Source: Desulfosudaceae bacterium
Lineage (GTDB): Bacteria; Desulfobacterota; Desulfobacteria; Desulfobacterales; Desulfosudaceae
Assembly: GCA_963674745.2 (NCBI GenBank)
Contig: CAXXDV010000001.1
Span: 1,536,001-1,600,000 of the forward strand
Direction of reading: 5' to 3'
Length of the DNA stretch: 64,000 bases
The notes beneath the pieces were generated by a model, which did no database searches, had not been told where the DNA came from, and saw only the letters and a list, made by a program, of their open reading frames with translations. Both the position numbers and the translations under genes were made by a program. Positions 1 to 64,000 of this stretch are shown piece by piece. How positions within the stretch are numbered: the stretch's first letter is position 1; each line of letters begins with the position of its first letter.

Positions 1-310
1 TGGTGTTGTTGATGGTAATGCCGGCGTTGTTGACCAGCACATCCACCCGGCCGGTTGTTTGCTTGATCTGTTTGACCATGTGTTCGACGTCGTCGATGTC
101 GGACATGTCGGCCTGCAGAATAAAACCGTTTCCATCCAGCTCCGATAACAGGGTCTGCGCTTTTTTTGCATCACCCCGGCAATTAATGCCGACCATAAAT
201 CCCTTTTGGGCTAACGCTTTGCAGCAGGCGGCACCGATGCCTTTCGATCCGCCGGTGACGATGGCAACGGGTGTCCGGCCGGTGGTTTTTGAGCCGTCAT
301 GTGGTTTCAT
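1..310 (-). CDS. fabG: SDR family 3-oxoacyl-ACP reductase (FabG-like), 3' end runs off the window
   Basis: Manual translation from ATG at 310: MKPHDGSKTTGRTPVAIVTGGSKGIGAACCKALAQKG...ILQADMSD...GRVDVLVNNAGI. It has the TGxxxGIG and NNAG SDR motifs and lies downstream of the fabD and enoyl-reductase genes. Confidence 0.8.
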   Translation of the reverse strand, partial: MKPHDGSKTTGRTPVAIVTGGSKGIGAACCKALAQKGFMVGINCRGDAKKAQTLLSELDGNGFILQADMSDIDDVEHMVKQIKQTTGRVDVLVNNAGITINNT

Positions 311-357
311 AGTGATACTGTCCTGGTAATGGCGTTAAACAAATGCGTCCCGGCCGG

Positions 358-1296
358 TCAGCTGATTTTCTCTCCGCCGTCAACACGGATAATCGTGCCG
401 TTGATCCAGGCCGACTCCTCGGCGCAAAGCAGGCAGACGACATTGGCCACATCTTCGGGCACGGTCAGGCGGCCGAACGGGTTTCTCAGGCGGGCCCTGG
501 CCGAGATGTGCCGGCTGCCCGGGATTGCCCGCAGGGCGGCCGTGTCCGTCACGCCGGCCTGAATGACATTGGAGCGGATCCCATAGGGCGCGAACTCGAC
601 CGCCATGGACCGGGAGACGGCTTCTAGAACAGCCTTGGCCGCGGAAACCGCCGCGTACCCTCTCCAGGCAACACTGTTCCCTTCGCTGGTGAGGCTTAAG
701 ACGCGGGCATCATCGGCAAACAGCCGCCGCCGGTGCAGGTCCTGGACCCACTCCACAATATTCGAGCCCATGGCATGTGTCGTCCCGGCAAAGTCATCGA
801 TGCCCAGAAACAGCTGGTCGTTGTATTCAGGCGGGGCGGCCAGCGTGCAAAGGGCGTCGGCGCCATTGTCAAAAAGCGACTGTACGGCATTGCTGACGTC
901 CTCCCCGGGTACGGATATCTTTTCGGCCAACTGCTCCGCGGCTGTTTTTGAATCCGTCGGCGCTTTGCAGGGCGCCAGTAGCTTCAAGTTCCCCAGGGCA
1001 ATGGAATGCAGCACCAGCCGGACTTTACCGGTCCAGCCGAGTGCTTTCTCAAGGCCGTCAAGCACCCCGGTTCTGCCCCGGGCGGAAATCGCATCGGTAT
1101 TGAACGTGACGACCTCGACCCCGTCAGAACGAAGCGCTTCAAACAAAGGGGTAATGCGGGACATGGCGCCTTTTCTGTCTCGGTGAACAATGCACAGGTT
1201 CATGCCGTGCCTGGCGAGCTTTTGGGCGCTGGCCAGGCCGAAACCGCTGGAACCGCCGATGATGACGGCCCAGTGTTGTGAATTAAATGTAAACAT
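358..1296 (-). CDS. SDR family enoyl-ACP reductase (FabL/FabI-like) with an internal insertion
   Basis: GGSSGFG Rossmann motif, YAAVSAAK (Yx6K) catalytic motif typical of enoyl-ACP reductases, C-terminal NPFGRL...INGTIIRVDGG. Confidence 0.75.
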   Translation of the reverse strand: MFTFNSQHWAVIIGGSSGFGLASAQKLARHGMNLCIVHRDRKGAMSRITPLFEALRSDGVEVVTFNTDAISARGRTGVLDGLEKALGWTGKVRLVLHSIALGNLKLLAPCKAPTDSKTAAEQLAEKISVPGEDVSNAVQSLFDNGADALCTLAAPPEYNDQLFLGIDDFAGTTHAMGSNIVEWVQDLHRRRLFADDARVLSLTSEGNSVAWRGYAAVSAAKAVLEAVSRSMAVEFAPYGIRSNVIQAGVTDTAALRAIPGSRHISARARLRNPFGRLTVPEDVANVVCLLCAEESAWINGTIIRVDGGEKIS

Positions 1297-1332
1297 AATG
1301 TTTTCCCGTTTCTGATGGCCCTGATTGGATTA

Positions 1333-2280
1333 TCATTGAACCCTTAAGGTGCGATCGGCCGCCGCCAGGGTCGTGATTGATTTGCATTCCACGTCAATAG
1401 ATCTGAAAAACTGTTTTAACGGTCGATGGGGACCGATTTCATAGATGATATCCGCCTGCTCGGAAAGCCGATCCATGTTTTGCCGCCATTGAACGGTGCC
1501 GCTGATCTGGGAGACAAGGTTGTCAATCACCGCCTTGACATCGTCCGGATGAAACCCGCCGGTATAGTTTGATGTCACCTGCTGCGCACTGGCGGAATCA
1601 ATGGCCCCCTGGGCCGATACCAGGACGGCCCTGAAGTCTTCCTCGATGTCGGCCATAAACCGGCTGTGAAAAGGAGCCGACACGTTCAAGGCAACAAAAC
1701 GGACGGATTGCGGATCTGTAACCGAGGCCGCGATAATCTGCCGGGCCTGATCCAGGGCGTCGAAACGGCCGCTGATAATCACCTGGCTGTTTGAATTGAT
1801 ATTGGCCACATCAACGGCAAGGTTCGCAATCGCCTGGCCGATATGTTCCGGCACCAGGTCTTCGCCGATCACGGCCAGCATGCCCCCGGTTTTTTCGGGA
1901 AAAGACTGTTGCATCAGCCGTCCCCTGTCCCGTACCGATGTCAAGGCTTGGGGAAACGGCATGGCGCCGGCCGCGGCCAGGGCCGCGTATTCACCGACGC
2001 TGTGCCCCCCGAAAATATCGGCCGCAAATCCGTATGCCTCCTGGAGACCCCGAAGCATGGCCATTTCTGTCGTAAAGATGCAGGGCTGGGCGTATTCGGT
2101 TAGATCAATCCGGTCGTTTTCACAAAAACACATATTGGCCACATCCCAGCCCAGCACATCGGACGCTTCTTCATAAACGTCACGGCTGGCGGGTATGTTG
2201 CTGAAAAAATCTTTACCCATTCCCGTTCGTTGTGTGCCCTGGCCGGGAAAAACCACGGCCGATTTTTTGCCGGATTGCAT
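1333..2280 (-). CDS. fabD: malonyl-CoA:ACP transacylase
   Basis: FPGQG, AQP, GHSVGE nucleophile motif, VSAPFHS, EIGP. Confidence 0.92.
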   Translation of the reverse strand: MQSGKKSAVVFPGQGTQRTGMGKDFFSNIPASRDVYEEASDVLGWDVANMCFCENDRIDLTEYAQPCIFTTEMAMLRGLQEAYGFAADIFGGHSVGEYAALAAAGAMPFPQALTSVRDRGRLMQQSFPEKTGGMLAVIGEDLVPEHIGQAIANLAVDVANINSNSQVIISGRFDALDQARQIIAASVTDPQSVRFVALNVSAPFHSRFMADIEEDFRAVLVSAQGAIDSASAQQVTSNYTGGFHPDDVKAVIDNLVSQISGTVQWRQNMDRLSEQADIIYEIGPHRPLKQFFRSIDVECKSITTLAAADRTLRVQ

Positions 2281-2344
2281 AGCAGGCTCCTTTTCTCCGG
2301 TTAAACATGCAGGTACAGTTATTGCTTTTTGGGTTGTTTGTGAT

Positions 2345-2360
2345 TACAAAAGGCGTGCCA
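2345..2360 (-). promoter_or_regulatory. sigma54 (-24/-12) promoter of the fabD operon
   Basis: Minus strand reads TGGCACGCCTTTTGTA against consensus TGGCACGNNNNTTGCW, about 65 bp upstream of fabD and next to a divergent sigma54 activator gene. Confidence 0.75.
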
Positions 2361-2664
2361 GGTTCGGGGTTTTAGGCTAACTGTTTAAAATTGTTTGATA
2401 TTCAGGATTAAAAAAAGCGATTGAATTTTCTGCTGGAAAAACAATCATCATAAAATGTACATTGGCTGTGCACGGCATGCACTTTATCCCGAATACGTCA
2501 TGCGGTTTTCGACGGCATTGAACACGCAGCAAAGAACGGGGCTTTTTTATGGACCCGGGGTTACGGTAATGCGGTTATCGGGTGGCGCCTTGCAACGATG
2601 CATGTGTGATGGGGGGGGAATCAACTCGTGAGCTATCCGGACGACAAATCGATGGGGATCGACC

Positions 2665-4158
2665 ATGCCACAGGAAACGAAGATTCTGACAGATGAAGAG
2701 CGGGACTTTTTTTCGCTCATAAAAGACGCGACGCTGACCAACCCGTTCAGTGCCAGGCGGGACGAGCTTGACCGGGAAATTTCCGGTACAGCTCCCGCCG
2801 GCGGGCCTTCGCGGTATCTTGAAAAGGCGGTTGTCGCGGTGAAAGAACGGATCGGGGCTCTGGATAAAACCGGCCGCGGCAACATCAGTCTGTTTTCAGG
2901 AAAAGACAGGCAACTGGTCGAAAGACTGTTTGCCTTTGATTTTTTTTACAGCTTCAGAAAGCAGTTTGATCAGCTGATTCTGGATCAGATCGATGCCGGC
3001 GACAGGGTTATTAAATTGCCTTTCGCCAATGCCGCTAAAGCCACACTCCAGAAAAGAGGGTTTGACGAAGAAAGTATCAAAGGCATCATTGAAGAATCCT
3101 ATCAGTTCAGGCGGGCTTTCTTTTTCATTAACCGGAATCTGGTCGGCAAAAGCGCTGTAATGCAGAGACTCAGGGGGGATATATGGAACAATATTTTTAC
3201 CCACAATTTTGAATTATACAAAACGTATCTGCGGGATCGCATGGAGGACTTTTCCACCATCATTCTGGGGGAAACGGGTGCGGGTAAAGGGGCTGTGGCC
3301 GCCGCCATCGGTAATTCAGGCTACATACCGTTTGATATGCGGAAAAACCGTTTTACCGAAAGCTTTACCCGTTTTTTCATATCCATTAATCTGTCCCAGT
3401 TTCCCGAGTCTATTATCGAGTCCGAACTGTTCGGTCATAAAAAGGGGGCATTTACCGGCGCCATTGACGATTACAGCGGTATTTTTTCACAGTGCGGTCT
3501 TCATGGCTCTATTCTTCTTGATGAAATAGGTGAGATGTCATTGCCCATGCAGATAAAATTGTTGCAGGTCCTTCAGGAAAGAATCTATTACCCGGTCGGC
3601 AGCCGCAAAAAAGAACGGTTTTACGGAAGGGTCATTGCCGCCACCAACGGTTCCATTGATAAGCTCCGTCATGAGGGTGTTTTCAGAGACGACTTCTATT
3701 ATCGGTTATGTTCGGACGTGATTTACGTGCCGTCGCTGCGGGAGCGCCTGGAGCAGGACGCTGACGAACTCGATAATCTTATCACGGTTATTGTGAAGCG
3801 AACGGTGGGCCGAAACGCGCCTGAATTTGTCAAAATGGTTCAGGACGTGATCAACCATCAGCTGGGCCGGCATTACACCTGGCCCGGTAATGTCCGTGAG
3901 CTTGAGCAGTGCGTCCGCCGGGTCCTGCTGAAAAAAGATTACACCGGCGACAACAAGTTTTTATGTAACGACCTTAAAGCCGAACTGTCAGAAGGCCTGG
4001 AGAGCGGCACGATTCCTGCCAACCGGCTTATCGTGGGTTACTGTAAGCTTCTTTATGAACGATTCGGAACCTATGAAGAGGTGGCCAAAAGAACAAAGCT
4101 TGATCGACGGACGGTGACCAAGTATATTAAGGAATGGGACACGGAAAAGGATGATTGA
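2665..4158 (+). CDS. sigma54-dependent enhancer-binding transcriptional activator with an unrecognised N-terminal domain
   Basis: GETGAGK Walker A, ESELFGHKKGAFTGA, LLDEIGE, KLLQVLQE, FRDDFYYRL, WPGNVREL, C-terminal HTH. No receiver domain is recognisable. Confidence 0.92.
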   Translation: MPQETKILTDEERDFFSLIKDATLTNPFSARRDELDREISGTAPAGGPSRYLEKAVVAVKERIGALDKTGRGNISLFSGKDRQLVERLFAFDFFYSFRKQFDQLILDQIDAGDRVIKLPFANAAKATLQKRGFDEESIKGIIEESYQFRRAFFFINRNLVGKSAVMQRLRGDIWNNIFTHNFELYKTYLRDRMEDFSTIILGETGAGKGAVAAAIGNSGYIPFDMRKNRFTESFTRFFISINLSQFPESIIESELFGHKKGAFTGAIDDYSGIFSQCGLHGSILLDEIGEMSLPMQIKLLQVLQERIYYPVGSRKKERFYGRVIAATNGSIDKLRHEGVFRDDFYYRLCSDVIYVPSLRERLEQDADELDNLITVIVKRTVGRNAPEFVKMVQDVINHQLGRHYTWPGNVRELEQCVRRVLLKKDYTGDNKFLCNDLKAELSEGLESGTIPANRLIVGYCKLLYERFGTYEEVAKRTKLDRRTVTKYIKEWDTEKDD

Positions 4159-4279
4159 ACCGGAACCCCGAAAAAATGATGGTCCTTGTTGCCAATATTG
4201 CCAATAATAAGGCATTGTGTTATATTAAGAAATAAGACTGCCTGTCATAACAGCTTCATCATGATCAAAGAGGTATCCT

Positions 4280-5146
4280 ATGAGCGGATGGGAGGCCAGA
4301 AAGCTTCAACTGCCCAACCACAATTTCGAGACGGTCGCCATCAAATTCGATGACGGCCGAGCGGGCTTATGCTATCACGGCAGTGCGATCTGGAATGATC
4401 AGGGCGGCGGATGGGAAAGCTTTATTGCCGACGACTGGAACACGGTCTGGAAAGATGGCAAGTCCTGCCAGTTCAAAGATCTTCCACCGGATATGCGTAT
4501 CGCCTGTCCGGTCTGTGGCGCAAAGATCCATCCTGATGACATGGAATGCGGCCAGTGCGGCATTATTTTCGACAAGATGAAGGATGCGCCTGAAGAGCCC
4601 GAACAAAAGGAAGATCATACGGAAGAAAAAAAGGAGACGCGCCGTTCCAAGGCTGTGGATTTCAGTTTGGCCGGCGTGGTTTTGATCATTGCCGGTGTTC
4701 TTCTTTACAACGTGTTTAAACCCGATCCGCCTCAGTCCGCCCCGGCACGGCCGACAACGGCACAGGAACAGGCGGCCGGCAGCGATCAGGGGCAGCCGTC
4801 AGGTTCGGACGCGTATGATTACTCCCAGGCGGAACAGGATTATTCCGCAGATTATGACGAGTCTTCCGATACCGGGGGAGAAGACCTGGAACCAATCACG
4901 GTTGAAGAGATAGACTATTACAGTCACATTGATCTCGACAACACGGAAACCGCCCACCAGCAGTTGATGGAGGCAACGCAGGAACTCAACCAGGAGGCCC
5001 AACAGGTAAGAGCGGCCCTTGTGGCGGCCGGCACGCCTGAAGAAAAGCGTCAGGCAGCGCTGGACAAAATTCGATATGAGCAGAAATCAGTACAGTTGAG
5101 CCAGATGATAAAAGCGTTTAACGCCATGAACGCCGACGAGCAGTAG
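4280..5146 (+). CDS. hypothetical membrane-anchored zinc-ribbon protein
   Basis: GAGG RBS; CPVC-x10-CGQC zinc ribbon, one TM helix, acidic low-complexity linker, helical C-terminus. Confidence 0.7.
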   Translation: MSGWEARKLQLPNHNFETVAIKFDDGRAGLCYHGSAIWNDQGGGWESFIADDWNTVWKDGKSCQFKDLPPDMRIACPVCGAKIHPDDMECGQCGIIFDKMKDAPEEPEQKEDHTEEKKETRRSKAVDFSLAGVVLIIAGVLLYNVFKPDPPQSAPARPTTAQEQAAGSDQGQPSGSDAYDYSQAEQDYSADYDESSDTGGEDLEPITVEEIDYYSHIDLDNTETAHQQLMEATQELNQEAQQVRAALVAAGTPEEKRQAALDKIRYEQKSVQLSQMIKAFNAMNADEQ

Positions 5147-5161
5147 GTCTTTTCCGACCGG

Positions 5162-7636
5162 CTACATGCCTTTTTTGAAAAACTGTTCATCCTTTATGAC
5201 CGCTCCCGGTTTGGGCGTATGTTCGGTGGGAACGGTACCTTCCTTGAAGCATTCAAAAAAGGTTTCCCTGGACTCGGCAATGGGCAACAGTCCGGTTTCA
5301 GCATCAATCTTGGAAAAAACCACCCCCTCCGGCACACTGAACGACTGGACCGGTTTGTTCTCCAGGATGCCCTGCATGAAGGCCAGCCAGATCGGGCTGG
5401 CGGCACTGGCCCCCGTTTCCGAGGCGCCCAGGGTTTTTTCTTTATCAAAGCCGACCCAGACGGCCGTTACGTAATCCGGCGTGTATCCCACAAACCAGGC
5501 GTCATTGAGGTTGTCGGTCGTGCCGGTTTTGCCTGCCACAGGCCTTTTAAGCGCCCGAACGCGCCGGCCGGTACCCTGCTCAACCACGCCCTGAAGAAGG
5601 TGGGTCATAATAAAGGCCGTATCTTTTTCAATTACGGGTACCGGATCCGGTGTGTTCTGTTCCAGAATCTGTCCCTCACGGTCGACTATTTTTGTTATAA
5701 AAACAGGCGTTACACGTTCACCCAGATTGGCGAACACGGAATAGGCGGTAATCAGTTCTATGGGCGACATGCCGGAAGAGCCAAGAGCGATGGACAGGTT
5801 GCGGCTCAACGGGGACGTGATGCCCAGTTTTTCGGCATAGGAAATCACATAATCCACGCCGATGTCCCGGAGAATTTTAATGGTCGGGATGTTGTGTGAC
5901 TTGATCAAGGCCTTGCGAAATAAGGTGGGGCCGAAAAATCGTTCCTCATAGTTGTGTGGTTTCCATGTGAAATCATGCGCCTTGTCTTCAAAGACAATGG
6001 CCGAGTCCACAATCATGCTGGCCGGTGTATAACCTTTGTCCAGAGCTGCGGCATAAATAATGGGTTTAAAGGCCGAACCCGGCTGACGTCTGGCTTGAAT
6101 GGCACGGTTGAACTGGCTTTTTGAATAATCCCGGCCGCCTACCATGGCTTGAACCAGCCCTGTTTTCACTTCCATGCAGACAAGGGCCGATTCCACGTCC
6201 GGTGTCTGTTCCAGGGAAATATCATATTCAATGACACTTTCTTCGACGAAAGGGGCCGTTTGGGCCGGTTCCTGGTCGTTGGGTTCGGCTTCACCGGGTT
6301 CCCCGCTGAGGGCTTCCGCTTCTATCGGCGCAATAACGTCTTCCGGGGGCGGCAGTATCCCGTTTATTTTGACCAGAATGACATTTCCCACAGCCAGTGC
6401 CTGTGAAGGCTTTGTAATCCGGGCATAGGGCCGGTACCAGGCCACTTCAGGGTTCGGTTTTCGTGCCCAGGTCATATCTGAAAGCGGTATGCGGCCGCGC
6501 CCCCCGGCAAATCGGACCAGAACAGTTTCTTCGGCATCGTTGACATCGACCACTACGCCTTTAACGATACTGTCGGTTACCGTTTCCGGTCCGCTTGAAA
6601 TTTCCTGGTCATCTAAAGCGGTCAGTCGGGCCAGGTAAGGTTCGATTTCCTGTATATTCAGATGCTCAAGGGGCCCCCGGTAGCCCTGGCGTTTGTCCAG
6701 TGCCCGCAAGCCTTCGTCTATTTTTTCCCGGGCGATTTCCTGCTTTTCGACATTTACCGCCGTGTATATCTTCAGCCCCTGGTTATAAAGCATATCCTGG
6801 CCGTATCGCTCCATGACATACTGCCGGGCATACTCTGAATACCATGGCGTTGTTTCCCGAAACCAGCTTTTGACCGGTTTAATGTCCAGCTGTGTGTTCC
6901 GTGCCGCTTCAGCTTCCCACTGCGTAACGTGCCCTCTGTCAACCATTTGATCTAAAACATATAACTGTCTCTTTCGGGCCCTGGCCGGGAAGCGGAAGGG
7001 GGAGTAGCGGCTGGGCGCCTGGGGCAATCCCGCCATCAGGGCGCATTCCGCCAGGTTCAGCCGGTCGACGGTTTTTCCGAAGTAATTCTGGGCCGCCGCC
7101 TGGACCCCGTATGCGCCGTGCCCCAGATATATCTGGTTAAGATACAGAAACAGGATATCTTCTTTTGAAAACCGCCGTTCAATGCGGTAGGAGAGAATCG
7201 CTTCCCTGATTTTTCGGGTATACGTCCTTTCCGAAGAAAGAAAGAACGATTTGGCCACCTGCTGGGTAATGGTGCTGCCGCCCTGAACGATTTCTCCAGC
7301 CGTCATGTTTTTGACAAAGGCGCGGACAACGCTGATGATATCGATTCCCGTGTGTTGAAAAAAACGGGCATCTTCGGCGTCGACAAAGGCGTAAATCAAC
7401 TGTTCGGGAATTTCCGGCAAAGGCAGAACGATTCGGCGGTACTTGTAAAATTCGGCTATTTTTTCTCCGTTGTCAGAAAAAACCGTGGTGATCACCGGCG
7501 GATGGTAGTCCCGGAGAGAAGAAATTTCAGGCAGGTCTTTGCTGATTTGATAATAAAAGGTACCGGCGGCGATCATCGCCAGGACAATGAGGATGGCCAG
7601 CAGTAAGCCCGACCATTTCACGAATTTTAAAAACAT
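5162..7636 (-). CDS. mrcA: penicillin-binding protein 1A (bifunctional transglycosylase/transpeptidase)
   Basis: N-terminal TM; EDARFFQH, GGSTITQQ and RKIRE transglycosylase motifs; SAFK, SHN and KTG transpeptidase motifs. Confidence 0.95.
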   Translation of the reverse strand: MFLKFVKWSGLLLAILIVLAMIAAGTFYYQISKDLPEISSLRDYHPPVITTVFSDNGEKIAEFYKYRRIVLPLPEIPEQLIYAFVDAEDARFFQHTGIDIISVVRAFVKNMTAGEIVQGGSTITQQVAKSFFLSSERTYTRKIREAILSYRIERRFSKEDILFLYLNQIYLGHGAYGVQAAAQNYFGKTVDRLNLAECALMAGLPQAPSRYSPFRFPARARKRQLYVLDQMVDRGHVTQWEAEAARNTQLDIKPVKSWFRETTPWYSEYARQYVMERYGQDMLYNQGLKIYTAVNVEKQEIAREKIDEGLRALDKRQGYRGPLEHLNIQEIEPYLARLTALDDQEISSGPETVTDSIVKGVVVDVNDAEETVLVRFAGGRGRIPLSDMTWARKPNPEVAWYRPYARITKPSQALAVGNVILVKINGILPPPEDVIAPIEAEALSGEPGEAEPNDQEPAQTAPFVEESVIEYDISLEQTPDVESALVCMEVKTGLVQAMVGGRDYSKSQFNRAIQARRQPGSAFKPIIYAAALDKGYTPASMIVDSAIVFEDKAHDFTWKPHNYEERFFGPTLFRKALIKSHNIPTIKILRDIGVDYVISYAEKLGITSPLSRNLSIALGSSGMSPIELITAYSVFANLGERVTPVFITKIVDREGQILEQNTPDPVPVIEKDTAFIMTHLLQGVVEQGTGRRVRALKRPVAGKTGTTDNLNDAWFVGYTPDYVTAVWVGFDKEKTLGASETGASAASPIWLAFMQGILENKPVQSFSVPEGVVFSKIDAETGLLPIAESRETFFECFKEGTVPTEHTPKPGAVIKDEQFFKKGM

Positions 7637-7672
7637 ATAAACTCCAAATGCTTGCCGTGCTGCAGGGGCAAA

Positions 7673-8083
7673 TCATCCGTCTTGGTTATGGTTGATCCTT
7701 TTATCCCGTCGCTTCTGCTCCAGGCACTCACGGAAGGACTTTTTGATAAATCGAGAAGGGAATTGCGGATGTGCCAGATAATCCCGGGTAGAAACCTGGA
7801 AATTCTCCAGCATCTGGTTAAAAAGAGTTTCTTTTTCCTGCTCATCAATAAAAAGCCGTTCTCTCTTCTGTTCAAAAGTGATTTGTCCGCCCAGGACCTG
7901 TTTGACGGATAACAGATCACCGGTTTTTTCATCTTCCAGAGCGTCGTCATCCGCTACCGGCACGAGAGCGCAGACCTTCAGTGTCACCACCCAGCGGTCT
8001 CCGATCTGCTTTCTGGAGGCGTCATAAAGGCGCAACGTTACACCGTTTTCAAGTGTTTCTTCTGTAATCAGGGTTTGTTCCAT
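7673..8083 (-). CDS. hypothetical protein
   Basis: 136-aa ORF with protein-like composition, co-oriented directly upstream of PBP1A. Confidence 0.7.
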   Translation of the reverse strand: MEQTLITEETLENGVTLRLYDASRKQIGDRWVVTLKVCALVPVADDDALEDEKTGDLLSVKQVLGGQITFEQKRERLFIDEQEKETLFNQMLENFQVSTRDYLAHPQFPSRFIKKSFRECLEQKRRDKRINHNQDG

Positions 8084-8220
8084 TTTTTATCCGGATGAGT
8101 ATAAACGTAAAACGTATTCAAATCAAAACATTTATTATTTGATGACCCGGTATAAGAAAGCCAGGTTTCTTCCGGACATTTTTAAATAACGAAAAATACC
8201 TCTATCGGTTACCAAATCAA

Positions 8221-8393
8221 AGGCCGGCATTTTTTTTTGTGCGGCATTGATCGTTTCCGGGGAAAAATTCAGCCAGCGGCTTCGCGTATAGAAATGCTCG
8301 CTGTTTGAGGGCGAAAGCCCGAGTTCGAGGATTTTAGCGAAGGCGCTGGCTGAATCCCGGAATCGATCAGGCGCTCAAAAAAAATGCCGGCCT
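8221..8393. repeat. long imperfect hairpin element, copy 1 (homologue at 41749-41924)
   Basis: Terminal arms AGGCCGGCATTTTTTT / AAAAAAATGCCGGCCT; nested stem TTCAGCCAGCG/CGCTGGCTGAA; core 8296-8329 matches the reverse complement of 41815-41848 at 31/34 nt. Confidence 0.8.
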
Positions 8394-11300
8394 AAAACAA
8401 TTCCATTTGAACCGGCCCCTTACGGGACGTTTTCCCTTTTCCCAGGTCGGCGGATGCCAGAAGTCGGGTTTCGATGTCTTCGACAAAAGGGGAAATTCGG
8501 CGCTGCTCTGTTTTGCCATAAATGCGCCGCCGTTTGGCGTGGGTAAAAAACAGCTGCTCCCGGGCCCGTGTCATGGCCACGTAAAGCAGGCGGCGCTCTT
8601 CATCGATATCAACGGTATTTTTTTGCGAACGCTTTAAAGGCAGATAGCCATCCTCACAGCCGGCCACAAAAACGATGGGGAATTCCAGCCCCTTGGCGGC
8701 ATGGATGGTCATCAGCCGCACTCTGTCGGCCCGGGGAAGATGGGCGTCTGCATCTGATGCCAGAGAAATGCCGGCCAGAAACGAAACCGGCGCCAGCCCG
8801 CTTTCTCGCGCGGATTGGATCAGCAGGTCGCAGGTTTCCCGGGTTTTCTGCTTGCTGTCGATGACCGATTGAATGTCTGACCGTGTGTCAAGTATATACC
8901 GCAACTGCTCGTCCGTTTTCATTTGCTGTGCCTTATCCCGCATTTCCAGAAGCCTTTCGGCCAGCGTGGCCAGCCGGGCCTGAACCGCGTTGCCGACGCC
9001 GTCGGCAGGAAAACGAATCAATGATGACAGCATTTTATTGATGGTTAATCCATGCTTTATGTTCCAGGCTTCCAGCGCTTCAACGGTACGGGTTGACTGA
9101 CGTATTCCGCCGCCGGACAGGACCCGTTTAAAATCCATCATACTGCCGCAGTCGTTAAGCAGACGCAGCAGGGAAATCAGTTCCGCGATACCGGCCGCTG
9201 CAAACATTTTTTCCCGGCTGACCAGGTGACAGGGGATGCCGGCGGCGCCCAGGACATCGGCGAACACGGTTGCCTGGGTGCGTGTCCGGAAAAGAACGGC
9301 CATGTCGGAAAAAGCATAAGCCTTTTCCGGATCTTCATACCCGGCTTTGCCGAAATCCACGGAAAAGAACCCCAGTCCACCCACAAGGGACTCAATGGTT
9401 TTTCCCACAAACGTGGCTTCCGCTTTGTCGGAGGCCAGTCCGGCCACGGTTATGGCCGGCTGACCGGAAATGCCCGAGTAAACCCTTACCCGCTGAGCAT
9501 TTTCCGGTTGACGGCTGATGACATTGTAAGAGGCCGACAGAATCGTTTCCGTGGACCGGTAATTTTTATCCAGGCAAATGGCGGCGGCACCCGGATAGTC
9601 CCGTTTAAAATTATTGAAAAAAGCCGTGTCCGAACCACGGAAGCCGTAGATCGCCTGATCCGGATCGCCGATAACGCAGATGTTGCCGTCGGGCGGTGCC
9701 AGTGCCCGGATCAGCCGGTACTGGCCGTAGTTGATGTCCTGGTATTCATCAATAAATACAAATGGATACTGCTGGTGACAATCGCGCTGGAAAACCTCGT
9801 CCGTTTCAAGACGGTCAACGACACGTTCGATCAGATCTTCATAATCCAACAGTCCATAGCTTTTCAATAAATCCTGGTAGGCCTGGTAGACGGCTGCCAG
9901 GACCGATGGCGGCATGTCGCCGGTAATTTTTTCCAGGTCATCTGCCGGACCCAGCAGCAGCTGTTTGGCCCGGCAAATCATCTCGGCAAAGCGGGCCGGC
10001 TGTTTCTCTGCGGCCGGGTCGGCAAGATCCGCCCGTCGGACGGCGTCGGATATGATTTGCCGCTGGTCTGTCTCATCGATAATCACCGGCACGGTTTCGG
10101 TGAACGTTTTCAGGAGGCTGAAACAGAACGCATGAAAAGTGGACACCCGCGGGCAGGTGCCGGTCAAGCCCGTCATCTCCAACAGGCGCTGAGACATTTC
10201 GTCTGCGGCCCGGTTGGTAAAGGTGATGGCCAGGATGTTGTCGGGGTCGATTTTTTTTTTCGTGATCAGGCGGGCAATGCGGCAGGTAAGGGTATGTGTT
10301 TTACCCGAGCCCGGTCCGGCAATAATGATAAGCGGTCCGGTTCCGTAATTGACGGCTTGACGTTGCCGGCCGTTCAGTTTACTGAAGAGCTCTTGCGGTT
10401 GGACGGTTGTCGGGGGGCCGTCCGGAATACCCGGTAATGACGGCTGGCTGGCCGGCTTCGGCGGCGGCATCACCGCCGTTTTTGCGCAGGTGTCACCACC
10501 GGCTGTTTCAGCAGGGGGGTCGGAAAACAGGCTGATGTCACCTTTGAGACGGTCGATTTCTCGGGGTTTAAACACCTTGACCCGGCCGTATTCTCCATCA
10601 AATCCGGGTGTCAGCTGGATGTTTCCCCTGCGGATCCGGTCAATGGCGATATCCAGCAGCAACTGGCCGCTTTTTTTGATGTCTTCGACGGGTGTATCGT
10701 AAAGCACCTCGAATTCCGGGCCGACTTTTTCCAGTACAGTGTTATAGGCCGCCGTCACTTTTTTGGATTTGGGGCCTACGCCCAGAATTTCCGACAACAC
10801 TTCTTCTAAAGGAACAAGGCTGTAAAAAGGATGATGCCGGTCCGGTTTTTCGTCCGGGCCGCGATCGGCCAGTTCTTCGACCCGGTACAATACGCCCAGG
10901 GTCAAGGGCTTGCCGCATACCGGGCAGTTGCCGTCATGCTGCCGGGTAATATCGGGTGAAAACGAAATGCCGCAGGCGCGGTGGCCGTCAAAATGATACT
11001 TGCCTTCCTCGGGAAAAAACTCATAAGTACCCAGGTATTGTTCGGGATCCCCGGTTTTCAGGGCCTGCCGCATGTCGGAATAAGAAAGCCCGGTGTTAAA
11101 GAGGCAGGCCTCACGGCCCAGCTTGGAAGGGGAATGGGCGTCGGAATTGGAGACCAGGGTCAGGCCGTCGATGTTCGATACCCGCCAGTTCATGGGCGGG
11201 TCGGACGACAGCCCGGTTTCCACGGCAAAGATATGCGGCGTAAGATCTTCAAAGCATTCTTTTATGTCGTCAAAACCGGATTTTGAGCCGAACAGCGAAA

Positions 11301-11808
11301 ACCAGGGCGTCCAGATGTGGGCGGGGATCAGGTATGCTTCCGGCGTTGTTTCCAGTGCGATTTCAAGCAGGTTTCGAGCGTCCAGCCCCAGGATCGGCCG
11401 CCCGTCCGATTTGATGTTGCCGATGGCATCCAGCCGGGCGTTAAAACGCGCCGCCGAATCCAGGTCCGGCATCAATACCAGGTTGTGATTTTTGCGGGTC
11501 CGATCGTTTTTTTTATATATATTGCTGATTTCCGTGGACAGTACGAACCGAACCGGCCGGCGGCAGGAAGGGGGCACCGCCTGATCACAGGCGGTCGCGA
11601 TCTCCGGATTTAATTTAAAAAAGCCTTCTTCAGCCGGCACCAGTTTTTCCCGCAGTTCGGCAAACCAGGCCGGATGGGTATAATCACCCGTGGCCACCAC
11701 GGTGATGCCCTTTAACTGGGAAAAAATATAGAGATGTTCCAGATCCAGGTTTTTGGCCGTAGCCCGGGAGTATTTGGAGTGGACGTGTAAGTCGGCAATA
11801 TATCGCAT
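8392..11808 (-). CDS. fusion of PHP-fold endonuclease Q-like domain and UvrD/PcrA SF1 helicase
   Basis: N-terminal ADLHVHSKYSRAT, GDYTHP, AHIWTPWFS, SNSDAHS, GKYHFDGHRAC...CPVC. C-terminal AGPGSGKT, DEYQD, GDPDQAIYGFRG, TIHAAKGLEF, EERRLLYVAMTRA. Confidence 0.9.
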   Translation of the reverse strand: MRYIADLHVHSKYSRATAKNLDLEHLYIFSQLKGITVVATGDYTHPAWFAELREKLVPAEEGFFKLNPEIATACDQAVPPSCRRPVRFVLSTEISNIYKKNDRTRKNHNLVLMPDLDSAARFNARLDAIGNIKSDGRPILGLDARNLLEIALETTPEAYLIPAHIWTPWFSLFGSKSGFDDIKECFEDLTPHIFAVETGLSSDPPMNWRVSNIDGLTLVSNSDAHSPSKLGREACLFNTGLSYSDMRQALKTGDPEQYLGTYEFFPEEGKYHFDGHRACGISFSPDITRQHDGNCPVCGKPLTLGVLYRVEELADRGPDEKPDRHHPFYSLVPLEEVLSEILGVGPKSKKVTAAYNTVLEKVGPEFEVLYDTPVEDIKKSGQLLLDIAIDRIRRGNIQLTPGFDGEYGRVKVFKPREIDRLKGDISLFSDPPAETAGGDTCAKTAVMPPPKPASQPSLPGIPDGPPTTVQPQELFSKLNGRQRQAVNYGTGPLIIIAGPGSGKTHTLTCRIARLITKKKIDPDNILAITFTNRAADEMSQRLLEMTGLTGTCPRVSTFHAFCFSLLKTFTETVPVIIDETDQRQIISDAVRRADLADPAAEKQPARFAEMICRAKQLLLGPADDLEKITGDMPPSVLAAVYQAYQDLLKSYGLLDYEDLIERVVDRLETDEVFQRDCHQQYPFVFIDEYQDINYGQYRLIRALAPPDGNICVIGDPDQAIYGFRGSDTAFFNNFKRDYPGAAAICLDKNYRSTETILSASYNVISRQPENAQRVRVYSGISGQPAITVAGLASDKAEATFVGKTIESLVGGLGFFSVDFGKAGYEDPEKAYAFSDMAVLFRTRTQATVFADVLGAAGIPCHLVSREKMFAAAGIAELISLLRLLNDCGSMMDFKRVLSGGGIRQSTRTVEALEAWNIKHGLTINKMLSSLIRFPADGVGNAVQARLATLAERLLEMRDKAQQMKTDEQLRYILDTRSDIQSVIDSKQKTRETCDLLIQSARESGLAPVSFLAGISLASDADAHLPRADRVRLMTIHAAKGLEFPIVFVAGCEDGYLPLKRSQKNTVDIDEERRLLYVAMTRAREQLFFTHAKRRRIYGKTEQRRISPFVEDIETRLLASADLGKGKTSRKGPVQMELF

Positions 11809-11811
11809 TTT

Positions 11812-12057
11812 TTAAGGGTGTTCTCGAATCTTTACTTTTTCTTTTGTCTCTGTAATCAGCAAACTCATGATCTCGAGGGGAACATCTGTTCCAAATGTTT
11901 CAACAAAATACTGACCGTTGGCGTTCCAGAAAAAGACGCTGGCGACCCGTTGGCTCCGGCCGTTTGATTCTTCATACAGCTCAAAACCACTGTACTCGTC
12001 TTTTTTGTCATCAATAAATTTTGACGTGTATCGAAGATTTCCCCAACTAAGATCCAT
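11812..12057 (-). CDS. small hypothetical protein (AT-richer than its neighbours)
   Basis: GGAG RBS; 81-aa ORF filling the gap between ogt and the helicase fusion. Confidence 0.65.
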   Translation of the reverse strand: MDLSWGNLRYTSKFIDDKKDEYSGFELYEESNGRSQRVASVFFWNANGQYFVETFGTDVPLEIMSLLITETKEKVKIREHP

Positions 12058-12075
12058 ACTACTCCAATGCTGTGT

Positions 12076-12642
12076 TTAGAAATGGCTGTTGCCTGAGGTT
12101 GCCGCTTCCATGGCTATCATTTTCTGCTTTATTTCGCAACCCGAACCAAAGCCGCCGAGGGAGCCATCCGCGCGGATGACCCGATGGCAGGGAACAATCA
12201 CCGGAAACGGGTTTTTATTCAGTGCATTGCCCGCGAACCGGGCGCCCCGGGGAAAACCGGCCTTTTCCGCCACTTCACCATAGGCACGTGTTTCACCATA
12301 GGGAATATGGCGCACAACTTCAAGGACGGCCCGCTCCTTCGGTGTCAGCGGCTCCCAGGACAGCCAGGCTTCCGGAACGGTTTCCGGTTTTTGTCCGTTA
12401 AAAAAAGCCGTAAGAATCATTTTTATCTGAAGGGCCGAGGGATGATGCGCTTCTTCCCGGCCAACCGGGTCCGGCATAAGATTCCGCCGGCCGGTCCCCG
12501 GCAGGGTGATACGGCAAACGGCAAACGGTTCCGGCCTGTAAACCAGGCGGCATTGTCCCCAGGCCGTCTTAAACCATAAGCGGCGCAAGTCCCTGCCGGT
12601 CGGGAAAGCGTGACGTCTGGTTTCAGGCCGGATCATTGTCAA
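12076..12642 (-). CDS. ogt: methylated-DNA--protein-cysteine methyltransferase
   Basis: IPYGETRAYGEVA, ARFAGNAL, NPFPVIVPCHRVI active-site motif. Confidence 0.92.
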   Translation of the reverse strand: MTMIRPETRRHAFPTGRDLRRLWFKTAWGQCRLVYRPEPFAVCRITLPGTGRRNLMPDPVGREEAHHPSALQIKMILTAFFNGQKPETVPEAWLSWEPLTPKERAVLEVVRHIPYGETRAYGEVAEKAGFPRGARFAGNALNKNPFPVIVPCHRVIRADGSLGGFGSGCEIKQKMIAMEAATSGNSHF

Positions 12643-13900
12643 ATCCGCAGTTCAGGTTTCCCTGGTCATCAAAAGCCATTTCAGACCAGTCTCCGGCCAT
12701 GGTAAGCGCGGGGTTGTCGCCCATGTCAGGCTCAAACGCCCTTGAAACCATCATTGTTTCAAGGTGGCGGGTGTCTTCAATGCGGATGATGCGGGCGTTT
12801 TCCGGTGACGCCAGCCCGCAGCTTCGGGCCGCGGCCAGGACGGCCTCCCGGTCGGAATCAAAAGCCATGGGAATGGCCGCCTTTTCCGGCGATATGGCTG
12901 CCAGGGCGTTGATGCGTGTTTTTTCCCGATCAATGGCGTGCACCAGTCGCGTGGTCGTAAAATCCGCCAGGCCGATGCCGTTGGCGTTGCCGTCGCTGGC
13001 CGGAGAAAGATGCCTGACAAAGATCCGTTTAACATGCGGAGCTGTAAAAAAATCGCCGGTAATATCCCGGTGTCGGCCGGTGACATTGGAGTCCATACCG
13101 ATCCCACTGATATCTTTGCCGATTTTATCAACTACCAGGATGTCCACCCCGTCAAAAGGAATGCGGGCCATTTTCCGGTAAGTTTCTTTTAAAAGGGTTT
13201 TTTCTGTTTCGATTAACCCGGTGGCCGAGACGGCTTCAACCCGGTCGATTTGGCCGTGCCCGTCTTCTAAGATGGCCAGTCCGCCGGCGATACGACAGGC
13301 GCTGATCATAAATTCCGCTGCCCGGCGGATGATGTCAAATGATTCGGTAACGGCAAATCGATGGATTTCGGAAGCGCCGTCCGCTTTGCCCAATCCCACC
13401 ACCAGCATTTTTGCCAGGCCGCTCTCGATGTCGCCGACGAATTTGGTGTGAGGTTTTACCCGGTTGACGGGAAAAATGTAATCAGCCGCCAGGGCTTCTC
13501 GCGCCACAAAAACATTCATGCCGCAGTCCAACCGGCCGACAGCTTCAGTGGCCATATCTGATCGGACAGGCACACCCATGGTTTCGGCGGTGATGCCCAG
13601 GCCGGCCAGTATTCTCTCCTGTCCTTCCGGGGTCGCGCCGCCATGACTGCCCATGGCGGGTACGATAAACGGGCGGCAGCCGAGTTTTTTAAAAAAGGCG
13701 ATGCAGGCGGCGGTAACGCCATCAATGCCGTCAATGCCGCGACTGCCCACGGCCACCGCTATGGCGGCCCCTTTTTTCAGCTTGTGGCTGTCCGGGCAGG
13801 CGTCAAGGGCACCGGCAACAGCACCTTCGATATCCGTCAACGAAGAAGTGTAAAGGTGCTGCTTTACACGGATCATTTGCGGGAAAAGGGTATTATTCAT
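12623..13900 (-). CDS. LarA/lactate-racemase-like N-terminal domain protein (DUF2088/DUF362-type)
   Basis: AVGSRGI, PAMGSHGGATPEGQ, NRVKPHT, GKDISGIGMDSNV, GNANGIGLAD. Confidence 0.75.
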   Translation of the reverse strand: MNNTLFPQMIRVKQHLYTSSLTDIEGAVAGALDACPDSHKLKKGAAIAVAVGSRGIDGIDGVTAACIAFFKKLGCRPFIVPAMGSHGGATPEGQERILAGLGITAETMGVPVRSDMATEAVGRLDCGMNVFVAREALAADYIFPVNRVKPHTKFVGDIESGLAKMLVVGLGKADGASEIHRFAVTESFDIIRRAAEFMISACRIAGGLAILEDGHGQIDRVEAVSATGLIETEKTLLKETYRKMARIPFDGVDILVVDKIGKDISGIGMDSNVTGRHRDITGDFFTAPHVKRIFVRHLSPASDGNANGIGLADFTTTRLVHAIDREKTRINALAAISPEKAAIPMAFDSDREAVLAAARSCGLASPENARIIRIEDTRHLETMMVSRAFEPDMGDNPALTMAGDWSEMAFDDQGNLNCGFDNDPA

Positions 13901-13916
13901 AGGCCTGAAAATAAAA

Positions 13917-13948
13917 ATCCCGGCTTTTACCTTTTGATAAAAGCCGGG
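13917..13948 (-). terminator. probable intrinsic terminator after the ferredoxin gene
   Basis: TCCCGGCTTTTA...TAAAAGCCGGGA inverted repeat followed on the minus strand by a T-run. Confidence 0.6.
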
Positions 13949-13987
13949 AAAGAGAAAATACCATAGTAAAAATGGTAAGAGCCGATA

Positions 13988-14176
13988 CTAAACCTCTTCT
14001 ACGGTAATGGCGTCCTGCTCGCAAACTTCGACACAGGTCTCACAGCCGAGGCACTCTTCCATATTCACCGGCACAGATTTTTCGTCCTGAATCTCGAATA
14101 CCTCGACAGGGCAGTTATCAACACAATCTTCGCAACCGGTGCATTTACTTTCGTCAACTGTTACATTCCAAGCCAT
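13988..14176 (-). CDS. 2x[4Fe-4S] ferredoxin
   Basis: CTGCEDC...CP and CLGCETC...C motifs; strong AGGAGG RBS. Confidence 0.95.
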   Translation of the reverse strand: MAWNVTVDESKCTGCEDCVDNCPVEVFEIQDEKSVPVNMEECLGCETCVEVCEQDAITVEEV

Positions 14177-14322
14177 CTTCCAACCTCCTTTTAGTTGAAT
14201 AATTTATATGTTGGTCAACTTTGATATTATTTTATCAATATCCTCAAAGCACAAAAGTGTAGAAATTTTCTATATCACCATAAAAATCAATGTCAAGAGA
14301 ATATCATTGTTCATAAAAATAT

Positions 14323-15300
14323 TTATGCCGGAAACACGGTGGCAACAATGGTTGAGGCGGCCCCGTTTTCTCTTATGTCACTGTTTTCAAAAAGCTTATC
14401 GGAAAGACGGCTTAAAAATAAACGGGGCGGGACCGCCGCCAGATGGATGATCGTCAATACAGGGCCTGTCGGATCGGCCGCTAACGCCGGCGGCAGGTCT
14501 TTTTCCGTTACAGGGCTTTTGTTATGGGTCAGATTTTCCATAAAATCAGACAGGTTGCTTTTCCACTGTGCGCCGGCCGTGTGTCCACGTAAAACAGGGA
14601 TGTTGATCCGGATAACGGATGCGTCTTCAAAACGGTCTGAAACAGCCGCCATCACCGCATTGCCGGATGTGACGTAAACGGCGGAAAACCGGACGTCTTC
14701 GGCGGCCAGCCGTGACCAGGCCGTCAGTCGTTCAGTTGTCATCAGTTCACCGGCCTCGTCAAGTGCGCTGCCGTCCGCTGTGGCGGGTTCTTTTCTTTCG
14801 TCGTCTTCGTCGTTTCCTTGCAGGGCTGCCAGCATGGACAGTTTTTTCGCGTCCTGGGCGGAAAGCGATTCATCGATTTCCGTTTGGACGCGATCAAAAT
14901 TTTCCGTCATACGCAGAAAGACTCTTGCTGCCATAAGCATATCCGCCGGTTCGTCGGGTGCTCCGGACACCGGATGCACGATATCCTGCCTCAAGTAAGA
15001 TATGGTGCTTTCGTCAAAAAACGGTATGCCGCTGCCGGGTGATTTGAAAAAGGAAATATCGGTCCCCATGTTGGCCTGGCGCCACTGACGATAATTGTCA
15101 AGAATCAGGTCCACGGCATGACCGCTGTCCGGTATGGGGTTGCACAGGGTTATCTGCCCGGATGACAGCAAATCCGGGTCGAACGACTCGCGCGCGGAAT
15201 CCGTCGGGATGTAGACGCGGATTTGATTAAAGCAGGACAACAGTATTTTCGCGGTTTTCGTGTCCAGGTACGTGAAAGGAAAAACAACCGGTTCTATCAT
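14323..15300 (-). CDS. hypothetical protein (likely start MIEPVVFPF at 15300)
   Basis: Long ORF; AGAGG RBS and ATG 10 nt after the stop of the cysK-cysS fusion. Confidence 0.75.
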   Translation of the reverse strand: MIEPVVFPFTYLDTKTAKILLSCFNQIRVYIPTDSARESFDPDLLSSGQITLCNPIPDSGHAVDLILDNYRQWRQANMGTDISFFKSPGSGIPFFDESTISYLRQDIVHPVSGAPDEPADMLMAARVFLRMTENFDRVQTEIDESLSAQDAKKLSMLAALQGNDEDDERKEPATADGSALDEAGELMTTERLTAWSRLAAEDVRFSAVYVTSGNAVMAAVSDRFEDASVIRINIPVLRGHTAGAQWKSNLSDFMENLTHNKSPVTEKDLPPALAADPTGPVLTIIHLAAVPPRLFLSRLSDKLFENSDIRENGAASTIVATVFPA

Positions 15301-15310
15301 GTATGCCTCT

Positions 15311-17617
15311 TTATTTGGTGTCGACGACCGTAACCCCCAGCGCCAGCAGCTGCTCACGCAATTGATCCGCCAGCGCCCAGTTTTTTTCTTTTCGGGCCTG
15401 ATCCCTTTGCTGCATTAATTTCCGGACTTGCGTCGAGTCGGTGGCGGCCGGTTTTGAAAAATCAAAAATATTTAAAACCGCATCGATCTGTAAAAAAGCG
15501 TCCAGAATTTTGGCGGCGGCCGCCTCATTCAGGGCGCCTTTTGTCAAAAAGGCGTTTATCTGCTTGATGTTTTTGAAAATGCTGGCCAGGGCCGCGGAGA
15601 CGTTCAGGTCATCGTCCATGGCATCAATAACGCCCTGGCGGATATCATACAGGATCTGGTCGATCTCCTGCGAAGTGGCCAGGTCTTGTTCAGATGTTCC
15701 ATCGATTTTTTTGTCGGCGATGGCGGACAGCGAACGGAAGCAGTTGTCCAGGCGGGTCAGGGCGCGTCCGGCCATGGCCACGCTTTCTTCAGAGTAGGCC
15801 AAAGGTTTTCGATAGTGGGTGGCAATAAACCAGTAGCGCAGCTGACGACCGCTGACACCGGCCGAAAGCGCGTCTTCGATGGTTAATCCGGCCGGTTTCC
15901 AGTGTTCGGTATCATCGGCCGAAAATACAGCTTCGCAATGAATCCAGTACTTTGCCTGTGGCTTTCCGGTCAGGGCCCGGGATATGGCCTGCTCATTTTC
16001 GTGATGCGGAAAGACCAGGTTGATGCTCCCGGTATGAATGTCAAACTGGTCACCCAGGTGCTTGCGGGACATGGCGGCACACTGAAGGTGCAGTGAGGGG
16101 CGGGTATTTCCCCATTTCGTTTGAATATAGTGACCTTTTTTCAGGTCCCCCAGCCGGGCCCGTTTTAAAAGGGTAAAATCCCGGGGGTTGTCCTTTTCGT
16201 ATTCATCAAGGTCAACGGTGGCGCCCAGCCGGATTTTATCGGCATCCACCCGCGAGAGCTGTCCGTAATCCGGCAGGCTGGAAATGTCAAAATAAATCGA
16301 GCGCAGTTTTTCATAGGCCACGCCTTTGTTGACCAGTGTTTCCGCGATATCCAGCATCTCCGCGAATTCTTCGCTCGGCAGGGGGTACTTATCAGCCGGT
16401 TCGACACCCAGGGTGTCCAGGTCGTGCTTGATATGATCAACATATGTCCGGGTGAAATCCGCCAGGCTCTGATCGGCCTTTTCAGCGCCTTCAATGGTGG
16501 CATCGTCAAAATCGGTAATATTGACAATATGTTTGACGTTATATCCCCTGAAGGTGAGATAGCGGGACAGCACATCCGCGAAAACCATCCGGCGGCAATG
16601 GCCCAGGCTCATGCGGCTGTTGGCCGTGGGGCCGCAGGAATACATCTGCACCCGACCCGGGTTGAGCGGCACAAAGTCCTCTTTCTGCCGGGAGATGGTA
16701 TTGTAAAGCCGGATATCAACCGGCTCCCGGGTGGTAAACAGGGTGGTGCTCAGATAACGCTCCCCGCTGTCCGGAAAAAGGGTCACCACCGTTCCGGATT
16801 CCATGCTCATGGCTTGCCGGCAGGCCTCGGCCATGGCTGCGCCACTGCTCATACCCACGAACAGGCCTTCTTCGGCGGCCAGCCGCCGGGCCATTTCAAA
16901 GGCGTCTTCATCATCGATGTTGGGCTTTTCATCCAGCCGTTTCCGTTCATATATTTCGGGGCGGTAAGACTCCTTCATATTCTTCAGCCCCTGGATCTTA
17001 TGCCCCAGGTAGGGCTCAACCCCCACAATACGGATGTCCGGATTCAGCTCTTTCAAACGTCGGGACAGACCCATGGCGGTTCCGCTGGTGCCCAGGGTGA
17101 CCACCAGCGCGTCCAGTTGCCCTCCGGTCTGCTGCCAGATTTCTTCAGCCGTACCGTAATAGTGCGCTTTCCAGTTGGCGTCATTGTTGAACTGGTCGGT
17201 GGCAAAATATTTGTCCGGGTTTTCTCTTACCAGCCGGTAGACTTCTTCGATGGCACCGTCTGTTCCCCTGTGGCCGGGTGTCAGCAGGATTTCCGCGCCA
17301 CGGCCCTGTAAAATCCGTTTTCGCTCTTCACTGGCGTTTTCCGACATGGCCAGGCAAAGCCGGTATCCTTTTATGGAGCAGACCATGGCCAGGCCGATGC
17401 CGGTATTGCCGCTGGTGGCCTCGATGACGACTTTATCTTTGGTCAGCTCACCGGACTTCTCCCCTTCGGCGATCATAAACGCTGCTGCGCGGTCTTTGAT
17501 CGAACCGCCGGGGTTCATGTATTCCAGCTTGGCCAGGATTTTTACGCCGGGATTGGGGCATAAATGCCGTATTTCAATCAGGGGCGTATTCCCGATAAAG
17601 TCCAGCAAGGTGGGCAT
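15311..17617 (-). CDS. PLP-dependent cysteine synthase (CysK/CysM-like) fused to a cysteinyl-tRNA-synthetase-like domain
   Basis: IGNTPL, NPGGSIKDR (PLP Lys), ATSGNTG, GTSGT, GERYLST; then LYNT, YSCGPT, NITD, DFTL, FPHHENE, MDDDLN, RDQARKEKNWALADQLR. Confidence 0.9.
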   Translation of the reverse strand: MPTLLDFIGNTPLIEIRHLCPNPGVKILAKLEYMNPGGSIKDRAAAFMIAEGEKSGELTKDKVVIEATSGNTGIGLAMVCSIKGYRLCLAMSENASEERKRILQGRGAEILLTPGHRGTDGAIEEVYRLVRENPDKYFATDQFNNDANWKAHYYGTAEEIWQQTGGQLDALVVTLGTSGTAMGLSRRLKELNPDIRIVGVEPYLGHKIQGLKNMKESYRPEIYERKRLDEKPNIDDEDAFEMARRLAAEEGLFVGMSSGAAMAEACRQAMSMESGTVVTLFPDSGERYLSTTLFTTREPVDIRLYNTISRQKEDFVPLNPGRVQMYSCGPTANSRMSLGHCRRMVFADVLSRYLTFRGYNVKHIVNITDFDDATIEGAEKADQSLADFTRTYVDHIKHDLDTLGVEPADKYPLPSEEFAEMLDIAETLVNKGVAYEKLRSIYFDISSLPDYGQLSRVDADKIRLGATVDLDEYEKDNPRDFTLLKRARLGDLKKGHYIQTKWGNTRPSLHLQCAAMSRKHLGDQFDIHTGSINLVFPHHENEQAISRALTGKPQAKYWIHCEAVFSADDTEHWKPAGLTIEDALSAGVSGRQLRYWFIATHYRKPLAYSEESVAMAGRALTRLDNCFRSLSAIADKKIDGTSEQDLATSQEIDQILYDIRQGVIDAMDDDLNVSAALASIFKNIKQINAFLTKGALNEAAAAKILDAFLQIDAVLNIFDFSKPAATDSTQVRKLMQQRDQARKEKNWALADQLREQLLALGVTVVDTK

Positions 17618-17853
17618 GGTTTTCCTTTTTTTGTTCTTCTGCTTGTTTATTGAAAAACTGTCGTTCCTTAATCCATTTAAACTAAAGGGTCCAAGGGGTC
17701 AAGGATTCCAGGGTTCAAGGGCTTGTTTTTTTTGCCCTTAAAAAACATTTCTGACTTTAATTCAAAAGGGTTGAAAGTTCATCAATTAAAATAAGTATTA
17801 TTTTCTCACCTGGCCTCTGGACCATTTCGGAAAGGCACGGGGCGGTGACCCAT

Positions 17854-17912
17854 GTAGGGGCACCCCCCTGTGGGTGCCCTTTTATAGGGCGGCCACAGGG
17901 GGCCGCCCCTAC
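17854..17912. repeat. GTAG-type REP doublet
   Basis: GTAGGGGCACCCCCCTGTGGGTGCCC ... GGGCGGCCACAGGGGGCCGCCCCTAC; near-identical copies at 43560, 43645 and 57497. Confidence 0.85.
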
Positions 17913-17918
17913 AACACC

Positions 17919-18563
17919 TTAACGGCTCAACATCTCAACCTTTTTAGCAAAACCTTCCAGCAACTCATGTCTGACCTCGTCTTCACTTCCGGCCGCGTCG
18001 ATGATTAAAAACCGCTCCGGTTCCCGTTGAGCGATTTTTCGGTATCCTTTTCGTACCCGGTTATGAAAATCCAGCTTCTCGGATTCAAAGCGGTGGTCGG
18101 CGCTGCCTTCTTCGTTTCGTTTGATGCGTTCCCAGGCCCGGGCCAGTCCGGTTTCCGGGGGCAGGTCAAAAAGGATGGTGATGTCCGGTTTTACGTCGCC
18201 GGTCGCGACCCGGTTGAGCAGGGCGATCAACTCCCTGTCCAGCCCCCGGGCAAACCCCTGGTAGGCCTCGGTGGCATCGCAGAACCGGTCACAGATAACA
18301 GCTTTTGCTTCAGCCAGGGCCGGTAAAATAACGGTCTGGACATGCTGGGCCCGATCGGCCGCGTAAAGAAACATTTCGGCTTCCGGCGTGATGTCCTTGT
18401 TGGCGGGGTCAAGCAGCACGGACCGGATTTTTTCTCCGGTCGGTGTTCCCCCCGGTTCCCGGGTGACGAGACAATCATATCCCCGGTTTTCCAGAAAGCG
18501 AACCAGATGGGGAAGCTGGGTCGTTTTGCCCGCGCCTTCGGTTCCCTCCAGGGTGATGAACAT
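17919..18563 (-). CDS. tmk: thymidylate kinase
   Basis: FITLEGTEGAGKTTQ, TREPGGT, LYAADRAQH, CDRF, AYQG. Confidence 0.95.
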   Translation of the reverse strand: MFITLEGTEGAGKTTQLPHLVRFLENRGYDCLVTREPGGTPTGEKIRSVLLDPANKDITPEAEMFLYAADRAQHVQTVILPALAEAKAVICDRFCDATEAYQGFARGLDRELIALLNRVATGDVKPDITILFDLPPETGLARAWERIKRNEEGSADHRFESEKLDFHNRVRKGYRKIAQREPERFLIIDAAGSEDEVRHELLEGFAKKVEMLSR

Positions 18564-18594
18564 CGTCAACTCTTTAATTTAATGTGGTTTTTTA

Positions 18595-18625
18595 TTGACA
18601 TGCACATGCCACATTGTGGTATGGT
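18595..18625 (+). promoter_or_regulatory. sigma70-type promoter with an embedded palindromic operator
   Basis: TTGACA (18595-18600), 19-bp spacer, extended -10 TGnTATGGT. Palindrome ATGCCACA-T-TGTGGTAT at 18606-18622. Confidence 0.6.
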
Positions 18626-18642
18626 AAGCATGTTTTCTAAAT

Positions 18643-19098
18643 ATGACACTGTCAGGGGGAAACCTCAAGAATTTTCTGGAGACAATCGTGACCGGACAAG
18701 AGTTTGCGACATTGCGCAAACAGTTTGATAAAACACAGAAAGAGATGGCCCAGTTGCTGGGTGTTTCCATCAAGGCGGTTCACAGTTATGAACAGGGCTG
18801 GCGTTCGGTTCCGGATCATGTGGAAAAGCAGTTGCTGTTGTTGACGGTCAGTCTCAGTCCGGGCCGGGCCGGTCAAAAGGACTGCTGGGTCGTCAACAAG
18901 TGTCCGACCCGGGTCAGGCGCCGGTGTCCGGCCTGGCAATTTAACCGGGGTTCCCTGTGCTGGTTGATCAACGGGACGATATGCAACGGCAGGGTGCATA
19001 AAACCTGGAAGGAAAAGATCCGGATGTGCCGCTCGTGTCCTGTCTTGACCACACTGCTGGAGGACGCCCCGAACGTAAAGCTGTTGAATATTAAATAA
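18643..19098 (+). CDS. XRE-type HTH regulator with a C-terminal Cys-rich (two-CW-like) domain
   Basis: LRKQFDKTQKEMAQLLGVSIKAVHSYEQGWR HTH; CW...CP...CPAW...LCW...GTIC...CRSC. Start codon uncertain. Confidence 0.8.
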   Translation: MTLSGGNLKNFLETIVTGQEFATLRKQFDKTQKEMAQLLGVSIKAVHSYEQGWRSVPDHVEKQLLLLTVSLSPGRAGQKDCWVVNKCPTRVRRRCPAWQFNRGSLCWLINGTICNGRVHKTWKEKIRMCRSCPVLTTLLEDAPNVKLLNIK

Positions 19099-19143
19099 GA
19101 GGAACTCGTAAAAAGTCATAATTGGGCTTTTTATGAAGCCATC
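19099..19143. mobile_element. collapsed MITE-like remnant (ends only), related to 45220-45344
   Basis: GAGGAACTCGTAAAAAGTC ... GGCTTTTTATGAAGCCATC imperfect inverted ends resembling GATGGCCAAGTAAAACGT. Confidence 0.45.
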
Positions 19144-19161
19144 AAAAAAGGAGCGGGTCAA

Positions 19162-20421
19162 ATGAACGATACATCCCGTCCGGCCTTTCATACCCGGGTG
19201 GTACATCACACCCCGCCGGAAGACCGGTGGCAGGGCGCCACGTTGCCGCCCATTTTTCAGAACGCGGCCTTTGCCCACAAGACAGCGGAAAATCTGAGCC
19301 AGACCTTTGCCGGCCAAACCGGCGACCCGGTTTATTCCCGGCTGACCAACCCGACCAACCAGGCCCTGGAGAAAGTTCTGGCCGACCTGGAAGGCGGGGC
19401 CGGCGCCATTGTTATGGCTTCGGGAATGGCCGCGGTGACCAATACCTGCATGGCCCTGCTGCGGACCGGCGATGAATTCCTGGCCGGGACCTCTTTGTTC
19501 ATGTCGACCTATCAGCTGTTTACCGGTGTGTTTAAAAAATACGGCATCACGGCCAAACCGTTGGATACCCTTGACCCGGCCGGACTGAAGACGGCCGCGA
19601 ATGACAAAACCCGGTTTGTATACCTGGAAACCATCGGCAATCCGGCCCTGGATGTCCCTGATATCCGGGCCATGGCCGACGCGGCCCATACTTTCGGCCT
19701 GCCCCTGGTGGTGGACAATACCCTGGCCTCGCCGTTTTTGTGTCGACCCCTTGAACTGGGGGCGGATGTGGTGGTTTATTCCACCACCAAGTATTTGTGC
19801 GGCCACGGGGCAGCCGTCGGCGGTGCCGTGGTTGACGGCGGCACCTTTGACTGGAACAAAGAGCGCTTTACCGATTTCGCGCCCTTTGTGGAAAGAAAAG
19901 GACCTCTGGCCCTGCTCGACAGGATCTGGCGGGAGCATCACATCAACTTCGGCACCACCCAGGCCCCTCTCCACGCCTACCTGACCCTGATCGGTATCGA
20001 CACCCTGGCCCTCCGCATGGAACGCCACCTGTCCAATGCCATGGCCGTTGCCCGGTTTCTGGAAAAACGGCCCGAGGTGGCCTGGGTGAATTATCCCGGC
20101 CTTGACGATCACCCCTGCCACGAGACAGCCAACCGCCAGTTCGGCGGTCTGGGCTTCGGCGGCCTGCTGACGTTCGGTCTCAAAGACCAGGCCGCCTGCT
20201 TTGATTTTATCAACCACCTGAAGCTGATCCGGCACCTGGCCAACCTGGGGGATTGCCGGACCCTGATCATTCACCCGTTTTCAACCCAGTACGTGTCGTT
20301 TGACGACGCCGTTCGAAAACGGATGGCCATCGGGCCGGAAATGCTGCGACTGTCGGTCGGTATCGAGGCGGTCGATGATATTTGTGCCGATATCGGACAG
20401 GCCCTGGAGAATGCCGGATGA
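19162..20421 (+). CDS. metY: O-acetylhomoserine sulfhydrylase (Cys/Met PLP family)
   Basis: [32 protein letters not shown] (PLP Lys), [15 protein letters not shown]; operonic with metX. Confidence 0.85.
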
Positions 20422-21578
20422 GCGAATATATCGAACACGACAGAAACGGCCGCTCGGTTGGACTGGTGGAAAAACAGTATTTCACCTTTGCCGGCCCGCC
20501 GGATGAAATGGGGCTTGAAAGCGGCGCCGGCCTGGGGCCGGTTACCCTGGCCTATGAAACCTATGGCGCGCTTAACGCCGATAAAAGCAACGCCGTACTG
20601 GTGGCCCATGCCCTGACCGGGGATTCCCATGCCGCGGGTTATTTCAACGAAAGTGACGCCAAGCCCGGCTGGTGGGACATTATGATCGGGCCGGGCAAGG
20701 GCATCGATACCGACAGGTATTTTGTCATCTGTTCCAACGTCGTCGGCGGCTGCATGGGTTCCACCGGCCCATCGTCCATCAATCCGGCCACGGACAGGCC
20801 TTATGCCGGTAATTTTCCGGTTATTACCATCGGCGACATGGTCAAGGCCCAGAAAGCCCTGGTCGACCATTTGGGTATCGAGCAACTGCTGTCGGTGGTG
20901 GGCGGCTCCATGGGCGGCATGCAGGTGCTGGAATGGAGCATGCAATATCCGGAAATGGTGGTTTCGGCCATTCCTCTGGCCACCACGACCCGTCACTCGG
21001 CCCTGGCCATTGCCTTTAACGAGGTGGCCCGGCAGGCCATCATGGCCGATCCGAACTGGAACCGGGGTGACTATTACAATGGTCAGAAGCCGGACATGGG
21101 CCTGGCCGTGGCCCGCATGATCGGCCATATTACCTATCTGTCGGACGAGGCCATGCGCCAGAAATTCGGAAGGCGGCTACAGGAAAAAACAGCCGTTTCT
21201 TTCGGCTTTGATGCCGACTTTCAGGTGGAAAGCTACCTTCGCTACCAGGGGGCCCGTTTCGTGGAGCGGTTTGACGCCAATTCCTTTCTTTACATCACCC
21301 GGGCCGCCGATTATTTTGACCTGGAAGACCAGCACGGCGGCGGCTTGGCCGTGGCGGCTTTTGAAAAAACCCGGGCCCGTTTTCTGGTGATCTCCTTTAC
21401 GTCGGACTGGCTCTATCCCACTTACCAGTCCAGGGCCATGGTGACCGCCATGAAAAAGAACGGTCTGGACGTCAGTTTCTGTGAAATAGAGGCCGAATGG
21501 GGCCATGACGCTTTTCTGGTCCCCAACCCGCGCTTGAGCGCACTGATAAGAGGTTTTCTGGACAGTGTATCCATCTGA
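20418..21578 (+). CDS. metX: homoserine O-acetyltransferase
   Basis: [14 protein letters not shown] nucleophile, RFDANS, SDWLYP, GHDAFL; ATGA overlap with the metY stop. Confidence 0.93.
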
Positions 21579-22218
21579 CGATAATACCAATACCACCGAT
21601 TTCAAATCAAAGATGCGTTTTGATTTGTCCATCATCGCCTCCTGGATCGAGCCGGGATCCCGGATCCTGGGCCTGGGCTGCGGCGAAGGAGAGCTGCTCC
21701 ATTTTTTAAAAACCAGAAAGCAGGTAAGGGAGACGGGCATCGAAATCGTCGAATCCCGCGTGGCCCGGTGCATTGAAAAAGGGCTGTGCGTGCTTCAGGG
21801 GGATATCAACCGGGAAGTGGAAGATTATCCGGACAATGCCTTTGATTACGTTATTCTGAGCCAGACCCTTCAGCAGGTGTATGACCCGCAACAGTTGATT
21901 AAATCGATGCTGCGGGTGGGAAGAAAAGCCGTGGTCAGTTTTCCCAATTTCGGTCACTGGCGAATACGGACCCAATTGCTGTTCTCGGGGCGCTCTCCGA
22001 TTACCGAGCAACTTCCCTATCAGTGGTATGATTCGCCCAATATCCGGGTACTGAGCATCCGGGATTTTCGCATCTTCGCCCGGGCCATGGGCATGCGCAT
22101 TGTCAGGGAGGTCGCCACTTCACCGGGGCGAACCGCCGACACGGGAACCATTGTCCGGTTGGCGCCCAACCTGATGGCCACCTACGGCATTTTTCTGCTT
22201 GAAAAAGACCGCCCCTGA
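21565..22218 (+). CDS. metW: methionine biosynthesis protein MetW
   Basis: LGCGEG SAM-binding motif, [30 protein letters not shown]; follows metX. Confidence 0.9.
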
Positions 22219-22340
22219 CCCCTTCCAAGGCGTTAAAAGGAGCAATCCCTCGTGGAAGCCCTGCCGCCGTTAACCAGCCCTCGAAAAATACTTGAAAAGG
22301 GTTTTGGTATGACATATTATCATACTCGGAGGTGATAAAA

Positions 22341-22583
22341 ATGGCAGCATCAAAGATTGCAATTACAATGGATGACAAGACGTTAAAACGGCTTGATTCT
22401 CTCGTGAAGTCCAAATTTTTTCCAAATCGCAGCAATGCGATTCAGCAAGCAGTTACTGAAAAACTGAATCGAATTGACAAAAGCCGTCTTGCCCATGAGT
22501 GCGCCAAACTTGACCCGGAATTCGAACAATCTCTAGCTGAGGAAGGATTCTCATCGGAGCTGGAAGAATGGCCAGAATATTAA
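22341..22583 (+). CDS. ribbon-helix-helix (CopG-like) antitoxin
   Basis: KIAITMD...[23 protein letters not shown]; overlaps the toxin gene; operator palindrome GTATGA-N7-TCATAC at 22307-22325. Confidence 0.85.
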
Positions 22584-22906
22584 GGGGAGACATCCACTGG
22601 GCAGATTTAAATCCAGTTATTGGAAGTGAACAGGGCGGTTTACGCCCGGTTCTTATTTTAAGCCACAATGTGTTTAATGAGAGATCCGGAACGGTCATTG
22701 CCGTTGCAATTACCAGCCAGCCGCAAAAAGCTGGCTACCCATTGACCTTGGAGCTTGAAACATCGGGGCTCCCAAAAAAATCCTGGGTAAAAATCAGTCA
22801 AATTCGAGTTCTTTCCAAAAAGCGAATTGGGAAAAAGATTACAAAAGCATCTGATGAAGAACTGGCGCTCATTATAGATGGTTTAAATGAAATAATTGGT
22901 GGTTAA
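22568..22906 (+). CDS. mazF: MazF/PemK family endoribonuclease toxin
   Basis: [43 protein letters not shown]. Confidence 0.92.
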
Positions 22907-22958
22907 CCAGTCACTGTTGCGGGCTTGCTTCACTCGCCGCAAAGTTCCGCCGTTATAC
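22901..22958 (+). mobile_element. integron attC recombination site (58 bp)
   Basis: R'' GGTTAAC overlaps the toxin stop; inner stem TTGCGG/CCGCAA; R' GTTATAC. R'' is the perfect complement of GTTAACC at 22269-22275, the predicted cassette start. Confidence 0.75.
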
Positions 22959-22978
22959 GAAAAAAAACAAGACGGTTT

Positions 22979-23488
22979 ATGACGACGATTAAATCAATCA
23001 TTTTCATAATTCTATTGCCGGGCGCTGTGATGTTTTATGTCCCCTATTATTTAATATCTTTAAAATTTGAGTTGTTCTTCCCGGATACTGGCGCTTTCAG
23101 GTTCACGGGTTTAATACCGATTTCGACAGGAACGGCTATTGCCCTCTGGTGCGTTTGGGATTTTATAAATACCGGGAAAGGCACGCCTGCCCCGATTGAC
23201 CCGCCTAAATATCTTGTGGTTAAAGGCCTTTATCGTTTAACACGGAATCCGATGTATGTTGGCGTTTTATTCGTCTTGTTCGGCGAAGCGCTGCTTTTTG
23301 AATCGACGGCATTAATCATTTATTCATTTCTTGTGTGGCTCCTGTTTTATTCCTTTGTGATGTTATATGAAGAACCGACCTTAAAAGGTAAATTCGGGGA
23401 CGCTTATTTACAGTATATTGACGCTGTGCCGAGATGGTTGCCTGACATTCATTTGTTTATGAAAACGTTGAACAGAAAAAACCAGTAA
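22979..23488 (+). CDS. isoprenylcysteine carboxyl methyltransferase/PEMT family membrane protein
   Basis: GKGTPAPIDPPKYLVVKGLYRLTRNPMYVG, EEPTLKGKFGDAYLQY...VPRW; AT-rich. Confidence 0.85.
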   Translation: MTTIKSIIFIILLPGAVMFYVPYYLISLKFELFFPDTGAFRFTGLIPISTGTAIALWCVWDFINTGKGTPAPIDPPKYLVVKGLYRLTRNPMYVGVLFVLFGEALLFESTALIIYSFLVWLLFYSFVMLYEEPTLKGKFGDAYLQYIDAVPRWLPDIHLFMKTLNRKNQ

Positions 23489-23526
23489 AATTGTATAAAA
23501 AAACGTTCGACTTAAAAGGGGGGCAA

Positions 23527-23659
23527 GTGAAACGGATCGTCTTGTTTTTGATTTTGTTTGCTATTTTCCATCAAAAAGCAACGGATCCTTGGCCCGCTCG
23601 GCTATCTCCTCAAAGGGGCCTGGTGGACGGTTGAAAAACTGTTTGTGATTCAGGAATAA
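23527..23659 (+). pseudogene. probable gene remnant (internal deletion or frameshift)
   Basis: RBS plus GTG gives a signal-like MKRIVLFLILFAIF; a different frame gives protein-like ILGPLGYLLKGAWWTVEKLFVIQE-stop; the 133-nt span is not a multiple of 3. Confidence 0.35.
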
Positions 23660-23703
23660 GGAGTCGAACAATTCTCTCACCTGATCGGTTCCGAGGAAAA
23701 AAA

Positions 23704-24480
23704 TTGATCCGGAGGAGTTTGCCCAACCTTTTTGCTTTCGGGGTCGGGCTGGGCCTGGCTTATTTTTTGGAATGGGAGACCACGGACCTGGTCTGGAGCC
23801 TGTGGCTGTGCAGCCTGGTATTGGGATACCTTACAATCCTGTCGGCGATCGCCGGCGGTGCTTATATCGGGCTGTGTGTGATCGGGCATGAGGATTTCGA
23901 TCAGAAATATCGTATGCCGGCCATTTTTGCCGGAATCGGGATCGGCTTGTTTTTTCTGGGGTTCTTCTCGCTTCACTTCTGCGGTTTTCATGCCGGACAT
24001 TCGGTTTTCCTCAGACAGTTTTTTCCTGTTCCCGGTATGCCGGACGATGGGTTCGGCGCCGCATTCATGAATCCGCCGCTTCTGTGGATGCTGGTGTTCA
24101 GGCACCTGGTGATACCCTATGGCGTTTTCCTTGTTCCGGCGCTTATTGTGGAAAGAAAACATGTGTTCAAGCCGTTGATCAAGGCGGTTGGCACTGTGCG
24201 CAATGGTTTAAGCGCAGACCGCATGGTGGACGGGTTTAAAAACCTGAAGAAGAAAGGCAAAAACAATGCGCTTTTAAGTGATGCAATGGGCCGACCCTAC
24301 CTTAATGTTGTGCGCATGCACCTGCTGATATTCTTTTTCGCTTTTTGCCATTTCTTGAAGATCGATTCTTTTGTCGTTTATGCCGTTGTTTATGCCGTCT
24401 ATTTCTTCCCCTGGAACGAAATAAGGAACATCAAGAAGGAACGAAGCCGGGCACATGAAGGACTCGAACAGAGTTTGTAA
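23704..24480 (+). CDS. hypothetical integral membrane protein
   Basis: Multiple TM segments, GFHAGHSVF and PYLNVVRMH motifs; GAGG RBS before the TTG start. Confidence 0.75.
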   Translation: MIRRSLPNLFAFGVGLGLAYFLEWETTDLVWSLWLCSLVLGYLTILSAIAGGAYIGLCVIGHEDFDQKYRMPAIFAGIGIGLFFLGFFSLHFCGFHAGHSVFLRQFFPVPGMPDDGFGAAFMNPPLLWMLVFRHLVIPYGVFLVPALIVERKHVFKPLIKAVGTVRNGLSADRMVDGFKNLKKKGKNNALLSDAMGRPYLNVVRMHLLIFFFAFCHFLKIDSFVVYAVVYAVYFFPWNEIRNIKKERSRAHEGLEQSL

Positions 24481-24506
24481 TCGGTTTTTTTTGTATGTAA
24501 ATTACT

Positions 24507-25478
24507 TCATTTGTCTTTTTTATTGCCGATATAGAAGAATCGCTCCATGGGCCGGTGGAACGGGGTCCAGGTCTGTCCGGGTTCCTGCTGGGACATAAAG
24601 GCGCTTACGCCGACGATCTTGGCGTCGATTTCATCGATGTGATTCAACACCAGGGCTTCCAGTGTCTTGGGCGGTTCCGGAGACCCGAACTCCCGGTTGC
24701 CGTGATGGCTGGCGACCAGGTGCTTGAGTTGAAGCGCGGTTTCTTCGGGAAAAAACGCGCCCAGCTGTTCGAGCTTTTCTTCGATCATCAGAATGCCGCA
24801 GACAATATGGTTCAGCAGCCGGCCCTCGTCGGTGTAATCGATGGTCAGGGCGTAGCTGAATTCACGGGTTTTGCCGATATCATGAAGCATGGCTCCGGCC
24901 ACCAGCAGGTCCTGGTCCAGAACGCCGTCATAGCACTGGCAGACTTTCAATGCCAGCTCCACCACCGAAAGGGTGTGCTCGATCAGACCGCCCATGTAAG
25001 CGTGGTGCATCAGCTTGGCGGCCGGTGCCCGTTTGAATTGCTCTTCTACAAATTTTTTGTCGTCCCAGAAAAGCTTCAGCAACGTTTTTATCTGGCCGGA
25101 AGCCATCTTGTTGGTGATCTGGCGCAGACGGCTGAACATGGCGTCCACGTCTTTGTCGGTGGCCGGCAGAAAGTCGGCCGGGTCGATGCCGGTCGGCTCA
25201 ACGGCGGTCAGGTCCTTGACGGTCAGCTGCAGGGAGCTCTGGTATTCGGAAATATCGCCGCTCACGGCCACGCAATTGCCGGCCACGGCCGCGGTGCTGA
25301 TCCGGTCGACATTGTCCCAGGCCACGGCCGGGACACTGCCGGTCCGGTCGGTCAGGACCAGCCTCAAAAAACTGGCGCCGTCCTTTTTTTTGGCCGTGAT
25401 CAGCGAGGAAATGGCGAACACTTCCTTTTCGATTCTGTCCCCTTTGGTCAGGTCAGCTATAAATTTTTTTTTGGTCAT
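24507..25478 (-). CDS. yhaM: OB-fold + HD-domain 3'-5' exoribonuclease (YhaM/Cbf1-like)
   Basis: LTDRTG OB-fold, PAAKLMHHAYMGGLIEHT, LHDIGK, SHHG...GSP, DEIDAK. Confidence 0.85.
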   Translation of the reverse strand: MTKKKFIADLTKGDRIEKEVFAISSLITAKKKDGASFLRLVLTDRTGSVPAVAWDNVDRISTAAVAGNCVAVSGDISEYQSSLQLTVKDLTAVEPTGIDPADFLPATDKDVDAMFSRLRQITNKMASGQIKTLLKLFWDDKKFVEEQFKRAPAAKLMHHAYMGGLIEHTLSVVELALKVCQCYDGVLDQDLLVAGAMLHDIGKTREFSYALTIDYTDEGRLLNHIVCGILMIEEKLEQLGAFFPEETALQLKHLVASHHGNREFGSPEPPKTLEALVLNHIDEIDAKIVGVSAFMSQQEPGQTWTPFHRPMERFFYIGNKKDK

Positions 25479-25479
25479 C

Positions 25480-26250
25480 TCATTTCCGCAGTTTAATCTT
25501 CAGGTCAAGCTTGTTTAATTTTTTGATCATGTCGTCATCGGTCATATCACACCTTAAGGGGGAAACCGAAATATACCCTCTGCTCAGCGCCTCCCGGTCG
25601 GTACCACTGTTCTTCTTTACCTCGGGCGTACTGTAACCATACCAGTAATAGGCGCCGCCCCTGGGATCCCGGCGTTTTTCCACCCAGTCGCCCGGAAAGG
25701 CCATGTCCTGCCGGGTGACTTTGACGCCCTTGAATTCTTCTAAGGGGAGGTCAGGCATGTTTACGTTGATGAGCGTTTTATAGGAGAATCCAAGTGCGGT
25801 CATATTGTCCAGCAGCCGACCGGTGACAATCGCGGCGCTGTCAAAATGAGCCGGCGGTCTGCCGGCCATGGAAACCGCCATGGCGGGAATGCCGTTGATG
25901 CAGGCTTCCCTGGCGGCAGCCACGGTTCCGGAATAAAAGATGTTCACCCCGTCGTTTACCCCGGCATTAATGCCGGAAATCACCATATCCGGTCTGGTGT
26001 CCAGTAGTTTCAGCAGGGCCAGTTTGACACAGTCGGCCGGCGTGCCGAACACGGCATATCCCCGGCCGCTTCCGTCAAGGGCGACTTTTCTGGCACGCAA
26101 CGGTTCGTGCAGGGAAATGCTGTGACCGGTGGCGCTCTGTTCCATGGCCGGGGCGACCACCGTTACCGCATGTTTTTCCGACAACACCCTGTAGAGGGCT
26201 GCCAGACCGTCGGCATCCACCCCGTCATCATTGGTCAGGACAATATTCAT
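25480..26250 (-). CDS. surE: 5'/3'-nucleotidase SurE
   Basis: LTNDDG, EQSATGHS, GTPADCV, SGINAG, YSGTVAAA. Confidence 0.95.
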   Translation of the reverse strand: MNIVLTNDDGVDADGLAALYRVLSEKHAVTVVAPAMEQSATGHSISLHEPLRARKVALDGSGRGYAVFGTPADCVKLALLKLLDTRPDMVISGINAGVNDGVNIFYSGTVAAAREACINGIPAMAVSMAGRPPAHFDSAAIVTGRLLDNMTALGFSYKTLINVNMPDLPLEEFKGVKVTRQDMAFPGDWVEKRRDPRGGAYYWYGYSTPEVKKNSGTDREALSRGYISVSPLRCDMTDDDMIKKLNKLDLKIKLRK

Positions 26251-26262
26251 ATCAAACCGCTG

Positions 26263-27717
26263 TCATCCGACTTGCTCCGGGGGCTTCCAGCCGCCGAATA
26301 TTTTTTCGATGATTTCTGCCACGGCCAGGGTGAGATGATCATTCCAGCGGGCGGCGATGATCTGCACGCTGACGGGCAGACCGCCTTCGTTGTAGTAAAC
26401 GGGCATGACCGTTGAAGGAAAGCCCATCACGTTGATCAGGCCTGAATACCCGATGCCCAGCAGGTCGGCCCAGGCATAGCCGTGTTTGGGCGCCGGCGTG
26501 GAAAATATCGGGCAGATCAGGACCCCGTTGTCCCCCAGCCGCTCCTCGATCCGTTGACGAAGGTCATCGGCCAGGGCGAGGATTTTTTTGTTCCGTCCGG
26601 AAAACAGCTGCCCGGGTTTTTCAGCCAGGGAAACCGCCAGTCCCGGCAGGGTAATTTTGCCGCGCCGCAATATAAAGTTAAGGGTTTCATCCACCAGGGA
26701 TATGGCTTCGCCGTCACCCATGATATCGACGAAGGGATGCGGATTCTGGCTCATTCCGGCCTGCCAGATTTCCAGGGACCGGTTGACGCCTTTAGGCCGC
26801 CAGTATTCCACGGGCAGCCCCTGGGCGTGGAGGGCGCCGGCGCACATGTCTACCCCACGCCGGACATCGGCATTAACCCGGGCCATGCCGTTGGATTCAA
26901 AATAAAAAATTTTCAGATCTTTCTTTTTTACGCTCCTGGGAGACGTAAACCCCCGGTCTTCGACAATCGGATCTTTACCGTCCGGCCCCTGAATCAGTTT
27001 TAACAGGGGTGCCAGGTCGGCCACCCGCCGGGCCATGGGGCCATAGGTGTTGTATCTCGCGATGGGTCCCTTTGCTTCCGGCCAGTGACCGTAACCGGGC
27101 ACGCGGCCGCCGGTGGGCTTGTGGCCGGGAATGCCGTTAAAGGCCGATGGAAAACGGATGGAGCCGCCCACGTCGCTGCCTATGCCGAAGGGAGAAGCAC
27201 CCGAGGCGACAATGGCGCCTTCGCCTCCGGAAGAACCGCCCACGCCCCGGGAAAGGTCATAAGGGTTTTTGGAACGGCCGTAAACGTAGTTATAGCTTTC
27301 GATCCACATGGCCGCTTCGGGAACGTTGGTTTTGCCCATGATGATGGCCCCGGATTTTTTAACCCGCTCAACCACGGTGGCGTCAAAATCCGGAATCGTA
27401 TGGCGGCGTTTCCACAAACCGCCCGCCCAGGGAAGCCCGGCCATGGCATAGGTGTCCTTCATGGTGCAGGGTACACCGAAAAACGGGGGAAGTTTCGGTT
27501 TTTTTTTCTCCGCCAGAAGCGCCTCGGCTTTTTTCGCCTCCTCCCTGGCTTCGTCAAACCGGGGGACACACACGGCGTTGATTTTCGGGTTCACCGCTTC
27601 CATTCTGGCCAGGTGAACATCCATGACTTCTACCGGAGAAATCTCCTTTTTTTTGATTTTGTCCGCAATGGCCGTAGCCGACATGGTCAAGAGTTCGTTC
27701 ATCTTTTCCCTCATCAT
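26263..27717 (-). CDS. amidase-signature family hydrolase (FAAH-like)
   Basis: GVPCTMKD (Lys), GKTNVPE, GGSSGGEGA, GSDVGGSIR catalytic serines. Confidence 0.9.
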   Translation of the reverse strand: MMREKMNELLTMSATAIADKIKKKEISPVEVMDVHLARMEAVNPKINAVCVPRFDEAREEAKKAEALLAEKKKPKLPPFFGVPCTMKDTYAMAGLPWAGGLWKRRHTIPDFDATVVERVKKSGAIIMGKTNVPEAAMWIESYNYVYGRSKNPYDLSRGVGGSSGGEGAIVASGASPFGIGSDVGGSIRFPSAFNGIPGHKPTGGRVPGYGHWPEAKGPIARYNTYGPMARRVADLAPLLKLIQGPDGKDPIVEDRGFTSPRSVKKKDLKIFYFESNGMARVNADVRRGVDMCAGALHAQGLPVEYWRPKGVNRSLEIWQAGMSQNPHPFVDIMGDGEAISLVDETLNFILRRGKITLPGLAVSLAEKPGQLFSGRNKKILALADDLRQRIEERLGDNGVLICPIFSTPAPKHGYAWADLLGIGYSGLINVMGFPSTVMPVYYNEGGLPVSVQIIAARWNDHLTLAVAEIIEKIFGGWKPPEQVG

Positions 27718-27878
27718 GACAGCTTAAAAAGCGCATTAATCCGGGCCTTTTTACGCGGTCATTTCACCATACAGTTATTAATTAAAACGATTAAAAAGTA
27801 TTCTTACCAGATAAATGAAACAAGTTCAATGCGGCTGTGGTTTGTTGCTTCCAAACGGGCACCTCACGTCTGACCCGA

Positions 27879-28280
27879 TTAATCTGGTAAGGAAATCGGA
27901 CAGATAACCAGCCAGGCGCCGAAGGCCACGCACCAGATGTTGATGGCCGCCATACTGATCAGTTCGTCCAGCCCCAGGCCGTAGATGCCGTTCTGGAGGT
28001 TGAACGAGATGTCGATCACGCCCAGAAACAAAAGACCGCCGGCATTGACCAGGGACAGGGTCCGGCCGGCGGGCCGGCCGCGCAGCACCAGTATGCCGGC
28101 GGCGATCAACCCCAGGGCCAGCAGGCCGTCCGGGGGCGGAAAGGAGTGCTCGAAGGTCAGGTAGCAGGCCGGGGCGTTTTCCGGTACCAGGTTAAAAGAG
28201 AAAAAAGCGATCCAGAACAGAATAATGCCCGCGCCGGTCAATATCATCAGCCAGGCCCGGACAAGGTTAAGTTTTTGCAT
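27879..28280 (-). CDS. four-TM hypothetical membrane protein
   Basis: Four hydrophobic segments, FEHSFPPPD motif, GGAGG RBS. Confidence 0.75.
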   Translation of the reverse strand: MQKLNLVRAWLMILTGAGIILFWIAFFSFNLVPENAPACYLTFEHSFPPPDGLLALGLIAAGILVLRGRPAGRTLSLVNAGGLLFLGVIDISFNLQNGIYGLGLDELISMAAINIWCVAFGAWLVICPISLPD

Positions 28281-28361
28281 GATTAAGCCTCCCTCAAGAT
28301 TTGCGCGCCTTGATCTTTAACTTTTTACTTTGCCGCCTGAAATATAATATTTTCGAGATTG

Positions 28362-29195
28362 TCAGCGTTTGGTGGTCTTGTTAATACCGGCGATGGTCCG
28401 GTTCATGACCCATTCCACCACGCCGGGCACCAGCCGTTTGGCCAGTACCGACAGGCGGGCGTCAAAACCCGGAATGATCAGAAACTGTTTTTTCGCCATG
28501 CCCTTCATCAGGGCCAGGGCCACGGTTTCAGGTGCTATGGTTTTGGCGTTGGCCGAAATGGCCCTGGTCTCGGCCGGTTTGGTCACATTTTCCGCTTCCA
28601 GGCCGGGTGTGTCCGTGTCCGGCGGGCACAACACGGACACGGTTATGCCTTTTGGTTTCAATTCCGCCCGCAGAGCTTCTGAAAACCCGATCACGGCGAA
28701 TTTCGACGCACTGTAGTCGGTGTATCCGAAAACACCGATCAAGCCGGCCACCGAGGATACGTTGACGATGTAGCCCCCCGGCTGCAAATGGGGCAGGGCC
28801 GCGGCCACTGCATGCCGGGTCCCGAAAAGATTGAGTTTCATGGTGGTTTCAAACTGGCCGGCACTGATGTTCTCAAAGTAATTCGGCCGGGCCTGACCGG
28901 CACTGTTGATGAGAATGTCCGGCGGGCCGAATTCGGCGGCGGCTTTGGCAAATACGGCTTCGGTTGCAACCGGATCGGTGACGTCCAGGGATTGCCAGGC
29001 GGTTTTCGATCCGGCCTTTCCCGCTTTTTTAATTCTGTCGGTCGCCTGTTTCAGGCGGTCTTCATTCCTGGCCAGGATCATCACATTCGCGCCCGACGCG
29101 GCCACCTGCCCGGCCACGCCCAGACCGATGCCGCTTGAACCACCGGTAATGTAAACGTTTTTTCCGTCAAAAAGAGCAGAATAGTTCATCTTCAA
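28362..29195 (-). CDS. SDR oxidoreductase, 3-ketodihydrosphingosine-reductase-like subfamily
   Basis: TGGSSGIG, NSAG, YSASK, CPPDTDTPG motif reminiscent of KDSR-like SDRs. Confidence 0.8.
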   Translation of the reverse strand: MKMNYSALFDGKNVYITGGSSGIGLGVAGQVAASGANVMILARNEDRLKQATDRIKKAGKAGSKTAWQSLDVTDPVATEAVFAKAAAEFGPPDILINSAGQARPNYFENISAGQFETTMKLNLFGTRHAVAAALPHLQPGGYIVNVSSVAGLIGVFGYTDYSASKFAVIGFSEALRAELKPKGITVSVLCPPDTDTPGLEAENVTKPAETRAISANAKTIAPETVALALMKGMAKKQFLIIPGFDARLSVLAKRLVPGVVEWVMNRTIAGINKTTKR

Positions 29196-29200
29196 ACCTT

Positions 29201-30208
29201 TTATTTGCTTTTCAGCGTTTTAACATCCAGCGTCTTCAGCCAGTCCATGGTTCTTCGCATGCCCTCGGCATAGGCAACCGGCGGCCGCCAGTCCAGTTCC
29301 CGTGCGGCTTTATCAATGGAAAACCGCAGCCGGGAGCCCAGGTTTTTTACCGTATAGGTCGTCAGCAGCGGCCGGGATGTCCGCCGCGTCAGTTTCCAGA
29401 GCACTTCCATGACCACGGCCGCGGCATAAGCGGCCGCATATGGAATATGCAGCCGTGGCGGAGAAACGCCCAGGGCTTCGGCGATAACGGTGCAGAAGGC
29501 CTGCAGGGTGGTGGGCTCACCGTCATGCACCAGGTATCCGTTGCCCACGGCCCGGTCATCTTCGGCAATGCGTGTCATCAGGTCCACCAGGTTGTCGATG
29601 TAGGTCGGCCAGACCAGAACGTCGCGGCGCCAGAACATCATTTCTTTATTAAGAATGGCATCGGCCAGCGACGGGACGAAGGTCAGGTCCCCGGGGCCGA
29701 ACACCCAGCAGGGATAAACCATGGTGACCGGCAGTCCCTGTTTCCGATGATATTCCCAGGCGATTTCTTCGGCCTTCAGTTTAAAATCCGGATACGGTTC
29801 ATGCCAGGGCTTCAAAGGGCTTTCTTCGGTCAGTACAACGGATTCATCCAGGCCGAACACGTCGTTGGTGCTTATTTTTACCAGCCGCCTGACCCCGGCC
29901 GACAAGGCCGCCCGGCAGACGTTCTCGGTGCCGTCCACGGTCACTTCGGCAAACAGTTTTTTCGGCGCCCAGTCGGTGACCACGGCGGCACAATGAAAAA
30001 CAATGTCCGCTCCGGTCATGCCCCTGGCGACGGCGTCTGGGTCGCGGATATCGCCTTCAATAACCTCAACACCCTCCTGGCGCAGTGCTTCAGCTCCCGG
30101 ATCGCCGGTCAGCACCAGTGCCCGGACCCTGTTTCCCGCCGCCAGGTTCTTTTGCACCAGGTGATGGCCGATAAATCCGGTGGCACCGGTGATATAGATG
30201 GTCTTCAT
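29201..30208 (-). CDS. NAD-dependent epimerase/dehydratase (extended SDR, 3beta-HSD-like)
   Basis: ITGATGFIG, FHCAA, YPDFK (YxxxK), VFGPGD. Confidence 0.85.
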   Translation of the reverse strand: MKTIYITGATGFIGHHLVQKNLAAGNRVRALVLTGDPGAEALRQEGVEVIEGDIRDPDAVARGMTGADIVFHCAAVVTDWAPKKLFAEVTVDGTENVCRAALSAGVRRLVKISTNDVFGLDESVVLTEESPLKPWHEPYPDFKLKAEEIAWEYHRKQGLPVTMVYPCWVFGPGDLTFVPSLADAILNKEMMFWRRDVLVWPTYIDNLVDLMTRIAEDDRAVGNGYLVHDGEPTTLQAFCTVIAEALGVSPPRLHIPYAAAYAAAVVMEVLWKLTRRTSRPLLTTYTVKNLGSRLRFSIDKAARELDWRPPVAYAEGMRRTMDWLKTLDVKTLKSK

Positions 30209-30240
30209 GGGTTACCCCGCGTTGTATTTAATGAAGCCGT

Positions 30241-30483
30241 TTATGACTCCTCTTCTCCGACGGGCTCATATGAGGTCGTCAGGTATTTTTTGCCATGACT
30301 CTCAACAAAATAAACCGGCTTTTCATTCCGCAGCATGTCAGACAGAAACACCGCGTTTTCCGGCGGCGGAAACCAGCTGATGTTCTTCTTTTTCCCCTTT
30401 TCTTTGTAATTGATGACAAACCAGGGGCGCTCCTCTTTCAGGTCGTATCTGAGAATGTACGTGTCCACCATGTATGCGGCCAT
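30241..30483 (-). CDS. small hypothetical protein
   Basis: AAGGA RBS; DMLRNEKPVY...EPVGEEE. Confidence 0.7.
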   Translation of the reverse strand: MAAYMVDTYILRYDLKEERPWFVINYKEKGKKKNISWFPPPENAVFLSDMLRNEKPVYFVESHGKKYLTTSYEPVGEEES

Positions 30484-30609
30484 AGCGATTTCCTTTCATG
30501 ATTAAAGGTACTCTTTGTTGTTGGCCTACCGGCCGGTTTCCCCCTCAAACAAACGCTGGAACTTACCGCTTTCAATATGATTTAAAAGCGTCATCCGCTT
30601 ATTCCTTTT

Positions 30610-30954
30610 TCAGCATGTCAGATGAAAGCACCCGGCCACACGCGCGCCCTGTTCATGTGCGGCATTGAATGTCTCGATCGCCCGGGCGGTCGGGACGATT
30701 TCCATCTCAATTCCCATGTTTCGCAATTCATCCTGCAGATCGGCCGCCGGTTTCATCCGGCCGGAATCACCCGTCCCCACAACCAGCAGGTCCGGCGCGG
30801 CGTCCACAACTGCCTGGATATCGGCCATGGTCAACCGGTGCCCGCTTTTCCGCCACCAGGGGTGAATGATCGATCCGTCCGGCAGGATGATGACGTCCTT
30901 GCCGTAATGCCGGTCGTCGATGGTTATGGATCCGAACGTGTAATTTTGAATCAC
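30610..30954 (-). CDS. Mth938-like (DUF498) protein
   Basis: FGSITID...DVII...WWRKSGH, VVGTG, terminal FHLTC. Confidence 0.85.
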   Translation of the reverse strand: MIQNYTFGSITIDDRHYGKDVIILPDGSIIHPWWRKSGHRLTMADIQAVVDAAPDLLVVGTGDSGRMKPAADLQDELRNMGIEMEIVPTARAIETFNAAHEQGARVAGCFHLTC

Positions 30955-31493
30955 GCTGCTTCCCGTCTTAAAACAAAAAAGAACGGTTTACGCATTCCTT
31001 TAAAATCCATTACACCCAGCACCGTGTTTTCATCCACTTTCCGGAACACGTCGTTGATGGGCAGGTTGTCATAAATCATGGTTGCGCTCGACTTTCCACG
31101 GTAATCCGTCAGGCGCAGGCGGGCCCGTGAACGCCGGGTCACAAACAGGGGCATGATGAGCTGGAAGACGCGTCCGAAGAACCGGGAGTTGATAAACGGG
31201 AAAAATTTCAGCAGGCCGAGGCCCGGCATGACCAGTGTCGGGTTGAGGCTTTTTCTGCCCTTGCTCAAAGTTGAAAACACCAGGGGGTGAACATCCTCCG
31301 GGCCTTCAAACCGCTTGCCGTGCCAGTGAAAAGTCTCCAGCACGCCATCCATGGGATGGTCGGTAAGAAAACCCGACCCCTGCCAGGCGCCGAGCATAAA
31401 ATCGGTGTTGACGGGATCAAGGCTGTCGAAAATCGCCAGTGCTTCTTCGGTACTTGTCTTTCCGGCCTCAAGCGCGGTTGTAAACGAAATCAA
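30951..31493 (-). CDS. GXWXG / DUF4334-type protein
   Basis: LGAWQG, HPMDG, WHGKRF, ATMIYD.LPIND.FRKVD. Confidence 0.8.
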   Translation of the reverse strand: MISFTTALEAGKTSTEEALAIFDSLDPVNTDFMLGAWQGSGFLTDHPMDGVLETFHWHGKRFEGPEDVHPLVFSTLSKGRKSLNPTLVMPGLGLLKFFPFINSRFFGRVFQLIMPLFVTRRSRARLRLTDYRGKSSATMIYDNLPINDVFRKVDENTVLGVMDFKGMRKPFFFVLRREAA

Positions 31494-31873
31494 ATTGTCT
31501 CTCCTGAGGTTGAATGTTTAACCAGTCGGTCATATACAAATTTTACAATTTCGGGATCCATGTCCCGGCTTTTTTCATAAAACAGGTTTGCAATTCTGTC
31601 TTTTTCAAAAATACCATCCGCCAGCAATATCGGAATACCTTTTGGGCTCAAAGTACCATCTTTTTCACCATCATCGACTTCATGATGATGATAACCGCTT
31701 TTTTCCCACCATGTCAGGGCATGGGGATTTTCCGGTTTATCATAACATAATTGAAAACCGATGATGCGGTCATTTTCGTCAAACCATACCGTCAGGTCAA
31801 TCTCATGATCAAAAAACCATCGCCGCTTCGGTTCGTTCTCGTAGCTTTTAACCTTTTCTATTTCGTATAGCAT
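31490..31873 (-). CDS. hypothetical protein
   Basis: RRWF...DLTVW...IGFQLCYDK...HALTW; overlaps the next gene's start; AT-richer. Confidence 0.7.
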   Translation of the reverse strand: MLYEIEKVKSYENEPKRRWFFDHEIDLTVWFDENDRIIGFQLCYDKPENPHALTWWEKSGYHHHEVDDGEKDGTLSPKGIPILLADGIFEKDRIANLFYEKSRDMDPEIVKFVYDRLVKHSTSGETI

Positions 31874-32113
31874 GGTTCATCCCTGAAAGCATTTAACTTG
31901 TTCGTTAACTATGTTATCAGACGGAATTCTACGGTGCACTCCCCATTCGTATGATTACCCATACCGTTCTTTAATTACAAGCGATTTGCACCAAAATCAA
32001 CTGTGATGGGTAAGGAATGATAATTCGGGTTTTACTTTTCCGGACGGGGTGAATAAATACCGGCCGGCTGTTTCGGGGTAAAAACAGCCGGCCGGCAGAG
32101 GGGGCGGGACTTT

Positions 32114-34297
32114 TTACAGGGACAACACCCGCTCAAGATCGGTCGTGTTGCTGACCGGGGGGTGGCAGGTGCGGCCGGAACAGGCAAATGCGGCAGGCTT
32201 GCTGTCGCCGGGGACATATTCAAGAATATCGGGTATGTGTGGCTCCAGGAGGTCGACGGTGGCCGGGTTGTCAATGAGCAGAATATCGACATTTGCAGGT
32301 GCAGCCTGCCGGGCTGTTTTGATCAGCGCGCGGGTGGCCGGGTCGTGTGGCTCTCCGAAAATGGCAATCCGGCTGTGTCCGGTGAGATATTGGCCCAGAG
32401 CGGCCATCATCAGGGGCGCACTTGTGGGGTGCTTTTTCAAATCGCTTCGTGCGTTGGTCAGCAGGCTTATTGCGGCCTGCCCATACCGGCTTTTTCCGGT
32501 CAGGGCGGACAGGCGCTGAAAAACCTTGGCCGCGGTTGATGTAACCGAGGGCAGAACATTGTCATGATCGTCAGCGGGCCGGAAAAGCAGGTGTCGGTCA
32601 TGGTTGGCTGAAACGGCAAAACAGGTGCCGGTGGCTTGATCATAAAAACGGTCGTAAAATGATTCTGCCAGCTTCAGGGCCCAGGAAAGATGGGCCGGAT
32701 CAAAATCGGTCTGGTAAAGATCGAGCAGGCCTTGAATCAAAAAGATATAATCTTCAGCCAGGCCGTCTATGCCGCTGTGACCGTCCCTCCAGCGCCGTTT
32801 CAAAAGACGTCGGCTCTCAGGGTCATACAGGTTGTTCTGGATAAAGCAGGCTGTTTTTTTGGCGGCATCCAGAAAGGCCCGGTTTTTCAAATACAAAAAG
32901 CCTTTGGAAAGGGCGGTCAGGGCCAGACCGTTCCAGGCGGTCAGAATTTTGTCATCCAGATGGGGTCGGGGTCGTCTCAACCGTTCCTGGAACATGATAT
33001 TCCGGCTGCGTGAGAGGATTTTGCGCACCTCTTCTTCGGAAAGGTTGAAATGTTCTGCGGTTTCTGCAGTTGAATGCGCCTTATAAAGGACGTTGGTTTC
33101 AACAAATTCACCAAAAGGATCGTGGCCGACATTGCCTTCCGGCCGCATGTCATAATAATATTTAACGATTTCAAAGTTTTCTGACGACAGCAGGGCACGC
33201 ACCGTTTCCGTTCGCCAGCCGTAAAAAGCGCCTTCCAGCTTGTTGCCGGTACCATCCGCGACCGGATAGCTGTCGGCGTCTTCAGCCGAGAAAAAACCGC
33301 CATCTTCGTTCATCAGGTCCCGGGTCATGTAAGTTAGAATTTCGGTGGCCACTTCGGCCGGCCAGGGTTCGTCGATCAGTGGTATGGCGTCAAGGTAAAC
33401 CGAAGCAAGCTGGGCATTGTCATAGAGCATTTTTTCAAAATGGGGCAGGTGCCACTTGTCATCGGTGGCATAGCGGTGAAATCCACCGCCGATATGGTCG
33501 AAAATGCCGCCTGCGGCCATTGACTTTAAAGTGTGTGCGGTCATATCCAGAGCGATCTTTCCTTGTCGGGGATCAATCATCTCAGCCGGGCCCAGGCGGG
33601 CCGCCTCGAGCAGAAAGGCCAGGGTGGGCGGCATGGGAAACTTGGGTGCCGGGCTGAATCCGCCGTTAGTTTTGTCATAATTAGCGGATAATACCTTTAC
33701 GGCATTTTCAATCAGATGCCTGTCATCTGTCTCATCCGTGTTCTGTCCGGTTGCCACCCGGCTGGAAAGGTGCTGTTTTAACACATCGTTCATGGCTTCG
33801 GCCGATGATAATATTTTTTCCTTTGTTTCCGGGGTGTTCCAGGCCTGTTCCACATGCAGCACAACATCTGTCCAGGACGGCATTCCGGGGCGTCCGACCG
33901 GCGGGAAATAGGTACCCCCAAAAAACGGGCGTCCGTCAGGGGTTAAAAAAACGTTCAGGGGCCAGCCGGCCGACCCGTTCAAAGCCGATACGGCGGTGAT
34001 GTAAATTTGGTCCAGGTCCGGCCGCTCTTCACGATCCAGCTTTATATTGATAAAAGCACGGTTCATGATCTCGGCCACGGCCGGATCGGAAAACGACTCA
34101 TCGGCCATGACATGGCACCAGTGGCAGGTGGAGTAGCCGATGGACAGAAGAACCGGTTTGTTCTCGGCAGCGGCCCTGGAAAGGGCTTCCTCTCCCCAGG
34201 CCTGCCAGTCAACCGGGTTGTGGGCATGCTGAAGCAGGTAAGGGCTTTTTTCGTTGATGAGTTTGTTCGTATATTTAATGGTGTCGGTCGTATTCAT
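32114..34297 (-). CDS. thioredoxin-domain/DUF255 protein (YyaL/SPATA20 family)
   Basis: [55 protein letters not shown]. Confidence 0.92.
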
Positions 34298-34340
34298 AAG
34301 GCCACCTCCGGGATGGCTTGTTTGTCGTTTTTCGGGGTGT

Positions 34341-34376
34341 TCGGAATCGGTATCGGACTACCGATACCGATTCCGA
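34341..34376. repeat. perfect hairpin built from inverted hexamer repeats
   Basis: TCGGAATCGGTATCGG-ACTA-CCGATACCGATTCCGA, a 16-bp perfect stem. Confidence 0.75.
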
Positions 34377-34718
34377 CCCTGATTATTGTTAAACACTCAA
34401 CCAACTGCATTTTCGATCCCATTCCTTGCTCAAGGGAATGATTCCGCAATCAGATAATTAAAAAGCAAAAATGGTGCCACAACCAATCCGGAGGCTTAAA
34501 AAACATTCGATCAGCCTGTTTCATGATGCTTTGGGGTTAATCGCTCAATACGAGCTGTTCTGTGTGACATATGTGTATCGTTGTTTTGTGATACAGTGGC
34601 GCTGTAATGATCAAAAAAATGAGACAGGCGGCGTGGACAAAACAATAATGATGGTTATATTTTTATTTAAATCAAATATATAATAAATCATATCATTTTG
34701 GAATGAAATATAAATATA

Positions 34719-34734
34719 TGGCACAGAAATTGTA
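34719..34734 (+). promoter_or_regulatory. sigma54 (-24/-12) promoter of cooS
   Basis: TGGCACAGAAATTGTA about 75 bp before the ATG; AT-rich tract and TGTATC-N10-GATACA palindrome (34574-34595) upstream. Confidence 0.7.
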
Positions 34735-34807
34735 ACGAAGAAAACATGCTACTCATAAAACGTATCTGTTAATTTCATGAGAAAACCACCTATTTTAAGG
34801 AGGCGAA

Positions 34808-36778
34808 ATGTCAGAAAATAAAAAACCTGAAAAGGATAAAAACTTACTTGCTGCGCGCGATGTCACTAGTTGTGAAGCTACAGCGCAAATGCTTGAAAAA
34901 GCAAGAAGAGACGGGGTCGTCCTGGCTTTTGACCGGGCTGCCGCCATGAAGGCCTGTCCTATTGGAGCGGACTCGGCCTGCTGCAAGCACTGCTCAATGG
35001 GACCCTGTCGGCTCAATGCCAAAGATCCTTACGGCAAAGTCGGCGTTTGCGGCGCCACCATCGATACTATTATGGCCCGTAATTTTGCCCGTATGGTCGC
35101 TTCCGGCGCGGCGGCGCATACCGATCATGGTATGGCCATGCTGGATCTGTTCCGGGAAGTGGTCAACGGCAATATTACCGATTATGAAATCAAGGACACC
35201 CAAAAACTCGAGGAAGTGGCCAAGTCAATCAACATTGAGGTTGAAGGCCGCAGCGTCAAAGATATCGCTCTGGATGTTTACAGTGAACTGGAGCGGACCT
35301 ATACCCAGGTCGAAGGCGAAATCCCCTTTGTCTCCCGGGTGCCGGAAGCAACCCTGGAAACCTGGCGAAAACTGGGCATCGTGCCCCGGGGCGCCATGCG
35401 TGAAATCATGGAGTTGATGCACCGCACGCACATGGGTGTTGATCAGCATTATGAAAACATCACCAAACAGTGCAGCCGCACGGCCCTGTCCGACGGCTGG
35501 GGCGGATCAATGGTGGCCACCGATATTTCTGATATTCTTTACGGAACCCCCACGCCGGTGCAGGCCGATGTGAACATGGGTGTCCTCAAGGAGCACCAGG
35601 TCAATATTATTATTCATGGACATGAACCCAACCTGTTTGAATCCATGCTGGAATCGGTCAATTCCCCGGTACTGATCGAGGCGGCAAAAAACGCCGGCGC
35701 CGAAGGCATTAACCTGGTGGGCATGTGCTGTTCCGGGGCGGAAATGATGTCCCGTCACGGTATTCCCCATGCCGGTAACTTTACCTCTACCGAAGCGGTC
35801 CTGGTCACCGGCGCCGTGGACGCCATGGGTGTGGACATTCAGTGCATCAAGCAGGGGCTGGTCGAAGTGGCCAGGTGTTACGATACGGAATTGTTCACCA
35901 CCAATCCCCGGTGTCACATCGAAGGGGCCGTACACATTGAATTTAACGATCATCATCCCCTGGATTGTACCGACGAGATCGTCATCAAGGCCATCAGCCG
36001 GTTTAAAAACCGCAAGCACCCAATTGAAATTCCCAAGATTACCAACCCCGGTATTCACGGCTTTTCTTATGAATACATCAACTACATGCTGGGCGGATCA
36101 TTCCGTTCGACCTACACGCCTTTGAACGATAATATTATTAATGGCCGAATCCGGGGCGTGGCCGGTGTCGTGGGGTGTACCAACCCGCGGGTGAAACAGG
36201 ACTATGTTCACGTCGAACTGGTCAAGGAGCTGATCAAGAACGACGTGCTGGTGCTCCAGACCGGGTGCTCCCAGATTGCTCTGGCCAAGGCCGGGATGAT
36301 GACGCCCGAAGCCGGTGCTCTGGCCGGCCCGGGCCTGAGCGAAGTCTGCGAAACCGTTGGTATGCCGCCGGTGCTGGGCTTCGGTTCCTGCGTGGATAAC
36401 AGCCGGATCCTGATGGCTGCATCCGAGATGGTAAAGACCGGCGGGCTGGGCAACAGCATTGCGGATCTGCCGGTGGCCGGCGCGGCACCGGAATGGATGA
36501 GTGAAAAAGCCATCTCCATTGGTCACTACTTCGTCGCCTCCGGTGTTTACACCGTCTTCGGCGTAACGTTTCCGATTACGGAAAACACCCGCTTCCACGA
36601 TCTGCTGTTCAACGGGCTGGAGAAAACCGGCCTGGGCAAATGGGGATTTTCCCCTGACCCTAAAGAAATGGCGAAAATGATGATTGCACATATTGACAAG
36701 AAACGGAAAGCGCTGGGCATAGACAAGGCCCGGGAACGTGTCCTGGTAGATATGCAGGACCGCCGGGCGCTTGATTAG
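34808..36778 (+). CDS. cooS: anaerobic Ni,Fe carbon-monoxide dehydrogenase catalytic subunit
   Basis: CPIG..SACCKHCSMGPC...GVCGA (D/B clusters); HTDH; C-cluster ligands GHEP, GMCCS, DIQC, GCTN, TGCS, GSCVD; EWMSEKA. Confidence 0.96.
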   Translation: MSENKKPEKDKNLLAARDVTSCEATAQMLEKARRDGVVLAFDRAAAMKACPIGADSACCKHCSMGPCRLNAKDPYGKVGVCGATIDTIMARNFARMVASGAAAHTDHGMAMLDLFREVVNGNITDYEIKDTQKLEEVAKSINIEVEGRSVKDIALDVYSELERTYTQVEGEIPFVSRVPEATLETWRKLGIVPRGAMREIMELMHRTHMGVDQHYENITKQCSRTALSDGWGGSMVATDISDILYGTPTPVQADVNMGVLKEHQVNIIIHGHEPNLFESMLESVNSPVLIEAAKNAGAEGINLVGMCCSGAEMMSRHGIPHAGNFTSTEAVLVTGAVDAMGVDIQCIKQGLVEVARCYDTELFTTNPRCHIEGAVHIEFNDHHPLDCTDEIVIKAISRFKNRKHPIEIPKITNPGIHGFSYEYINYMLGGSFRSTYTPLNDNIINGRIRGVAGVVGCTNPRVKQDYVHVELVKELIKNDVLVLQTGCSQIALAKAGMMTPEAGALAGPGLSEVCETVGMPPVLGFGSCVDNSRILMAASEMVKTGGLGNSIADLPVAGAAPEWMSEKAISIGHYFVASGVYTVFGVTFPITENTRFHDLLFNGLEKTGLGKWGFSPDPKEMAKMMIAHIDKKRKALGIDKARERVLVDMQDRRALD

Positions 36779-36815
36779 TCCTGACATATCTGACACCCCC
36801 TCCCCGCTCTTTCCG

Positions 36816-36877
36816 GAGTAAGGCGGCGATCCTTCCCCCTCCTCCCCCGACGCCGCCTTACTCATTTCTCTTTTTTT
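36816..36877 (+). terminator. probable terminator after cooS
   Basis: GAGTAAGGCGGCG...CGCCGCCTTACTC stem followed by a T-rich tract. Confidence 0.55.
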
Positions 36878-36881
36878 AACA

Positions 36882-36950
36882 GTAGGGGCGACCCGCCGGT
36901 CGCCCCCAGGTTCGTGGCATCCAGGTGTAGGGGCGACCGGCGGGTCGCCC
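36882..36950. repeat. two GTAG-type REP units in tandem
   Basis: GTAGGGGCGACCCGCCGGTCGCCC and GTAGGGGCGACCGGCGGGTCGCCC. Confidence 0.8.
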
Positions 36951-37110
36951 TTTTATGCTGGTTGCCGAATTCTGACACAGGCTTTAAAGCCCTTCGCTGC
37001 TTCACCGGTTTTCGCCTTGACCAAGTTCCGGGGTTTCCATATCATAAGAAGGTTGAAAAACTTATGAAACATCAGGTTTAAAGACGAATCTCAAAAAATC
37101 GGGGGTAGCC

Positions 37111-38883
37111 ATGCAACTGGACATTATTCTTGAAAACGCACTCATTGTTGATGGTTCCGGCGGCAGCCCCTATCAGGCGGATGTCGGTTTACAGGGCCGT
37201 TTTATTGTGGCCGTTGGTGACTTGAGCAAAAGTGATGCCGCACAACGCCGGGATGTGACCGGGCGGGTGGTCTGCCCGGGATTTATCGATGTCCATTCCC
37301 ATGCGGACCTGGCGTTTTTCAGGCCGGATCACGACGATATGCTGACCCCCCTGGTGGAGCAGGGTATCACCACTTTTGTCGGTGGCAACTGCGGTATGGC
37401 CCTGGCCCCGATCACCCGTGACAACCGGGAGGGCATTAAAACCTACCTGGAAGTGTTCACGCAGATGGATTTTGATCGGGATATCAAGTGGTCCACAATG
37501 GGGTCCTATATGGACCACATGGACACAAAAGGACTGTTGCTGAATTCCGCCCAGCTGACGCCCCACGGCGTCATGCGCATTTCCGCCCTGGGGTTGTCCG
37601 ACAAGCCGGCCGATGATAAAGCCATCGCCCTGATGCAGAAACTTCTGGAAGAAAGTCTTGAAGCCGGGGCCTTTGGATTGTCTACCGGCCTGCAATACGC
37701 CCCGGGCCTGCATTCCGACACCCGGGAGCTGTCAATGATATCCAAACCGTTGACTGATTATGACGCCGTATTTACCAGCCATTTGCGTTCCTATACCAGC
37801 AACTGTATGGACAATGCCATTGATGAAGTGGCCCGCGTGGCCGCTGACAACAATATCCGGGGGCAGATTTCCCATATCTTCTCAGTCCCCTGGACAGGTC
37901 CGCTGCTGCACCCCCTGGCGCTGAAAGTGATCAAATGGCTGGCCCGTCATGGAGAGAGCGCGGTTAAATGGATTCCGGATTCTTTGCTGGATATGGAGAT
38001 GAACCGCATTCTGGAAAAAGTGGCCCGGGTCAGGCAGAGCGGTGTCGGTATGGGCATGGATATTATGCCCACCACAACCGGCTTTACCCATCTGCTGGCC
38101 TTTTTCCCGCCCTGGTCGTTGACCGGCGACCGGCAGGCGGTCCTGGAACGCCTGCAGGACAGGCAGACCCGCCGGGAGATACGGAAGGATATCGAGCAGG
38201 GGCGGCCCATCTGGCCGCACCGGGAAAAAAACACCTGGTCTTTGAATCTCATCCGGCAGATGGGCTGGGACGCCCTGATTGTCATGGCCGTCAACAGCGA
38301 CAAGAACAAGCCGCTGGAAGGCCGGCGGTTCACCGACATAGCCGAAGAACAGAACAAGCACCCCTTTGATGTCATGTGCGACCTGCTGCTGGAAGAGGAC
38401 GGACAGGTCCTGGCCTTTGAAACCATGAGCGATCCGGACGATGTGTTTACGGAGCGATACACCTTTCCGGGTATCAAGGACCCGGATACAATGATATCCA
38501 CCGATACCATCCTGCTGGGCATGGGCCGGCCGTCATATCTCTTTTACGGCTGTTATCCGAAATTCATCAACCGTTATGTTTATCAGAAGAACCTGCTTGA
38601 TCTGCCTGCGGCCATTGCCAAGTGCACAGCGATCCCGGCCGACCATTTCGGCATCAAGTATCGGGGACGGATTAAAGAAGGTTTTTTTGCCGATCTGCTG
38701 GTGATCGACGCGGAAAACTTCAGGACCCGGGCGAATTTTGTCGATCCCTGTCATGGCGCCGAAGGCCTGGACATGGTTTTCATTAACGGCTGCCAGGTAG
38801 TCTCAAACGGTAAGCGGATCAATAAAGACCTGCCCGGAAAAATGCTGCGCAAAAACAATCAACCCGCCCCGGAAGTCCAGTAA
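37111..38883 (+). CDS. N-acyl-D-amino-acid deacylase family amidohydrolase
   Basis: VCPGFIDVHSHAD, QGITT..GGNCG, GAFGLSTGL.Y.PG, SHLR, RGRIKEGFFADL. Confidence 0.88.
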   Translation: MQLDIILENALIVDGSGGSPYQADVGLQGRFIVAVGDLSKSDAAQRRDVTGRVVCPGFIDVHSHADLAFFRPDHDDMLTPLVEQGITTFVGGNCGMALAPITRDNREGIKTYLEVFTQMDFDRDIKWSTMGSYMDHMDTKGLLLNSAQLTPHGVMRISALGLSDKPADDKAIALMQKLLEESLEAGAFGLSTGLQYAPGLHSDTRELSMISKPLTDYDAVFTSHLRSYTSNCMDNAIDEVARVAADNNIRGQISHIFSVPWTGPLLHPLALKVIKWLARHGESAVKWIPDSLLDMEMNRILEKVARVRQSGVGMGMDIMPTTTGFTHLLAFFPPWSLTGDRQAVLERLQDRQTRREIRKDIEQGRPIWPHREKNTWSLNLIRQMGWDALIVMAVNSDKNKPLEGRRFTDIAEEQNKHPFDVMCDLLLEEDGQVLAFETMSDPDDVFTERYTFPGIKDPDTMISTDTILLGMGRPSYLFYGCYPKFINRYVYQKNLLDLPAAIAKCTAIPADHFGIKYRGRIKEGFFADLLVIDAENFRTRANFVDPCHGAEGLDMVFINGCQVVSNGKRINKDLPGKMLRKNNQPAPEVQ

Positions 38884-39780
38884 TTACGAGGCCAGTGATT
38901 TTTGTAAAGCGCTGTGAATGTCCGGATACTGAAAGATAAAGCCGCCTGACAGCAGTTTGCCGGGGGTCGTCCGCTGACTGTACAATACCAGGCTGCCCAG
39001 TTCTCCGGCGACAAACCGCAGAGCCATAGAGGGTACCGTAAAAAAGGTCGGCCGATGAAGGGTTTTCCCCAGGGCTTTTGTAAACTGGCTGTTTCTGACC
39101 GTCTGCGGGGCGCAGAAATTGACAGGCCCCTTCAGCTTGTCTGTTTCTATGGCAAACCGGGTGGCCGCAATCAGGTCGGAAAGTTGAATCCATGGAAACC
39201 ACTGGCGGCCGGAGCCGATTTTGCCGCCCAGGCCAAGCCGAAAGGGGGGCAGCATTTTGGCAAGGGCACCCCCGGCTTGATCCAGCACAACACCAAACCG
39301 CGCAACCACCACCCGCACCCCCTTTTTTTTCGCCGCAAAAGCCTCTTTTTCCCAGTCAACGCAGACCTTGGCCAGAAAATCATCGCCGGCCGGGCTTTCT
39401 TCGTTCAGCAGCCTGTCACCACGGTCCCCGTAATAACCGGCAGCCGAGGTGCTCAGCAAAACGCAATGGCCGTTGGAAGGCAGGGCCGCTACCAGGTTGC
39501 GGGTGGTCAAAATCCGGCTGTCGTAAATAGCCTGTTTGTATTTCTCGGTCCAACGATTGAATATGTTGACGCCGGCCAGGTTGATGATGGCATTGACACC
39601 CGTGGCCGCTTTCTGCCAGTCACCGGGTTGGGTGGTATCGGCTTGAATAAAGGTAAAGCGCTCGTGTTCGATACTTTTGTGGCGATACCCCAGCCCGATA
39701 ATGTCGTGGCCGTCTTCCAGCAAAGCGCCTGCCAGGTGGCGGCCGACAAACCCGGAACTGCCGGTAATTAAAATTTTCAT
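38884..39780 (-). CDS. TIGR01777/YfcH-like NAD(P)-dependent epimerase
   Basis: ITGSSGFVG, INLAG...RWT, SRI, SAAGYYG, DFLA.VC.DWE, LGGKIGSGRQWFPWI. Confidence 0.88.
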   Translation of the reverse strand: MKILITGSSGFVGRHLAGALLEDGHDIIGLGYRHKSIEHERFTFIQADTTQPGDWQKAATGVNAIINLAGVNIFNRWTEKYKQAIYDSRILTTRNLVAALPSNGHCVLLSTSAAGYYGDRGDRLLNEESPAGDDFLAKVCVDWEKEAFAAKKKGVRVVVARFGVVLDQAGGALAKMLPPFRLGLGGKIGSGRQWFPWIQLSDLIAATRFAIETDKLKGPVNFCAPQTVRNSQFTKALGKTLHRPTFFTVPSMALRFVAGELGSLVLYSQRTTPGKLLSGGFIFQYPDIHSALQKSLAS

Positions 39781-39858
39781 GTGTGTTTTCCTTTAACGAC
39801 AAGCCCGATATTTCACCCTTCCGGCGAGTCGTCTTGAACGCTTCTGCTGTATCGCAAT

Positions 39859-39950
39859 GTAGGGGCACGGCGCGCCGTGCCCATTGACGCGCCGTGCCCG
39901 ATTGTGAATCACGTTTGGGTGCCCTTTCATCGGGCGGCCCCAGGACCCCT
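39859..39950. repeat. degenerate GTAG REP cluster
   Basis: GTAGGGGCACGGCGCGCCGTGCCC plus partial units. Confidence 0.6.
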
Positions 39951-39979
39951 GGCCCAAACCATTTTGTGATATGTCTGAA

Positions 39980-40453
39980 CTAATCGACCAGCAGTACAGA
40001 CGCTTTGTGGACCCCATGCAGTACTTTCTGGGAAACACTGCCCATAATAAATTCCATGATGCCCGACAACCCCCTTCTGCCGAGAACAACCAGGTCAAAG
40101 CCGCCGCTGTTGGCTTCGGAAATAATGTCCCGGGCAATGCCTTTATTACGCTCAACGGTTTTGGTTTTAATCCGTTTTTCGTCGAAACCCTGCTGGATCA
40201 GTTTTTGCCTGGCTTTTTCAAGCGCTTCTTTCATCAGCTCCTTTTTCTTGTCCTCCAGTATGCAGAAGGAGGACTGCTCCGCCACAAAGTACGGCGTCAA
40301 CGCAGGCCCCTGCATGGCGCACATGGCTTCCGTGTTCAGCAGTACGCTGAACAGGAGAATGTCGGCATCCTGCTTGATGCATTTGCCGACAAACTCTACC
40401 GCCCGGGCCGAATTGTCAGACTCATCCATTGCTATCAGAATTTTTTGTGCCAT
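39980..40453 (-). CDS. universal stress protein (UspA family)
   Basis: KILIAMDES..S.RAV, DLVVLGRRG...MGSVSQKV. Confidence 0.9.
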   Translation of the reverse strand: MAQKILIAMDESDNSARAVEFVGKCIKQDADILLFSVLLNTEAMCAMQGPALTPYFVAEQSSFCILEDKKKELMKEALEKARQKLIQQGFDEKRIKTKTVERNKGIARDIISEANSGGFDLVVLGRRGLSGIMEFIMGSVSQKVLHGVHKASVLLVD

Positions 40454-40490
40454 TTTTAACGCCCTCCTAATTGTATTAAGGTTGCGAACC

Positions 40491-41255
40491 CTATCCCAGT
40501 AAATTGTCCAGGGCCATCATAATAATAAAGCCGACCAGGACGCCATAAGTGGCCGGTCGGGATTTGCCTTCGGAATGGGTTTCTGGAATGATTTCATCAC
40601 TGATGACAAACAGCATGGCGCCGGCGGCAAAAGCCAGGGCCAGGGGCAGAACCGGGTTGAAAAGGGTTACCGCGCCGGCGCCCAGCAAACCGCCCACCGG
40701 CTCAACCATCCCGGTTACCGTTGCAATGCCCAGGGCTTTTAAACGGCTGTAACCCAGGCCGATCAGCGGCAGGGCCACGGCCAGACCTTCGGGCATGTTC
40801 TGCAGGCCGATACCGATGGCCAGGCTGGTGCCGGCCCCGACATCACCGGTGCCGAATCCGACACCCACGGCCATGCCTTCCGGAAAATTATGAATGGTGA
40901 TGGCAATGATAAACAGCCAGATCCGCTTCATCCGTGATGACGGCCCTTCCGGTCCTTTGATGAAATGTTCGTGCGGCATTTTTTTGTCAATGATATCAAG
41001 TATAATCCCGCCCAGAAGAATGCCGAACATCATTATGTAGACGCCATAACCCGGCCAGACAAGGTCGCCATGTGCGATTCCGGGTATAATCAGGGAAAAA
41101 GAGGTGGCCGCCAGCATAACACCGGCTGAGGCACCCAGCATAATAGAAAGTGTTTTACGGGAAACATGACCGACAAAAAGAACCGGCAGTGCCCCGAGCC
41201 CGGTTCCCAGGCCGGCCAGCGCGCTGGCAATGACGCCATATAAGAAAAGACTCAT
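40491..41255 (-). CDS. ZIP family divalent-metal transporter (ZupT/GufA-like)
   Basis: HNFPEGMAVG, QNMPEG, FAAGAML..ISDEIIPE. Confidence 0.92.
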   Translation of the reverse strand: MSLFLYGVIASALAGLGTGLGALPVLFVGHVSRKTLSIMLGASAGVMLAATSFSLIIPGIAHGDLVWPGYGVYIMMFGILLGGIILDIIDKKMPHEHFIKGPEGPSSRMKRIWLFIIAITIHNFPEGMAVGVGFGTGDVGAGTSLAIGIGLQNMPEGLAVALPLIGLGYSRLKALGIATVTGMVEPVGGLLGAGAVTLFNPVLPLALAFAAGAMLFVISDEIIPETHSEGKSRPATYGVLVGFIIMMALDNLLG

Positions 41256-41372
41256 GATGTTTGCCCTGTTTGCCGGTTTGATCGGTTATTTTTAACGCCG
41301 ATGAAGATAGCGTTGATTATTCAACAATATAATAGAAACATATAAGCAGCAAGAATAAATCAATAAAACCGG

Positions 41373-41461
41373 TATTCCACGAATTGATTGAACCCGGTCG
41401 CCTGGCTGCTTCTGCCGGGCTCAGGACTCGAATTCATGCAGGGGCACGGCGTGCCGTGCCC
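41373..41461. repeat. ~65-bp repeated element (copy 1 of 3) plus abutting REP
   Basis: TATTCCACGAATTGAT...CCCG...TGGCTGCTTCTGC...CAGGACTCGAATTCAT then GCAGGGGCAC; homologous to 57436-57496 and 58964-59029. Confidence 0.6.
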
Positions 41462-41577
41462 GTTTGTTTTTGATGTTTATCAAAAAAAATGTGAAATATC
41501 GGGCTAAAAAGGTTGGCCCAAGGCTCTGGCTTGAGTAAAATAGAGAACAGATCAACCGCAAAAAAAATATTTGAGCA

Positions 41578-41757
41578 ATGGATGATGCCACCAGAAAAAA
41601 CCGGTTGGAAAAATTGATCAAGGCATTGAAGTCCTGGAAAGGTGCCAAACCGGATTACGACAACCTGGATTTCTCCCGCTACCGTCAGACTGAAGAGGCG
41701 TATCAGGAAGAGCAGCGGGAGTGGCTTAACAGCCGCCGCAAAAAGAAGCCGCAGTAA
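41578..41757 (+). CDS. 59-aa hypothetical protein (below the ORF-track cutoff)
   Basis: MDDATRKNRLEKLIKALKSWKGAKPDYDNLDFSRYRQTEEAYQEEQREWLNSRRKKKPQ; coding-like codon use; weak RBS. Confidence 0.55.
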   Translation: MDDATRKNRLEKLIKALKSWKGAKPDYDNLDFSRYRQTEEAYQEEQREWLNSRRKKKPQ

Positions 41758-41924
41758 GTCTTTTTGTTCGCGTCACGATCATTTTGGGCGGCCTTAAAAT
41801 CTTTCTCTAAACGGCTCGAACTCGGGCTAACGCCCTCAGACAGCGAGCAGTTCTTTACGCGAAAGCTTTTAAGGCCTTTTCTCCCAAAATGATCGGATGC
41901 CGCTCACAAAAAGACTTACTGCGG
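41749..41924. repeat. long imperfect hairpin element, copy 2
   Basis: Arms CCGCAGTAAGTCTTTTT / AAAAAGACTTACTGCGG; inner stem GGCCTTAAAA/TTTTAAGGCC; core shared with 8296-8329. Confidence 0.8.
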
Positions 41925-42010
41925 GACCGGCGGAAGGTATCGCCTTACGCCTCGAGACTTGCGCGCCTTGACCTTGAACCTCAATCCAATCTTCGTCATC
42001 CCGGGCCCTG

Positions 42011-42148
42011 GAGACTGTGTCGCAATTCAAAACAAGCCGGAAAAAGAGTGTTTTCCGGAATGGTTTTACCATTAAAATTCAAAGAAAGTTCGTTATACGA
42101 CAAATTAGGAAGTCGCTTTTTTTGAATAAACAATTGTGACACAGTCTC
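42011..42148. mobile_element. 138-bp MITE with 17-bp TIRs and 4-bp TSD (IS1182-like ends)
   Basis: GAGACTGTGTCGCAATT / AATTGTGACACAGTCTC (1 mismatch), flanked by a CCTG duplication; splits a CGTCATCCCG...CGGGATGACG palindrome. Confidence 0.8.
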
Positions 42149-42239
42149 CCTGACACGGGATGACGATTTGACGGACAATTTCAGTGTTTTTGGACATGGG
42201 GGTTGAGATTTTGCAGTGACGAATGGTGCTTATTGCGTT

Positions 42240-42307
42240 GTCGTAATGCCCACATCAAGGGCACCTCGCAGTGGCGATCTGGATTCCGGCTTTCGCCGGA
42301 ATGACGG
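42240..42307. repeat. CGTC-type palindromic repeat remnant
   Basis: CTGGATTCCGGCTTTCGCCGGAATGACG hairpin. Confidence 0.6.
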
Positions 42308-42348
42308 GCGCACGTCAACATTTATTCTCGTCCACAATCCACTTCGAC

Positions 42349-42380
42349 GGGTGGCACGGGCGAAGCGAAGCTTGCCCGTG
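42349..42380. repeat. second REP-like family (GGGTGSCACGGGC...GCTTGCCCGTG)
   Basis: Near-identical unit at 52702-52734, with an inverted partner at 52758-52793. Confidence 0.7.
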
Positions 42381-42388
42381 GAAAGGCG

Positions 42389-43516
42389 TTACAGCAGCTC
42401 CTTGAGTTCCGGCAGAAGTTTATGCATGGCCTTGTGAAGGGCGAATTCCGACAGGTCGGCCGGTTTTATCCAGCGAAAATCATCCGGTCCGTCCAGACGG
42501 ACCCGGCCGGACAGTATGCGGCAGACAAAGGCGTCCAGGTCCAGTTTAAAGTGGGTATAGGCATGCTGAATCCGGGCCAGGGGTTTTTCAACCGTTACCT
42601 TCAGCCTGACGGTCCGGTAAACCGCTTCCCGGCAGGCTGATTCCGCAGACTGCCCTTTTTCTAACGGACCTGAGGGAAACTCCCACAGCCCGCCCAGCAG
42701 CCCCCGGGCAGGTCGACGGACAATCAGGATCTTTCCCTGTTTGATAATAATAGCCGCGGTCTGGTGCCGGTGAGGCGTTTTTCTGCCGGGAACGCGTACG
42801 GGGAAATCCTGTACCCGCCTTAGTTGAAAAGCGCCGCATTCTTTTTGGGCGGGGCACCGGTCGCATTTCGGCTGACGGGGCGAACAGACCAGGGCGCCCA
42901 GTTCCATCATGGCCTGGTTCCAGGTGCCGGGGTCGTGGTGGTCCAGAAGCAGGCCGGCCAGTTCCCGGTAGCTTTTGTATGAACCGGCCTGGTTGACCGG
43001 GTCCGGTTTTAAAAACAGCCTGGCCAGTACCCGTTTGACGTTTCCGTCTACCACCGGCAATCGATGGCCGAAAGCAATACTTTGAACGGCGGCATTGATA
43101 TAGTCGCCCACCCCCGGTAACAGGATAAAATGCACCGGGCTGTCCGGTACCCGGGGCGTTCCCATGGAAACCAGATTTCTGGCGGCCAGGTGAAGGTTTC
43201 TGGCCCGCGAGTAATAGCCCAGGCCTTCCCAGGCTTTGAGGACACGGTCCGGATCTGCTTCGGCCAGGGACGAGAGGTTCGGAAACTGTTGAATAAAACG
43301 GTTAAAATAATCGACTACCGTGGCCACCTGGGTCTGCTGCAGCATCACTTCCGATACCCAGATATGGTAAGGGTCTGCGGTTGTCCGCCAGGGAAGATCG
43401 CGCCGGTTGGTTTGATACCAGCGAAGCAGCCGTTTTTGAAAAGCGGCAATTGTACCGGCCTCGGTATTGTCCGCCAGGGATTGTTTTGATCGACCGGAAC
43501 GGAAAGCTTTTTTCAT
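42389..43516 (-). CDS. mutY: A/G-specific adenine glycosylase with C-terminal NUDIX-like domain
   Basis: RDLPWR, WVSEVMLQQTQV, WEGLGYYSRA, VDGNVKRV, C-x6-C-x2-C-x5-C Fe-S loop, GGLWEFP, HAYTHF. Confidence 0.95.
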   Translation of the reverse strand: MKKAFRSGRSKQSLADNTEAGTIAAFQKRLLRWYQTNRRDLPWRTTADPYHIWVSEVMLQQTQVATVVDYFNRFIQQFPNLSSLAEADPDRVLKAWEGLGYYSRARNLHLAARNLVSMGTPRVPDSPVHFILLPGVGDYINAAVQSIAFGHRLPVVDGNVKRVLARLFLKPDPVNQAGSYKSYRELAGLLLDHHDPGTWNQAMMELGALVCSPRQPKCDRCPAQKECGAFQLRRVQDFPVRVPGRKTPHRHQTAAIIIKQGKILIVRRPARGLLGGLWEFPSGPLEKGQSAESACREAVYRTVRLKVTVEKPLARIQHAYTHFKLDLDAFVCRILSGRVRLDGPDDFRWIKPADLSEFALHKAMHKLLPELKELL

Positions 43517-43559
43517 TTGTCTTTACGATTATTCCGAAAGAGGCCGGACGCAAACACAC

Positions 43560-43703
43560 GTAGGGGCACCCCCCTGTGGGTGCCCTTTCACGGGCAGGCA
43601 CGGGGGCCTGCCCCTACAATATGCATGAACTCCCGCCTCGATCCGTAGGGGCACCCCCCTGTGGGTGCCCTTTTTTCGGGCGGCCACAAGAGGCCGCCCT
43701 TAC
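43560..43703. repeat. two GTAG REP doublets
   Basis: 43560-43617 and 43645-43703, each starting GTAGGGGCACCCCCCTGTGGGTGCCC and ending with an inverted unit. Confidence 0.85.
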
Positions 43704-43734
43704 GTTTATTGAAAGATGCCATGAAAGGATCGGG

Positions 43735-45072
43735 CTACAGGCTTTGCTGAATTTCAGACATGATGGTTATTGGCAGCGTGTAAGTTCCCTTTCCTGTGAT
43801 CTGATCGACCAGTCGCTGTGAGGCAATGCGGTAGCAAAGCCGGGCGGTCACCGTCAGTCCGGTGTCCGGGGCGGTTTCGGGCAGATAAAAGGTCTGCGAG
43901 GCCGATTTGCGGGGCGGGATCCGATTGTCTGACAGAACTTCACGGGCTTTGGCCAGGTTGTCCACCGGTCGCCCCTGCCCGTCACCGAAAACCGTCTGGT
44001 AGAGCAGGACATCGTCTCTCAGGTAACCGTTTTTGTCGGGCTGCCCCGAGGCGTAAACCACACGGCCGGATTTTTTTTCGGTGACCGTTATGTCCAGCCA
44101 CATCTGGCGTACGTTGCTCAAACCGGTGGGCAGTTTATGGCCGGCGCCGGTGTTGGTGATCGTAATGATAAAGCTGTTGCCTTTAATGCCAGGGCTTTTC
44201 AGGGCCAGGGAGGCGGCGTTTTTCAGCCGCTCTTCAGCCATTTGAACCTTGTCCTGTCCGCCAAAGGCGGCCGGCAAAAAATTATTGCCGCCCACAAAAT
44301 TGTGGGTGAAGACATGGGGCCGTTCGGGCCCGATCTCCGAGGCATGTCCCGGATTGTCCGGCCGGGGGGTGCTGCCGGTGGCCGGTATACCCGGTCGCTG
44401 GAACATGTGGCAGCCCTGGCAGGTTACCCGCTTTTTGGGGTCACGGGCGTTGTAAGAGCTGTTGCGCCATTCATCGTAGGTGGTTTCCAGGTCGATATCA
44501 AAGGCCACATGTTTGACATTATGGCAGGTACCGCAGATACCCGGATTGACATGAAATTCCGAGTAGGCTGCATCATGAAATTCAGGTTCAGGGTCTTTTC
44601 TCGGACCGCGTTTTACGCCGGGGTCGTCTTCACCGAATCCGGGCGAGAGAATCATCCCGTTATTGTACATCCGGGTGGCGCCGACGGCTGAGTGACAAAA
44701 ATCGCATTGTACGCCAAAGGTGGCGATTTCCGGGACAGCCGACAGATCATCGGATGTTTTCCGGGGGTTGCCTGAAGCCACGCCGACCGGTGTGTGGCAC
44801 TTGACGCAGGCTTCGGCTTCCTCGATTTCTCCGGCGTCGGTCAGGCCCTTGAGAAAATATTTGGCCACGGCATTGTAGACCGGGTCCTGGTGGGACAGAT
44901 TATGGGTCGAGTTTTCCCACTGGCTGTGAATTTCGGCGTGACAATCACTGCAGACCGAAGGGTCAATAAAGCGGTCAACCACGAACGTCTCACCCGCGTG
45001 TGCCGTTAAGGCAAAAACCAGCGGTAGACACAGCAAAACGGTCGCCAAACCGCGTCCAACAAAAATATTCAT
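43735..45072 (-). CDS. periplasmic pentaheme cytochrome c
   Basis: Signal peptide (AHA); CSDCH, CVKCH, CDFCH, CGTCH, CQGCH; C-terminal NTGAGHKLPTG..RQMWL domain. Confidence 0.9.
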   Translation of the reverse strand: MNIFVGRGLATVLLCLPLVFALTAHAGETFVVDRFIDPSVCSDCHAEIHSQWENSTHNLSHQDPVYNAVAKYFLKGLTDAGEIEEAEACVKCHTPVGVASGNPRKTSDDLSAVPEIATFGVQCDFCHSAVGATRMYNNGMILSPGFGEDDPGVKRGPRKDPEPEFHDAAYSEFHVNPGICGTCHNVKHVAFDIDLETTYDEWRNSSYNARDPKKRVTCQGCHMFQRPGIPATGSTPRPDNPGHASEIGPERPHVFTHNFVGGNNFLPAAFGGQDKVQMAEERLKNAASLALKSPGIKGNSFIITITNTGAGHKLPTGLSNVRQMWLDITVTEKKSGRVVYASGQPDKNGYLRDDVLLYQTVFGDGQGRPVDNLAKAREVLSDNRIPPRKSASQTFYLPETAPDTGLTVTARLCYRIASQRLVDQITGKGTYTLPITIMSEIQQSL

Positions 45073-45219
45073 GTGTCACCTTTATAGAAGATAGCGCCTA
45101 TAGCATATTACAAATATAATTAACTTATTGTGAGGGTAGTGACTTATAAAAATTGGTTTTTACCTAATAATATGACAAAAGATTTTTATAAACATATTAA
45201 CTCGTATAGGAAAAAACGG

Positions 45220-45344
45220 GATGGCCAAGTAAAACGTTCAAGATCAAGGCGCCACAAATCTCGAGGAATGCAGCGTACATGGTAGTACGTGAAATTCCGA
45301 GAGATGCAGTGCAACGCAGATATTGGACGTTTTACTTGGCCATC
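45220..45344. mobile_element. 125-bp MITE-like element
   Basis: 26-bp TIRs with 2 mismatches (GATGGCCAAGTAAAACGTTCAAGATC vs GATATTGGACGTTTTACTTGGCCATC) and internal palindromes; fragments at 28291-28337 and 41950-41980. Confidence 0.75.
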
Positions 45345-45348
45345 AAAC

Positions 45349-45822
45349 CTACTTCAACTGTTCAAGCTTGTCGGTCAATAACACCAGGTGGCTCATTTCT
45401 TCCTTGATAATGCCATTGATCTTTTCTTTTCCAAGACCGGCGCCAACCAGCTCCCGCATACCGACATAAAAAGCAATCGAATCCTTTTCGGTTACAATGG
45501 CTTCTTTCAGCACTTCTTCCATCGAGTTCAGGTCTATGGCTTTTTCATCAAAAACCCGACGGTCGGCCAGGGCTTTCAAATACCTGGCGGTTTCGTCCTC
45601 AGGGTCAAAGGCCCCTGGTTTTTTGTCACTATCTGACAGCTCGGCCCTTAAACCGGCAAACGTCTTTTCATGCTGGTCTTCCATCCCGGCCAGCTCTTCG
45701 AGCATATTCCGGGTCGTCTCATCCGGCGCCCCTTTGGCTGCTGTGCGGTAGAAAGCCGCGCCGTTACGTTCGATCTCTTCGGCAATGGCCAGTATCTCAT
45801 CAATATTAAAATCAAACCCCAT
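45349..45822 (-). CDS. ferritin-like/rubrerythrin-family di-iron protein
   Basis: IE.NG..FY, EDQH, EKDS..FY, EEMSH. Confidence 0.9.
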   Translation of the reverse strand: MGFDFNIDEILAIAEEIERNGAAFYRTAAKGAPDETTRNMLEELAGMEDQHEKTFAGLRAELSDSDKKPGAFDPEDETARYLKALADRRVFDEKAIDLNSMEEVLKEAIVTEKDSIAFYVGMRELVGAGLGKEKINGIIKEEMSHLVLLTDKLEQLK

Positions 45823-45843
45823 TTTCAGCTCCTTTTAGCCGCT

Positions 45844-46308
45844 TCAGGCATTCTTGAGCAGTTCGCTCAGCAGCCGGATGTGGCCCATTTCTTCTTTGAT
45901 GATGGCTTCGACTTTCATTTTGCCGCTTTCATCCGGCACCATGGCCTTGATGCCCAGGTAATAAACAACAGAATCTTTTTCGGCCATAATGGCTTCATGC
46001 AGGATGGTTTTCATGGAAGAAAGGTCGATCTCTCTTTTGAAGAACACCTCGGTATCAACGATTGACTTCAGGTAAGCGGCCGCTTCTCCGTCAGGGTCAA
46101 AGTAGTCTGGATTGTCTGCGCCAAGCTGATCGCGAAGCGAATTGAATGTCTTTTCATGGTCGACTTCCATTTCCGCCAGGTCAAGCAGGATCTTCTTGTT
46201 TTTTTCGTCCTTGATGGAATCTGCGGCCTGCCGATAAAAAGCGGCCCCGTTTTGCTCCATTTTTACTGCCATTTCAAACACTTCACCTGCATTAAAAATC
46301 TGGGTCAT
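45844..46308 (-). CDS. ferritin-like/rubrerythrin-family di-iron protein (tandem paralogue)
   Basis: ME.NG..FY, EVDH, EKDS..YY, EEMGH; clearly homologous to 45349-45822. Confidence 0.9.
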   Translation of the reverse strand: MTQIFNAGEVFEMAVKMEQNGAAFYRQAADSIKDEKNKKILLDLAEMEVDHEKTFNSLRDQLGADNPDYFDPDGEAAAYLKSIVDTEVFFKREIDLSSMKTILHEAIMAEKDSVVYYLGIKAMVPDESGKMKVEAIIKEEMGHIRLLSELLKNA

Positions 46309-46356
46309 AATGATGGCTCCTTATATTAATCGAAATTGTGTTATTTAAAAAAGGTA

Positions 46357-46557
46357 CTATAACATAGAATCAAAAGATTTCTTGGTGGCCCCGCAAACCG
46401 GGCACTTCCACTCTTCCGGAAGGTCGCAAAAAAGCGTATTTTTGCAGATTTTACCCTTTCGGTCCCCTTTTTCGGAATTGTATATGTATCCACAATTCGT
46501 GGTCCGGCAGCGGTGCATATCAAGTTTATTATCCGTTTTGTTCTCTTCCTGGCCCAT
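46357..46557 (-). CDS. rubredoxin
   Basis: GGAGG RBS before MGQEE; CRTTNCGYIY...DLPEEWKCPVCGATK. Confidence 0.88.
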   Translation of the reverse strand: MGQEENKTDNKLDMHRCRTTNCGYIYNSEKGDRKGKICKNTLFCDLPEEWKCPVCGATKKSFDSML

Positions 46558-46783
46558 ATTGTCCTCCCTGATGATTTTGTATTTTAAATTTAAAATAGTA
46601 TCAAAATGAGACAAATCAAGGCAAGGGGTTTTTTATAAAGGCCGGGGCGGGGAAGAACGGGCGCGACCCGCGGAGCAATACCGGACCCCGGTTCTCAGCG
46701 GCATAAAATTTCTTGCTCCGGAAAAGGCCTCTTGTTATATCTTATGGTGGTCAAGAATAAAACACTCATCTTTGGGGTAAAAC

Positions 46784-48493
46784 ATGAATTCTCTGGTACT
46801 GGTGGTTCTGGTCGGGGGGGCTTTTGTTCTGGCGTATTACACGTATGGCCGTTTTCTGGCAAAACGGATTTTTCAGATTGAACCGGAAAATGAATGCCCG
46901 AGCTGCACGCTGCAGGACAACTATGATTACATTCCCACCCCGAAACATGTCCTGTTCGGGCATCATTTTACATCCATTGCCGGCCTGGGGCCCATCGTGG
47001 GGCCGGCCATCGTGGTGATCTGGGGCTGGGTTCCGGCCATGCTCTGGATTGTGTTCGGGGCGATCTTCTTCGGCGCGGTGCACGACTTCGGCGCCCTGGT
47101 TGTTTCCCTGCGCAAAGACGGCCGGTCCATCGGTGATGTGGCCGCCGACCTGATCGGTCCCCGGGTCCGTTTTTTGTTTCTGCTGATTATTTTTTTCGAG
47201 CTCTGGCTGATCATCGCCATATTCGCCATGATCATCGCCATGTTGTTTACCCTGTATCCTCAGTCCGTTATTCCGGTATGGTCGGAAATTCCCATCGCCA
47301 TGGTGCTTGGCTGGTGGGTCTATGCCAGAAAAGGGGACATCTTTTGGCCCAGCATCCTGGCGGTGGGGCTCATGTATGTGTTTGTCTGGGTGGGTGCTCT
47401 GGTGCCGGTCGATCTGGCCGCCCTGGGGTTGACGTCTAACCCGCTGATCACCTGGATTATTATCATCGCGTTGTATGCGTTGATCGCCTCGTTGTTGCCG
47501 GTCCAGGTTTTGTTGCAGCCGCGGGATTTTATCAATTCACACCAGCTCATGATTGCCGGCGGCCTTCTTCTGGCCGGTGTCGTCTGGGTTCACCCCCCGA
47601 TAATGGCGCCGGCTGTACATCTTCACCCGGCCGGTGCGCCGCCCATGCTGCCGCTTCTTTTCGTCATTATGGCCTGCGGTGCGATTTCCGGCTTTCACTG
47701 CCTGGTCAGTTCCGGCACCTCTTCCAAGCAATGCGAAAACGAGCGGGACGCGCAATTTATTTCATACGGCAGCATGCTGATGGAAGGCGCCCTGGCTACT
47801 TTGGTTGTTGTCGCCTGCACGGCCGGTCTGACCCTGGGGCTTAAAGTCGGGGGTGAGAAGCTGGGCGGGGCCGCCGCCTTTAATGCCCACTATGCCAGCT
47901 GGCAGGCTGCCAGCGGTTTGTCGGCCAAACTGGATGCCTTTATCCAGGGGGCATCCAATCTGCTGGAAGGGATGGGTATTCCCGAGTCTTTCTGCCTGGC
48001 TGTCATGGCGGTATTTATTGTTTCATTCGCAGCCACAACAATAGACTCGGCCACGCGTATTCAGCGCTATATCGTGGTCGAACTGGGCAAGGCGACCAAG
48101 ATCAAGCCTTTGACCGGAAATACAGCCGCCACGTTTTTTGCCATCATAACGGCACTGCTGCTGGCCTTTTATGACGGTACCGGCAAGGGCGCTTTACGTC
48201 TCTGGCCGCTGTTTGGGACCGTTAATCAGCTTTTGGCCGGTCTGGCCCTGCTGGCCGTAACCATTTTCCTGGCCCGGAAGAAAATCAGCATCCGCTATAC
48301 GCTTACACCGATGGTGCTGATGCTGGTTGTCACCGGCTGGGCCATGGTGCTGAATATCAGGACGTTTTACGATGCCCAGAACTGGCTGCTGCTGGTCATC
48401 GGCCTCCTGGTCATGGGCCTGAACGTCTGGCTTGTTCTGGAAGGCCTGGTGGCCTTAAAGGGTTTTGTGACGAAACCGGATCGGACCGATTAA
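46784..48493 (+). CDS. cstA: carbon starvation protein A family transporter
   Basis: LFGHHFTSIAGLGPIVGP, GAVHDF, ACGAISGFH, YGSMLMEG, LWPLFGTVNQLLA. Confidence 0.93.
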   Translation: MNSLVLVVLVGGAFVLAYYTYGRFLAKRIFQIEPENECPSCTLQDNYDYIPTPKHVLFGHHFTSIAGLGPIVGPAIVVIWGWVPAMLWIVFGAIFFGAVHDFGALVVSLRKDGRSIGDVAADLIGPRVRFLFLLIIFFELWLIIAIFAMIIAMLFTLYPQSVIPVWSEIPIAMVLGWWVYARKGDIFWPSILAVGLMYVFVWVGALVPVDLAALGLTSNPLITWIIIIALYALIASLLPVQVLLQPRDFINSHQLMIAGGLLLAGVVWVHPPIMAPAVHLHPAGAPPMLPLLFVIMACGAISGFHCLVSSGTSSKQCENERDAQFISYGSMLMEGALATLVVVACTAGLTLGLKVGGEKLGGAAAFNAHYASWQAASGLSAKLDAFIQGASNLLEGMGIPESFCLAVMAVFIVSFAATTIDSATRIQRYIVVELGKATKIKPLTGNTAATFFAIITALLLAFYDGTGKGALRLWPLFGTVNQLLAGLALLAVTIFLARKKISIRYTLTPMVLMLVVTGWAMVLNIRTFYDAQNWLLLVIGLLVMGLNVWLVLEGLVALKGFVTKPDRTD

Positions 48494-48595
48494 CGGGCAC
48501 ACAGGGCTCTTCTAGAATCCATCGATTTGACTGAGCATTAGACAATTTGTTTACTACCATTAATCCGGAGATGAACCAAAAATAAGGAGCGTCTT

Positions 48596-49759
48596 ATGAG
48601 TACTGACCAGCCGGCTGCCGGGACCTACCAGCAGTATTTCAACAAGGAACACGACATGCTGCGCAAGGCCTTGCGCGAATTTGTCAAAAAGGAAATTACC
48701 CCCTTTGTCCAGGAATGGGAGGAAGCCGGTGAATTTCCCCGGGAGCTTTATAAAAAAGCCGGTGAGCTGGGTTATCTGGGTATTGGTTTTCCCGAAGAGA
48801 TGGACGGCAGCGGCGGAGACGTTTTTACCACCGTTGTCTTCAATGAAGAAATGATGCGCTGCGGCTCCGCCGGTCTGGTGGCCAGCCTGGGTTCGCACGG
48901 TATCGGGCTGCCGCCCATCGCCATGCACGGCACGCCGGACCAGATCGAACGCTTTGTTAAGCCGGTTCTTGCCGGTGACCGTATCGCGGCCCTGGGCATT
49001 ACCGAACCCGGCGGCGGGTCGGACGTGGCCAGCCTGAAAACCACGGCCGTCCGGGACGGTGACCATTACATCGTCAACGGCAGTAAAATATTCATTACCA
49101 GCGGGATTCGGGCCGACCAGCTCACCTGTGCCGTTCGCACCGGTGAAGAAGGCGCCCATGGCATCAGTTTTCTGCTGATCGAATCCGATACCCCCGGGTA
49201 TTCCACCGGGCAGAAACTGAAAAAAATGGGCTGGCTGGCATCGGACACGGCGGAAATCTTTTTTGACGATTGCCGGGTGCCGGCTGAAAATCTGATCGGT
49301 GAAGAGAACAAGGGTTTTTACATCATCATGGAAAACTTCCAGATGGAACGGTTGATGCTGTCTATCATGGCCAATATGACCGCCCAGCTGGCCTTAGAAG
49401 AGTCCGTCAAGTACGCCCGGGAGCGGGAAGCCTTCGGCAAGCCGCTGAAAGGGTTTCAGGTGACGCGGCACAAGCTGGCCGACATGGCCACCCTGGTCGA
49501 AGCCAGCCGGGAGTTTACCTATCGTGTGGCGGCCAAAATCAACGCCGGTGTAAACCAGGTCAAGGAAATCTCCATGGCCAAGAATTTTGCCTGCCAGGTC
49601 AGTGACAAAGTCACCTATGACGCGGTACAGATTTTCGGCGGTTACGGATACATGCGGGAATACCTGGTCGAGCGGCTTTACCGGGACAATCGTATTCTGA
49701 CCATCGGCGGCGGCACCACCGAAATCATGAGAGAAATCATATCCGGGTTTGTCGTGTAA
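48596..49759 (+). CDS. acyl-CoA dehydrogenase
   Basis: ITEPGGGSD, NGSKIFITSG, SDTAE, REAFGKPL, QIFGGYGY, YRD.R...IGGGTTEI. Confidence 0.93.
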   Translation: MSTDQPAAGTYQQYFNKEHDMLRKALREFVKKEITPFVQEWEEAGEFPRELYKKAGELGYLGIGFPEEMDGSGGDVFTTVVFNEEMMRCGSAGLVASLGSHGIGLPPIAMHGTPDQIERFVKPVLAGDRIAALGITEPGGGSDVASLKTTAVRDGDHYIVNGSKIFITSGIRADQLTCAVRTGEEGAHGISFLLIESDTPGYSTGQKLKKMGWLASDTAEIFFDDCRVPAENLIGEENKGFYIIMENFQMERLMLSIMANMTAQLALEESVKYAREREAFGKPLKGFQVTRHKLADMATLVEASREFTYRVAAKINAGVNQVKEISMAKNFACQVSDKVTYDAVQIFGGYGYMREYLVERLYRDNRILTIGGGTTEIMREIISGFVV

Positions 49760-49835
49760 AAAAGGGTTCAAGGATTCAAGGGCGCTGAAAACAATACCGC
49801 TTATTCATTACAACTGATTGGGATATAAAGAAAAT

Positions 49836-50681
49836 ATGATCCAGGACGCCCTGACCGTTGTCGGCAACCGGCACGTTTCCGGCAACAACTATAAAATAAC
49901 CCTGGCCGGACCGGGTATCGCGGCTACAGCGCAGCCGGGTCAGTTTGTCATGGTGCGCCCGGATGACGGGCTGAAGCCTTTTTTGCCCCGTCCGTTTTCC
50001 ATTCACCGCGTTGATCAACAAAACCGGGAACTGGCACTGCTTTATAAAGTTGTGGGGCACGGCACCAGGCGTCTGTCGGAACTGGTTCCCGGAAACCGGT
50101 TGAATGTGGTCGGCCCCCTGGGTAAAGGGTTTTACATAGATCAAGCCCTTGAAAAGATTGACCTTATTGCCGGCGGAATCGGCGTGGCGCCACTGGTTTT
50201 CCTGGCGGATGTCCTGGCCGCCCGGGGTCTCTCTGCCGACCGGGTTCGGGTTTTTATCGGCGGTGCCGCTGCTGACGATGTTTTGTGCCAGGATGTTTTC
50301 ACCGACATGGAGATGGTGGTCAAAACGGCTACGGATGACGGCAGTGTCGGTTTTCACGGCTTTGTAACGGAGCCGTTTGAAAAAGCCCTAAAAGACAGAC
50401 GTCCGGATATGGTCTTTGCCTGTGGACCGCCGGCCATGCTCCGGACGGTTGCCCGGATTGCGGCTGCCGAAAATATTCCCTGCCAGGTGTCTGTTGAAAG
50501 CATGATGGCCTGCGGTATGGGCGCCTGCCTGGGGTGTGCGATAAAAACAAATACAAATACAATTAATTACAAGCATGTCTGTCGCGACGGGCCGGTGTTT
50601 TTGAGTACGGTTCTGGATTTTGACAACCTGGTCGACAATCTGGGCGAAAGACATCGCGTTCGACATCAAGTCAAAACATAG
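49836..50681 (+). CDS. pyrK: dihydroorotate dehydrogenase electron-transfer subunit
   Basis: PGQFV, RPFS, GPLGKGF, AGGIGVAP, CGPPAM, MACGMGACLGC...VCRDGPVF. Confidence 0.88.
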   Translation: MIQDALTVVGNRHVSGNNYKITLAGPGIAATAQPGQFVMVRPDDGLKPFLPRPFSIHRVDQQNRELALLYKVVGHGTRRLSELVPGNRLNVVGPLGKGFYIDQALEKIDLIAGGIGVAPLVFLADVLAARGLSADRVRVFIGGAAADDVLCQDVFTDMEMVVKTATDDGSVGFHGFVTEPFEKALKDRRPDMVFACGPPAMLRTVARIAAAENIPCQVSVESMMACGMGACLGCAIKTNTNTINYKHVCRDGPVFLSTVLDFDNLVDNLGERHRVRHQVKT

Positions 50682-50767
50682 CGGGTTCTTTACATGTCGT
50701 TTTTGGGTTGACTTGTCAGAATGCAGTGTGATATGTAAACCTCTTTGAATTTTATAAACGGTTTGTC

Positions 50768-51019
50768 ATGGAAGAACAGACAAAACGTGCGATCAGGGAT
50801 CTGGGTTATTACAGCAGCCTGGGTTTATCCGTCGCACTGGCCATTTTTATCGGCGTGTTTACAGGCGTCTTTCTTGACAGGGCATTGGGAACCGGGCCGA
50901 AGTTGATGTTTGTTTTTTTAGGGCTTGGTATTCTGGCCGGGTTCCGTAACATCTGGCATGCCAAAAACCGTATAGAAAGAAGGGATAAAGAAGATACGTC
51001 CGATGAACGATCAGATTGA
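50768..51019 (+). CDS. AtpZ-type F0 accessory protein
   Basis: Two TM helices with G.FLDR.LGT.P motif; first gene of the atp operon. Confidence 0.8.
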   Translation: MEEQTKRAIRDLGYYSSLGLSVALAIFIGVFTGVFLDRALGTGPKLMFVFLGLGILAGFRNIWHAKNRIERRDKEDTSDERSD

Positions 51020-51395
51020 ACAACGATTGTTGACCTTTATAAACAGAGCCAACTGGACCCTGCTGGTCGGCTTGGCTTTGCTGGGTCTTTTTCTGACAGA
51101 CGCGAAAGTGAACCTGGGGCTTATCTGCGGCGGCCTGATCGCCACCGTCAATTTTCACCTGCTTCACAGAACGCTGAAGAAAGCGTTCAGCCTGTCGAGT
51201 CTGCCGTCCCGGGGACTGGTTATGGCAAAATACTATCTCCGGTTTACGGTCAGCGGACTGATTCTGTTTCTTCTGGTTTCAAAACACCTGGTTGACCCGC
51301 TGGCGCTGTTTGCGGGCCTTTCCGTTGTGGTGGCCAGTATTTTCCTGGCAACCCTGTCTGAAGTAAAGAAACTCATATTCAAGGAGGCGGTGTAA
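51003..51395 (+). CDS. atpI: ATP synthase protein I
   Basis: Four TM segments, directly upstream of atpB. Confidence 0.82.
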   Translation: MNDQIEQRLLTFINRANWTLLVGLALLGLFLTDAKVNLGLICGGLIATVNFHLLHRTLKKAFSLSSLPSRGLVMAKYYLRFTVSGLILFLLVSKHLVDPLALFAGLSVVVASIFLATLSEVKKLIFKEAV

Positions 51396-51396
51396 G

Positions 51397-52086
51397 TTGG
51401 AACATCCATATCTTTTATTCGTGAATCTGTTTGAAATGTTTGGGCTGGAGCACTTTGCGGCCGCTTATAAACATGTTATTTACTCCTGGGTGGTTATGAT
51501 CTTACTGATCGTTCTGGGGGCCCTGGGTGCCAGAAACGTCAGCATGATCCCGGGCAAGGCGCAGAACATCTTTGAAATCATTATTGCCGGCATTGAAGAT
51601 TTCATGGTCAGCATCACCGGTGAAGAGGGTCGCTGGTTTTTTCCGCTGGCGGCGACCATCGCGCTTTATGTTTTCGCAAGCAATATCCTGGGGCTTGTCC
51701 CGGGTTTCTTCCCGCCCACGGCCAACATCAACACCCCTCTCTCCTGTGCCATAGTGGTCTTTTGTTTTACCCATTTTGTAGGCGTTAAATATCACGGCGT
51801 CGCATATATCAAACATTTTCTGGGACCATCCATGGCCTTGGCACCGCTGATGCTGCCGATTGAGATCATCGGCCATCTGGCCCGTGTGCTTTCACTGACC
51901 TTTCGTCTTTTCGGAAACATGATGGGCCATGAACTGGTCCTCATGATTCTGTTCGGTCTGGCCGGCGCCTTTTTCGCGCCCCTGCCGATCATGGCGCTGG
52001 GCATTTTGGTCTGCTTTATCCAGGCCTTTATTTTCTTTATTCTGTCGGTCATGTACTTTACCGCCTCAATGGAGCACGCCCACTAA
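51397..52086 (+). CDS. atpB: ATP synthase F0 subunit a
   Basis: NILGLVPG..PPTANIN, SLTFRLFGNM (essential Arg), IQAFIF. Confidence 0.95.
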   Translation: MEHPYLLFVNLFEMFGLEHFAAAYKHVIYSWVVMILLIVLGALGARNVSMIPGKAQNIFEIIIAGIEDFMVSITGEEGRWFFPLAATIALYVFASNILGLVPGFFPPTANINTPLSCAIVVFCFTHFVGVKYHGVAYIKHFLGPSMALAPLMLPIEIIGHLARVLSLTFRLFGNMMGHELVLMILFGLAGAFFAPLPIMALGILVCFIQAFIFFILSVMYFTASMEHAH

Positions 52087-52144
52087 GCATTATTGAAGAA
52101 GCAAGCATTGGTTAATATAAGGAAGAAGCATTAAATTTCACTAA

Positions 52145-52450
<306 letters not shown>

Positions 52451-52479
52451 GCCGAACAATAGCCGAACATAATACCAAC

Positions 52480-52516
52480 AAAAAAGGCCGTGCATATTAT
52501 GCACGGCCTTTTTTTA
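52480..52516 (+). terminator. intrinsic terminator of the atpZIBE operon
   Basis: AAAAAAGGCCGTGCAT-ATT-ATGCACGGCCTTTTTTT. Confidence 0.9.
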
Positions 52517-52518
52517 TG

Positions 52519-52690
52519 GGTTAAAGGTTTTAGAGTGTTAAAGTTTTAGGGTTTTAGGGTTTGGGGGGGCGCGGTTTTCTGGGGGTTAGAAGACAAGGTG
52601 TTTATGTGATTAAGTCTTTAAGTGATTATGTGTTTAAGTGTTTAAGTGATTATGTGGTCGGGGTTTGAGGGGGTGGGTTTTTTTAGTAGG
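52519..52690 (+). repeat. degenerate tandem octamer array (left arm)
   Basis: 8-nt period, e.g. GGTTTTAG, AGTGTTAA, GTGATTAT, GTGTTTAA, GTGGTCGG, GGTTTGAG. Confidence 0.8.
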
Positions 52691-52828
52691 CCTTTTTTAA
52701 TGGGTGCCACGGGCGAAGCGACAGCTTGCCCGTGTAAGAAAATTGTTACTGGAAAATCCCGGCCAAGCCTGTGCGGCCTGGCCCGTGCCATCCAACGAAG
52801 GTGTACGAGTGAACGGATTGTTGGCCTC

Positions 52829-53260
52829 TTAACAGTATCGCCCATTACTCAGCGTCCAGGTATCCCTGGACAATCGTTCAGCTCTTCTGACAACGCCGCA
52901 GATAAAGTCTTCTGGCGGAAGATATCCATGATCAACAACATAGTGTATGACGAGATCCGGTGCGGCATAGAGCGCATTCTCTCCTTGAACACGGATCTCT
53001 CCGGTTCCCAATACATGATTCTCGCCATTCAAGTTCAAGCAACACACATCAAAATCGGAGTGAGCGCAAAAAGGGCATAAATGAAACCCTCGTGTTTGAT
53101 TCACCCGTTCATGTATACATAGCCAGGCCAAACCTTCAATGAAATCGTCACTAACTTTGCCCGCTTTAAATTTGTAACCCACTTCCAACCACCCAACGTT
53201 AAGCTCGCCCGCGTCGGATTTAAGGTAGGTGTAGGATGTTAGATCTTTGAAGTACGACAT
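52829..53260 (-). CDS. hypothetical protein with RGxHxCxxC motif
   Basis: MSYFKDLTSY...NVGWL...RGFHLCPFC...GEIRV...YAAPDLVIHYV..H.Y.PP..F; AT-richer than its neighbours. Confidence 0.75.
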   Translation of the reverse strand: MSYFKDLTSYTYLKSDAGELNVGWLEVGYKFKAGKVSDDFIEGLAWLCIHERVNQTRGFHLCPFCAHSDFDVCCLNLNGENHVLGTGEIRVQGENALYAAPDLVIHYVVDHGYLPPEDFICGVVRRAERLSRDTWTLSNGRYC

Positions 53261-53280
53261 TTTATCCAAGGCCAATCATT

Positions 53281-53346
53281 TTACTACTTAACCACTTAAC
53301 ACTTAAAACCCTAAAACTCTAAAACCTTAACACTCAAAAAACTTTA
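53281..53346 (-). repeat. octamer array, right arm part 1 (inverted relative to the left arm)
   Basis: TTAACCAC, TTAAAACC, CTAAAACT, CTAAAACC, TTAACACT; interrupted by ISL3. Confidence 0.8.
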
Positions 53347-54680
53347 GGTTCTTCTCCCAATTAGTGGGAGGAAAAGGCCTGTATGACCTTTAATGTAAAG
53401 TATCTATCGTCATGAAATCCATAGGATTTTCGTTTTATGACCTTAATTTTATTATTAACACCTTCTATTTTACTGGTATGAATCGGATAATCGCAATGGT
53501 TCAGGATGCCGTAAGCGTGCCTTTCAAGCATGTCGGCAAATTTCTGTACGGGCCTGTGGCTCACCGTTCTGGCCAGGGCACACCATTCATCCAATCTCTT
53601 TTTGGCCCAGCCCCTTTTTTGATAGTCCCATATTCGCTTCAGACAATCTTTCAAAATCATGACCGTAGATATGGTTTCATTAATTTCAAGAAGCTGCCGC
53701 AAATGCTGCCGGGCCTCACTGCTATGAATATTCTGGGGATTGGACAGCAGCAAATACTTGGTTCCTTTGTATATCGCCTGGTCCGGCTTCGTCGCTTTTC
53801 TAAACTCTTCTATTCGAACTTTGTCGATCACCTTATTAAATGCGTGAACCACATGAAAAAGATCAAACACGATCTTTACATGAGGCACATTCTCTCGAAC
53901 CGTTTTAATGTAAGGATCCCACATATCCATGGCGATGGCTTCCAGCGCCTGTTTCTGTTCCTGGCTCATGCCGGCGAAAAAGACTTGAAGCGTCTCCACG
54001 GATCGGCCCCTGCCAAGCCATACCACCCGACCGGTTTGATAGTCCAAAACAACAGTCATATACGTATGGCCTTTATGGATGGCGATTTCATCAACCGCCA
54101 GTATGCTCAAGTCGCTGTAGTCCGTCCTTCCAAACGATTCTTCCAAAAAGTTTTTATCAATATTTTTGACCGTCTTCCAGTTGAGCTCCAAATGCGCGGC
54201 CACTTCAGAGACCGTCAAAATCTTACACAACTCATGGATATAAAGGGCCAGTCTTTTGGTAACCCGCTGGTACGGATTGAAAAAGTCCAGGTCTTCAACC
54301 CGAATACCCTGGCAACGGGGGCAATAAATTTTACGATATCTGCAGTTGATCCATACATTTGCGGCCCCAAGGTTCAAATCCCGCAACGGACGTCTGGCCT
54401 GGTCATGAACGCCTTGAGCCGGGCTGCCGCAACTATAACAAATAGGGCGATAGCGCTCGTCTGGCTCGGCAATTATCATCGCCATATCTCCGGCGTCAGA
54501 AACCGTTTGTTTTGTAAAACGGACTCGACAAAAAGGGAGATAGGGCTTTATACTCATAGCGGACATCATCGGTCTCCTTTCTTCCAGAATTGTCTCTCAA
54601 CTTTCTGGATAGAAGAAAGAACTGATGATGTCCATTTTTTATTAGCAGCTTAACTCCTCCCACTAATTGGGAGAAGAACC
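53347..54680 (-). mobile_element. complete ISL3-family insertion sequence (1334 bp)
   Basis: Perfect 26-bp TIRs GGTTCTTCTCCCAATTAGTGGGAGGA; 8-bp TSD AAACTTTA at 53339-53346 and 54681-54688. Confidence 0.95.
53361..54569 (-). CDS. ISL3 family transposase
   Basis: CYSC...CPRC zinc finger, AVDE, MDMW.PY, FDLFHV, EGVNNKIKVIKRKSYGF. Confidence 0.95.
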   Translation of the reverse strand: MMSAMSIKPYLPFCRVRFTKQTVSDAGDMAMIIAEPDERYRPICYSCGSPAQGVHDQARRPLRDLNLGAANVWINCRYRKIYCPRCQGIRVEDLDFFNPYQRVTKRLALYIHELCKILTVSEVAAHLELNWKTVKNIDKNFLEESFGRTDYSDLSILAVDEIAIHKGHTYMTVVLDYQTGRVVWLGRGRSVETLQVFFAGMSQEQKQALEAIAMDMWDPYIKTVRENVPHVKIVFDLFHVVHAFNKVIDKVRIEEFRKATKPDQAIYKGTKYLLLSNPQNIHSSEARQHLRQLLEINETISTVMILKDCLKRIWDYQKRGWAKKRLDEWCALARTVSHRPVQKFADMLERHAYGILNHCDYPIHTSKIEGVNNKIKVIKRKSYGFHDDRYFTLKVIQAFSSH

Positions 54681-54826
54681 AAACTTTAAAACCCAAAACC
54701 CCCTCAAACCCCGACCACCTAATCACCTAACCACCTAACCACATAACCACTTCGTCTTTCAAACACCTGAAGGCCTCGCTCCCCGACGCCTCAAACCCTG
54801 AACCCTGAACCTAAAACCTCAACCCC
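54681..54826 (-). repeat. octamer array right arm part 2, plus heptamer run
   Basis: CCCCCTCAAACCCCGACCACCTAATCAC is the near-perfect reverse complement of 52646-52673; ACCTAACC repeats; CCCTGAA/CCTAAAA heptamers at 54789-54826. Confidence 0.75.
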
Positions 54827-56708
54827 CTAAAACCTGTGGCGTCAGATGGCATGACGAGGTCGAAAACATATCCTTATCAACCGTACTGACCAGTTGCCAG
54901 CCGGCTTTTGTCAGGAACGCCTCTACAGCCGGCCGTTCGGGCTCAAAAACCATGAAACAGACGTTGTCCTTTGGCTTGAAGCGGGTGTTGTGGCCGGTGG
55001 GTGACAGTTTGCCGTTTTTTCGAATGGCCACACCGAGCAATCCGTTTCCGGAATAGTCGGCCGGCAGGGTTACTTCCGATGATTCGGACGGGGTCTCTTC
55101 AACAAATTTCCAGGTCTGGAGGTAAACCTGCCTGGCATCAAGGCGGTGGCACCAGGCATCAACATCCACCGGCGCGCCGAAGGCCACCTCAACACCGGCC
55201 TGGTGGAGCATTTTTTCGGTCAGGGACGTGGTATCGGCCTGCAGGGCGGCAAACAGGTCAATTTCTCTGGCTTCTATCTTTACCTTCTGGGCAAAAAGGA
55301 AATTGACCTCGTCATTGACGGTCAGGGCCAGGGCCCCCTGGCGGGTATCGATTCCGGCCCGTTTTAAATACCTGGCCTGTAGGCCGTTGCCGTAAAGAAC
55401 CCGTGTGCAGTCTTCCTGGGCGGCATTGCAGTTGTCGGCATTGGAGTCGATGCAGACCACCTCCTGGCCGTCCTCCTTGAACAGCCTGGCCAGGGCACGT
55501 GCCAGGGCATTGGCCCCGAGAATGACCCAGCCCATTCCGCTGGGCCGCCGCAAACCCAGCGCCCCGGCCATGATGCCGCCGGTCAGGCCGGCGAAAATCA
55601 CCGTTACGGCGATGACCAGAAAAACCAGGGCGCGAAGTTCATATCCGCCGGGCATGCCTTTGGATGAAAAAGCCGCGGCAAAAAAAGAAGCCACGGCTGC
55701 GGCTACGATGCCCCGCGGGCCGATCCAGGAGACAAACCATTTTTCTTTTAAGGTCAGCCCGGAAAACATGGTGCCGGCAAACACCGCCAGCGGCCGGACC
55801 AGAAACATCAACACCAGAACAACACCGACAGCCGGCCAGCCCAGATCGATGACCTGGGACAGGCGGACATCGGCTGCCAGCAGCACGAACAGCATACCGA
55901 TCAGCAGAACCGTCAGCTCCTCTTTGAACTCGAGCAGTTCCCGCAAAGCATAGGAACTGAAATTGCCGACGCCGATACCGGCCACGATCACGGCGGCAAT
56001 ACCGCTTTCCGGCACAATCATGTTGGTGCCCTGAAACAGGACCAGTACAATCGACAGCGTAAAGACGTTGGTGCTGCCTTCCGGAATCCAGCGTTTTGTC
56101 TGGCACAGAAAGATCAACAAAGCGGCCGCGACACTGCCGCAGGCAGCACCGAAGCCGATGCGGAACAATATATGCCAGGCCCATATCAGCGGGCTGCCTT
56201 GATCGGGGCTCAAGGCCGCTTCCAGAGCCACCATGGCCACCACCGCGCCGACAGCGTCAATCAATACGCCTTCAGCTTCCAGTACGGTGGCCACGGAACG
56301 TTTCACTTTGAGCCGTTTTAAAAGCGGATTGATTACCGTGGGACCGGTAACCATGACCAGAGTACCGAAAAGTACGGCGTTTTTCCAGGGCCAGCCGAGA
56401 ATATAGTGAACGGCTACCGCGCCGCCGGTCACCGTCACCAGGCCGCCGATGGTGATCAGCTGGCGAATGGAGCGCCGGGCACGCTTAAGTTGCCTGCCCT
56501 TAAGGTTCATGCCGCCTTCAAAAAGAATAACGGCCACGGCGAAACCGATCAGGATGTTCAGGGCGGACCCCAGTTCGGCCGGGTGTATCATGCCCGCGCC
56601 GTCCGGGCCGAAAGCAACACCGGCGGCCAGCAGCAAAACGATGCCCGGTACCCGCAGGTGATGTGCCAGCGACTGCGCGATCATGCCCAGGGCCAGGGCC
56701 AGGGCCAT
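54819..56708 (-). CDS. CPA1/NhaP-type cation:proton antiporter with C-terminal RCK (TrkA_N) domain
   Basis: ILFEGG, VTGPTVI.PLL, EGVLID, LFVLLAA, IGPRGIVAAAVAS; ILGAN...CIDSN Rossmann tail. Confidence 0.9.
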   Translation of the reverse strand: MALALALGMIAQSLAHHLRVPGIVLLLAAGVAFGPDGAGMIHPAELGSALNILIGFAVAVILFEGGMNLKGRQLKRARRSIRQLITIGGLVTVTGGAVAVHYILGWPWKNAVLFGTLVMVTGPTVINPLLKRLKVKRSVATVLEAEGVLIDAVGAVVAMVALEAALSPDQGSPLIWAWHILFRIGFGAACGSVAAALLIFLCQTKRWIPEGSTNVFTLSIVLVLFQGTNMIVPESGIAAVIVAGIGVGNFSSYALRELLEFKEELTVLLIGMLFVLLAADVRLSQVIDLGWPAVGVVLVLMFLVRPLAVFAGTMFSGLTLKEKWFVSWIGPRGIVAAAVASFFAAAFSSKGMPGGYELRALVFLVIAVTVIFAGLTGGIMAGALGLRRPSGMGWVILGANALARALARLFKEDGQEVVCIDSNADNCNAAQEDCTRVLYGNGLQARYLKRAGIDTRQGALALTVNDEVNFLFAQKVKIEAREIDLFAALQADTTSLTEKMLHQAGVEVAFGAPVDVDAWCHRLDARQVYLQTWKFVEETPSESSEVTLPADYSGNGLLGVAIRKNGKLSPTGHNTRFKPKDNVCFMVFEPERPAVEAFLTKAGWQLVSTVDKDMFSTSSCHLTPQVLGG

Positions 56709-56756
56709 GGTGGTTCCCGGATTGTGAAAGATTGACGTATCTATTTTTCCGGCCTG

Positions 56757-57413
56757 TTATTTTATTGATTTTATTTTTCCCAGGTCTGATTCCCGGCCCA
56801 GGATAATAAGAATATCACTTTCCTTGATGACAAAATCGGCTCCCGGAACCATCACAAAGCGTTCCGGATGCCGCTCCTTGACTGCGATTATGTTGATTTC
56901 ATAACGTTTTCTCAAGCTCAGGTCCTTCAGGGATTTGTCAACAAACGAAGGCGGCGGCTCTATCTGGACGATGGTAAAACCTTCTTCCAAGGGGAGAAAG
57001 TCCAGAATGTTTGGAGAAGTCAGCCGCAGGGCCAGACGGTAGGCCATGTCCACGCCCGGCAGAATGATTTCCGACGCGCCCAGTTGTTTGAGAATTTCGC
57101 CATGATCATCATCTTCGGCCTTGACGATAATACGTTTTATTCCCAGCCGGGCAAGATAATGACAGATCAGGATACTGGGTTTGATATCATCGCCGGTACT
57201 GACGATAACCGCGTCCGCCTCCTCCAGTCCCAGCCCCTTGAGGGCCTCGAAATCGGTAAGGTCCTGAACGATGGCGCTGGTGCAGTGTGGCGCAATGCCC
57301 TGAACCCGTTCTTTGTCCCGGTCAAATACGATGACTTCGTTTTTGTTTTCATAAAGGGATTTGGCAACGTAATATCCGAACTTTCCGGCGCCCACAACGG
57401 CGAATCGTTTCAT
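56757..57413 (-). CDS. trkA: Trk/Ktr K+ uptake NAD-binding subunit (KtrA/TrkA)
   Basis: VVGAGKFG, RCK-N then RCK-C (SLKDLSLRKRYEINIIAVK). Confidence 0.9.
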   Translation of the reverse strand: MKRFAVVGAGKFGYYVAKSLYENKNEVIVFDRDKERVQGIAPHCTSAIVQDLTDFEALKGLGLEEADAVIVSTGDDIKPSILICHYLARLGIKRIIVKAEDDDHGEILKQLGASEIILPGVDMAYRLALRLTSPNILDFLPLEEGFTIVQIEPPPSFVDKSLKDLSLRKRYEINIIAVKERHPERFVMVPGADFVIKESDILIILGRESDLGKIKSIK

Positions 57414-57435
57414 TTGTTCCTCTCCTTAACCCGAA

Positions 57436-57555
57436 TGTTTCACGGGTTGATTTGGACCCGAACCCCTGGCTCCTTCTAAAATACGCAGGCCACGATGTAG
57501 GGGCACCCCCCTGTGGGTGCCCTTTTCCCGGGCGGCCACAGGGGGCCGCCCCTAC
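57436..57555. repeat. ~60-bp repeated element (copy 2) plus GTAG REP doublet (57497-57555)
   Basis: CACGGGTTGATTTGGACCCGAACCCCTGGCTCCTTCT...CGCAGGCCACGA then GTAGGGGCAC...CCCCTAC. Confidence 0.75.
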
Positions 57556-57578
57556 AACATTTGTGAGCAGCCTGTAAC

Positions 57579-58934
57579 TTAGCCGATCATCATGTTTTCT
57601 TCCGCATACTGAACACCTTTGGTCGTACCGCCGCCGGCAATAATATACGTAAACACCGGCACACCCACCCGACCGATAATCATCAAGAAGATAATGACCA
57701 GTTTTCCGGACCAGGTCAGTACCGGGGTGACGCCCATGGACAGTCCGACCGTGCCAAAGGCCGAGACGGTTTCAAAAAGATAGCTCAAAAACTGGCGGTT
57801 TCCCTGGGTGCGGATACCGTGAGACGGGTCCAGAAACAGGATTAAAAAGACAGCCAGGCAAATGGCACTCAGGGAGAAAAGCAGCACGGATATACTCTTG
57901 TTGACCGTATTGGCAGGAATGGTTTTTTTGAACAGGTTGGTGCACTTGTGGTGTCTCAGGCGGTTCCATGAAAATGACGCCAGAACGGCCAGGGTGGTGG
58001 TTTTTATGCCGCCGCCGCAGGAACCCGGTGAAGCACCCACCAGCATCAGAAACATCATGAACAGCAGGGTGGCCGTATTCAAGGATGCTATGTCAAGGGT
58101 ATTGAAACCGGCGGTGCGACAGGTGATGGATTGAAAAAGGGCTGCCAACAGATCATCGGCCGTGTTCGGAGAAGTCGTCAGGATCCGTTCGGACACAAAA
58201 ATAACCAGGGTTCCGCCGACAATCAACCAGGCGGTTACCGCCAGTACGCTTTTGGTCTGGATCGACATTTTGCCGGTTTTTTTTCGGATGAGGCGGCCGT
58301 AGAGTTCGTAAACCACTGGAAATCCGATTCCGCCCAGCAATATCAGGCTGCAGATAATCATGTTCAGCGGGATGGAGGTTCGCTCGTCAATAAAGCTGTT
58401 GTTAAACAGAGAGAAGCCGGCGTTACAGAAGGCTGAGACAGCATGAAAGGCGGCATTGAAACTGGCCTCGGGCAACGGAAAAGCCGATCGCCAGTGAAAA
58501 AACAGGGCCATAGCGCCCATGGCTTCGACCGTAATCGTAAAAATAAATATCGAGCGGATCAGCCGGTAAATATCTTTGCGTGGGGTATGGGAAAAGGTCT
58601 CCTGCATGGCCATTCGCTGCTGAAAGACGACTTTCTTTCCGATCAGCTGAAACAGGGCCACGGATATGGTCATGATGCCCAGGCCGCCGATTTGAATCAG
58701 CGCCAGGATAATTGACTGTCCGAAAAGGGTAAAGCAGGTGCCGGTATCCACCACCACCAGGCCAGTGACACACACGGCCGAGGTCGCCGTAAACAGGGCG
58801 TCAAGCAGGCCGATGTGGCCCGCCGCTACGGTCGCAACCGGCAGCATGAGCATGATCGTGCCGATCGCAATTGCCACCAGATAACTGGTCAGCAGCAGCG
58901 TGCTTGGGTGAGCGTGCTGAAACCAGGCGCGCAT
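57579..58934 (-). CDS. trkH: Trk/Ktr K+ uptake membrane subunit (KtrB/TrkH)
   Basis: SAVCVTGL, IQIGGLG, SAFCNAGF, RTAGFN, GSCGGGIK, SAFGTVGLS, GRVG. Confidence 0.93.
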   Translation of the reverse strand: MRAWFQHAHPSTLLLTSYLVAIAIGTIMLMLPVATVAAGHIGLLDALFTATSAVCVTGLVVVDTGTCFTLFGQSIILALIQIGGLGIMTISVALFQLIGKKVVFQQRMAMQETFSHTPRKDIYRLIRSIFIFTITVEAMGAMALFFHWRSAFPLPEASFNAAFHAVSAFCNAGFSLFNNSFIDERTSIPLNMIICSLILLGGIGFPVVYELYGRLIRKKTGKMSIQTKSVLAVTAWLIVGGTLVIFVSERILTTSPNTADDLLAALFQSITCRTAGFNTLDIASLNTATLLFMMFLMLVGASPGSCGGGIKTTTLAVLASFSWNRLRHHKCTNLFKKTIPANTVNKSISVLLFSLSAICLAVFLILFLDPSHGIRTQGNRQFLSYLFETVSAFGTVGLSMGVTPVLTWSGKLVIIFLMIIGRVGVPVFTYIIAGGGTTKGVQYAEENMMIG

Positions 58935-58963
58935 CCAGGGCCTCCATCAGTTGTTAATTCGGA

Positions 58964-59056
58964 TATTCCACGAGTTGATGCGGACCCGAACCTTTGGCTC
59001 CTTCTGCAAGGCGCAGGCCGCGAACTCATCAAGGGGCACCCCCCTGTGGGAGCCCT
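58964..59056. repeat. ~65-bp repeated element (copy 3) plus REP half
   Basis: TATTCCACGAGTTGATGCGGACCCGAACCTTTGGCTCCTTCTGCAAGGCGCAGGCCGCGAACTCAT then AGGGGCACCCCCCTGTGGGAGCCC. Confidence 0.75.
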
Positions 59057-59091
59057 TTCATCGCTCTAAATAGCCCCGCTGCGCATTTCTG

Positions 59092-60045
59092 TCAATGCTG
59101 ATGACTTTCGCAGGTGCTGTCGCCCGGTTCACATCCTGTTTTGCGGCAGAGCAGTTCGCCCCGGCCGCAGGCGGAGGTCTCAAACTGCAGTACCGGATGA
59201 TCAATGCCGAAGTTATCCATCAATATATCATTTATCGTCATCGTCAGGCTTTCGGTGGCACTGATCAACTGGTCGGGTACCACGACATGTGCGGTCAAGG
59301 CTACAGAGCGGTTTCCCATGCTCCAGGCGTGAAGGTAGTGAACGCTGTCGACGCCGTCTATGGATTCCAGGGCGGTTTTGACGGCCTCGAGATCCAGCCC
59401 CCGGGGCACGCCGTTCATCAGCACATGGACCGCTTCTTTTACCAGCACCACGCTGTTCCATACGATATACACCACAATGGCCAGGCTCAGGGCCGGATCC
59501 AGCCACGGCAGGTCGGCCACCTGCATGACCAGCGCGCCGACCAGAACCGCTACCGATGTCAGCATGTCGCCGATCATGTGGAGAAAAGCGCCCCTGGCGT
59601 TGAGGTTGTGTTCAGAGTCGCGGTGCAGCAGCCAGGCGGCGGCCCCGTTGCCCGCGATACCCAGAAGCGCCAGCCAGAATACGATGGTCAGGTTGATGGG
59701 CCGGGGATCGGCCAGTCGGGCCAGCGCTTCAGCCGCTATATACATGGCGGCACCGCACAAAAGCGCGGCATTGACGAGGGCGGCCAGAATTTCGATACGC
59801 TGCAGACCGAAGGTGTGCTGCACAGACGGGCCCCGTTTTGCGGCCCGGTGGGCGCCGTAGGCCACCACCAGGGCGGCAAAGTCTCCCAGGTTATGGACCG
59901 CGTCCGAAATCAGGGCCACACTTCCGGCTAAGAGGCCGCCGATGATTTGAGCCGCCGGAATCAGCAGATTGATCACCATGGCCAGCATCAGCCGTCTGCC
60001 GAGGGTCTCGGTAAGTGAGTGGTTATGTGAGTGGTGCGGGTTCAT
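59092..60045 (-). CDS. cation diffusion facilitator (CzcD/ZitB-like) divalent-metal exporter
   Basis: His-rich N-terminus, SDAVHNLGD, FG..R.E, NLNARGAFLHMIGD, LHAW, H..LQFE; Cys/His-rich tail. Confidence 0.92.
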   Translation of the reverse strand: MNPHHSHNHSLTETLGRRLMLAMVINLLIPAAQIIGGLLAGSVALISDAVHNLGDFAALVVAYGAHRAAKRGPSVQHTFGLQRIEILAALVNAALLCGAAMYIAAEALARLADPRPINLTIVFWLALLGIAGNGAAAWLLHRDSEHNLNARGAFLHMIGDMLTSVAVLVGALVMQVADLPWLDPALSLAIVVYIVWNSVVLVKEAVHVLMNGVPRGLDLEAVKTALESIDGVDSVHYLHAWSMGNRSVALTAHVVVPDQLISATESLTMTINDILMDNFGIDHPVLQFETSACGRGELLCRKTGCEPGDSTCESHQH

Positions 60046-60054
60046 TTCCTGTAT

Positions 60055-60963
60055 TTAAAAAGTTAAAGAAATCCCCCCCTGAACAATGTGCTGGTCATAA
60101 TCATAAATATCTACATTTGAGTGGGTATGGACAAACGTGTAGCGGGCCATAAAACCCAACATGTCATTGATTTGAAAGCCGTATTCAATGCCCATGCTGG
60201 TTAAATTGTCCTCGCGCCGGTCAGAGGAGGTTCCGTTAAGATAATCCCAGGCCCGGGCATCATAATCAATCTGCTGGTAATCGCCGAGAATCCGGAAGAT
60301 GTTCCGGTCTTTAAGGCTGATAAGGTAAGACATGCCGCCGCCAAGGGCGCGTCCGTCTTCATCAAATGTCGGGTATTCGTCCACATCCTCGATCTGGGAT
60401 ATTGTTGCGTAAAAATCAACGGCCTGATTTATTTCGGGAAAACTTATCGTGACCGTGGGCGATGCCGTATAACGATGATAACTGGATTCATTGTCTTCTC
60501 TGGAATAAATGTATTTCAGCGGCAGGCTGAAGATGACGTTTCCCCGGTACCACTGCGGTTCTATGGACAACAGCTGGTCGAGTACATCATTTTCTTTGAA
60601 CTCCTCGTGAAGATCCGCATAAACATTGTAGTCGGCCCGGAGTCCGAAACCGTCGCTGAATTTGTGCTGCCAGTAAGTCGACAGGCTGATAAATCCGGCA
60701 TAATCATCCGGGTCGTCATCGGTGTAGGCAGCGTCCAGGTTCTCGACAATGTGTGAATCGTATTTGGCGCCAATGAGAACGGAAGCACCGAAATTACGGG
60801 TTTTTTCCGTCTGGTTTTTTATTCTGTCCTGAATTTTGGCTCCCCCGACCTGGGAGAGGCTCTGCGACGTGGCACTGCAGCCTCACCCCGCCGCCCAGGC
60901 CATGGTTGTGTTCATCATGTATAAAACGATAAATACGGTCAGGATACCAACTTGTTTCTTCAT
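60055..60963 (-). CDS. outer-membrane beta-barrel protein with an in-frame TGA at codon 27 (candidate selenoprotein; alternative: nonsense pseudogene)
   Basis: Manual translation: MKKQVGILTVFIVLYMMNTTMAWAAG-TGA(60883-60885)-GCSATSQ..., open in the same frame into the track ORF 60055-60570; ends HSNVDIYDYDQHIVQGGISLTF (terminal Phe). Confidence 0.75.
60840..60858 (-). promoter_or_regulatory. candidate SECIS hairpin
   Basis: mRNA CUCUCCC-AGGUC-GGGGGAG, +25 to +43 nt after the UGA. Confidence 0.5.
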
Positions 60964-61160
60964 AATAATGACCTTTTTTGTTTGTAAAATAATTTGATCG
61001 ATTGGTTATAGGCAATTAAAACGCTTTTATCATATTCTTTCTGGAGTGGACCGGTTTACTACCTGGCGCCCGACCCGTTGGCGTGGTCCGGGAAATGCCG
61101 GGTGTGTGTCAGGCAGGATCTCTCATACAAAGAAAAGGGGCAGAGAAGATATCTTTTTTA

Positions 61161-61454
61161 TCAAAACTGGCCAAGCGGCCTGGTGAACGTAAACCGGGCC
61201 GGTTCGACAACCAGTGTACTGGCGATCTGGCCGACGTTGTCACCCATTGCTGAAAACGGCAGCGAGACGATAAACAATGTTGAGCCGATAATCGTAGCCG
61301 CAAAACCAAGGGGGCGACACAGCAGGAAATCACCCGCTACTGATGCGTCCGATACGCGGCTGGAAGACATCTCCATGGCCGGCGCGGTAATCGGCGCCGT
61401 CAGCAGTGCCGCAACCAAAAGCAGAGTGGTAAATCGACGCATCAATTTCATCAT
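61161..61454 (-). CDS. small exported/membrane hypothetical protein
   Basis: GGAGG RBS, signal peptide, D.LLCRPLG...SLPF...LVVEPARFTFTRPLG. Confidence 0.8.
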   Translation of the reverse strand: MMKLMRRFTTLLLVAALLTAPITAPAMEMSSSRVSDASVAGDFLLCRPLGFAATIIGSTLFIVSLPFSAMGDNVGQIASTLVVEPARFTFTRPLGQF

Positions 61455-61887
61455 TTTTTTTGCCTCCAGAAAAGCATTAACCGAAAGTTTTCGGATTGTT
61501 GTTTTATTAACTATAATTATGCAAAAACCGTCTGTCAACTGTAATTGGTTTTCTGAATAATCGCTTAGGCCCATTTTAAATCATATTAAAATTATTAAAA
61601 AACAGATTCTTTTAACTTTTAAAAAGGGGCGGATAAGGATTGAAAAAACCTATTCCTATGGTAGGATATGAAATCATTGTTTTTGATGCCGCGGCATCCG
61701 TTTTTCTTATTGGAAAAACACCTGAATTGACATTTAATGAAAAGAGAATATATTGGTTAACAACATTTGCTCACCATATTTTCTGCAGATTATGCGTTAA
61801 TGAAAAAAATGATTTGTTTTCAGAATGCTTGACTCACATAAGCAGCCATTAATTTAGGATCATCAACAGATTGTCAAGGAGGGGGAC

Positions 61888-64000
61888 ATGAAACGTATAA
61901 ATGCAGTTCTATTAATTGTTTTATGGGTGGTCTTTCTTTCACCCGGTCTTACCGCAGCCGGAACAGGTGAAGAAGATATTATCCCGACTGTTAAATCAAG
62001 CACCCCGGTTAACCCGGATTTATTTAAGAGCGTGGTGCCCGACTACGCTCGAGCCGTCGGTGATGTGTTGACGGTTTCAATCGATTCCAGCGGGTTCCCG
62101 GTCATTCTGTTGACGGTCACGCTTCAGAGTTCAACCGGAGACCCCATCAGCAATTTGATGATCGATGACTTTCAGGTGTCCGAACAGTCTGACCAGGAAA
62201 GCGCACCGACCGTTGAAGCCATTGATTCAGTAAATGAAACCGTTGAAAGCAGCGGCGCTTCACTGGGCTTGTTGTTCGACCTCAGCGGCAGCATGCTGTT
62301 AAATGGACGTGTCGACATGGCCAGGCAGGATGCCTTGTGCTTGTTAGATCTAATGGGATCAAATGATCGTGTCATGCTGATGTCGTTTTCCGGACCTGGT
62401 TCAGCGATGGAAATTCTGCCCCCCGGCCCGTTTACCCGGGATGCGGATGGAAACGGCCGGTATGACATTATCGAAGCGGTGAACAGCCTGTCGACGACAA
62501 AAGGCTTCAGCACAGCTGTTTACGATGCCGTGGGCATGGCAATCAGCGCCATGCAGGCGGAATCTCAGCCAAAGGGCATCGTGCTGTTCTCTGACGGCCT
62601 GTCAAACAACGATAATGTCTATGACATTAATGCTGCCATTCAAATGGCAACAAACGCCGGTATTCCTGTTGCGACACTGATTTATGGGAATGAAAACCAG
62701 CAGATTGACGGCCTTGCCGCCGGAACCGGCGGGGTGGCGTTTAATGACCCGGCCTGTCAGGACATGGACGGACTCTACAATTCATATACAACCGCTACAA
62801 CCAGCACCTATACCATCACCTATACCTCCCATAATCCTGAAGAAGACGGAACCAATCGTACGGTGAACGTGACTTATGACGGCGCTACGGGTACGGCGAC
62901 TTATGCGGTCTCCGGAACAACGCCGGTTGAGCCGGGCCAGTGCACCGAAAATTGTGGTGGTGGAACGGGCTGTTTTGTGCAAACCATGGGCGGTAATACG
63001 CTTTCCAGTCTTCGGGTTTTTTCGTATGTTTTGTTCTCGGCGCTGGTGGCGGGGCTGATTCTCTTTTTGCTCAGGCGATTTTCCGCCAGGCAGAACATCA
63101 CTTTTCTGCTGGTGATTTTTGTCCTGGCCCTGTCGGGCATGGCAAACAATCCGGCACAGGCCGGTTTGCGCAAAGGCGCCTTTTCCATCAGTCCCATGGC
63201 CGGTATTTATTATTTTGATGATGACCAGGAAATCGAAAAAGACCCTGTGGCCGGTTTCGGTCTTGGTTATCAGTTTGCCGATAACTGGGGCGTCGAACTT
63301 ATGTTGAACCATGGCCGGTATGATTATCATTACCTGGTGGCCGCCCAGTGCCTTTGCGAGACGGATGATGTCAGCGCCGACCTGGGAAGAATTGACTTGT
63401 TATATCATCTGTGGCCGGAAAGCGACCTGGTGCCGTATCTGGCTGTCGGCTTCGGGGGCATAAGCCTTGATTTTGACAGTTTTGATAAAGAAGACGACAT
63501 TTTTGCCGATTACGGCGGCGGTCTTCTCTACTTTTTGTCCGAGGACATCGCCTTTCGGGCTGATGTGCGGGGAATACACACCTTTGACGATTCTTACAAC
63601 AATCTGGCCGCTACGGTCGGCGTTTCTTTTCTGTTGGGTGGAAAACACAAAGCCGGTGCGCCCTGCGAAACGGCGGCAAAGCCTGTTCCGCCCACAACCC
63701 CTGTTGGAAAAGGGGCAATTGCCCCGGCCCCGGTTATGGCCGCCAGACCGGCCGACTTTCATATCCTGTTCGATTTTAACAAAACGGCGGTTAATCCAAA
63801 ATACTATAATAATTTCAAATCGGTAGCAGATTACCTGAAGGCCTATAAGCAAATTGTGTTAAGGATTGAGGGGTATGCCGACGCCATCGGTTCAGAGGCC
63901 TATAACCAGGCGCTTTCTCTGCGTCGGGCACAAAGCGTCAGCGCTTATCTGTCCACCAACTTTAATGTATCACGGTCACGAATGTACGTTGTCGGATTAG
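61888..64000 (+). CDS. signal peptide-VWA domain-CTERM-like anchor-internal signal peptide-OmpA barrel and OmpA C-terminal domain; 3' end runs off the window
   Basis: AGGAGG RBS; no stop by manual translation to the window end. DLSGS MIDAS, TAVYDA and LFSDG (VWA); GGGTGCF + TM + RR; second hydrophobic segment ending AQA; PYLAVGFG/YGGG/FRADVR barrel; FDFNK..EGYAD.IG..AYNQALS.RRA. Confidence 0.9.
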   Translation, partial: MKRINAVLLIVLWVVFLSPGLTAAGTGEEDIIPTVKSSTPVNPDLFKSVVPDYARAVGDVLTVSIDSSGFPVILLTVTLQSSTGDPISNLMIDDFQVSEQSDQESAPTVEAIDSVNETVESSGASLGLLFDLSGSMLLNGRVDMARQDALCLLDLMGSNDRVMLMSFSGPGSAMEILPPGPFTRDADGNGRYDIIEAVNSLSTTKGFSTAVYDAVGMAISAMQAESQPKGIVLFSDGLSNNDNVYDINAAIQMATNAGIPVATLIYGNENQQIDGLAAGTGGVAFNDPACQDMDGLYNSYTTATTSTYTITYTSHNPEEDGTNRTVNVTYDGATGTATYAVSGTTPVEPGQCTENCGGGTGCFVQTMGGNTLSSLRVFSYVLFSALVAGLILFLLRRFSARQNITFLLVIFVLALSGMANNPAQAGLRKGAFSISPMAGIYYFDDDQEIEKDPVAGFGLGYQFADNWGVELMLNHGRYDYHYLVAAQCLCETDDVSADLGRIDLLYHLWPESDLVPYLAVGFGGISLDFDSFDKEDDIFADYGGGLLYFLSEDIAFRADVRGIHTFDDSYNNLAATVGVSFLLGGKHKAGAPCETAAKPVPPTTPVGKGAIAPAPVMAARPADFHILFDFNKTAVNPKYYNNFKSVADYLKAYKQIVLRIEGYADAIGSEAYNQALSLRRAQSVSAYLSTNFNVSRSRMYVVGL

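Follow-up and report, generated by a model that had tools for sequence, protein, structure and literature searches.

The window, a 64,000-nucleotide stretch of contig CAXXDV010000001.1 from a Desulfosudaceae bacterium, carries on its minus strand a gene (60055..60963) of 302 codons plus a TAA stop, in which one UGA, at codon 27, is predicted to be read through as selenocysteine (Sec27). A Shine-Dalgarno-like AAAGG (60972..60976, minus strand) can be read 8 nt ahead of the ATG at 60963-60961. The first 24 codons (60892..60963, minus strand) encode a Sec-pathway signal peptide, MKKQVGILTVFIVLYMMNTTMAWA, which ends in A-W-A, a predicted signal peptidase I site, and is followed by A-G. Codon 27 (60883..60885, minus strand) is the sole in-frame TGA of the gene and precedes G-C, and this Cys (Cys29; 60877..60879, minus strand), an invariant column of our alignment A4, is the partner of Sec27 in a U-x-C motif. 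The frame stays open for 275 further codons up to the TAA at 60057-60055, and the protein ends in ...GGISLTF. A SECIS-like hairpin (60840..60858, minus strand) is composed of the arms CUCUCCC (60858-60852) and GGGGGAG (60846-60840) and the loop AGGUC (60851-60847), with the stem starting 24 nt and the loop 31 nt past the UGA. Next come a conserved short helix in the AlphaFold2 (AF2) model (residues 44-52, KIQDRIKNQ region; 60808..60834, minus strand), which lies before the first strand, and a beta-barrel domain of 12 modelled strands (residues 58-302; 60058..60792, minus strand), assigned from the model and its fold matches. The initial annotation, made from the letters alone, had described the AAAGG and ATG, the signal peptide ending in AWA, the A-G before a lone TGA, the G-C after it, the long open frame with a terminal Phe, and the 7-bp hairpin with its AGGUC loop at 24 nt, and all of these are present.

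Downstream of the barrel gene lies a gene for a CDF (ZitB-like) cation efflux protein (59092..60045, minus strand). Its ATG stands 9 nt past the barrel stop codon and has AGGAA ahead of it; the two genes therefore probably form one operon. A 137-aa ORF upstream (61161-61574) matches no family and has no counterpart beside the homologues, and consensus scans for promoters and terminators returned nothing on the strand of the barrel gene.

Gene calling with translation table 11 splits the barrel gene into fragments, and seven of seven database homologues are cut N-terminally, starting after the TGA, which agrees with the suspicion in the initial annotation that gene callers truncate it. The N-terminus is likewise missing from 19 of the 22 best database relatives in a profile search. 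Since gene callers shorten these proteins, proteome annotations at the barrel locus are wrong in sulfate-reducing Desulfobacterota-type genomes. Fragments are also what a true stop would yield, be it in a pseudogene, between two separate ORFs, or through a sequencing error, and the hairpin of this gene is not significant by itself (see below). Against this, the TGA stands at the same place in 16 deeply diverged loci, where the frames before and after it are intact and free of further lesions; a barrel lacking its signal peptide would have no way to the outer membrane; and the first in-frame start past the TGA, a TTG at 60570, would drop about 40% of the barrel. We regard a true stop as close to negligible. 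A public assembly has the same TGA, although it probably derives from the same source data and is hence not independent. That contig is identical over the stretch, assembled contigs from other runs cover parts only, and one 151-nt metatranscriptome contig from a relative, with eight differences, spans 60684-60834.

We compared 16 Sec-type loci, from the window's own genome, seven other genomes (four families, one order), and eight metagenome contigs, which were searched with a closer alignment (A5). All 16 have an in-frame TGA at the aligned position, a signal peptide in frame upstream of it, and a barrel downstream, and protein identity among them goes down to 25-27% (alignment A4). The U-x-C motif stands 0-2 residues past the signal peptidase site in every locus, as U-G-C in 14 and as U-N-C and U-A-C in one each, and the neighbouring Cys is invariant (16/16). 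Seven homologues have Cys in the Sec position, with the motifs G-C-G-C (P0016), G-C-V-C (P0019), C-S-T-S-C (P0012), C-S-A/V-C (L043, L044, and L046), and C-A-S-C (L047). In a tree with TPR proteins as outgroup, these Cys forms fall into two clades nested within the Sec forms. The annotation had asked for TGA or Cys at this site, and the 16 TGA loci and seven Cys sequences include no Trp, Arg, or Gly. The presence of Cys in 7/7 non-TGA homologues points to selection on the chemistry of the residue, and these comparisons make it very probable that selenocysteine is encoded by the TGA at 60883-60885.

All 16 Sec-type and seven Cys-type proteins have a small residue at -1 and a small or aliphatic residue at -3 of the cleavage site. 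Reading the proteins as lipoproteins, with Sec or Cys at lipobox position +1, suits some members (L-W-A-U, W-A-G-C) but not A-D-G-U or A-D-D-C, and was dropped because a signal peptidase I site of the A-x-A type fits all of them. A search of genome contigs with the window's own protein (P0001) found no relative. Of 401 genomes sampled from the phylum, counting the window's own, 27 gave matches at E<=1e-15; the other 26 contain stop-free frames of ~420-640 aa that are TPR+barrel relatives, and no further Sec-type member was found in this sample at that threshold.

The host genome has the machinery for selenocysteine insertion, with selB (369.8 bits), selA (607.9 bits), selD (368.6 bits, with a TGA of its own), and tRNA-Sec (75.1 bits) all over curated cut-offs, and selA also exceeds its cut-off in 7/7 other carrier genomes. 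At least eight other TGA-containing selenoprotein genes are found in the host, and GG-loop hairpins accompany seven of the eight TGA sites of its FdhA, FlpD, and SelD genes. TGA is otherwise an ordinary stop, ending 582 of the 1661 open frames of >=400 codons. The genome also contains dsrA, in keeping with the sulfate-reducer setting proposed at the outset. A crude genome-wide scan for a TGA with a GG-loop hairpin lists 290 candidate read-through ORFs.

The barrel gene resembles SelB/SECIS-dependent selenoprotein genes (E. coli fdhF and the host's own FdhA, FlpD/MvhD, and SelD) in its in-frame UGA with a hairpin shortly downstream, in an apical loop that opens with G-G as in SECIS elements (AGGUC here, GGUCU in the host's FdhA), in the existence of Cys homologues, and in the full sel gene set. 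It differs in the distance to the stem, which is 24 nt here (17-37 nt across the family) versus 10-16 nt in the known selenoprotein genes of this genome. Unlike fdhF-type elements, the stem pairs a pyrimidine run with a purine run, and the Sec belongs not to an enzyme active site but to the disordered N-terminal tail of an exported protein.

The hairpin of pyrimidine stem, GG loop, and purine stem recurs in 16/16 Sec loci, as the annotation had asked of homologues, and the GG loop is kept in none of four Cys loci. Loops read GGU, GGC, GGUC, AGGUC, or CGGUU, and the 16 hairpins comprise 12 distinct sequences, in which two stem positions alternate between CG and UA pairs. Their spacing from the UGA shifts along with the length of the intervening peptide. 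The loop starts 23-44 nt past the UGA; bacterial SECIS elements have a consensus UGA-to-loop distance of about 16-37 nt, and the 44 nt of one locus (L016) fall beyond this range. Over a 60-nt stretch, the hairpin of the window has z = +0.67 against dinucleotide shuffles, with 149 of the 200 equalling or exceeding its folding stability. It is thus not significant alone, and its significance derives from its presence in all 16 TGA-bearing homologous loci; as background, 228 of 3200 shuffled sequences contain a comparable GG-loop hairpin, as do 13 of 198 windows placed elsewhere in these genes. Stem covariation is modest, its score being reached by 11/500 and 13/500 shuffles, and a homopyrimidine/homopurine stem slid by one column still pairs at 70-74%. 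The hairpin overlaps a conserved S-x-x-G peptide, and protein constraint therefore contributes to its conservation. No Rfam family reaches its gathering score in the window, and the Rfam SECIS family is absent from 60780-60920 even at E<=10.

Taken with the barrel described below, these comparisons suggest that 60055-60963 is one unbroken gene whose product is an exported selenoprotein with an outer-membrane beta-barrel, and we put the probability that it encodes a genuine Sec-containing outer-membrane protein at about 0.88. With the aid of the GG-loop hairpin, SelB and tRNA-Sec would insert selenocysteine at UGA codon 27, and cleavage by signal peptidase I would leave a mature protein starting A-G-U-G-C.

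An outer-membrane barrel is indicated by the signal peptide read from the sequence, the modelled closed barrel, and the C-terminal Phe. AF2 predicted 12 long strands and a short hairpin (pLDDT 73, pTM 0.74), and residues 21-40 of the N-terminal tail were modelled weakly (pLDDT 28-40). The short helix at residues 44-52 (pLDDT about 69) coincides, in a structural superposition, with the N-terminal segment of PDB 4rl8 and, going by the model, is a possible plug or hinge in the barrel lumen. Structural matches are barrels only; among solved folds 4rl8 ranks first (Z 19.4, rmsd 3.2, 240 residues), and 12-strand autotransporter barrels come after it. In the alignment with this COG4313 channel, Pput2725, model residues 37-57, the short helix included, match the N-terminal segment of the channel. 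Pput2725 has neither a Sec nor a Cys tip, and sequence identity between the two is 9%. A search of PDB sequences with profile A4 gave no match at E<=1.

The barrel is homologous to that of TPR+barrel proteins of ~500 aa from the same phylum (profile E 1.9e-35 and weaker; 1508 matches at E<=0.001), and by this homology the predicted selenoprotein is a TPR-less relative of Slam/DUF560-like barrels. The likeness to Slam/DUF560 that the initial annotation saw in the C-terminus holds through these relatives, four of five of which passed the SlipAM family PF04575 when scanned (P0030, 27.9 bits; P0033, 32.1; P0042, 22.9; P0061, 34.8), but not for the protein itself, which gives no PF04575 match in Pfam at E<=1; the Cys homologue P0012 scores 21.2 bits versus a cut-off of 22. 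No TPR was matched in the barrel protein, which has ~30 residues between signal peptide and first strand; this Sec-Cys tail replaces the TPR domain of the Slam/DUF560 proteins, and no gene for a substrate lipoprotein adjoins the barrel gene. The Slam/DUF560 barrel is 14-stranded, compared with the 12 long strands and short hairpin of our model, and an insert of ~32 residues with room for two more strands is found only in the basal loci L015 and L016. Pfam returned no match of the protein to PF13557 at E<=1, and its 19.0 bits for DUF481 (PF04338; E 0.0015) lie under the gathering score of 21.1 bits; several N-terminally shortened homologues carry a precomputed PF04338 label. At E<=1 it matches no NCBIfam family, including NF041027, NF049945, NF049953, NF041197, and NF049942; two Cys homologues (P0012, P0019) have none either, and the third scanned (P0016) has only a weak PEP-CTERM outer-membrane-protein match at E<=0.001.

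The barrel may thus have derived from a Slam/DUF560-like TPR+barrel family, with the TPR domain absent. The selenol/thiol pair would form the tip of a flexible tail of ~30 residues, followed by the short helix and the 12-stranded barrel, so that the tail could serve a small channel as its tethered plug or 'fishing line', and the Sec-x-Cys tip could chelate a thiophilic ligand or cycle through a selenylsulfide. In the AF2 model the Sec belongs to a disordered tail and not to the folded barrel, which would also suit a UGA that serves mainly as a selenium-dependent translational gate on the channel, with the chemistry of Sec of little weight. A neighbouring Cys that is invariant in 16/16 loci and the replacement of Sec by Cys in 7/7 non-TGA homologues argue for a chemical role of the tip and make such a gate very improbable.

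The annotation had also proposed a metal- or redox-binding tip, which we approached through gene context. In the window, the likely cargo would be a soft metal or metalloid that the CDF exporter, probably co-transcribed, pumps to the periplasm. A congener (G129) has the orthologue in an arsenic island with the order ACR3-ArsF-ArsG-[barrel orthologue]-rhodanese-CDF::MauE, in which the CDF gene lies two genes downstream of the orthologue and its product is 51% identical to that of the window. The proposed tip finds partial support, from a gene context that is mixed across the family. Four loci (L055, L056, L057, and L048) share no common neighbourhood theme, and the metal role is weakened because the commonest family context consists of non-metal genes. 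We therefore propose the handling of soft metals or metalloids only tentatively, and for the window's own genus.

That commonest context is a divergent Fe-ADH/SCP2/AOR/TetR catabolic cluster, found at eight loci spread over three deep clades. The Fe-ADH gene is head-to-head with the barrel gene in each (L039, L040, L042, L045, L049, L052, L053, and L054), one of which, L040, is the sister of the window's own genus in the tree. Past Fe-ADH, where the contig reaches, are genes for SCP2, a tungsten-type aldehyde:ferredoxin oxidoreductase, and TetR, and the other flank has thiolase/SCP2 beta-oxidation genes. Such neighbours would be expected of a Sec channel for the uptake of hydrophobic alcohols, aldehydes, or lipids, in which a selenylsulfide latch holds or gates the N-terminal plug. 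The best solved fold, 4rl8, fits this as well: the COG4313 family has reportedly been implicated in the uptake of hydrophobic molecules, with an N-terminal segment that is said to occlude the lumen. A selenylsulfide is proposed because the sulfidic periplasm is reducing and a normal disulfide would be lost there; this redox argument is one of general chemistry, however, and a structural latch alone has no obvious need of selenium. The barrel gene is moreover on the strand opposite to the catabolic cluster and is no member of its operon, and the window and the congener show operons with efflux pumps instead. On balance, we consider hydrophobic uptake unlikely.

Rhodaneses are a further recurrent neighbour. 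In G129, a rhodanese gene lies 50 nt downstream of the orthologue, and in L043, L044, and L047 the Cys-type gene is immediately preceded by a gene for a CoA-disulfide-reductase-rhodanese fusion; the two genes overlap in L047, which also encodes a second rhodanese and a TehA-type transporter. The protein could accordingly relay sulfane sulfur or selenium (polysulfide, S0, selenotrisulfide), with the selenolate attacking an S-S or S-Se bond and handing the chalcogen to periplasmic rhodanese-type partners. The host's dsrA is compatible with such a relay, and the discussion of a preprint describes as unknown how polysulfide crosses the outer membrane (bioRxiv 10.1101/2025.11.18.688581). However, no rhodanese gene adjoins the barrel gene in the window, rhodanese neighbours occur in two clades only, the CoA-disulfide-reductase-rhodanese fusion is probably cytoplasmic, and the adjacent genes have no sulfur-respiration functions. 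We judge a sulfur relay to be distinctly unlikely, and soft metal(loid) handling remains our working proposal for this genus.

Catalogues, as far as their searchable text goes, comprise 111-119 prokaryotic selenoprotein families, almost all of which are soluble redox enzymes (PMC13188914 among the sources). That text contains only two outer-membrane proteins, a GSU2204/MtrB-PioB-type barrel (NF041027) and a TonB-dependent receptor with an FCYXU motif (NF049945) (PMC13188914, Table 1). These catalogue entries are, like our protein, outer-membrane barrels carrying selenocysteine, but they are listed as other barrel families, with other sizes, motifs, and Sec positions. Another catalogued selenoprotein, the SO_0444 family Cu/Zn efflux transporter (NF033936), shares with our protein the U-x-C motif and the metal-efflux setting (PMC13188914); it is listed as an efflux transporter rather than an outer-membrane barrel and has no sequence relation to our protein. 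The barrel family was not found in the searchable text of these catalogues, and a full-text literature search found no paper on such a Sec-tipped barrel protein. The gene almost certainly encodes a Sec-tipped outer-membrane barrel, of a selenoprotein family not found in the catalogues searched and routinely shortened by gene callers.

This family adds an exported, non-enzymatic-looking selenoprotein. Should metals, metalloids, or sulfur species bind to its Sec-Cys tip, the family would offer a testable candidate for the way in which such cargo passes, or is sensed at, the outer membrane of anaerobes living in sulfidic settings. A broader and rather doubtful idea is that an N-terminal selenol-thiol hook captures thiophilic cargo (As(III), Zn/Cd, W/Mo species, sulfane sulfur) and gates its entry to the barrel or feeds it through, and that anaerobes evolved such hooks independently, in several barrel families unrelated to one another; in the present family, Sec would be ancestral and would have been replaced by Cys at least twice. 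The two independent Sec-to-Cys replacements provide a natural series on the benefit of selenium at an exposed site.

Re-reading the sequence of the barrel gene (60055-60963, minus strand, 302 codons) reproduced each element of the initial annotation exactly. A ribosome-binding-like AAAGG (60976-60972) precedes an ATG at 60963, from which the minus-strand frame encodes a signal peptide and the following residues (MKKQVGILTVFIVLYMMNTTMAWA-AG), is interrupted by a single TGA at codon 27 (60885-60883), resumes with G-C-S, and stays open for 275 codons, ending in GGISLTF before a TAA stop (60057-60055). The hairpin CUCUCCC/AGGUC/GGGGGAG (60858-60840, minus strand) begins 24 nt past the UGA. Gene calling with table 11 breaks the locus up, and the longest in-frame piece comprises 171 aa, starting with TTG at 60570. 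A marine-sediment metatranscriptome (run X18) contains one 151-nt contig that matches positions 60684-60834 with 8 differences, which hints weakly at transcription of the gene in a relative.

Homologues carry either TGA or Cys at the position of codon 27, as the selenoprotein reading of the initial annotation had anticipated. A protein search returned seven database relatives (62-89% identity), all shorter than the read-through product and with starts past the TGA position. Profile searching of 1.84 billion representatives ranked 22 matches before the first long protein; 19 begin at profile position 39 or later, and only three (P0012, P0016, and P0019) are full-length. These have Cys at the TGA-equivalent position, in D-C-S-T-S-C, G-C-G-C, and G-C-V-C, respectively, after the signal peptide. 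Searching 401 genomes from the gene's own order in six-frame translation, its own genome among them, gave matches in 23 (E<=0.001), six of which were flagged with a single in-frame TGA; two further, more distant genomic matches (L015 and L016) have a TGA just 5' of the matched part. A metagenome scan added 12 loci, eight with TGA and four with Cys. At each of the 16 TGA loci, an A-x-A-type cleavage site stands 0-2 residues before the TGA and x-C comes directly after the codon (U-G-C in 14, U-N-C and U-A-C in one each), and the Sec27 and Cys29 columns are invariant in an alignment whose members share just 25-61% identity with the query. The barrel gene is very probably a real selenoprotein gene, well supported by comparison.

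The genome encodes the complete set of Sec components that we looked for: selA (607.9 bits), selB (C1:1156265-1158157; 369.8 bits against a cut-off of 242.25), selD (368.6 bits, with an in-frame TGA of its own), and tRNA-Sec (75.1 bits against a gathering threshold of 47). It also carries dsrA (621.5 bits). TGA otherwise serves as a normal stop (582 of the 1661 open frames with 400 or more codons end in it), and selA scores above cut-off in all seven other genomes with a Sec-type gene. In-frame TGAs occur on contigs C1 to C3 of this genome in two FdhA genes (C2:53681-55687 and C3:2042139-2044148), one FdhA-like gene (C3:1453900-1454643), four FlpD/MvhD genes (C1:2497352-2497720, C1:2462274-2462642, C1:2466123-2466491, and C3:1865481-1865849), and selD (C1:326061-326981). 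A GG-loop hairpin follows the TGA at seven of these eight sites, with loop GGUCU in FdhA and GGA or GGC in FlpD and SelD; their stems start 10-16 nt past the UGA, whereas that of the barrel gene starts farther away, at 24 nt. A second full-length SelB-like gene (C3:1795409-1797292) scores 239.9 bits, just below the TIGR00475 cut-off of 242.25, and the two SelB paralogues could handle separate SECIS geometries. A crude scan of the genome lists 290 further, untriaged read-through ORFs with a TGA and a hairpin.

A stem of 6-8 bp, with pyrimidines opposite purines, is present at all 16 TGA loci; it carries an apical GGU, GGC, GGUC, AGGUC, or CGGUU loop and starts 17-37 nt past the UGA. There are 12 distinct hairpin sequences, with CG/UA swaps at two stem positions. 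Differences in the length of the peptide between motif and hairpin account for the varying distance, which argues for a constraint on the RNA besides that on the protein. Among 3200 mononucleotide shuffles, 228 contained a similar hairpin, as did 13 of the 198 other 80-nt windows taken from the same eight genes. Among eight sequences 87.5% of cells pair and the covariation score was reached by 13 of 500 shuffles; with 16 sequences (13 distinct), pairing is 86.8% and 11 of 500 shuffles reach the score. The stem is homopolymer-like, so that 70-74% pairing persists when the partner is shifted by one column, and as support for the hairpin these formal counts carry only moderate weight. The gene's own 60-nt stretch has no extra stability relative to dinucleotide shuffles (z = +0.67). 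The GG loop is absent from all four metagenomic Cys-type loci: a 6-bp remnant capped by a UGCU loop survives in L043 and L044, and L046 and L047 have no comparable hairpin.

In a tree rooted solely by an outgroup of four TPR+barrel proteins (the very short L044 row was dropped by the program), the other 22 members of the family constitute a single clade with support of 100/99. L015 and L016, both Sec-type, branch at the base, and the Cys forms fall into two nested clades, P0016 with P0019 and P0012 with L047, L043, and L046. This branching suggests that Sec is the ancestral state and that Cys replaced it at least twice.

All Pfam barrel matches of the read-through protein are sub-threshold (DUF481, 19 bits against 21.1; OMP_b-brl; BBP2_2), and no NCBIfam model matched it at E<=1. 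Beyond the family, the profile search reached hundreds of proteins of about 500 aa with an N-terminal TPR domain followed by the barrel; four of five scanned pass the Pfam model for the Slam barrel (SlipAM/DUF560), and a phylum-wide sample outside the order contained only such long forms. An AlphaFold model built on an eight-sequence alignment (pLDDT 73, pTM 0.74) leaves the tail disordered at residues 16-40, places a short helix at 44-52, and continues with 12 long strands; L015 and L016 have an insert of about 32 residues, room for two more strands. The best solved fold is the COG4313 channel 4rl8 (Z 19.4, rmsd 3.2 over 240 residues, model 37-302). Twelve-stranded autotransporter barrels are also among the best, and their alignments begin at model residue 25-27 and include the tail, which may thus lie in the lumen like their N-terminal segments, although this part of the model has low confidence.

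The Sec insertion mechanism appears ordinary; what is unusual is that the predicted Sec occupies the exposed tip at the N-terminus of an outer-membrane barrel. A May 2026 review (PMC13188914) tabulates 119 selenoprotein families and, as far as its consulted text goes, has only a GSU2204/MtrB-type barrel and the FCYXU TonB-dependent receptor as outer-membrane entries, and U-x-C in a thioredoxin-like family and the SO_0444 Cu/Zn efflux transporter. The terms "outer membrane", "barrel", and "porin" are absent from the main texts of BSepDB (PMC13326102) and deep-Sep (PMC12013277), and the Haft 2022 preprint mentions the outer membrane in passing only. Full-text searches brought up no article describing a protein of this kind, and we found no such family in the text of the selenoprotein catalogues; it could be listed in supplementary tables (deep-Sep, PMC8318568).

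We propose that the protein is a channel-type barrel with a nucleophilic selenol/thiol pair on its N-terminal tail, and that this pair binds a thiophilic ligand or reacts with it. At its own locus, 9 nt containing AGGAA separate the stop codon from the ATG of a ZitB-like CDF cation exporter. The orthologue in a congener (61% identical) lies in the order ArsE-type thioredoxin, DGC protein, ACR3, ArsF, ArsG, barrel gene, rhodanese, CDF::MauE fusion, TauE, with every named ars model above cut-off. The two CDF proteins are 51% identical, and the ArsG of the first genome is encoded away from the barrel gene. In this genus, the ligand might be the soft metal(loid)s that the adjoining pumps export, a reading to which we give a probability of roughly 35-40%. 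The congener's arsenic island spans about 3850-11850 of the locus (G129:C7:43700-60700); its rhodanese is membrane-anchored, its CDF carries a fused MauE/DoxX-like domain, and 3.4 kb beyond comes an ABC binding protein of the molybdate/tungstate type. An ISL3-family transposase (window 53361-54569, minus strand), 4.5 kb 3' of the CDF gene and past a TrkH/TrkA pair and a Kef-type exchanger, may be the reason why the two loci differ.

At eight other loci spanning three deep clades (L039, L040, L042, L045, L049, L052, L053, and L054), the barrel gene is head-to-head with an Fe-ADH gene, followed, as far as the contig reaches, by SCP2, aldehyde:ferredoxin oxidoreductase, and TetR; thiolase, SCP2, and acyl-CoA dehydrogenase genes lie on the other flank. 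A redox-latched channel for hydrophobic substrates is a rather unlikely alternative reading of the barrel. In six of these loci (L052, L053, L054, L039, L042, and L045), the cluster comprises large SCP2-fused enzymes (an MFE-2-like hydratase/dehydrogenase and a thiolase-like DUF35/SDR fusion), an SCPx-type thiolase, Fe-ADH, AOR, and TetR, and looks like one for anaerobic degradation of a hydrophobic alcohol or lipid. In the Cys clade, a CoA-disulfide-reductase-rhodanese fusion is immediately 5' of the gene in L043, L044, and L047, the last of which also has a TehA-type transporter; that the barrel protein relays sulfane sulfur seems more doubtful still. L055, L056, L057, and L048 have no common neighbour theme. 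Taken together, these neighbourhoods point to no single function.

Adjoining the Cys-type barrel gene of L043, a peroxiredoxin (AhpC/TSA) frame is broken up into three ORFs (7739-8763); the gene may be damaged, or it may contain another TGA that has gone unrecognised. Near the gene's own locus, window 61888-63999 (plus strand) encodes a large exported protein of more than 704 aa that runs off the window edge, with an unassigned N-terminal half followed by an OMP_b-brl/OprF-type barrel and an OmpA domain.

Follow-up and report, generated by a model that had tools for sequence, protein, structure and literature searches.

In the usual view, each envelope protein of a bacterium comes from a gene of its own. 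In classical autotransporters, a passenger and a 12-strand barrel form one polypeptide in which the barrel exports its own passenger, with no hairpin or internal signal peptide. The locus analyzed here differs in having a small OmpA-type barrel that would be separated from its passenger in the inner membrane. The cytochrome b/c1 polyprotein FbcH of Bradyrhizobium, composed of inner-membrane respiratory proteins, is reportedly divided at a signal sequence within the chain; unlike our locus, it carries no sorting tag and yields nothing for the outer membrane. A literature search on FbcH and on polyproteins with internal signal peptides returned nothing relevant. In the proteobacterial dedicated sortase system, the OmpA-like protein PdsO is paired with a VWA target that bears an LPXTG-type C-terminal signal and has its sortase. 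This system shares with our locus the pairing of a VWA protein that carries a C-terminal sorting signal with an OmpA-family protein, and the PdsO model (TIGR03789) matches here through the generic OmpA_C domain only (101 bits vs. 152).

The kind of fusion described below has already been noted in print, in one paragraph on MXAN_5598 of Myxococcus xanthus. This single ORF encodes an N-terminal adhesin, an internal Cys-containing sorting tag, an outer-membrane barrel, and a cell-wall-binding OmpA domain; in the authors' view two genes may have fused, and the N-terminal part may be processed and anchored at the surface (Guo, Haft & Wall, mBio 2025, PMC11980579). As far as the published description goes, the gene analyzed here is a variant with a CFI-box tag and a VWA passenger. 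Compared by description rather than by sequence, both combine in one frame a secreted adhesin-like passenger, an internal Cys tag with a transmembrane (TM) helix and a basic loop, a barrel, and OmpA. The tag of MXAN_5598, however, is described as a tripartite MYXO-CTERM served by the myxosortase MrtX (PMC11980579), whereas here it is a CFI-box, natively without a TM helix or Arg cluster. Our locus also differs from that description in its VWA passenger, its Desulfobacterales-like lineage, and the lack of a myxosortase above the cut-off. The paragraph on MXAN_5598 contains no mention of an internal signal peptide or of two-gene orthologues (PMC11980579). Model NF047640 (AgmC N-terminus) did not match the protein studied here and matched nothing in the controls either. 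In another M. xanthus system, the surface receptor TraA, with a Cys-containing C-terminal sorting tag, is encoded directly upstream of its OmpA-domain partner TraB; their reading frames share four bases, and one function depends on both proteins (PMC3325183). As described there, that system consists of two genes and uses a MYXO-CTERM tag, whereas here there is one gene (PMC3325183). The TraB model NF033763 matches only OmpA_C here (98 bits vs. a cut-off of 700).

The gene lies at the end of a 64,000-nucleotide stretch of the genome of a Desulfosudaceae bacterium (the window), with Trk, CDF, and TolC-like genes as neighbors. From ATG 61888, which has a perfect AGGAGG 5 nt upstream, one uninterrupted frame runs past the window end; 704 aa are encoded in the window, where the frame is 3'-open, and 851 aa in the genome. 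It contains, in this order, a signal peptide, a VWA part, a Cys motif, a TM helix, an RR loop, a signal-peptide-like helix ending in A-Q-A, an OmpA-type barrel, and two OmpA_C domains. The observation of a single frame joining the VWA and OmpA parts, made in a first-pass annotation of the window, is confirmed by ORF calling and by the extension into the genome, and all positions given there are correct, namely CTENCGGGTGCF at 62941-62976, VFSYVLFSALVAGLILFLL plus RR at 63016-63078, and RQNITF...NNPAQA at 63088-63162.

Table 1. Coordinates of the features of the fused gene in the window.
Feature	Position	Strand	Basis or remark
Fused precursor ORF	61888..64000	+	Residues 1-704 in window; gene end 2443 bases past window end
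N-terminal Sec signal peptide, residues 1-24, end T-A-A/G	61888..61959	+	Read from sequence
VWA domain with intact MIDAS (DLSGS 62278-62292), then beta-rich domain	62098..62880	+	TIGR03436, alignment of relatives
Cys motif C-x3-C-x5-CFVQT, CFI-box-like putative sorting motif, internal	62941..62985	+	Conserved residues; orthologue tails
Gly/Ser/Thr-rich spacer, motif to first helix	62986..63015	+	30% identity among close homologues; length varies among 14 fused proteins
TM1, predicted stop-transfer helix, fused forms only	63016..63072	+	Hydropathy scan, 14/14 fused; absent from two-gene forms
Basic cytoplasmic loop RRFSARQN, putative n-region of ancestral OmpA signal peptide	63073..63096	+	Aligns with M-K-K type N-termini of stand-alone homologues
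TM2, putative internal signal peptide (ITFLLVIFVLALSGMA as h-region, NNPAQA as c-region); 63162 is the last base before the predicted SPase I cut	63097..63162	+	Aligns with orthologue N-terminal signal peptides
OmpA/OprF-type beta-barrel	63163..63642	+	PF13505, PF05736, TIGR04565, 4rlc_A
Conserved C-x-C, putative extracellular loop 2 of barrel	63349..63357	+	Loop inferred from strand pattern
First peptidoglycan-binding OmpA_C, cut by window end; second copy outside window	63766..64000	+	PF00691

The junction without a stop is common to 14 proteins, the one from the window and 13 relatives with 31-75% identity to it (P0002-P0005, P0015-P0021, P0031, and P0136). The four closest relatives (57-75% identity) are all fused, and the cluster of P0016 is found on contigs of 5.8-7.4 Mb. 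The same pair also occurs as separate genes: at 8 of the 19 loci analyzed (L048-L055, with E-values of 1e-4 to 6e-14, were left out), a VWA-CFI gene stops 14-36 residues after the Cys, and the OmpA(CxC) gene that comes next encodes a signal peptide of its own. In the two-gene relatives as a whole, the first helix is absent, and the stop comes directly after the Cys tail, 14-39 residues past the Cys-Phe-Ile motif. Among 401 sampled genomes of the order, we observed five fused and six two-gene cases and two that could be assigned to neither. In a quick phylogenetic tree, the CxC-OmpAs form one clade (SH-aLRT 97) with unfused outgroups; the fused proteins fall into one sub-clade (SH-aLRT only 86), which includes three stand-alone OmpAs. 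The first-pass annotation had named beforehand an outcome that would speak against its proposal, separate genes in close relatives with a stop between the helices; instead, the closest relatives and a whole clade are fused. The occurrence of the same pair in fused and unfused form among relatives provides a natural comparison.

That the fusion results from an assembly error or a read-through mutation, or represents a pseudogene, is extremely improbable. Bases can be gained or lost in long-read assemblies, and the two-gene relatives exist, but short-read Logan contigs of runs X1 and X2, which come from one sample that is probably the source of the assembly, reproduce the window from 61800 to 64000 without a single difference or gap; runs X4-X10 and X12-X23 contain only small shares. 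The same junction is present in the 13 other proteins, which come from separate assemblies. Moreover, the two-gene forms lack TM1, so stop loss alone cannot yield the fused layout. On the transcript side, a single 153-base metatranscriptome contig (run X11, RNA) covers 63323-63475 with one difference; transcript ends are not readable from this contig, and carry-over of DNA is possible.

The N-terminal signal peptide is fast-evolving, with 40% identity to P0002-P0004 vs. 71% for the VWA part. The latter is matched by the NCBIfam VWA model TIGR03436 over residues 71-331 (E 5e-17; 62 bits, below the 81-bit subfamily cut-off), and Pfam VWA models gave no match at E<=1 in our profile search, yet are present in the precomputed list. 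The metal-site residues of the DxSxS...T...D pattern are in place: across 23 relatives, D131, S133, T209, and D236 do not vary, and S135 is kept in at least 90%. By profile match and metal site, the passenger is a VWA domain with MIDAS. A layout with varying passengers had been anticipated, and we did not find it: of the 14 fused proteins, 12 are intact at the N-terminus and all of these carry the same VWA family, P0031 and P0136 being N-terminal fragments, and in the best 150 of 80,167 matches every protein with a mid-chain barrel carries this VWA family. The 56 ORFs around 10 module loci contain no third gene conserved beside the VWA/OmpA pair.

The OmpA-type barrel and the peptidoglycan-binding domain were recognized correctly at first pass, according to Pfam and PDB profile matches. 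The barrel, the most conserved part of the protein (84%), is matched by Pfam OMP_b-brl (PF13505; residues 411-581, 6e-19, 69 bits vs. a cut-off of 28.7), by PF05736 (2e-9, 37.7 bits vs. a cut-off of 23.5), and by the OprF barrel 4rlc_A (E 2e-5); TIGR04565 ("OMP_myx_plus") scores 55.5 bits, just below its 60-bit cut-off. Pfam OmpA (PF00691) matches residues 627-703 (6e-18, 65 bits vs. a cut-off of 27.2), and in the full protein, which has two OmpA_C stretches, the OprF C-terminal domain 5u1h_A also matches (3e-23). The protein thus has both the small N-terminal barrel and the C-terminal OmpA_C that define the OmpA family. A C-x-C in the barrel is shared by 13 of the 14 fused proteins and nine stand-alone relatives.

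Between the Cys motif and the barrel, all 14 fused proteins have two hydrophobic segments flanking a basic loop; the helices were assigned by a hydropathy scan and homology. The second segment has the features of a signal peptide: a basic n-region (RRFSARQN), a hydrophobic h-region, and small residues at -3/-1. By eye, a small-x-small site follows TM2 in 13 of the 14, P0019 having no clear site. Signal peptides of the stand-alone and two-gene OmpAs align with it throughout, their Met and basic start with the loop, their h-region with TM2, and their AxA with AQA. The signal-peptide-like segment with an AxA site pointed out earlier is thus a homologue of the Sec signal peptide at the N-terminus of the orthologues, and A-Q-A/G aligns with their cleavage sites. 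The hairpin also evolves like the N-terminal signal peptide, at 40-51% identity vs. 71-84% for the mature domains.

An uncleaved product would be one inner-membrane protein with its "barrel" and OmpA_C in the periplasm. We regard this as quite improbable, because TM2 is homologous to cleaved signal peptides with aligned AxA sites, the barrel belongs to OmpA/OprF-type families and is conserved above all other parts, and the orthologous OmpA is an ordinary secreted protein. With only about 10 residues between TM2 and the first strand, a barrel left uncut could not extend to the outer membrane; its start is a few residues from the AQA site, so that it would have to be released for insertion there.

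Two proteins could also be made from one mRNA if translation of OmpA began separately within the loop, with the long frame as a by-product. Five of the 14 fused proteins have a Met in the loop, and in one fused relative (L044) AGGAGG precedes the loop ATG by 6 nt, which makes separate translation of OmpA possible in some lineages. The window has in-frame GTG 63046 and TTG 63067, but neither has an SD-like sequence, its loop contains no ATG, and none of the four closest homologues has Met in the loop. With neither ATG nor SD in the window loop, the OmpA part must derive from the long product, which, in the absence of a stop in the upstream frame, would be made anyway. We consider an internal start very improbable for this gene.

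The Cys motif is located 490 residues ahead of the protein end, i.e., it is not C-terminal. It is conserved like the mature domains (71%), and eight of its positions (C352, C356, G358, G359, G361, C362, F363, and Q365) are invariant in five close homologues. The first-pass annotation described a CTERM-like anchor here. The Cys motif, the TM helix, and RR are indeed present, in the tripartite order of motif, TM, and Arg cluster with a 10-residue spacer, but the comparison with a GlyGly- or MYXO-type tripartite CTERM does not hold: residues 325-401, 340-399, and 337-376 drew no CTERM family (MYXO-, JDVT-, Synerg-, CGP-, or GlyGly-CTERM) with an E-value of 10 or less, and the orthologous tails are of the CFI-box type, ending 8-39 residues past a Cys-Phe-Ile motif with no TM helix. 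Because the orthologous two-gene forms have neither the TM helix nor RR, these are not part of the tag. The Cys motif is a putative sorting tag of the CFI-box type (NCBIfam NF041763) rather than a tripartite CTERM. Since a membrane helix is missing from the unfused tag but present in every fused form, it has the look of a topological device, and TM1 is probably an adaptor specific to the fused clade. This bears on the reading of internal "C-terminal" tags in other fusions.

Our motif and its orthologues resemble the CFI-box in the succession of a G/S-rich run, Cys-Phe-Ile/Leu/Val, and a short tail, and the orthologous VWA tails match NF041763, a 14-position model with a cut-off of 15.9 bits. 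Of nine orthologous terminal tails, one scores above this value (L034, 17.1 bits), six below it (7.7-14.5 bits), and two give no match; among the internal motifs of fused proteins, that of L043 scores 12.0 bits and that of L044 does not match. The window motif differs in being internal, followed by the hairpin and a whole second protein, and it gives no match to NF041763; the window copy has drifted from the model. In the genome of the window, 26 of 6941 ORFs (at least 150 aa) have a G/S-rich stretch and CF[ILVF] in the last 35 residues, about 23 of them credible by eye. Of 14 tails scanned from this genome, seven score 9-14 bits, and the choice-of-anchor U domain is present in 7 of the 14 proteins concerned. 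No paper using the term "CFI-box" was found in our literature search. The fusion provides the orphan tag with its first testable partner, and this genome alone has about 23 other tagged proteins.

We think it fairly probable, judging from sequence comparison, that the gene is a fused form of a conserved Desulfobacterales pair, an adhesin-like VWA protein with a CFI-box tag and a dedicated OmpA-family protein, bearing the C-x-C loop, as barrel and peptidoglycan anchor, and that cleavage by signal peptidase I yields two products. The N-terminal signal peptide would carry the VWA part through Sec, TM1 would stop the transfer and leave the RR loop in the cytoplasm, and TM2 would restart export. 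Signal peptidase I would then cut after A-Q-A425, producing a mature OmpA that starts with GLRKGAFSISP, for insertion by BAM and binding to the cell wall. The VWA part would be retained by the TM1-loop-TM2 hairpin until processed at the CFI-box by the machinery that serves the approximately 23 other CFI-box proteins of the genome, and would finally join its OmpA partner at the cell surface. In this respect the first-pass proposal needs correction: the cut at AQA was expected to expose a CTERM, but it would leave the hairpin rather than an exposed canonical CTERM. The gene is a clean case of a precursor that ordinary Sec and signal peptidase could split into two differently targeted proteins, and the predicted new N-terminus is a precise, checkable prediction. 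A single precursor with a two-helix hairpin is a real but rarely described way to two envelope proteins from one gene.

An alternative that shares the cut after AQA is that no processing of the VWA part takes place at the CFI-box and that it stays in the periplasm, held in the inner membrane by the hairpin and meeting the periplasmic OmpA_C of its partner from below. It would agree with the drift of the window motif from the CFI-box model, with the retention of both helices as hydrophobic segments in all the fused proteins, and with our search for a sorting enzyme, in which neither neighborhoods nor profiles yielded a candidate: no family recurred among the 76 ORFs that surround 13 CFI-box gene loci, Exosortase_EpsH reached 21.7 bits in the genome vs. 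a cut-off of 25.7, and Mrt_core reached 26.2 bits vs. a 100-bit cut-off for myxosortase, a level also seen in 9 of 14 control genomes. We nevertheless consider this alternative unlikely. The Cys motif, with its eight invariant positions, is as conserved as the mature domains, the C-x-C of the partner is in a putative outward-facing loop, and the two-gene orthologues are without any membrane anchor, so an inner-membrane site cannot be the general state of the family. Processing at the CFI-box following cleavage by signal peptidase I is the reading that we prefer.

A role of the CxC-OmpA as a general receptor for CFI-box proteins was also considered and rejected: choice-of-anchor U domains are followed by CFI-type tails in G002 (same genus, 99% complete) and G007, yet neither genome gave a CxC barrel or a VWA match with this query.

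A more specific and rather doubtful proposal, based on co-occurring cysteines, is that the CFI-box is a helix-free sorting tag whose three-Cys version (C-x2-5-C-x3-7-CF) docks, by a disulfide or a shared metal site, on the C-x-C in putative loop 2 of a dedicated OmpA, and that the fused clade evolved a new stop-transfer helix for 1:1 production. If this were true, the fusion would serve as a Rosetta stone for the CFI-box tag. L033, the one VWA-CFI gene without an OmpA neighbor, also lacks the extra Cys pair, whereas the Cys pair and C-x-C occur together in 13 of the 14 fused proteins and in all eight two-gene cases.

The gene at 61888 is a single open frame that runs from its ATG, with AGGAGG 5 nt upstream, to the last base of the window (704 aa, 3'-open). 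In the genome (G000), where the window is C1:1536001-1600000, the frame extends to a full length of 851 aa, with a second OmpA_C copy beyond the window end. NCBIfam model TIGR03436 spans residues 71-331 (E 5e-17; 62 bits, below its subfamily cut-off of 81 bits), and the MIDAS residues D131, S133, T209, and D236 are invariant across 23 relatives. The VWA assignment is based on these two observations; Pfam's VWA models gave no match to the window frame in a Pfam search. The uninterrupted frame with VWA, barrel, and OmpA parts described in the first-pass annotation is confirmed, and its positions for the Cys motif and the two hydrophobic segments are all correct. Comparative evidence supports, short of proof, the polyprotein reading of the gene.

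Segments of the fused protein and their identity to the related fused proteins P0002-P0004
Segment	Window position (nt)	Residues	Pfam E-value	Identity (%)
N-terminal signal peptide				40
VWA part				71
Cys motif	62941-62976			71
TM1, first helix + RR	63016-63078			40
TM2, signal-peptide-like, ending in A-Q-A	63088-63162			51
Barrel (OMP_b-brl)		411-581	6e-19	84
OmpA_C		627-703	6e-18	

An assembly error at the junction had been considered possible. Logan contigs from sequencing runs X1 and X2 (one sample, probably the source of the assembly) span 61800-64000 without a single difference or gap, and run X3, which comes from another sample in the same study, contains identical pieces of this region. 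The junction is also kept in other proteins, and the error can be dismissed. A word-indexed search yielded four more proteins with a stop-less junction: P0002-P0004 are full length and 61-74% identical to the window protein, and P0005 (57%) is cut at 608 aa. Nine further fused proteins with 31-42% identity (P0015-P0021, P0031, P0136) were found among the best 150 of 80,167 HMMER matches to 1.84 billion representatives, where P0004 and P0005 were recovered again. This gives at least 14 fused proteins. All 14 have two hydrophobic segments flanking a basic loop, and 13 have a small-x-small site behind the second segment (judged by eye; P0019, named only 'OmpW family outer membrane protein' by NCBI, is ambiguous). 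Contigs of 0.2 to 7.4 Mb carry the four members of the P0016 cluster.

A GTDB scan with alignment A2, one genome per species, gave 27 loci, the first 19 of which are counted here. Two are fused (L043, L044). At L032 the VWA frame runs off the contig end; the contig of G036 that continues it starts with ...GGCFINT, followed by a helix, RTRK, a helix, AGA|G, and the barrel. In eight loci the same parts are encoded by adjacent genes (L029, L031, L035, L038, L041, L042, L046, L047). Here the VWA gene stops 14-36 residues past Cys-Phe-Ile/Leu without a hydrophobic helix, and the OmpA gene lies directly downstream, with a gap of 3-167 nt in the five loci where the start is a plain ATG and overlapping frames in L038. 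The OmpA product carries an ordinary signal peptide, and it shares with the fused forms a Cys pair (C-x-C) in the same barrel loop. A CFI tail is followed by an unrelated gene in L033 and, shortly after, by the contig end in L034; the remaining six loci contain VWA relatives without this tail. A 401-genome sample of the order, which overlaps the scan and is not independent of it, contains five fused (G000, G036, G279, G282, G395) and six two-gene cases (G129, G174, G244, G297, G318, G211), and two with the halves on separate contigs. The genes flanking the module vary between loci. The VWA gene of L047 shifts once (8420-8540) from frame 3 into frame 2, so that either the MAG contains an error or the gene is broken. 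An IPTL-CTERM-tagged protein (L042:13062-13853(+); PF18203, 4e-10) is encoded 2.4 kb from the L042 pair; thus, this genome uses at least two tag systems.

The history of the fusion was addressed with a quick IQ-TREE phylogeny of 44 barrel-plus-OmpA_C rows (SH-aLRT support only, rooted on one row). The C-x-C OmpAs form a single clade (97), which contains a 'pair' sub-clade (97; six two-gene rows and five without known context) and a 'fused' sub-clade (86; 15 fused rows and four others, namely the N-truncated P0030, P0084, P0059, and G032). Because the outgroup OmpAs are unfused, the fusion is the derived state, with probably a single origin, and has been retained over a long divergence. The G032 group, whose OmpA has an ordinary signal peptide, is possibly a reversion.

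The alignment of fused with stand-alone and two-gene OmpAs (A3) points to the origin of TM2. The Met-plus-basic start of the unfused proteins matches the basic loop, their h-region matches TM2, and their A-x-A site matches A-Q-A|G. By this correspondence TM2 is a former N-terminal Sec signal peptide, which agrees with its initial description as signal-peptide-like. TM1 and TM2 show lower identity than the VWA part, Cys motif, and barrel (table), and the evolution of the hairpin thus resembles that of a targeting sequence. No ATG occurs in the loop of the window gene, and the in-frame GTG and TTG of this loop lack a Shine-Dalgarno sequence; therefore, its OmpA part can only arise from the long product. 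In contrast, the loop Arg codons of the fused, P0017-like gene in L044 (10390-10420) read AGGAGG, and an in-frame ATG (MKRSGIGLGL...) follows at a distance of 6 nt; in that lineage the OmpA part might be translated separately as well.

The interpretation of the Cys motif and TM1 as a CTERM-like anchor did not hold. CTERM models gave no match to the window junction, and TM1-plus-RR, the source of the tripartite-CTERM look, is confined to the fused clade. The motif corresponds to the CFI-box, the putative sorting motif of NCBIfam NF041763, a term for which a literature search found no paper. This model scores 17.1 bits with the L034 tail (cut-off 15.9), 7.7-14.5 bits with six other orthologous tails, and 12.0 bits with the internal motif of L043; two further orthologous tails and the window and L044 motifs gave no match. 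Among the best 150 matches, eight of 13 VWA-only proteins (P0053, P0054, P0056, P0058, P0075, P0115, P0137, P0143) end 8-34 residues past the motif. In G000, a G/S-rich stretch with CF(I/L/V/F) occurs within the last 35 residues of 26 of 6941 ORFs (at least 150 aa), ~3 of which look spurious and ~23 credible. The same pattern is internal in 13 more ORFs, and by eye only the window's has a helix behind it. Since the terminal tails of orthologs and of G000 proteins have no TM helix, the tag is helix-free in its native form, and the label 'CTERM' is better given up in favor of 'internal CFI-box plus adaptor helix'.

The ~23 tagged G000 proteins are secreted, 305 to 2585 aa long, and all without a TM helix; their tails consist of a poly-Gly/Ser run, Cys-Phe-Ile/Leu/Val, and 5-21 further residues. 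Many carry choice-of-anchor U, B, or D, PKD, Calx-beta, or LVIVD domains (examples: L015:4001-5404, L017:4001-9922(-), L023:4001-11740(-), L025:4001-5257(-)). Of 14 scanned, seven contain choice-of-anchor U, one B, and one D, and NF041763 matches seven tails at 9-14 bits. A 342-aa frame (G000:C3:2050968-2051996(+)) has another CFI-like motif at an internal position (…GSGTCFIQTT…), 158 residues from its end.

The best reading of the gene is a Sec-dependent polyprotein, all steps of which we infer. The VWA part would be exported, TM1 would halt transfer with the RR loop remaining inside, and TM2 would resume export. Signal peptidase I would cleave behind A425, after which the barrel would enter the outer membrane, the two OmpA_C domains would bind the cell wall, and the VWA part would remain on the hairpin. 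A cut at the CFI-box would be needed for the VWA part to equal its two-gene counterpart. Searches for the enzyme of this cut with myxosortase core and exosortase profiles gave scores under their cut-offs, and the neighborhoods of 13 CFI-box gene loci contained no recurring family.

A role of the C-x-C OmpA as receptor of all CFI-box proteins was rejected: genomes G002 and G007 have CFI-type tails, and no such OmpA/VWA gene was found there with this query. Thus, this OmpA is a partner dedicated to the VWA protein alone. Two extra Cys (C-x2-5-C) precede CF in the VWA tails of all 14 fused and 8/8 two-gene forms, and C-x-C is present in the OmpA partner of 13/14 and 8/8, respectively; L033, without an OmpA neighbor, has no extra Cys pair. 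A thiol-based contact between VWA tail and OmpA is possible.

A similar design has been published once. As described, the internal MYXO-CTERM of MXAN_5598 separates a large adhesin region from an outer-membrane beta-barrel with an OmpA domain (Guo, Haft & Wall, mBio 2025, PMC11980579); its authors propose that two genes became fused and that the N-terminal part is processed and anchored at the surface. Judged from this description, the window gene is a variant that differs in its natively helix-free tag, its VWA passenger, the lack of a myxosortase above cut-off in its genome, its clear two-gene orthologs, and the demonstrable ancestry of its signal peptide. The window barrel scores 55.5 bits with TIGR04565 'OMP_myx_plus', just below the cut-off of 60, the sole such match in G000. 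The TraA and TraB ORFs are reported to overlap by four bases (PMC3325183).

Upstream, on the opposite strand, two small ORFs of 171 and 137 aa (60055-60570(-) and 61161-61574(-)) matched no Pfam family; the former ends in ...GGISLTF, resembling the final strand of such an outer-membrane barrel, and the latter has a hydrophobic N-terminal segment. Just past the window end, a TolC-like outer-membrane efflux protein (L028:10975-12282(+); PF02321, 1e-55) and a 2182-aa Calx-beta protein (L028:12350-18898(+)) suggest part of a type I secretion adhesin locus. A 153-base contig from a marine-sediment metatranscriptome (X11) matches the barrel region (63323-63475) with one difference, which weakly hints at transcription of this gene, or of a near-identical one, in nature.
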